A DNA stretch of 63,753 nucleotides, filler included, from Stramenopiles sp. TOSAG23-6 (Eukaryota): NCBI GenBank assembly GCA_900128565.1. It is 23 parts of 23 records of this genome, joined end to end, with 100 filler letters (N's around TTAATTAATTAA, not from the genome) between each part and the next. Parts side by side here need not be neighbours in the genome. Positions count along the whole stretch, not along the records: positions 22,321 to 25,001 come from LT637873.1; 22 more parts are not named here. The stretch is one strand, 5' to 3'. Of this stretch, positions 1-63,753 are shown one piece after another. A program made the translations under genes and the position numbers. Under the pieces are notes generated by a model, which was not told the origin of the DNA, made no database searches, and saw nothing but the letters and a program-made list of their open reading frames with translations. Numbering within the stretch: the first letter of the stretch is position 1; each line of letters starts with the position of its first letter.

Positions 1-11246: not shown

Positions 11247-12979
11247 GCAGTGCTAACAGACAGTGATCCTTCACATGATTTCTTTCGTATACAATTAATT
11301 TGTACTTTACTATCGGCCTGCGCAAAAGCAAAAAATTCAAAAATTGGTGTTTATTTACGTCCAAAGCAAAAAATCAATTCTCAATCTGCAGTTAAAATTT
11401 TAGAATTTTTTCATTATTTCATGCGATATATTCGTTACAAGTGGGGAATTACGTTAGAAACAAAATATATGGTTCATGTATGTTTTATTTTATTTTTTTC
11501 GGTAAAAAAAAATCGAATTTTTTTTTTATAGTAAATTTTGTACCTAACAAAAAACTTTTTTTTTTTCGGTAAAAAAAAAATCGAATTTTTTTTTATAGTA
11601 AATTTTGTACCTAACAAATTTTAGTTTTTTTTTTTTGAAATATTTTTACAAAATACATGACGTAGTTTCATTATTCTTTGGTACTGATTTTGTTATTCCA
11701 AATACTGTAGAAGAAGCACTAAAAGCAGTGAAAGCTTCAGAGGCAAGTCGAATATTACGGAAACAAGCTGAACAAAATTTATATTCGAGAGAAGCAGATC
11801 GATTTCGTGCTTCAAAAAATATAATGAACGATGATAAAAAGAATTATGATAATAATGATACTATTGATGATGATAATGATAATGATAATAATGATAATAA
11901 TAATAATGATAATGATAATAATGATGATGATAATAATGATAATAATGATGATAATGATGATGATAATGATGATAATAATGATGATGATGATGATAATAAT
12001 AATAATGATGATGATAATAATGATGATGATAATGAAGATGATACTATTGATAATGATAATGATAATGATGATGATGATACTATTGATAATAATAATGATA
12101 ATAATAATAATGATGATGATAATGAAGATGATATCAATGATAATGAGGATGATAAAGTATTAGGTGGATTAGGGTTTGAAAAAACTGAAGAAAATTTATT
12201 ATTTGAAAGTATGTTTAATGAAATGCTTCTAACAGATTCAACAACAAAAGCCTCTACTTTAGTTAATGCAAAGACAAATATGAGTAGAATGTATATCCCT
12301 CATCAAATTTTACATGGAAAATCTACAAATGATAAAAAAGATCCAGTAACAATCAAATCAAGACGAAATTCAACAATATCAATTATATCAGATTATTCTA
12401 CAAAATCAAATAAATCTGAATCATGTGATGATAATAATAATGATAATAATGATAATAATGATGATAATGATAATACTAAAAAAAACCTAACTGAAGAAGA
12501 TGATTTCAATAGTCTTTTAAATATGACTGGAGCTACGAAATTAGTTGAAGTAGATGACGCTTTAGACATGTACGTTTTCATCATGAATTTATTAATTTAT
12601 TTATTTTTCATACGAAATTTCGTACCTAACGATTTTTTTTTTTTTATAAAATTCGTGTTTTTTTTTTTCACAATACATGACTGGTGCTATAAAATTTCGA
12701 TTTTTACGGAGAGGACAACGGGGAAAAATTGAAACTTCTGATTTGTATGTACCAAATACGACACGATTGGGTGTTAATTTACATGCTCATGCCGAACAAG
12801 ACAGAATTGATCATGAACAGTTGAAAGAAAAAATTCTAGAATATAATTTTGATGATGAGAGTGAGTATCCTAGAGAGCAAGAAAAAGATAAGCGAAAGCC
12901 TCGATTTCAACAAAGAACGCGATATACTGGAAATTTCAATAAAGTAAGAAATACCAATCATAATTGGCGCAATCGTTGA
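11247..12979 (+). CDS. UPF2: Nonsense-mediated decay factor UPF2, C-terminal part
   Basis: DFFRIQLICTLL (MIF4G-3), Asp/Asn-rich tract, C-terminal UPF1-binding-like segment; GT-AT introns 11478-11658 and 12570-12678. Confidence 0.85.
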
Positions 12980-13166
12980 TGAAGAGGTATATAATACATC
13001 ACATCATTTTAAATAATTTTAAATATGTATTTGTGTAGGTGTATGCAAAAAAGAAAAGTTTTAACTCTGTAGATATTTTTTAATAGATGATGGGATGATT
13101 TATTACAAAATAAACAAAGTTAAGATTTCCATTGTTTAAAGTTGGAGTACTATTATTTCAATTGGT

Positions 13167-13872
13167 TCATGTTGTATCTTCAATTGTCAAGCTAGTGTCT
13201 GATTGNGCAGATTTTATTATNGTTGAAATCTCTTGCATTAACATATTATTTTTTTCTAATAATCTCTGATGCTGCTTTAAAGCTTCTTTACATTTCTGAC
13301 ATTCTTCAGCATTAGTACAATGACTACATGAATTGTCTTTATCTACTTGTGTTGAAGTATTACCTGATGTTGGAGATAAATTTTGGAGTAAAGTGTTGCT
13401 TACATCTAACAGTTTATTATGATGAGCAAGTGCTTCTTTGCACCTACGACATGCCGCAGGATCAGTACAACTACTACATGGATTACTATTACTCTTTGCA
13501 CTATTACTTCTTCTGACAGCCAATTCTTGTAATAACATGTTACTTTTATCTAACTGATGATCATGTTCAGCTAACGCTTCTTTGCATTTGTGACATTCTT
13601 CAGCAGTAATACAATGACTACACGGGTTTTCATTTTCTTTTGTTGTCGTATTGTTACCTGTTTTAACAACTAATTCTTGCAACAACATGTTATTTTTGTC
13701 TATTGTTTGTTCATGCTTTTTCAATGCTTCTTTACATTTCCGACATTCTTCAGCATTAGTACAATGATTACATGGATTATTTTCATCTACTTGTGTTGGA
13801 GCACTGGCTGATTTTGGAGATATCTCATTGAGTAAACGTTTATTTATGCTTAGTAGTTTATTNCGCTTAGCC
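13167..13872 (-). CDS. Repeat protein with tandem CxxCxxxxxCxxC-coiled-coil units (5' truncated)
   Basis: At least 4 units like NPCSHCxxAEECxKCKEALxxH...NMLLQE. Confidence 0.6.
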
Positions 13873-14025
13873 NNNNNNNNNNNNNNNNNNNNNNNNNNNN
13901 NNNNNNNNNNNNNNNNTTAATTAATTAANNNNNNNNNNNNNNNNNNNNNNNNNNNNNNNNNNNNNNNNNNNNTACGAAATTTTGTACCTAACGATTTTTT
14001 TTTGAAATATTTTTCCAAAATACAT

Positions 14026-14371
14026 TGCACTTGGTCTCACTGATATTTTTATTGAGGCTAAACCGATGGATGTTGATAAATGGGAAAAGCAACGCCAGCC
14101 TAGTAGAGTAAACATGAGCGAAATTGCACCAACTGTTGCTAGGAGTAGAAAATTGCTTTTACAGGCACATATGGGTAAAGATGCGTATTTTGCAAGTCAT
14201 CGCATCGAAACGCAAGAGTTGGATGCTTTGAGAAAATCGAGGGAAAATGCAGCTGAAAAGGATAAATTATGGAATCCACAATTTGGAACATTACCGTCCG
14301 TGGATGATGATGATTTTCATGAAACAAAGGATGGAAATAATACTTCAGATTCTATGGAAATTGATGAATGA
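14026..14371 (+). CDS. Terminal exon of unknown protein
   Basis: Open frame after branch motif and CCAAAATACAT intron end. Confidence 0.55.
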
Positions 14372-14416
14372 ATAATAAATTAGACTGTTTGTTTTATCTT
14401 CAACCTATTTTATTGT

Positions 14417-14932
14417 TTATACACAATACACACCGTCTGCTGGCGATTTGCTTTCTGCGACAGTCCATATAGGTTCCATACAAGCAGTGATTGCAGGTGG
14501 CAAACCCAGTTTTATATTAAGTCCTACTAATTTCATTTGAGCCTCCTCAATGGCACCGTCGCATTCAGTAATACTAATGAGAGCACGGACACAAAATTTG
14601 CAGACACGAGATATTGAGTCATTCATAACATCCCGTAGCTGATCACAAGATAAATTTTGAAATTTTTCAATCAATAGGTTTGCGGATGGAGGAGTGGACA
14701 TAGTCACATGAAACCCGTTAACTTTATATCCACACCTCTCCAGCACTGGGCGGACGTTTTTTGCAACTGAAAGGAAACTAATGAACTTTTTCTTCGCAAA
14801 AGGTGTTGTTTTGTCCGAAATTCCTTCAAAAATTGAGTTTTTCGCACTTGTAACAGTGTCACCAGCTTTACTAATATTTGAGCTTATTTTTCTGGTAACT
14901 TTAGAAGTCACATTTTTCCCTTTGGAGATCAT
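14417..14932 (-). CDS. Hypothetical protein
   Basis: 171-aa ORF with protein-like composition; start uncertain. Confidence 0.45.
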   Translation of the reverse strand: MISKGKNVTSKVTRKISSNISKAGDTVTSAKNSIFEGISDKTTPFAKKKFISFLSVAKNVRPVLERCGYKVNGFHVTMSTPPSANLLIEKFQNLSCDQLRDVMNDSISRVCKFCVRALISITECDGAIEEAQMKLVGLNIKLGLPPAITACMEPIWTVAESKSPADGVYCV

Positions 14933-15283
14933 TATCAGCTTTGTTAGCCTTTCGCTTTCTTCCTAATGATTAGAATACTATAGTACTGTGGGCTACATGT
15001 ACTATATTTGGCTATATGTAAGACACNTTTTTNACAGTTAAATAACCGTCCATCATCAGTTACAAATTGTCTTTCCACGAATTTTCTACGTATAGTTACA
15101 TACACAATAATAGTAGGGGGTATATTTACTTTTTGTTGTGTTATTTACGACTATTATCTACCCTTCTGAGTGAAATCTACAGTATAATATCCGATCCATA
15201 CATTTATAGGTTTGTAGGTGTAGAGAAAGCAAAGGAAATAACTTGGAGTCTTTGAAAGTTTTAACGACAAGTTTGAATAATTA

Positions 15284-16656
15284 ATGGCCACAGATTTCTC
15301 TGGTAGTCCAAAGTCAAGTCCGGCTTCACCCCGAAGCCAAACAGAAAGTATCGAACAAAGTGACCATTCACATCGAAAACTTTCGTTAGATTCTTCATTA
15401 TCTATGGAAAATGTATATGAATGTGATGCTGAGGGTTGTCATTTTGAAGGTGGATTTGACCAGGTTGCTTCCCATGAAAAAGAATGTAAGTTTTTCTTAA
15501 GAAGCATCGATAATGATGAAATAGATTCTCAAAAAACCTCCACGGAAACAATTGAACAAAACATAGATATAAGATCTGTCCAATGGCTTGTATATCAAGA
15601 TAAAAATAGTGGATCACATTTTTATTATAACTTATTTACGAGTGAATCTCAGTGGAAAGCACCACCAGAAGGCACTTATATGACAAAGGAGAACTATGAT
15701 AAAGCACTTTTAGAATACAAAAAAAAACAAGCAATAACTGAAGAAGAATACCTGAAACATAGGGTTGCATTAGAAAAGGTCCATGCTGTACTTCCTGGTA
15801 GCATTGTTAATCATAATAGGCACAGAAAATCCTTGGTCAATGTTTTGTCGACGTTACCTGGTAATATAGATAATCACAGGAAACATAGAAATTCTTTTAG
15901 TGGAGTATTAGAAAACGTAAAACAAATAGATAAAAATATTCCACCTTTTTCAATTGAGAAACAAACTGATATAACAAAAGATTTTCATGCCAGAACAAAT
16001 AGTCCCAAAGATACCTTGCATAAAGCTAGATTAGATAAAAATGCAAATGTTCAACTAAATACATTCCAACGCCACCAACTTAGCACAAAAGATTCTCAGC
16101 GTCGTGTCTCTTTAGCGTCAGCTACATCTGTCGATAGTATTTATACATGTGAAAGTTCACAATGTAACTTTGAAGGATGTTTGGGAGACGTCACAGAACA
16201 CGAAAAACAATGTTCTCGCTATTTATTTGAACATTCAAACGAAACAAGTGAACACGTTAATAGAATAGCGACTGACACAGCCAAAATGCTAATTGAATCC
16301 AGTATATTGGACGATAAAACATTGGATACCATACCTATGGGAGATGATGTTTCTTCAGAATCGAATAAATTAGATGGAAATATATTAGATACTATACCGA
16401 TAGAAGAAGATAATTCTTCTTTGATAAGAAAGAGTTCTTTAGAAGGTAACTTATTAGATAATTTAGCTTTGCAAGAAGAAAATGTTTCTTTAGATTCGAA
16501 TAAATTAGATGGAAATGCATTAGATAATTTAGCATTGCAAGAAGAAAATAATTCTTCTTTGATAAGACAGAGTTCTTTAGAAGGTAACTTATTGGATAAT
16601 CTAGCTTTGCAAGAAGAAAATGTTTCTTTAGATTCGAATAAATTAGATGGAAATGC
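15284..16656 (+). CDS. WW-domain protein with two Cys/His motifs and C-terminal tandem repeats (3' truncated)
   Basis: WLVYQDKNSGSHFYYNLFTSESQWKAP; two YxCxxxxCxFEG...HEKxC motifs; repeated LDNLALQEEN. Confidence 0.75.
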
Positions 16657-16756
16657 NNNNNNNNNNNNNNNNNNNNNNNNNNNNNNNNNNNNNNNNNNNN
16701 TTAATTAATTAANNNNNNNNNNNNNNNNNNNNNNNNNNNNNNNNNNNNNNNNNNNN

Positions 16757-19254
16757 TTATAAATTCATATTGGACACGCACACATATTCAGAAACTCGCA
16801 GTTCTCATTGGAATCGGGTCCCTGCATTACAACGGTCGCTTCATGAATATGATTGGGTTTTCTACACAGATGCCGATACTATGATAACAAACGCAGCCAT
16901 TCGTCTTGAAGCATATATCTCTGAAGCGCATCGTTTGCATGCTTCAAAGTTTAATCAAAATATGGATGATTCAAACTCTCTCATTCCAATAGATTCGCCA
17001 TTTCTAATTGTTGGTGACGGAATGGATCTATTATCTGGAGGTTTCTTAATTAAGAATGACCCTCGCAGTTATATATTTCTCTCTAACTGGTGGACGTTTA
17101 GTTTTCGAAAGCAGTGGCAAACTCAGAAATTTAGTTTCCCACCTGACCAAATTGCAATGTCAGCAGCACTGCTCGATATGTATGTTTTATTTTTTTTCAA
17201 TTTCGATTTTTTTTCGTANNNNNNNNNNNNNNNNNNNNNNNNNNNNNNNNNNNNNNNNNNNNNNNNNNNNNNNNNNNNNNNNNNNNNNNNNNNNNNNNNN
17301 NNNNNNNNNNNNNNNNNNNNNNNNNNNNNNNNNNNNNNNNNNNNNNNNNNNNNNNNNNNNNNNNNNNNNNNNNNNNNNNNNNNNNNNNNNNNNNNNNNNN
17401 NNNNNNGTTTTATTTTTTTTCAATTTCGATTTTTTTTCGTACGAAATTTTGTACCTAACGGTTTCTTTTTGAAATATTTTTCCAAAATACATGGCTGAAA
17501 CATTTTTCTATAAAAGTATGATAAATGAAGATAACAAAAAGGTATGCGTTTCTGATCCTTCAAGAAAAACTGAGGCTCTGTGCAAAAATAATGAGAAATT
17601 TTCAAAGGAATCTTCAAAAGAAGATAGAATAAAACAATTTTTCCAAACGGGAAACGTTAACTCTGTAAGTGCATGCGTATTAACAAGTCATTTATTTTAC
17701 CAAAAATGGAATTCTTGTTGGCGATTAAGCATGTCGCGGTTTAGTCTTGTTATTGGCCAAAGGTCTTTTGGTGGAGTTCACTTTTATCCTGATGATCGAA
17801 CTCCTACTATAACTGAAAATAATGAAAGTATCAATAGTAATAATAGTATCCAACCTACATTTCGCCCACGGGCCTTCAATACAGTGGGCACAGTTGGTCA
17901 AAATTATTCTTCTCTAAACTACCACCCCGTCCAAATTTGGAGACCTGGAGATCTACTAGCTCATATAACAAATAGTATTGCCCTCGAAAAATTACTTGAT
18001 TTTAAAATATCGATGAAAGATGTTCATCGTGGTTTTGAGAAGGTATCAGAAGTTTCCGAATTATACTCGAAATCTAAACATTTGCAATTTATTGAGAAGA
18101 ATAGTAATTTCGAATTTGCCACACACACCACTCGCTTTAGTTTAGAATCTCTTCTTAGATTTTGTCCATTTAAATCTATTGATAAATTTGAAGGAGTACT
18201 ATATGATAGTACTCTTAGTAGTAGTGATAGTAATCGTGTATGTTTAATTTTTTTTGAAAGAGTCTACACAGAATAAGAGTAATATATCACAACAATATAC
18301 AGGCTCAAGTAGTCTTTTTAACAATTGGTGGAAAAATCCTGATGAATCAAATTTGAAACTTTTTAACATTTCATCTTCAAATACGACAAGTACAGTAAAA
18401 CAATCAAATGTTTCTGATGGGGATAAAATTGATTTTACAGTATTTTCACGTGTCGGACCACAAAAACATCTTGACACAACTGACAAAGAGTATTGTGGAT
18501 ACAAGTGTGACAATGTATGTTTTTTTTTTTTTCAAATTATATTTTTTTTCGTACGAAAGTTTGTACCTAACGATTTTTTTTGAAATATTTTTCCAAAATA
18601 CATGCTGAATACTCATTTGGTGGTAATCGATGGAAACAATATGTGCCAACTCAAGTTCACAAACCTCGTCGAGAGTTAGATATAGTTCATTGTGGAAAAG
18701 ATTCAACAGATCTATTTTTCCTCTATAGTATTATTGCTATACACCCAAAAAGAATATACGGTAAGAAAACTCCTTCTAAAATTGAGATAAAATTTTGGAT
18801 GCGAGGGGGTGATGATTTCAAATCAAGAGTTTTAGACTTTGTAACTTTACATGTTGATTACTGGGAATGGTATAATTACATGCTAGAATTTCTATCAACA
18901 AACCTACAACCTGCTTGTAAGCCAAATACTTGGGCTTCTAGGTTTTCAAGCATGATTCCCAAAGCAAAAGAAACACAGAAAATGGTTCCTTCATTTGATG
19001 ATGATCCAAGTATGATTCCCAAAGCAAAAGAAACACAGAAAATGGTTCCTTCATTTGATGATGAGCATAAAGAATTTGAGGGAGGTTATTACAGGGAAAT
19101 CCATGCTTTGAAACAATGTTACCCACCCAAGAAAGGTGATACAGAGTCCAAGTGTAACACATGTCTTCTTCGTGCAACTCTTGTACTGAAATGTGAAGAA
19201 CATTCGCCGTCCGTTGATATTACTACTATTTTTGGATTGAAAAATGAATTTTAA
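16757..19254 (+). CDS. GT34 (GMA12/MNN10)-like glycosyltransferase, 5' truncated
   Basis: WNRVPALQRSLHEYDWVFYTDADTMITN; GT-AT introns 17180-17492 and 18515-18603; probably collapsed intron at 18238; 60-nt tandem duplication ~18946-19062. Confidence 0.7.
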
Positions 19255-19593
19255 CTTTTATTTTAAATAAAATGACGCTTCTTTGCACCTACAACATGCC
19301 ACTGACACCAACCTTCACCATGACTTCAACGCGTTTCTTTTCTTGGAATCTCTATATTATATATTATACCACGATATAACATTGTGTTTAAAACGAAGGT
19401 ACGTTTATTTGTTTTATCTTTCCATTTAACGGATATACNNNNNNNNNNNNNNNNNNNNNNNNNNNNNNNNNNNNNNNNNNNNTTAATTAATTAANNNNNN
19501 NNNNNNNNNNNNNNNNNNNNNNNNNNNNNNNNNNNNNNTGAAATTTTTGTATCTAACAAATTTCAAATTTTTGAAATATTTTTTATACTATAT

Positions 19594-20787
19594 ACCTTGG
19601 CATTGTTTGGAGATGTGAAGCGTTTTCGTGAGGGAGTCATTCATGTAATTTCTTCTCTTTCATTTGATTTGGATATGAATGTTTCTGTATTTGAAACTAC
19701 AATTCGAATTCTAGGTGGACTACTGTCAGCTCACATGTATGACGTCATTAAAAAACTTTTTTTTTTTTTTTTTTTTTCCGATGAAAATATCTACCAATAC
19801 CAAAATAAAGTAAATGAATGTGTTGCATATGAAAATCTAGAGTGTCCAGAATGTATATATAACGATGGACTTCTTTTATTAGCGATAGATCTTGCAGATA
19901 GATTGTTACCTGCATTTGAAACTAGTACCGGGATTCCTTATGGAACTGTCAATTTGCGTCATGGCATACCAAAGGCAGAAACTAAAATTGCGTGTACCGC
20001 AGGAGCAGGCTCCTTATGTGCAAGAGAAGCAGTTAAAGCGATTGTCAGTCGTAAATCTAAAATTGGTTTAGTTGGTAAACATATAAATGTAGAGACAGGA
20101 GTATGGACAGAAAGAGTCAGTTCGATTGGACCAAATATTGACTCTTTCTATGAGTATCTTTTAAAAGCGTATATTTACACACAAGATGATGAATTATGGG
20201 AATGGTTTATTGATGCTTACAAGGCCGTGAATCGTCATTTGAAAATGGGAGATTGGTATGTGGATACTTTATTAGACTCTGGAAAACCTACAATAATTGC
20301 TTTTAATAATCTACAAGCATTTTGGCCAGGACTTCAAGTCTTAGTAGGTGACATTAGTGCCGCAACTAAAACACTTAACGCTTTTCATACTATTCAACGT
20401 CAGTATGGTTATGTCCCTGAAGATTACGATTTCCGTCAGAAAAAATTACTTTCACGTAGTGAATCTAAAAGGTATCCACTTCGCCCTGAATTAGCAGAAT
20501 CGACATATCTCGTGTATGCCGCAACAGGTGATCGTAGTTGGCTCTCTGCTGGGAAATCCATGCTACTTAGTTTAGAAGATCTTGTCACAAGTTGTGGAGT
20601 TGCATCCGTTGAGAATGTTGCATCAGGTGACTTAGAAGATGCACAACCTTCATTTTTTCTTAGTGAGACACTTAAATATTTATATCTTCTTTTTAATGCC
20701 CAAGAATCATCTTTTCAACCTTTTCCATATGAAGCTATATTCACAACAGAAGCTCATATTCTTCCTGTGCAGTTTTTTAATATATCT
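19594..20787 (+). CDS. EDEM-type GH47 alpha-1,2-mannosidase (partial; copy with 54-nt deletion)
   Basis: VSVFETTIRILGGLLSAH, DSFYEYLLK, YPLRPELAES, SFFLSETLKYLYLLF. Confidence 0.9.
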
Positions 20788-22165
20788 AGATATATTAAAA
20801 AACTGCACAGGAAGAATATGAGCTTCTGTTGTGAATATAGCTTCATATGGAAAAGGTTGAAAAGATGATTCTTGGGCATTAAAAAGAAGATATAAATATT
20901 TAAGTGTCTCACTAAGAAAAAATGAAGGTTGTGCATCTTCTAAGTCACCTGATGCAACATTCTCAACGGATGCAACTCCACAACTTGTGACAAGATCTTC
21001 TAAACTAAGTAGCATGGATTTCCCAGCAGAGAGCCAACTACGATCACCTGTTGCGGCATACACGAGATATGTCGATTCTGCTAATTCAGGGCGAAGTGGA
21101 TACCTTTTAGATTCACTACGTGAAAGTAATTTTTTCTGACGGAAATCGTAATCTTCAGGGACATAACCATACTGACGTTGAATAGTATGAAAAGCGTTAA
21201 GTGTTTTAGTTGCGGCACTAATGTCACCTACTAAGACTTGAAGTCCTGGCCAAAATGCTTGTAGATTATTAAAAGCAATTATTGTAGGTTTTCCAGAGTC
21301 TAATAAAGTATCCACATACCAATCTCCCATTTTCAAATGACGATTCACGGCCTTGTAAGCATCAATAAACCATTCCCATAATTCATCATCTTGTGTGTAA
21401 ATATACGCTTTTAAAAGATACTCATAGAAAGAGTCAATATTTGGTCCAATCGAACTGACTCTTTCTGTCCATACTCCTGTCTCTACATTTATATGTTTAC
21501 CAACTAAACCAATTTTAGATTTACGACTGACAATCGCTTTAACTGCTTCTCTTGCACGATTATAATATGCGGAATTACCTGTTAATTTGGTCAATGCAGC
21601 AAATTCTAATAATAAGGAGCCTGCTCCTGCGGTACACGCAATTTTAGTTTCTGCCTTTGGTATGCCATGACGCAAATTGACAGTTCCATAAGGAATCCCG
21701 GTACTAGTTTCAAATGCAGGTAACAATCTATCTGCAAGATCTATCGCTAATAAAAGAAGTCCATCGTTATATATACATTCTGGACACTCTAGATTTTCAT
21801 ATGCAACACATTCATTTACTTTATTTTGGTATTGGTAGATATTTTCATCGGTNNNNNNNNNNNNNNNNNNNNNNNNNNNNNNNNNNNNNNNNNNNNNNNN
21901 NNNNNNNNNNNNNNNNNNNNNNNNNNNNNNNNNNNNNNNNNNNNNNNNNNNNNNNNNNNNNNNNNNNNNNNNNNNNNNNNNAAAAAAAAAAAAAAAAAAA
22001 AAGTTTTTTAATGACGTCATACATGTGAGCTGACAGTAGTCCACCTAGAATTCGAATTGTAGTTTCAAATACAGAAACATTCATATCCAAATCAAATGAA
22101 AGAGAAGAAATTACATGAATGACTCCCTCACGAAAACGCTTCACATCTCCAAACAATGCCAAGGT
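20788..22165 (-). CDS. Mirror copy of the same EDEM gene (fold-back artefact)
   Basis: Contig 19539-22220 is a palindrome centred at 20787/20788. Confidence 0.85.
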
Positions 22166-22320
22166 ATATAGTATAAAAAATATTTCAAAAATTTGAAATT
22201 TGTTAGATACAAAAATTTCANNNNNNNNNNNNNNNNNNNNNNNNNNNNNNNNNNNNNNNNNNNNTTAATTAATTAANNNNNNNNNNNNNNNNNNNNNNNN
22301 NNNNNNNNNNNNNNNNNNNN

Positions 22321-23198
22321 TGGTACACTAAAGATATGTACGTTTTTATCATTAATTTTCAAATTGTTTTTTTCAAACGAAATTTTGTACCTAACGAAAA
22401 TTGTAAAGTTTTTTTTGAAATATATTTTTTCAAAATACATGTACAATTTCTCCTGCGCCACATAAACCTTGGTATCGTAGACGAAATTCTATAATGTGGT
22501 CAGCAATGCCAACTTCATATGAGACGAATTCGAATATTGGAGGATTCATTGAAGAGAGCAAAGTAGAGGTCAATGTATGTTTTCAAAGTTTATTTTTTTT
22601 TCAATTTTGAATTTATGTTTTTTTTTTTTCGTACGAAATGTTGTACCTAACCATGTTTTCAAAGGAATTTCGTTTTTATTTTTTTTTTCAAAATTTTTTT
22701 TTCGTAACAACTTGTACAAAAAAAAATATTTTTCAAAATACATTCATCTTGGTTTGGAAAAAGTAGTAATATATTTGATGATACAGTATCAAATATAGAT
22801 ATGAAATTTCTTGCTGGTAATTCTAAAGAAAAATGTGTAGTGACGCAATTACATCAAACACGTAACCCTAACCCTAATGTATATCGGACAGGATCCCAAA
22901 TACATTCAAATAGACAAATTCCGAGGCATTCGAGAGGACAAAGAAGATGTACGTTTTCAAATTGAATTTCGAATTTATTTAGTTTTTTCGTACGAAATTC
23001 CGTACCTAACAAATTTTACAAAAAAAAAAATATTTTGTGTACAATACATACGTATCAAATTCAAGAATGGGGGTGTATCCAACAGGAACTGCTCCTTGGG
23101 CCAGAAATACATCTGCACGATTTCCAGCTTCTAGAGAATCTCAACAACGAAATTTTGCTCCACCAGGATCAAAAGCTGAAATTGACTTTGCTGGTTAG
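22321..23198 (+). CDS. Unknown protein, 3' part, three GT-AT introns
   Basis: Removing 22338-22440, 22575-22743 and 22949-23049 gives one open frame (CTISPAPHKPWYRRR...AEIDFAG*). Confidence 0.7.
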
Positions 23199-23332
23199 GG
23201 TTAGGGTTCATGTGATCAAACGTAGATTATTTTGTAGTAAACATAAAATTGAAATTCATTATTACTTTTTATTTTTATTTTTGAAAATGTTTTTTCGTAT
23301 ATAAAAATTATAGATGATTACTAGGGTTAGGG

Positions 23333-24564
23333 TTAGGATTCTTTACTAATCGTAACAGTCGTTGCAATACCTTTACCAATATAATTTACTAAAGAATTAT
23401 TCTTGTCAAATGAATCGTAGTCAGCAGCCCATGGAAATACACCACGAAATCCATGAGTTTTTACAAATTTTCCAATTTCAAAATTTTGTTTTTTACTTGG
23501 AAAGGGATCTCCATCACAAATACAAACTTCATATGCTACATTTGGACACTTTTCAGAATAATACCCTCCCCATGTATTGTGAAAAAATACGAAATCATTA
23601 AAAAAAATCGTTAGGTACGAAATTTCGTACGAAAAAAAAATTTAGATAAAAAATTGAAAAAAAAAACATACATGTATGCTCACTAAGAATTTTAAATGGA
23701 TTATGATTTTTAAGATCCACCGTAAAATATCCAATGCCGAGATTTATTTGTTGCCTTGATATACCCCAAATGGATTCGATAACAAATACATCCTTTTTCC
23801 ATTGCCAAATTGAACAATCACGTGGTGTATGATAAGACATTGTATCGAGGAATAAATTGGGGTTTTCACGAAAAATATCTTTATCTACCCAAGGAATGAA
23901 ACCTAAAGGATAGGAATCAAAACCAAACGCACCCACAGCTGCTCCAACAGTAAATCCTACACCCATGGACTTTTGGAAAAATATTTCAAAAAAAAAATCG
24001 TTAGGTACAAAATTTCGTACGAAAAAAAAAACGAATTTGAAAAAAAATGAATTTGAAAAAAAATAAAACATTCATGGACTTTTGTATAGCATCTAAGAAT
24101 ACAGAGTACGCCTTTCGCTCTGCATAAGTATAAACACCTGCACTTTCGAGCCTTCCATGACCTTCAAAGTCAAAAGATAGGCCTTGAATATGACTCCCAC
24201 AAGATTTGACTGTTGAACCAATACTTGAAATATACGATTGACAGAACATTTCGTTTGCTGAAGACCGATTAGGGTCGATACATCTCCAAGGGTCAATATT
24301 AGGGATTAACGTGACAGTTGTGTTGTGATTCTGTGCAAGCTGATGAAGCCGGAGAAAATAAGGTGATTCTGGACAAGAAGTTTCACCAGTTGTAGAGTTC
24401 ACTTTGACTGTTCCGCTTCGGATCGTAGTATAAACATCCCAGTTAAGAAGTTCCAACGAAGTAGAATTTTCGTTAACCAGCCAACCCGTTACGTCAACAC
24501 TTCTAATTTGATGTAAGAGTGTAAATAATAGTATACTGTGTAAACATTGCTGCATTGAGCTCAT
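23333..24564 (-). CDS. Secreted GH18-like (chitinase/chitobiase-like) hydrolase
   Basis: Signal peptide; GLSFDFEG; GFRGVFPWAADYD; introns 23965-24073 (GA-AT) and 23572-23671 (GT-AT). Confidence 0.7.
23965..24073 (-). other. GA-AT intron with 12-nt direct repeat
   Basis: CAAAAGTCCAT|GAATGTTTT...CAAAAGTCCAT|G. Confidence 0.8.
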
Positions 24565-25154
24565 TGCTGTAACAACCTATTCTGTTTAGACAGAGGAACA
24601 CTTTTAAATGATAATGAGTGGTTGGTGTTGTCATGTAATGGTGAAAGTATCACGAATAAATAAACATAATTTCCTTTAAAAATGACGGTTAAATATTTCG
24701 TGTTTTTTTGGAAAAACGAACTTGAGTTGAGTTCTCTCTTGAGCTCGAGACCACTGGATACAATTCGACTGGAGAATTCTTGAGGAAGGTAGTAGTAATT
24801 AGCATCAGGTTTTGAGTATTTTATATGTAGATTTCGATGAGCAAGCCTTGAGATTTTTATTTGACGATGCATCATCAACGACGTTTGGTACCACCCCCCC
24901 CACCTCCTCCTCCGCTACCACCGCCAATAGAAAGTAGGAAGCAGTTTGAGCCTTCGCGTGATTATTATCCGCCCCACCTACCACCGCCAATAGAAAGTAG
25001 GNNNNNNNNNNNNNNNNNNNNNNNNNNNNNNNNNNNNNNNNNNNNTTAATTAATTAANNNNNNNNNNNNNNNNNNNNNNNNNNNNNNNNNNNNNNNNNNN
25101 NTTTTGTACCTAACAAATTTTAGTTTTTTTTTGAAATATTTTTCCAAAATACAT

Positions 25155-25295
25155 CTTGAAGTAATTCGTCAATTTCAAATTCAAAAACAAGAAATGAGAA
25201 AATTGATGCAAAGCAGTCTCGATCAAATGGCTCAAGTTGTATCTGAAAATACTCGCCTGCGTAATGAAAACGACTTCCTGAGGCATATGCATTAA
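25155..25295 (+). CDS. NEDD1: NEDD1/GCP-WD-like C-terminal exon
   Basis: LEVIRQFQIQ..EM...ENTRLRNEN; follows an AAAATACAT intron end. Confidence 0.65.
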   Translation, partial: LEVIRQFQIQKQEMRKLMQSSLDQMAQVVSENTRLRNENDFLRHMH

Positions 25296-25390
25296 AGTGG
25301 TTTCAGTAAATATATAATATAATAAACACAAAATGTAAATGAAATTTTTTTTTTTTTTTTAATAAATATTTTTTGTAAAGCTTGTTAAAA

Positions 25391-27711
25391 CTACCCATCT
25401 TCCAGCCAATTTTTCATTCTATCCGCCTCCATCAAACTCTCACTACGATTTCTTTGTTCTTCGAAGCTTCCAGGTTTCCGCGTGTCCGACACCACAATGA
25501 CTTCCGAGCCAGTATCTTGCTCAGTAAACTGACTGCCGTCCGGTCTCTTATATGTAGTGCGTCCGTATGCGCTGTACACCACTTCATTTGGGTTTACCTT
25601 CATGCCTACTGACGAGAGCGAATGTGCATTGAGCGCGTCATGTAGTGCATTTAACCATTCATCTTGTTCTTCTTCATTTTCCATCGCAAAAACATAAGTA
25701 TATGAGCTATTGTCAGTAGTATTAGATACACCGTTTGTCATCGTTGTACTTTGTTTTGAAAAACCAATACCAAAAGGAAAACTACGGCTTGAAATAGCAG
25801 TGATAGATGTAGCAGACGCACTATAAACATTTGCCATCAGACTTCCAAGCTTATTAGATGCTTTCATACCGTTCGTCTTTTCATCATACCAAGATAATGA
25901 ACAATCTATCTTTAAGACACACCATACATCTCCCCAAGTAACGCGTCCAAACGTGGCCTGGTGGCGTATTTTCAACCAACCCTCCTTTAGTATTCCATTA
26001 TTTAATGAAGCTCGTCGGTCTCGTTTTGATGATTTCTTTGTTGGATTATCCATCATTGCTTTTGTTTCTACTTTGTCTTTTATGTTTTTTAGTTCTTTTG
26101 TCCTATTGTAATATGATACAGCTATTGGAGCTGCAATGTTAATGTCTTCTGTTACTTGTGAATTTTTTGGTGGCTGTGGTTTTTGAGAATTGTTATCAAA
26201 GGGCGAAGCTAAAGCAAGCATTAATGACATTCGATCTTTGAAGTGTACACTCTCTCGTGCCCTTCGGTTGGCCTCGGAAACTTTGTCGCTACTACGCATC
26301 TCTATGTGCTGTTCGACATCATCACGAGGTTTACTTGATGTACGGACAGATTTACGAAGAGAATTATCTTTTTTTTCATTATTTTCATATGCTTCGTCTT
26401 TCAAAAGTAATCTACCTAATTTCATCTGTGAGGCACAAGCATCATCTGCTTTACTTGGCACTGAAGACATATTTAACATATCAGTATCAAGGTCACCAAA
26501 ACAACACTGGAGACACCTGCGATATGCCTTGGTTATTGAAAGAAAAAACATCAATACAGTAGCAACTGGAAACATTGTAAATGCATATTTGAATAATGCT
26601 CCAGTTTCAAAACGATACAACTGTGAGAACGAGGACTTATATAGTCCGCCATTCTCACCAGATGGTGTAGCCTGAGCTTGCAAAAGGCATAAAAAATTAT
26701 ATCCTATACTAAATTGCATTCGATTAATGTAACAACCGAAAAACATCAAGGCATAGATATCTGTTTTACGCCTAGGATAGATATGGAGCATTGAAGCTCC
26801 AGCTTCACTATCAAAAAAACCACAACAACAACCAGGTAATTTTATCGTCATTAAACTGTAAAATGTACAAAGTGTCAGGTAAAATAAAGGAACAAATATG
26901 ACGAAATGTGATAGTGCAACATCCTCTGGGGGAATATAACTAAAACAGTATGATATAATAGAATGCCTTCCAGGTATAGCAACAGTAAATTGATCTGTAA
27001 GTACAACTATTGACAGCATCCAAGCTATAATAGAACTCAATTTATATACTATTCGACCCAAATATTTGTTCCAATACCACGAAAACCGAGCAAAAACAGA
27101 ACAATTACGATTTGACCATCGCGATTCTGCAAATGATTTATTTTGAGATAAATCGGAAAGATCTCTCCATTCTTTGATATTTTCATACCAAGTAGTTCTC
27201 CTCCGTAACTCATATTTTATTGCCATATTTAAGTTGTATCTAAGGGCTACGCAGCGAGAAAGTTGTTTCTTTTCAGTGTCTAATACAGTGAAACCAATTT
27301 CTTTTAACATTTCACTTCGATCCCATTCAGAAGTGATTTTATCAACAAATATCATAACATTATTTTCCTTTTTTTTACATTCTCGCTCAATATCCCAGTG
27401 GAGTAGCGACGTTATATGCTCTTTAATTGCATTTGTTGTATTTTCGGCTGCTTTTTCAGCTTCCTGTACAAGAATGGACATTCGCTCCTTTAATTGTTTA
27501 CTACACTGATTATCCATCAACTTACGCGCAGAAAGAATACGTGAAATATCCCTCGACAACCTCTTCATCGACTTAACATGTTTGTGCTGAACATGCTCAG
27601 CACGCCATTCTAATAGAGCTATCCTATCAAGATAATTGCCTCCTCTCCACAAAGCAATTGGAACAGCACTAAGTCCGTGTCCTAATGTAGCTGTAATTAG
27701 AAACAAACCAT
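25391..27711 (-). CDS. LMBR1-family (LMBRD2-like) membrane protein with C-terminal PH domain (5' truncated)
   Basis: YGLFLITATLGHGLSAVP..LW, multiple TM segments, LKEGWLKIR...W..ALHDAL. Confidence 0.8.
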
Positions 27712-27932
27712 ATGTGTTGTGAAAAAATATCTTAAAAAAATGCAAAACATTTGTTAGGTACAAAATTTCGTATAAAAAAAANNNNNNNNNNNNNNNNNNN
27801 NNNNNNNNNNNNNNNNNNNNNNNNNTTAATTAATTAANNNNNNNNNNNNNNNNNNNNNNNNNNNNNNNNNNNNNNNNNNNNCGAAATTTCGTACGGAAAA
27901 AACAATTCGAAATTGAAAAAAATAAAACATAC

Positions 27933-28573
27933 ATATGTATGGTATCTTGATAAGCATCAATCAATTCTGTTTCGTCAACTACTTCGTTATTCAGATTTTG
28001 CAGTTGATTAAAATTTCTTCTCAAGTTTTGCGAATAAGAATTATTTATATTTCGTTGTCTTTGATCGTTGTAACTAGTTTCTACGATTCCTTTAAAACCG
28101 ATATACTCAATATCGATATTGTGCTCTCGGTGACTTGAAATCAATTTTAGAACAACAAATCTACCGGTTAGACCCATAGGTGAACAAACTGATGCAACTC
28201 CTCTCTCTACACATGGCAACTGAAGGAATAAGGCTGCGGTGGCTCCGCCACCTGCTCGTCTTTCATGTTCATATTTGTTCCGTGTAAAATTGTCATAGCT
28301 TGCAAAGTCATGGATATTCGGTACAGAATTTGTCACAAAAACCATCATATTTTTCAAAGGAGCAGTAAAAGTTGAGCCTGGTGCCCGGGAAATGACTTCA
28401 TTTATCGTAAATCTTTTACCTTCTGGGTGAGTTAGTACAATATTAATGTTCGACGATTTACTGCTACAGTAAGTAGACTCGTTGTCATGAAAGCAGTTGT
28501 TAACTGAATATGTTGATGAATAATCCCCGCCATCACAGGAAAGCACCTTAAGCCTCAAGAAGGATGCTGCCAT
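27933..28573 (-). CDS. Protein with galactose-binding-like N-terminal domain (3' truncated)
   Basis: SCDGGDY...YCS...FVVLKLISS...NIDIEYIGFKG; ends at an AT|GTATGT donor. Confidence 0.55.
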
Positions 28574-28846
28574 TTCAGAATTAGTATGTCGCTACTTACG
28601 CACGTAACATATTGCTAATATCTTTACCCCAACGGATGATGAAAAGAGTGTAACAATGTAGAGAGCCAATTCCGCTCCTTATTTGAAAATCAAAAATGTG
28701 CGCATTATTACCTTTTCGATTTCGTGTAATTTTTCGTGTTTTTTCTGCAACGGATTTTTTTGTAAAAGAAAAACGGAAAACTGACTAAAGTATACAGTCT
28801 AAGTATATTTGGAAACCAGTATATAAGTATTTACCACTCCTTTATA

Positions 28847-29299
28847 ATGTCGTCATTTCAGAACAAAACAGATAAACTTCTGATTGTCAGCATGGTTTTG
28901 CTTGCTTTATTTGGCGTAGCATACGCTATTTACACCCTCTTCTCAAATCCTGACTTCCAACTAGTAGTCTTCGTTATACTTTCTAGTATTATTTGTACAG
29001 CGCTTACGTTACTCCTATATATCATCATCCGAGAATGTGTGTATAGAACTGTCACTAGATTGCAAATTGAGGGATACATGCAAGGTACTAAGTTTTACCG
29101 ACAGCAAGAGCTTTTTGCTGCTGACCTCGCTTCTCAAAGAGCAAGGCTCGCAGCAAAGTTGTCGGGAGCTCACGAATTTAAGGCTAACGAAGATTTGGAC
29201 AAGGGCACCCTGGAAACCCCTGCCGGTGTCCCTGAACAGACGAAGCTTGGCAATACTGATTTGGATAATTGGGACGAATTTGATGATGCTGATTATTAA
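28847..29299 (+). CDS. Small two-TM membrane protein
   Basis: 150-aa ORF with two hydrophobic segments. Confidence 0.6.
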   Translation: MSSFQNKTDKLLIVSMVLLALFGVAYAIYTLFSNPDFQLVVFVILSSIICTALTLLLYIIIRECVYRTVTRLQIEGYMQGTKFYRQQELFAADLASQRARLAAKLSGAHEFKANEDLDKGTLETPAGVPEQTKLGNTDLDNWDEFDDADY

Positions 29300-29800
29300 T
29301 ATTTTCAACTTATTTTTCAACTTAAATAAATCAATTTAATAAATTGTAAATTGTAAAATTCTCAAAAATTTAAAAAAAATTAAAAAAAAAACATTTTTTT
29401 CATTTTTTTATCAAGTCATCGAAGACATTATGAGCATTGAGACTTAAAATTTTGATATCATCAGAATATGAAAAATGTAATCTGATTCAGAAACAAAGAC
29501 TTAGTCATAACAGACACAGTCAGAGACTCATTTCAAGAGCCCGCATTGAAAGTCATATAGTCATATTCGCGTCGATTCGCGTTATAATGTTATAATTAAA
29601 AAANAAAAAAAAGATTATCAATGCTACGACGTTACCTGGTACCAGGTCCGAATTAAATTTTTTTATGATGAACGCGAACGACGTCGTCGTGACCTACCTG
29701 CGATCAGATCAAGAACCTTTCGTTGTTTCGTTGCGCTAACCAGTAAAAAAGCAAAAGAAAGTGTTGATTTCAAGATTGTGCCAGATTCAATTAATAAAGA

Positions 29801-30501
29801 ATGGGAGAATTTTTTTCTGAAATGACTGAGGATAAATCAATGGAAATCTTAGCTGGTATTACTGTTGCAGTTGTAGGTGGTATTGCTGTATATGCATCTT
29901 TCAACTCTTCTAAGCCTACGCCTTCAAAAACCGTGAATCGAAAGCTTGTTCCTGCTAGTGGATCCAATAAATCTGACTCTCGTGCAAATACAGCACAAGA
30001 ACAAACGGAGATGCCAAAGAAGAAGAAGAAAATNACAAAGCTAGAATTGAAACAGCTAGAAGCAGCGCATAAGAAAGCTGAAAAGAAGCGTCGGCAGCGA
30101 GAGAAGAAAGCGGCTAATAAAGCGGCTAATAATAAAGCGAATGCCAAGTCCTCAAGCAGTAAAAAGATAGATTCTGATGGTGAACTTTTGAATCTGTCGA
30201 AGTTACAAAACGTGAGTTCATCTACTAAAGAAAATAAAGATAAAACATCGTTCAATAAGAAAGAAGCTGAGCGCCTTGCTCTAGAGAAGCAGGCAGCTGA
30301 AAATGCTGCTGACGGATGGAGCACTGCCGGCTTTAAACCAAAGAAGAAGAAGAAAACACAGGTTCTTCAAAAGAAAAAGGTCTTGCCAAGCATTGGTAAG
30401 ATGTATGTTCCTATCGATTCAAAAAAAATTGGTCATATCATTGGACCTAAAGGAAGTACCATGCACAAAATTGAAGAAATGAGTTCCTGTCGAATTACTA
30501 T
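29801..30501 (+). CDS. Membrane-anchored KH-domain RNA-binding protein (3' truncated)
   Basis: N-terminal TM; IGHIIGPKGSTMHKIEEMSSCRI; AT|GTACATTTT donor. Confidence 0.75.
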
Positions 30502-30690
30502 GTACATTTTATATGAATTTCTAATTTATTTTTTTTCATACGAAATTTCGTACCTAACGATNNNNNNNNNNNNNNNNNNNNNNNNNNNNNNNNNNNNNNN
30601 NNNNNTTAATTAATTAANNNNNNNNNNNNNNNNNNNNNNNNNNNNNNNNNNNNNNNNNNNNGAAAAAAAACAAAAAATATAAAATAATAT

Positions 30691-31884
30691 TTATTTGAAT
30701 CTATTGCTAGATTTCAAACTATAAAGTTTGTTAGTAAGTCTTTGTGTTAAATCTGCCTCATTTTTAAGAAGATCTTCAAAAAAACCACTACTTCTACATG
30801 CAGTCAGGAGTAATGGAATATAATTACTAATTTTTCTTGCACTAGGTGATACATGTCCATTTGTACTTTTAATATTGTTCTTTTCATAGAAATCTTCGAT
30901 AAATCTTGCTTGATTAGCAGTCCATCTTTCATATGGCCCTCTTTTTAGTGTTTTTCGTGTTTTCTTATCTGTACCAACTGCCCTCACTCGGTCGGGTGCC
31001 TTCCTTTTTAATGTCGAAGAAGCTGAAGCGTCAACCTTAAAACGTCCAGATAGAGGACCGCCGAAAGTAGAACTCCCACTTTCTTGACCATCACTAACAA
31101 ACTCCCTCTTTCCACCAGCAATTTCCGCTGGTTCTACATCTGCTTCTGCCGATGCTTTTGCTAGAGCTTGAATTATTACTGCTGGTTTTGGTTTTGGTTT
31201 TGCTTCTGCTTTTGCTTGAATTATTGCTGCTGCTTTTGCTTGAGCTTGAATTATTGCTGCTACTTTTGCTTTTGCTTCATGTGTTAAAGAAGACGCTTCA
31301 CCTGTAACACTATTATGTGCACCCTGCTTTCCCTTAAAAATACCTGTTTCTGAGAGAGACCCTGTTATTCTAGCAATCAAAACTTTAGCATGCAATTTCA
31401 ACATATCCAAATCTTTACCATTTGCAAAGCCTTCCACAAGGTCGTCAAGTTCGTCTTCTGAAGATTCTGAGGATGAACTATCAGAATCTATTGCACCATC
31501 ATCACCTGTAGCGTTTTTCAATTCTGACGGTAGAGAACGCGGGTTTTCATTAATAATTTCGTGATAAATATCTTCATTATTAGACTCTAAAGAAGTATCG
31601 GAAGTATCATCCTTCAAAATATCATGCCTCAAAATATCATTTTTTTCTGTAAAAATTGTATTCCTCTCCAATTCCCATGGAAACTTCTGAATTGTATCCC
31701 TCTCGAAATCCCATGGAAACTCCTGAACCGCATCGGGGAACTCCCGGAACTCTGACTTCCAAATCTTATCCGCACTGGGTAAATTAGTCGCGAGATTACA
31801 CGTTAATCCCAAATCGAGGCATGAAAGAATTGTAAATAAATAAATAAAATTCATCTGTATTAAGCCTTGTATGGTGTTCGCCAA
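30691..31884 (-). CDS. Hypothetical protein (likely ATG at 31854)
   Basis: 397-aa ORF; FPW repeats, Ala-rich repeats, weak HTH-like C-terminus. Confidence 0.55.
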   Translation of the reverse strand: MANTIQGLIQMNFIYLFTILSCLDLGLTCNLATNLPSADKIWKSEFREFPDAVQEFPWDFERDTIQKFPWELERNTIFTEKNDILRHDILKDDTSDTSLESNNEDIYHEIINENPRSLPSELKNATGDDGAIDSDSSSSESSEDELDDLVEGFANGKDLDMLKLHAKVLIARITGSLSETGIFKGKQGAHNSVTGEASSLTHEAKAKVAAIIQAQAKAAAIIQAKAEAKPKPKPAVIIQALAKASAEADVEPAEIAGGKREFVSDGQESGSSTFGGPLSGRFKVDASASSTLKRKAPDRVRAVGTDKKTRKTLKRGPYERWTANQARFIEDFYEKNNIKSTNGHVSPSARKISNYIPLLLTACRSSGFFEDLLKNEADLTQRLTNKLYSLKSSNRFK

Positions 31885-32105
31885 CTTTTACGTATTCGAT
31901 ACGCTTAATTAGCTTGGTACAGCTAATGGGTACCGGTAATTAAAAGCTCGCTGCGCTGGCTCGATCTCATCTCAGATTCTCGACTGCTCGATTTTTTGAT
32001 CAGATCGGTCATTTAAAACATCAAAAACATCACCGATTGCATTGTGCCGCTGCGCAGGCTTTCACATTTTATTTATGAATGATAAATAATTAATATTTTT
32101 TGCAA

Positions 32106-32756
32106 ATGTCAGATGGATACGACTACGATGCTCTTGTGAATGGAAACGCTATTGACCAGCAGCAATTGAATTCAAATGTATTAGAACTTAAAGTTGCACT
32201 TCTAAATGAGAAGCTTTGTCCTGAAATATTACAGTACAAAGATGAGCTCGTAGACGATATCAAGAAACAACTTGAGCTACAGCAAGACCTCATCATTCAA
32301 GGCGGCGGCCCGAATAATTTTTCAATTGCTATATATCAGATGGAGATTGATCGAATTCGTTTTATGCTTACCTCTTATTTGCGTGTGCGTTTGCTGAAGC
32401 TTGAAAAGTATGTGTTCTATATAATGGCAACCGCCGATTTCCACAACAGGTTATCACCAGGAGAGTTTGAATATGCAAAGCAGCACCTCAACAATATTGG
32501 ATCACATTTCAATGATTTAGTTTTAAACCATTTACCGGATAAGTTTAAGGGATTGGACGAGACTAAAACCCAGTTGGCAAAACCTCCTTTGAATGAATTC
32601 GTGTTTTGCCGAGTTAAGAAAGACATTGGTGATGTAGACGTTGGTGACTTAGACCTTGCAGGGGGGCATGTCGACCTTGAAAAAGATGATGCTTATCTAC
32701 TGCGATATATAGCAATTCAAACACAGTTATACGAAGGAAAAGTTGATCTTATTTAA
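32106..32756 (+). CDS. SLD5: GINS complex subunit 4
   Basis: NEKLCPEILQY, YQMEIDRIRFMLTSYLRVRLLKLEKY. Confidence 0.92.
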   Translation: MSDGYDYDALVNGNAIDQQQLNSNVLELKVALLNEKLCPEILQYKDELVDDIKKQLELQQDLIIQGGGPNNFSIAIYQMEIDRIRFMLTSYLRVRLLKLEKYVFYIMATADFHNRLSPGEFEYAKQHLNNIGSHFNDLVLNHLPDKFKGLDETKTQLAKPPLNEFVFCRVKKDIGDVDVGDLDLAGGHVDLEKDDAYLLRYIAIQTQLYEGKVDLI

Positions 32757-32784
32757 AAAATTTATTTCATGGAGTTACAATATT

Positions 32785-33183
32785 TTAAGAACTTTTTTTT
32801 TTTTTTTTACGGTTTGCGTTCTCAGTCGCCCACTTTTGTTGTTGTTTCCATATCGCTTCTTGATACATTCTCTGATATTCTACATCATCAAACCCAATCA
32901 ATGATTCTAAAGATGGACCCATAAAGTATAAGTATAACGAAGCTCCTGCCAACACGGTTACTATATGAATTTGGTACAAATAAACTCTGCAAAACATTGT
33001 TGTTACCAGTGCTAAAAAAACAAGAAATGTGCGTAATAGCATTGTTCCATTTACACCAATGTCATTAGACAAGCCATTTGATCCATATATACCTCTACTA
33101 TTTTTCATTTTCGATGAATCTCGATATACAGCTACGCACCAATCGCACCACTCATTTTTCATTTCAAAATAACTTGGACAGTT
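32785..33183 (-). CDS. Terminal exon of a membrane protein
   Basis: Open frame after branch motif; two hydrophobic segments, basic tail. Confidence 0.5.
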   Translation of the reverse strand, partial: NCPSYFEMKNEWCDWCVAVYRDSSKMKNSRGIYGSNGLSNDIGVNGTMLLRTFLVFLALVTTMFCRVYLYQIHIVTVLAGASLYLYFMGPSLESLIGFDDVEYQRMYQEAIWKQQQKWATENANRKKKKKSS

Positions 33184-33435
33184 ACGTATTGTGAAATATA
33201 GTTCACGTTTGAAATTCGTTAGGTACACAATGTTTTAGGAAAAACAATTTGAACAATAATACATCTGAATAAATTTGAACAATAAATTTGAACAATAAAT
33301 TTGAACAATAAATTTGAACAATAAATTTGAACAATNNNNNNNNNNNNNNNNNNNNNNNNNNNNNNNNNNNNNNNNNNNNTTAATTAATTAANNNNNNNNN
33401 NNNNNNNNNNNNNNNNNNNNNNNNNNNNNNNNNNN

Positions 33436-34130
33436 TTATTTGTTTGTGTTTCTGTATAATTTCCGATCCCGGAAAAGTTTTCCTTAGTCACTTTTATCGG
33501 GATTTTTGGAACTAAATTCGAAGCCTTGGATTTTCTATAAGAATATGGAACTTTCCTAGGTAACTTTTTGTTAAGCGACCTGAGTGTGGTTGTTGTCTCA
33601 CTTACATTATTGTCTATTAAATTGGGATCCCCCCCCCCGTAAGTTGGAGTAGGTTGCGCCATACTAGCGAGTGCAGAATATAGGCATTTCCGCAGTAACT
33701 GTACTACAGAATGACAGAAGCCTTTCTGATTAGACGTGGAGCTTTCTAATAACGACGTGATTAGGAGAATGTCAAATTGTGTGCCATCAGTTAACCATAA
33801 TGGTATTACTTTTGCAATCATCTTGCTTTCGGTGCCATTGGTTGTTTTTCTTTTTATTTTTAATAACTCGTGACGCAGTGTGATACAGAACCAGGTTAAA
33901 TGAGCAGAGGAGGGAACTGAAACAGAACACAGCCAATGACTCGGAGGTCCATTTAGTATAATATCATCCAATAATACCAGTGATTTTAGTGGCGACTTTA
34001 AATGAAGTTGTTTCAACGTTGCACGGGCTAACTCTGCTTGGCCCAAAGAAGCATAGTTACAGAAAGCTGAAGCCAAGTGGCGTGCTTCATTCGTTAGGAG
34101 AAATTCTGGGCATGAAGAAGCTGTTTTCAT
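33436..34130 (-). CDS. Spastizin/ZFYVE26-like N-terminus (3' truncated)
   Basis: LASAFCNYASLGQAELARATL...WLCSVSVPSSAHL resembles the N-terminus of plant/animal homologs as I recall them. Confidence 0.55.
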
Positions 34131-34615
34131 TGAATAAACGTCAAAAATCAATCAGATATGTAATTTTAATATGAACCCAATAAATGGAGAATTAATGCGC
34201 TTCTCTATATACTTCTCTTCGCGGGATGGATTTTTTCATCTTCCCTCTTGCGTCTTTTTGAGTCTCTCTTGAGTCTTGACCAAAACAAATCGAAATGCAC
34301 AGGAGCCTTCTTCGGATATATTTCGATACGCTAATACGGTACGTTATTAGTTAGGGTTAGGGTTAGTCTTGACCACTAATGTCATATAAACTACACTCTC
34401 TTTAAGTTTTCTCTTCAATAAACTATATTTTTCCAGTACCTACACGTACAGCCCTAACCAGTATCAGCTATTAGTAACTAGATTAAGGTCCTTCATGATT
34501 TACTTGTTGTTGACATCATTTGTCAACCCATAGTACACTCCACCTCCACCAACACATCAGCGACATTGTTTTAGCCAATCGAAACATTTGCTATTAATTT
34601 TATATTACACAAAGT

Positions 34616-35549
34616 ATGGCAAGATTATTACAACTTGTTTTAGCGCAACCACAAAGTAACTCTGCAATTAAACCTTTCTTTCGTAGATTTCTCAGTAGTG
34701 CTGTTGTTCCACGAAGGAGTGTGCTCTATGTTCCAGGATCAAACATCCGGGCACAAGAAAAGGCCCATAGCCTTGATGCTGAATCACTTATATTTGATCT
34801 TGAGGATGCTGTTTCCCCCCTGGATAAATGTGCCAGTAGGTTGGCCGTTGATAAATGCTTTGCAAGTCAGTCATTTGGACGACGGGAAAGAGTCATTCGA
34901 GTAAATGGATGTGATACAGAGTGGCATACAGCAGATGTCAAAATGTCCTGCGAGTCATCTGCGGATGCTATTCTCTTACCTAAAGTAGAATGTAGCAAAC
35001 AAATACGTGAACTAGATTTATTGATGAATAAAAATGGTGCACAAAAATCAATGAAGATTTGGGCAATGTTGGAAACGCCAAAGGGTATTTTAAATGCAGA
35101 AAAGATTGCTTCCGCTAGTGGAAGACTTACGGTACTAGTTATGGGTACGTCTGATCTACAAAAACTGTCAAAGTCGTATGCCACTGTTAACATCTTTTGG
35201 ACACTCTATTCTAGCTGCTCGTGCAACTCAAACTGCTATTATTGATGGTGTACATTTAGATTTAAAAGACAATATAGGATTTGAAGATACTTGTCGACAA
35301 GGTAGAGATATGGGGTTTGATGGTAGAACACTTATTCATCCAAATCAGATAAGTTATGCCAATGATATATATTCCCCATCAATAGAAGAAATTGAGAAAT
35401 CACAAAGAATTATTGATGCTTCTAAAACTGCTGAAGGAAAAATTTTCGTTTTGGATGGTAAACTCGTGGAAAATTTGCATGTGATTGAAGCGACTAGAAT
35501 ATTGGACTTTCAAGCCGCAATTGAACGTTTGAGAAACAATAAACAATAA
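34616..35549 (+). CDS. Citrate lyase beta-subunit-like (CitE/HpcH) CoA ester lyase; apparent deletion/frameshift ~35165
   Basis: RRSVLYVPGS, DLEDAV, PKVE, GFDGRTLIHPNQI; presequence-like N-terminus. Confidence 0.88.
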
Positions 35550-35760
35550 ATAAACCCTTGTTTTTCGTTATTTCGTGCGATTTTATGAACATCAAATAAT
35601 ATCGAAGTTCGGAAGTACTTTTTTTTTTTTTAATAACCGACGAAAGAAACGACAGGCTCGACGAAAAAAATACGTTCATGCCCCGAAATTCATCGGCTGG
35701 ATTAACTCTATTATTTTAACACTACAGAGGATACTGAAGTAGACATTTATTAGAAGTATA

Positions 35761-58331: not shown

Positions 58332-60992
58332 GAAAAAAAACAAAAAATATAAAATAATATTTATTTGAATCTATTGCTAGATTTCAAACTATAAAGTTTG
58401 TTAGTAAGTCTTTGTGTTAAATCTGCCTCATTTTTAAGAAGATCTTCAAAAAAACCACTACTTCTACATGCAGTCAGGAGTAATGGAATATAATTACTAA
58501 TTTTTCTTGCACTAGGTGATACATGTCCATTTGTACTTTTAATATTGTTCTTTTCATAGAAATCTTCGATAAATCTTGCTTGATTAGCAGTCCATCTTTC
58601 ATATGGCCCTCTTTTTAGTGTTTTTCGTGTTTTCTTATCTGTACCAACTGCCCTCACTCGGTCGGGTGCCTTCCTTTTTAATGTCGAAGAAGCTGAAGCG
58701 TCAACCTTAAAACGTCCAGATAGAGGACCGCCGAAAGTAGAACTCCCACTTTCTTGACCATCACTAACAAACTCCCTCTTTCCACCAGCAATTTCCGCTG
58801 GTTCTACATCTGCTTCTGCCGATGCTTTTGCTAGAGCTTGAATTATTACTGCTGGTTTTGGTTTTGGTTTTGCTTCTGCTTTTGCTTGAATTATTGCTGC
58901 TGCTTTTGCTTGAGCTTGAATTATTGCTGCTACTTTTGCTTTTGCTTCATGTGTTAAAGAAGACGCTTCACCTGTAACACTATTATGTGCACCCTGCTTT
59001 CCCTTAAAAATACCTGTTTCTGAGAGAGACCCTGTTATTCTAGCAATCAAAACTTTAGCATGCAATTTCAACATATCCAAATCTTTACCATTTGCAAAGC
59101 CTTCCACAAGGTCGTCAAGTTCGTCTTCTGAAGATTCTGAGGATGAACTATCAGAATCTATTGCACCATCATCACCTGTAGCGTTTTTCAATTCTGACGG
59201 TAGAGAACGCGGGTTTTCATTAATAATTTCGTGATAAATATCTTCATTATTAGACTCTAAAGAAGTATCGGAAGTATCATCCTTCAAAATATCATGCCTC
59301 AAAATATCATTTTTTTCTGTAAAAATTGTATTCCTCTCCAATTCCCATGGAAACTTCTGAATTGTATCCCTCTCGAAATCCCATGGAAACTCCTGAACCG
59401 CATCGGGGAACTCCCGGAACTCTGACTTCCAAATCTTATCCGCACTGGGTAAATTAGTCGCGAGATTACACGTTAATCCCAAATCGAGGCATGAAAGAAT
59501 TGTAAATAAATAAATAAAATTCATCTGTATTAAGCCTTGTATGGTGTTCGCCAACTTTTACGTATTCGATACGCTTAATTAGCTTGGTACAGCTAATGGG
59601 TACCGGTAATTAAAAGCTCGCTGCGCTGGCTCGATCTCATCTCAGATTCTCGACTGCTCGATTTTTTGATCAGATCGGTCATTTAAAACATCAAAAACAT
59701 CACCGATTGCATTGTGCCGCTGCGCAGGCTTTCACATTTTATTTATGAATGATAAATAATTAATATTTTTTGCAAATGTCAGATGGATACGACTACGATG
59801 CTCTTGTGAATGGAAACGCTATTGACCAGCAGCAATTGAATTCAAATGTATTAGAACTTAAAGTTGCACTTCTAAATGAGAAGCTTTGTCCTGAAATATT
59901 ACAGTACAAAGATGAGCTCGTAGACGATATCAAGAAACAACTTGAGCTACAGCAAGACCTCATCATTCAAGGCGGCGGCCCGAATAATTTTTCAATTGCT
60001 ATATATCAGATGGAGATTGATCGAATTCGTTTTATGCTTACCTCTTATTTGCGTGTGCGTTTGCTGAAGCTTGAAAAGTATGTGTTCTATATAATGGCAA
60101 CCGCCGATTTCCACAACAGGTTATCACCAGGAGAGTTTGAATATGCAAAGCAGCACCTCAACAATATTGGATCACATTTCAATGATTTAGTTTTAAACCA
60201 TTTACCGGATAAGTTTAAGGGATTGGACGAGACTAAAACCCAGTTGGCAAAACCTCCTTTGAATGAATTCGTGTTTTGCCGAGTTAAGAAAGACATTGGT
60301 GATGTAGACGTTGGTGACTTAGACCTTGCAGGGGGGCATGTCGACCTTGAAAAAGATGATGCTTATCTACTGCGATATATAGCAATTCAAACACAGTTAT
60401 ACGAAGGAAAAGTTGATCTTATTTAAAAAATTTATTTCATGGAGTTACAATATTTTAAGAACTTTTTTTTTTTTTTTTACGGTTTGCGTTCTCAGTCGCC
60501 CACTTTTGTTGTTGTTTCCATATCGCTTCTTGATACATTCTCTGATATTCTACATCATCAAACCCAATCAATGATTCTAAAGATGGACCCATAAAGTATA
60601 AGTATAACGAAGCTCCTGCCAACACGGTTACTATATGAATTTGGTACAAATAAACTCTGCAAAACATTGTTGTTACCAGTGCTAAAAAAACAAGAAATGT
60701 GCGTAATAGCATTGTTCCATTTACACCAATGTCATTAGACAAGCCATTTGATCCATATATACCTCTACTATTTTTCATTTTCGATGAATCTCGATATACA
60801 GCTACGCACCAATCGCACCACTCATTTTTCATTTCAAAATAACTTGGACAGTTACGTATTGTGAAATATAGTTCACGTTTGAAATTCGTTAGGTACACAA
60901 TGTTTTAGGAAAAACAATTTGAACAATAATACATCTGAATAAATTTGAACAATAAATTTGAACAATAAATTTGAACAATAAATTTGAACAAT
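58332..60992. repeat. Duplicate of contig 30662-33335 (includes SLD5 at 59776-60426)
   Basis: Same start and identical ORFs; one fewer 13-nt terminal repeat unit. Confidence 0.95.
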
Positions 60993-61092
60993 NNNNNNNN
61001 NNNNNNNNNNNNNNNNNNNNNNNNNNNNNNNNNNNNTTAATTAATTAANNNNNNNNNNNNNNNNNNNNNNNNNNNNNNNNNNNNNNNNNNNN

Positions 61093-63753
61093 GAAAAAAA
61101 ACAAAAAATATAAAATAATATTTATTTGAATCTATTGCTAGATTTCAAACTATAAAGTTTGTTAGTAAGTCTTTGTGTTAAATCTGCCTCATTTTTAAGA
61201 AGATCTTCAAAAAAACCACTACTTCTACATGCAGTCAGGAGTAATGGAATATAATTACTAATTTTTCTTGCACTAGGTGATACATGTCCATTTGTACTTT
61301 TAATATTGTTCTTTTCATAGAAATCTTCGATAAATCTTGCTTGATTAGCAGTCCATCTTTCATATGGCCCTCTTTTTAGTGTTTTTCGTGTTTTCTTATC
61401 TGTACCAACTGCCCTCACTCGGTCGGGTGCCTTCCTTTTTAATGTCGAAGAAGCTGAAGCGTCAACCTTAAAACGTCCAGATAGAGGACCGCCGAAAGTA
61501 GAACTCCCACTTTCTTGACCATCACTAACAAACTCCCTCTTTCCACCAGCAATTTCCGCTGGTTCTACATCTGCTTCTGCCGATGCTTTTGCTAGAGCTT
61601 GAATTATTACTGCTGGTTTTGGTTTTGGTTTTGCTTCTGCTTTTGCTTGAATTATTGCTGCTGCTTTTGCTTGAGCTTGAATTATTGCTGCTACTTTTGC
61701 TTTTGCTTCATGTGTTAAAGAAGACGCTTCACCTGTAACACTATTATGTGCACCCTGCTTTCCCTTAAAAATACCTGTTTCTGAGAGAGACCCTGTTATT
61801 CTAGCAATCAAAACTTTAGCATGCAATTTCAACATATCCAAATCTTTACCATTTGCAAAGCCTTCCACAAGGTCGTCAAGTTCGTCTTCTGAAGATTCTG
61901 AGGATGAACTATCAGAATCTATTGCACCATCATCACCTGTAGCGTTTTTCAATTCTGACGGTAGAGAACGCGGGTTTTCATTAATAATTTCGTGATAAAT
62001 ATCTTCATTATTAGACTCTAAAGAAGTATCGGAAGTATCATCCTTCAAAATATCATGCCTCAAAATATCATTTTTTTCTGTAAAAATTGTATTCCTCTCC
62101 AATTCCCATGGAAACTTCTGAATTGTATCCCTCTCGAAATCCCATGGAAACTCCTGAACCGCATCGGGGAACTCCCGGAACTCTGACTTCCAAATCTTAT
62201 CCGCACTGGGTAAATTAGTCGCGAGATTACACGTTAATCCCAAATCGAGGCATGAAAGAATTGTAAATAAATAAATAAAATTCATCTGTATTAAGCCTTG
62301 TATGGTGTTCGCCAACTTTTACGTATTCGATACGCTTAATTAGCTTGGTACAGCTAATGGGTACCGGTAATTAAAAGCTCGCTGCGCTGGCTCGATCTCA
62401 TCTCAGATTCTCGACTGCTCGATTTTTTGATCAGATCGGTCATTTAAAACATCAAAAACATCACCGATTGCATTGTGCCGCTGCGCAGGCTTTCACATTT
62501 TATTTATGAATGATAAATAATTAATATTTTTTGCAAATGTCAGATGGATACGACTACGATGCTCTTGTGAATGGAAACGCTATTGACCAGCAGCAATTGA
62601 ATTCAAATGTATTAGAACTTAAAGTTGCACTTCTAAATGAGAAGCTTTGTCCTGAAATATTACAGTACAAAGATGAGCTCGTAGACGATATCAAGAAACA
62701 ACTTGAGCTACAGCAAGACCTCATCATTCAAGGCGGCGGCCCGAATAATTTTTCAATTGCTATATATCAGATGGAGATTGATCGAATTCGTTTTATGCTT
62801 ACCTCTTATTTGCGTGTGCGTTTGCTGAAGCTTGAAAAGTATGTGTTCTATATAATGGCAACCGCCGATTTCCACAACAGGTTATCACCAGGAGAGTTTG
62901 AATATGCAAAGCAGCACCTCAACAATATTGGATCACATTTCAATGATTTAGTTTTAAACCATTTACCGGATAAGTTTAAGGGATTGGACGAGACTAAAAC
63001 CCAGTTGGCAAAACCTCCTTTGAATGAATTCGTGTTTTGCCGAGTTAAGAAAGACATTGGTGATGTAGACGTTGGTGACTTAGACCTTGCAGGGGGGCAT
63101 GTCGACCTTGAAAAAGATGATGCTTATCTACTGCGATATATAGCAATTCAAACACAGTTATACGAAGGAAAAGTTGATCTTATTTAAAAAATTTATTTCA
63201 TGGAGTTACAATATTTTAAGAACTTTTTTTTTTTTTTTTACGGTTTGCGTTCTCAGTCGCCCACTTTTGTTGTTGTTTCCATATCGCTTCTTGATACATT
63301 CTCTGATATTCTACATCATCAAACCCAATCAATGATTCTAAAGATGGACCCATAAAGTATAAGTATAACGAAGCTCCTGCCAACACGGTTACTATATGAA
63401 TTTGGTACAAATAAACTCTGCAAAACATTGTTGTTACCAGTGCTAAAAAAACAAGAAATGTGCGTAATAGCATTGTTCCATTTACACCAATGTCATTAGA
63501 CAAGCCATTTGATCCATATATACCTCTACTATTTTTCATTTTCGATGAATCTCGATATACAGCTACGCACCAATCGCACCACTCATTTTTCATTTCAAAA
63601 TAACTTGGACAGTTACGTATTGTGAAATATAGTTCACGTTTGAAATTCGTTAGGTACACAATGTTTTAGGAAAAACAATTTGAACAATAATACATCTGAA
63701 TAAATTTGAACAATAAATTTGAACAATAAATTTGAACAATAAATTTGAACAAT
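61093..63753. repeat. Third copy of contig 30662-33335 (includes SLD5 at 62537-63187)
   Basis: Same length and ORFs as 58332-60992. Confidence 0.95.

What the first reader, a model, noticed from the sequence alone, without database searches (positions are those of the whole stretch)
23965..24073. GA-AT intron flanked by a perfect 12-nt direct repeat: possible recent intron gain
CAAAAGTCCATG occurs at both junctions. The intron end departs from consensus (GTCCAT rather than ATACAT) in exactly the way that copies the exon end, and the donor is GAATGT. Inference: splice sites built from a target-site duplication around an inserted branch module, as with introner transposons or staggered-break repair.
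Basis: partly seen in the sequence, partly recalled or inferred. Interest (0 to 1): 0.72.

Follow-up and report, generated by a model that had tools for sequence, protein, structure and literature searches.

The report
Newly inserted intron with 12-base duplication
A 109-base copy of this marine protist's very abundant intron family sits in a glycosidase-like gene between two perfect copies of 12 coding bases, and an independent seawater data set carries the same gene without it, so it looks like an intron caught soon after its birth.

Summary
CAAAAGTCCATG (minus strand) lies at 24084-24073 and 23975-23964, 109 nt apart. The 97 nt between the copies are a typical member of the window's stereotyped intron family.

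- **Not explained by consensus:** among 28 curated family introns the junction repeat is usually 1-5 nt. Swapping exon flanks among introns never gave 10 or more (0 of 756, maximum 8).
- **The exon copy is the original:** homologues read QKSMG at the same place without a gap.
- **Presence/absence:** a seawater run behaving like genomic DNA holds a 643-nt contig joining 23963 directly to 24073. That run keeps the neighbouring introns and the intergenic DNA.
- **More cases in the window:** a CAP gene intron (54969-55056) also has an exact 12-nt duplication. Intron 10390-10482 is followed by a 23/25 copy of the preceding exon end.

My best reading is a recent insertion of a family unit by microhomology-guided break repair with target duplication. 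A fixed-length transposase duplication does not fit.

Still open:
- Whether this copy is spliced.
- Which splice register applies. "GA-AT" is one of 13 equivalent registers.
- Whether the insertion is an amplification chimera of the single-cell assembly. A hairpin contig lies next door.
- Whether it was a gain or a loss.

The parts
24073..24084 (-). 5' copy of the 12-mer CAAAAGTCCATG. It is the last 12 nt of exon 1 (codons Q-K-S-M).
   Evidence: Homologues P0001 and P0003 read QKSMG at this place.
23964..23975 (-). 3' copy of the 12-mer.
   Evidence: It replaces the family's 3' end: CCAAAATACAT becomes CCAAAAGTCCAT.
23976..24072 (-). 97-nt insert between the two copies. It is a unit of the intron family (GTATGTTTTA.../...CCAAAATACAT subfamily) that lacks the last bases of the family's 3' end.
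   Evidence: 88-93% identity over the aligned columns to the ten best-matching of the other 27 introns, with 19 to 76 gap columns. Context.
24068..24073 (-). GAATGT at the family's donor position. It differs from GTATGT by one T-to-A change at +2.
   Evidence: One other GA donor (GAACGT) is at 36414.
24000..24020 (-). Family core GTACGAAATTTTGTACCTAAC: a near-palindrome followed by a branch-site-like CTAAC.
   Evidence: One search found 62 fuzzy hits of this module in the window on both strands. One search found 60 oriented hits.
24035..24063 (-). Internal tandem duplication of a 16-nt T-run/CAAATTC unit in the intron's 5' half.
   Evidence: family D1, spacing 16.
23976..23999 (-). T-tract and GAAATATTTTTC, the family's 3' part up to the junction with the duplicated 12-mer.
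24073..24564 (-). Exon 1 of a GH18-like secreted protein (164 codons from ATG to QKSM).
   Evidence: Homologues. GH18 assignment rests on homologue P0018 at 59.3 bits. No Pfam hit for the exon alone.
23672..23963 (-). Exon 2 (GVGFTVGAAVGAFGFD...SEHT).
   Evidence: Alignment A1. RNA contigs cover it (records 17 and 25).
23572..23671 (-). Neighbouring ordinary family intron (GTATGT...ATACAT, junction repeat 7 nt).
   Evidence: Run X1 contigs run into it from both sides (records 2 and 3).
23333..23571 (-). Exon 3 with the stop codon.
54969..55056 (-). Second case, an 88-nt GT...AG family intron in a CAP gene. It has an exact 12-nt duplication CACAAAAAAGGT (55055-55066 and 54967-54978). A 9-nt copy of AGGATACAA (exon 55067-55075, intron 55046-55054) sits before a 67-nt family core.
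   Evidence: Removal gives a 436-codon open frame and a gapless fit to CAP homologues.
10390..10518 (+). Third case. Family intron 10390-10482 has intact ends. After 11 further nt comes a 23/25 copy (10494-10518) of the last 25 nt of exon 1 (10365-10389).
   Evidence: Removing either 93 or 129 nt keeps the frame.
36414..36509 (+). Fourth, imperfect case. GAACGT donor, aberrant 3' end, and a 9/10 junction repeat CGAA[G/C]ATGAA.

Best explanation
The segment is a young member of a very abundant, stereotyped intron family of an uncultured AT-rich marine protist. It was inserted into the codons for ...QKSM|G... of a GH18-like gene.

What I think happened:
1. A unit-length copy of the family entered a break in the exon. 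The copy could be DNA or cDNA.
2. Its 5' end joined at the microhomology CATG.
3. Its 3' end, a few bases short of the tip, joined at the microhomology CAAAA.
4. The 12 target bases between those two points were copied on both sides, by a staggered break or by a template switch back to the target.

The result is exon ...CAAAAGTCCATG, then a 97-nt family unit, then CAAAAGTCCATG, then exon. Removing any 109-nt register restores the reading frame.

The copy keeps the family's internal signals: the donor-like GAATGT, the near-palindrome plus CTAAC, the T-tract, and a terminal CAT. It is therefore probably removed as an intron.

Shown:
- The anatomy and its excess over chance.
- That the exon copy is ancestral.
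- That an allele without the insert exists.

Inferred:
- The break-repair route.
- The polarity (gain rather than loss).
- Splicing of this copy.
For: Anatomy and statistics:
- Exact 12-nt repeat at the two junctions.
- K = 12 against a null maximum of 8 in 756 flank swaps.
- 12 of 14 register-locked matches, reached by 0 of 756 null pairs.

The exon copy is ancestral:
- P0001 (51% identical) reads LQKSMGEP-YTVGACVGAFGFD where the window reads IQKSM|GVG-FTVGAAVGAFGFD. There is no gap at the junction.

An allele without the insert:
- Run X1 record 4 (643 nt, depth 7.9) lies on 23872-23963 and then on 24073-24623, with 3 other letters.
- It is the only X1 contig over the flanking exon bins (depths 6.12 and 7.9).
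- The same run behaves as DNA. Its contigs enter the neighbouring intron from both sides (record 2 to 23579, record 3 from 23642).
- They also enter the intron of the convergent gene (record 2 from 23007).
- They cover intergenic DNA at 23149-23332 and 24594-24901 at depth 5-8, where the RNA runs X4 and X7 have about none.

Microhomology rather than a clean element end:
- The bases on each side of the insert fit the family consensus (CAT|G before the donor, CCAAAA near the 3' end), but the family's last bases (TACAT) are missing.

The same pattern elsewhere in the window:
- The CAP intron has an exact 12-nt duplication plus a 9-nt templated copy of the adjacent exon. The exon copy is coding and the fit to CAP homologues is gapless.
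- Intron 10390-10482 has a 23/25 duplication. Its two mismatches cannot come from in-vitro template switching.

Family abundance:
- 62 module hits in 64 kb.
- 5,340 (X1) and 6,201 (X2) contigs laid on this 2.7-kb stretch, almost all on the intron cores.

The model itself is in print for other organisms: capture of a free fragment at a break by microhomology, with or without flanking direct repeats (PMC3020277, passages read).
Against: - **Splicing not shown.** RNA contigs stop or start at 23963 and 24073 (X4 record 17, X7 record 30), but they carry the X1-type letters (24144 C, 24220 G, 24310 A). They may therefore come from the allele without the insert.
- **No consensus termini.** In no register does this copy have the family's consensus termini.
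- **Source junctions not verified.** The junctions were not checked in the source cell's reads.
- **Chimeras exist in this assembly.** The adjacent contig 19539-22220 is a perfect hairpin with 0 nt between the arms.
- **X1 label is a guess.** Run X1 is labelled 'DNA?' by the tool.
- **No outgroup.** Nothing polarises gain against loss. Nothing related was found in the metagenome contigs.
- **A looser test is noisy.** The boundary-free repeat test gives 3 of 40 at 12 or more, against 2.1% of the null. Family similarity and duplicate contigs inflate that null.
Confidence: 0.55

Rival explanations
1. Amplification or assembly artefact. During whole-genome amplification of the single cell, the polymerase switched from the exon to one of the thousands of intron copies and back. 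This made a chimeric molecule that the assembler kept. The real genome has no insert here.
For: - The only independent DNA-like data set shows the site empty.
- The neighbouring contig 19539-22220 is a perfect hairpin, a typical amplification chimera.
- Three contigs are near-identical duplicates.
- Both junctions lie at short microhomologies, as template switches do.
- X2 contigs do not cover the flanking exons.
Against: - It needs two switches within 97 nt that return to within 12 nt of the point of departure.
- The switch points coincide with the two ends of an intron unit and are not at random places within a copy.
- The insert is not a copy of the nearby intron 23572-23671. Their flanks differ.
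- The analogous 25-nt duplication at 10365-10518 has two mismatches, which in-vitro copying would not give.
- The chimera seen next door is of the inverted kind, not this direct kind.
Confidence: 0.17
2. Old intron, recent loss. The insert with its 12-nt repeat is ancestral in this species. The X1 population lost it precisely, either by repair between the two 12-mers or through a cDNA copy.
For: - A 12-nt direct repeat is an ideal substrate for precise deletion by microhomology-mediated repair (model in PMC3020277, passages).
- The X1 contig is exactly one repeat copy plus nothing else.
- No outgroup is available.
Against: - The repeat is still perfect (12 of 12) although the intronic copy has no coding constraint.
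- The off-consensus donor and 3' end suggest a copy that selection has not yet tuned.
- The neighbouring intron 100 codons downstream is retained in X1, which argues against cDNA-mediated loss.
- Loss does not explain how the duplication arose in the first place.
Confidence: 0.14
3. Classical introner. The family is a cut-and-paste miniature transposon, and the 12-mer is its transposase-made target-site duplication.
For: - The copy number is very high.
- Together with the exonic AT, the family ends read ATGTAT...ATACAT, a 6-nt inverted repeat.
- Two exact 12-nt duplications occur in 28 introns.
- Introners with duplications that supply a splice site are known (PMC11282704, passages).
Against: - 26 of 28 family introns have junction repeats of 8 nt or less. 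The family mean is close to the flank-swap null (4.3 against 3.35; register-locked 5.93 against 5.22 and 4.96 against 4.90).
- In both 12-nt cases the element's own ends are truncated or replaced, yet a transposase needs those ends.
- A third case has 25 nt, so the length is not fixed.
- No transposase was looked for.
Confidence: 0.06
4. Disruptive insertion, not an intron. The insert is real and recent, but its off-consensus ends prevent splicing, so the cell carried a null allele of a dispensable gene.
For: - No register gives consensus termini.
- There is no RNA evidence tied to the insert allele.
- The 109 nt shift the frame if they are retained.
Against: - Each departure has precedent among the 28 family introns. 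There is 1 other GA donor and 2 other CCAT ends.
- All internal family signals are intact.
- The CAP intron with equally aberrant ends sits in a conserved gene whose frame depends on its removal.
Confidence: 0.2
5. Chance. The exon end merely resembles the intron's consensus 3' end.
For: - 9 of the 12 letters (CAAAA and CATG) fit the family's consensus 3' end plus the usual first exon base.
- The window-wide count of the 12-mer is not significant by itself.
Against: - 0 of 756 flank swaps reach 10.
- The three letters that depart from consensus, and the one-base length change, are exactly those of the exon.
- An allele without the insert exists.
Confidence: 0.02

Closest known systems
Intron gains by double-strand-break repair with short direct repeats (Daphnia, Drosophila, Aspergillus; reviewed in PMC3020277, passages read; PMC4202315, search listing only)
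   Same: - The new intron is flanked by a short direct repeat that overlaps the splice sites.
- It differs in presence between close relatives.
- The model is a free fragment captured at overhanging ends and stabilised by microhomology.
   Different: - Here the captured fragment is not anonymous DNA. It is a unit of the genome's own mass-copied intron family and brings ready-made internal splicing signals.
- The termini are non-canonical.
- The evidence rests on one single-cell assembly and one environmental run.
Introner elements (Micromonas, Aureococcus, dinoflagellates and others; PMC11282704 passages; PMC12130899 passages)
   Same: - Thousands of similar short introns.
- Short inverted termini.
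- A duplication at the junction that forms part of a splice site.
- Marine protist hosts.
   Different: - Described introners have duplications of constant length (3 nt in M. pusilla) and mostly canonical sites.
- This family shows no constant duplication beyond a shared AT.
- The long duplications seen (12, 12, 25 nt) come with damaged element ends.
Non-canonical introners of Amoebophrya (PMC7789003 passages; PMC11282704 passages)
   Same: - Non-canonical borders.
- Direct repeats at the junctions and inverted repeats.
- Many copies.
- Transposase-independent spread has been considered.
   Different: - Amoebophrya repeats are given as 3-5 nt and highly variable, with hairpin-forming ends and no U1.
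- Here the 5' end is a strong GTAYGT.
- A fixed internal module is present.
- This copy shows no end-pairing fold (z = 0.27).
MITE-derived AG-AC / AG-AT introns of the tunicate Fritillaria borealis (PMC11282704 passages)
   Same: A whole intron population with non-GT-AG ends, some ending in AT, with inverted termini and junction duplications.
   Different: - Different termini and sequence.
- An animal host.
- Splicing there has been shown experimentally.
Nonconventional introns of euglenids and of marine diplonemid single cells (PMC6221363, PMC12621601, PMC10161547, passages; the original single-cell paper is not held)
   Same: - Non-canonical borders.
- Junction repeats.
- Suspected transposon origin.
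- Marine single-cell genomes.
   Different: - Those introns are defined by variable borders, no U1-like 5' end, and a stable structure that pairs the ends.
- This family has a conserved GTAYGT and a CTAAC box.
- This copy has no significant fold.
- The taxon of the window was not established.

Membership tests
The window's own stereotyped intron family | Internal module GTACGAAATTT[TC]GTACCTAAC followed by a T-tract | tested here: met
   Exact module at 24000-20.
The window's own stereotyped intron family | 5' end GTAYGT | tested here: not met
   This copy reads GAATGT. 21 of 28 introns read GTATGT or GTACGT, and 1 other reads GAACGT.
The window's own stereotyped intron family | 3' end ATACAT (subfamily CCAAAATACAT) | tested here: not met
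   This copy reads CCAAAAGTCCAT. 17 of 28 introns end in ATACAT and 2 end in ATCCAT.
The window's own stereotyped intron family | Length near 100 nt and removal restores the reading frame | tested here: met
   109 nt against a median of 107. Gapless QKSM|G junction against homologues.
Functional spliceosomal intron | Absent from mature RNA of the allele that carries it | tested here: inconclusive
   RNA contigs end or start at 23963 and 24073 but carry the letters of the insert-free allele.
Introner (transposon-derived intron) | Many similar copies across genes | tested here: met
   62 module hits in 64 kb. Thousands of contigs laid on the cores.
Introner (transposon-derived intron) | Target-site duplication of constant length | tested here: not met
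   K ranges from 1 to 12 and 26 of 28 are 8 or less. Family means are near the flank-swap null.
Introner (transposon-derived intron) | Terminal inverted repeats | tested here: inconclusive
   Only 6 nt (ATGTAT...ATACAT) and only if the exonic AT is counted. Absent at the 3' end of this copy.
Introner (transposon-derived intron) | Autonomous partner or transposase | not tested
   No whole genome is held.
Break-repair (NHEJ/MMEJ capture) intron gain | Short direct repeat overlapping both splice sites | tested here: met
   Exact 12 nt.
Break-repair (NHEJ/MMEJ capture) intron gain | Microhomology between the insert's ends and the target | tested here: met
   CATG at the 5' joint and CAAAA at the 3' joint are shared by the family consensus and the target.
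Break-repair (NHEJ/MMEJ capture) intron gain | Presence/absence among close relatives | tested here: met
   X1 record 4 joins 23963 to 24073. X1 behaves as DNA, but its label is a guess.
Euglenid-type nonconventional intron | Stable structure pairing the two ends | tested here: not met
   MFE -15.6 kcal/mol, z = 0.27. 113 of 200 shuffles fold at least as well.
Euglenid-type nonconventional intron | No U1-like 5' consensus | tested here: not met
   The family 5' end is GTAYGT in 21 of 28 introns.
U12-type AT-AC intron | 5' ATATCC-type site, and a branch box close to the 3' end (spacing recalled, from no call) | tested here: not met
   In the AT-AC register the family would start ATGTAYGT. CTAAC lies 32-110 nt from the 3' end in the curated introns. 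No snRNA hit in the window (only 64 kb searched).
Glycoside hydrolase family 18 (host gene) | Pfam PF00704 above the gathering score | tested here: inconclusive
   The three exons alone give no hit. Homologue P0018 scores 59.3 bits (cut-off 29.6). P0001, P0012 and P0009 score below the cut-off.

The most novel reading that the evidence does not exclude
An intron family that is still multiplying in a wild marine protist population. New copies are installed by microhomology-guided break repair (or template switching) with target duplications of about 12 nt. They are then spliced although their terminal dinucleotides are whatever the target supplied. The splice points would therefore be set by the unit's internal module and the duplicated junction, not by GT-AG. 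The insert and empty alleles would be segregating in the sea, making intron birth directly observable.
Probability: 0.25. Interest if true: 0.85.

Novelty: new variant of a known kind. Interest (0 to 1): 0.62.

Why it matters
How new spliceosomal introns arise is a long-standing question. Two answers are on the table: transposon-like introners, and capture of DNA at chromosome breaks.

This locus seems to combine them. A unit of a mass-copied intron family is joined into a coding exon by microhomology, with a duplicated target. An empty allele is still present in nature.

If the insert allele is confirmed and shown to be spliced, three things follow:
- It gives a dated, polarisable intron gain in an uncultured protist.
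- It offers a test of how far this spliceosome tolerates arbitrary terminal dinucleotides.
- It gives a simple PCR-size marker (a 109-nt difference) for following intron birth in ocean populations.

If it is a chimera, it is a useful warning for intron studies that rely on single-cell assemblies.

Tried and rejected
- **Whole genome:** none is held, so the tally could only be made on the window.
- **Earlier notes of this scan:** nothing by place, sequence or words.
- **Relatives of the gene in metagenome contigs:** 163 pattern matches, none confirmed.
- **The family's 17-mer in metagenome contigs:** 64 loci, 0 of 64 are family members. All lack the T-tracts and the family ends.
- **Word-index protein search with exon 1:** 371 candidates, none significant.
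- **Solved structures:** PDB by sequence with exon 1 gave 0 hits. CAP exon 1 gave 0 hits.
- **Pfam on single exons:** nothing.
- **Rfam on the window:** 0 hits.
- **Taxon:** not settled. The protein atlas gave only GH47 clusters from mixed taxa. Cluster look-ups gave no names. CAP homologues come from many phyla.
- **RNA end-pairing fold:** not significant.
- **Boundary-free repeat test:** its null is inflated by family similarity and duplicate contigs. It did reveal the 10390 case.
- **LINE-type target-primed insertion (considered):** the duplicated target does not start A-rich next to an A-tail in either orientation.
- **Ciliate-style DNA elimination (considered):** ordinary family members are present in X1 DNA and absent from RNA.
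- **X2 cover:** no contigs over 23761-23940 and 24121-24210, so the source junctions remain unchecked.
- **Literature:** the original single-cell diplonemid paper is not held. The supplements of the papers cited were not opened and may hold intron logos that bear on whether this family is already in print.
- **No print description found:** searches found no description of a GT-AT/AT-AC family with this module. This covers only the held library.
Full report
**Setting.** The window is not one chromosome piece. It is 23 contigs of about 2.7 kb, sorted by falling length and joined by N44-TTAATTAATTAA-N44 linkers. The finding lies in contig 22321-25001, which has no N.

G+C is about 24-40%. No whole genome is held, and the scan's notebook had nothing on it.

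Public runs holding this contig are seawater metagenomes and poly(A) metatranscriptomes, plus two small runs of one coded organism. The source is therefore an uncultured marine eukaryote. I could not settle its taxon.

**The intron family.** Nearly every intron in the window follows one stereotyped plan:
- (c)AT | GTAYGT, then T-rich DNA.
- A near-palindrome plus a branch-like box, GTACGAAATTT[TC]GTACCTAAC.
- A T-tract, then (GAAATATTTTT), ending in AYACAT | (g).

The 21-nt module has 62 fuzzy hits on both strands and 60 oriented hits. I curated 28 introns with both ends inside a contig and clear ends. Dropped before counting:
- Copies cut by contig ends or N.
- Second modules inside one intron.
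- The hairpin contig and the triplicate contigs.
- About a dozen copies with uncertain ends: module positions 8008, 9137, 4521, 3896, 6628, 5205, 4264, 6137, 4712, 966, 5099 and 63657/60896/33226.

Among the 28:
- The 5' end is GTATGT in 11 and GTACGT in 10.
- The 3' end is ATACAT in 17.
- Exon 1 ends in AT in 24, and exon 2 starts with G in 19.
- The median length is 107 nt.

One RNA contig (X7 record 24) joins 22946 to 23048. Because AT is shared on both sides, the family register can be AT-AC, TG-CA or GT-AT.

The laid runs put 5,340 (X1) and 6,201 (X2) contigs on this 2.7-kb stretch. Nearly all sit on the intron cores, so the family has thousands of copies.

**The observation.** CAAAAGTCCATG (minus strand) lies at 24084-24073 and 23975-23964. 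It occurs nowhere else in the window, even with one mismatch allowed. The letters outside the two copies differ, so the repeat is exactly 12 nt with a spacing of 109 nt.

The 97 nt between the copies match the GTATGTTTTA/CCAAAATACAT subfamily. Identity to the ten best-matching other members is 88-93% over the aligned columns, with many gaps in T-runs. Two departures stand out:
- GAATGT replaces GTATGT.
- The 3' end reads CCAAAAGTCCAT where the subfamily reads CCAAAATACAT.

The departing letters are exactly those of the exon end. Each departure has precedent: 1 other GA donor and 2 other CCAT ends among the 28.

**Is it chance?** Junction repeat length K does not depend on the register chosen. 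The 28 introns give 12, 12, 8, 7, 6, 5 (x6), 4 (x3), 3 (x7), 2 (x6), 1.
- Pairing each intron with the exon flanks of every other intron (756 pairings) gives a mean of 3.35 and a maximum of 8. None reaches 10.
- Register-locked matches of exon end against intron end are 12 of 14 here, reached by 0 of 756 null pairs.
- The plain count of the 12-mer in the window is not significant alone: 7 of 100 shuffles reach two matches.
- A boundary-free test is noisy.

The family as a whole is close to its null (L 5.93 against 5.22; R 4.96 against 4.90). Long junction repeats are therefore a property of a few copies and not of the family.

**Which copy is the original?** The host gene encodes a secreted GH18-like protein.
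- Its exons alone hit nothing in Pfam or the PDB.
- A full HMMER scan found 28 relatives.
- One of them, P0018, passes the GH18 threshold at 59.3 bits. Three score below the cut-off, and two of the six tested have no hit.

In alignment A1, P0001 and P0003 read QKSMG exactly where the window reads QKSM|G. The sequence downstream continues without a gap.

So the exon copy is old coding sequence and the intron's 3' end is the derived copy. Exactly 109 nt must be absent from the mRNA.

**Presence and absence.** In run X1, a 2024 seawater run labelled 'DNA?', a 643-nt contig (record 4, depth 7.9) lies on 23872-23963 and continues at 24073-24623, with three other letters. It is the only X1 contig over the flanking exon bins.

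X1 behaves like genomic DNA:
- Its contigs run into the neighbouring intron from both sides (to 23579 and from 23642).
- They run into the intron of the convergent gene (from 23007).
- They cover intergenic DNA at 23149-23332 and 24594-24901 at an even depth of 5-8.
- The poly(A) RNA runs X4 and X7 have about no depth there.

A population about 99% identical to the window therefore carries the gene without the insert while keeping the other introns.

The RNA contigs that stop at 23963 (X4 record 17) or start at 24073 (X7 record 30) share X1's letters at 24144, 24220 and 24310. They may come from the empty allele, so they do not prove that the insert is spliced.

The probable source run X2 has no contigs on the flanking exons.

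**More cases in the same window.**
1. *CAP gene, 54969-55056 (minus).* This 88-nt GT...AG intron has a family core and an exact 12-nt duplication, CACAAAAAAGGT. Before the 67-nt core sits a 9-nt copy of the exon bases just upstream, AGGATACAA. Removal gives a 436-codon frame. The spliced stretch between NR and DQK has the same eight residues in length as in CAP homologues. Again the exon copy is the original.
2. *Intron 10390-10482 (plus).* This intron has intact family ends. After 11 further nt comes a 23/25 copy of the last 25 nt of exon 1. Removing 93 or 129 nt both keep the frame. Its two mismatches show an older event in the cell, not in the tube.
3. *Intron 36414-36509.* This intron has a GAACGT donor, an aberrant 3' end and a 9/10 junction repeat.
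4. *Shorter repeats.* Three shorter repeats are pieces of the family's own ends found in the exon: TGTACGTT at 8618, ATACATG at 23671 and ATGTAC at 22338.

**Mechanism.** At the GH18 site the left joint coincides with CATG, the usual exon flank plus first base. The right joint coincides with CAAAA, which lies inside the unit's 3' end. The unit's last bases are missing.

At the CAP site the joints coincide with CAA and CACAA, and a short stretch of flanking exon was copied in.

These features point to microhomology-guided end joining or template switching that captured a unit-length piece of the family, with duplication of the target:
- Microhomology at both joints.
- Trimmed insert ends.
- A short templated copy of neighbouring DNA.
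- Target duplications of variable length (12, 12, 25 nt).

This is the break-repair model of intron gain (PMC3020277, passages). Here the filler is an introner-like unit that brings its own internal splicing signals.

A transposase is unlikely. It needs intact ends and gives a constant duplication. The family's only constant is a shared AT, which may be a 2-nt duplication, a splice-site preference, or part of the intron.

Both switch points fall at the ends of one unit. This suggests that free unit-length molecules exist, either excised DNA or cDNA of spliced-out introns. That step is inferred.

**Rivals.**
- *Amplification chimera.* This is the main worry. The adjacent contig 19539-22220 is a perfect hairpin (770-nt arms, 0 nt between them), three contigs are duplicates, and the only independent DNA shows the site empty. 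Against it, two switches within 97 nt would have to return to within 12 nt of the start and coincide with unit ends. The insert is also not a copy of the nearby intron, and the 25-nt case has mismatches.
- *Loss in the X1 lineage.* Repair between the 12-mers could have removed the insert. This remains possible without an outgroup.
- *Real insertion that is not spliced.* This also remains possible.
- *Chance.* This is practically excluded.

**Comparison with known systems.** This locus works like the Daphnia-type break-repair gains. It resembles introners in copy number and in using a duplicated target as part of a junction.

It fails the introner test of a constant-length duplication. It also fails the euglenid test of end-pairing structure (z = 0.27) and of lacking a U1-like 5' end.

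Searches of the held library found no description of this family. The original paper on marine diplonemid single-cell genomes is not held and supplements were not opened, so the family itself may already be in print.

**Verdict.** It is not borne out for the GA-AT label or for a transposase. I rate it a new variant of a known kind, of moderate to high interest, pending read-level confirmation.

Noticed in passing
whole window: The window is a chain of 23 contigs of about 2.7 kb, sorted by falling length and joined by N44-TTAATTAATTAA-N44 linkers. Neighbouring genes across a linker are not neighbours in the genome.
   Followed up: yes
19539-22220: This contig is a perfect hairpin. Arms 20018-20787 and 20788-21557 are 100% complementary with 0 nt between them, and further arms run out to both ends. 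It is a typical whole-genome-amplification chimera, and it carries a GH47 mannosidase-like gene twice.
   Followed up: partly
30662-33335, 58332-60992, 61093-63753: These three contigs are near-identical copies, sharing 2,621 40-mers in each pair. They are either assembly redundancy or a true multi-copy locus.
   Followed up: no
3719, 5263, 5405, 5471, 22866, 23195, 23321, 34351, 37333, 37734, 38537, 44208, 44581 (start positions): Short interstitial telomere-like repeats (TTAGGG)2-3 give 17 matches against 0.07 expected. They sit inside introns (44208-44225, flanked by ACGT on both sides), in coding DNA (NPNPN at 22866), and exactly at the stop codons of the two convergent genes (23195-23212 and 23321-23340). 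They may be scars of break repair, which would fit the mechanism proposed for the intron.
   Followed up: partly
54969-55056 (minus): A CAP gene intron has an exact 12-nt junction duplication, a 9-nt templated copy of the adjacent exon, and GT...AG ends around a 67-nt family core. It is the same length of duplication as the finding.
   Followed up: yes
10365-10518 (plus): The last 25 nt of the exon recur (23/25) 11 nt after the end of family intron 10390-10482. Either 12 extra codons are kept, or the real intron is 129 nt and ends in GCAT.
   Followed up: partly
36414-36509 (plus): This is the second GA donor (GAACGT), with a 9/10 junction repeat. The 96 nt are stop-free in the frame of a 405-codon ORF that has an ESCO-type zinc finger, so retention would not break the frame.
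   Followed up: partly
all family introns: The two ends co-vary. Among the 11 GTATGT copies, 8 end in ...AAAA[TA]ACAT. Among the 10 GTACGT copies, 8 end in ...CAATA[CT]AT. Together with the exonic AT, the ends read ATGTAT...ATACAT. The register (GT-AT or AT-AC) is undecided.
   Followed up: partly
48830-48888 (minus); 11478-11658 (plus); 5860-6004 (minus): Size variants of the family: a 59-nt copy lacking the whole 5' half (GTATGT runs straight into the module), and two introns with the module duplicated in tandem.
   Followed up: no
4480-4620 and 3850-4000 (minus): Some copies seem to end in TATAG or ATATAG before GT, that is, with AG ends. The family may use both AT and AG 3' ends. Their borders were too uncertain to count.
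   Followed up: no
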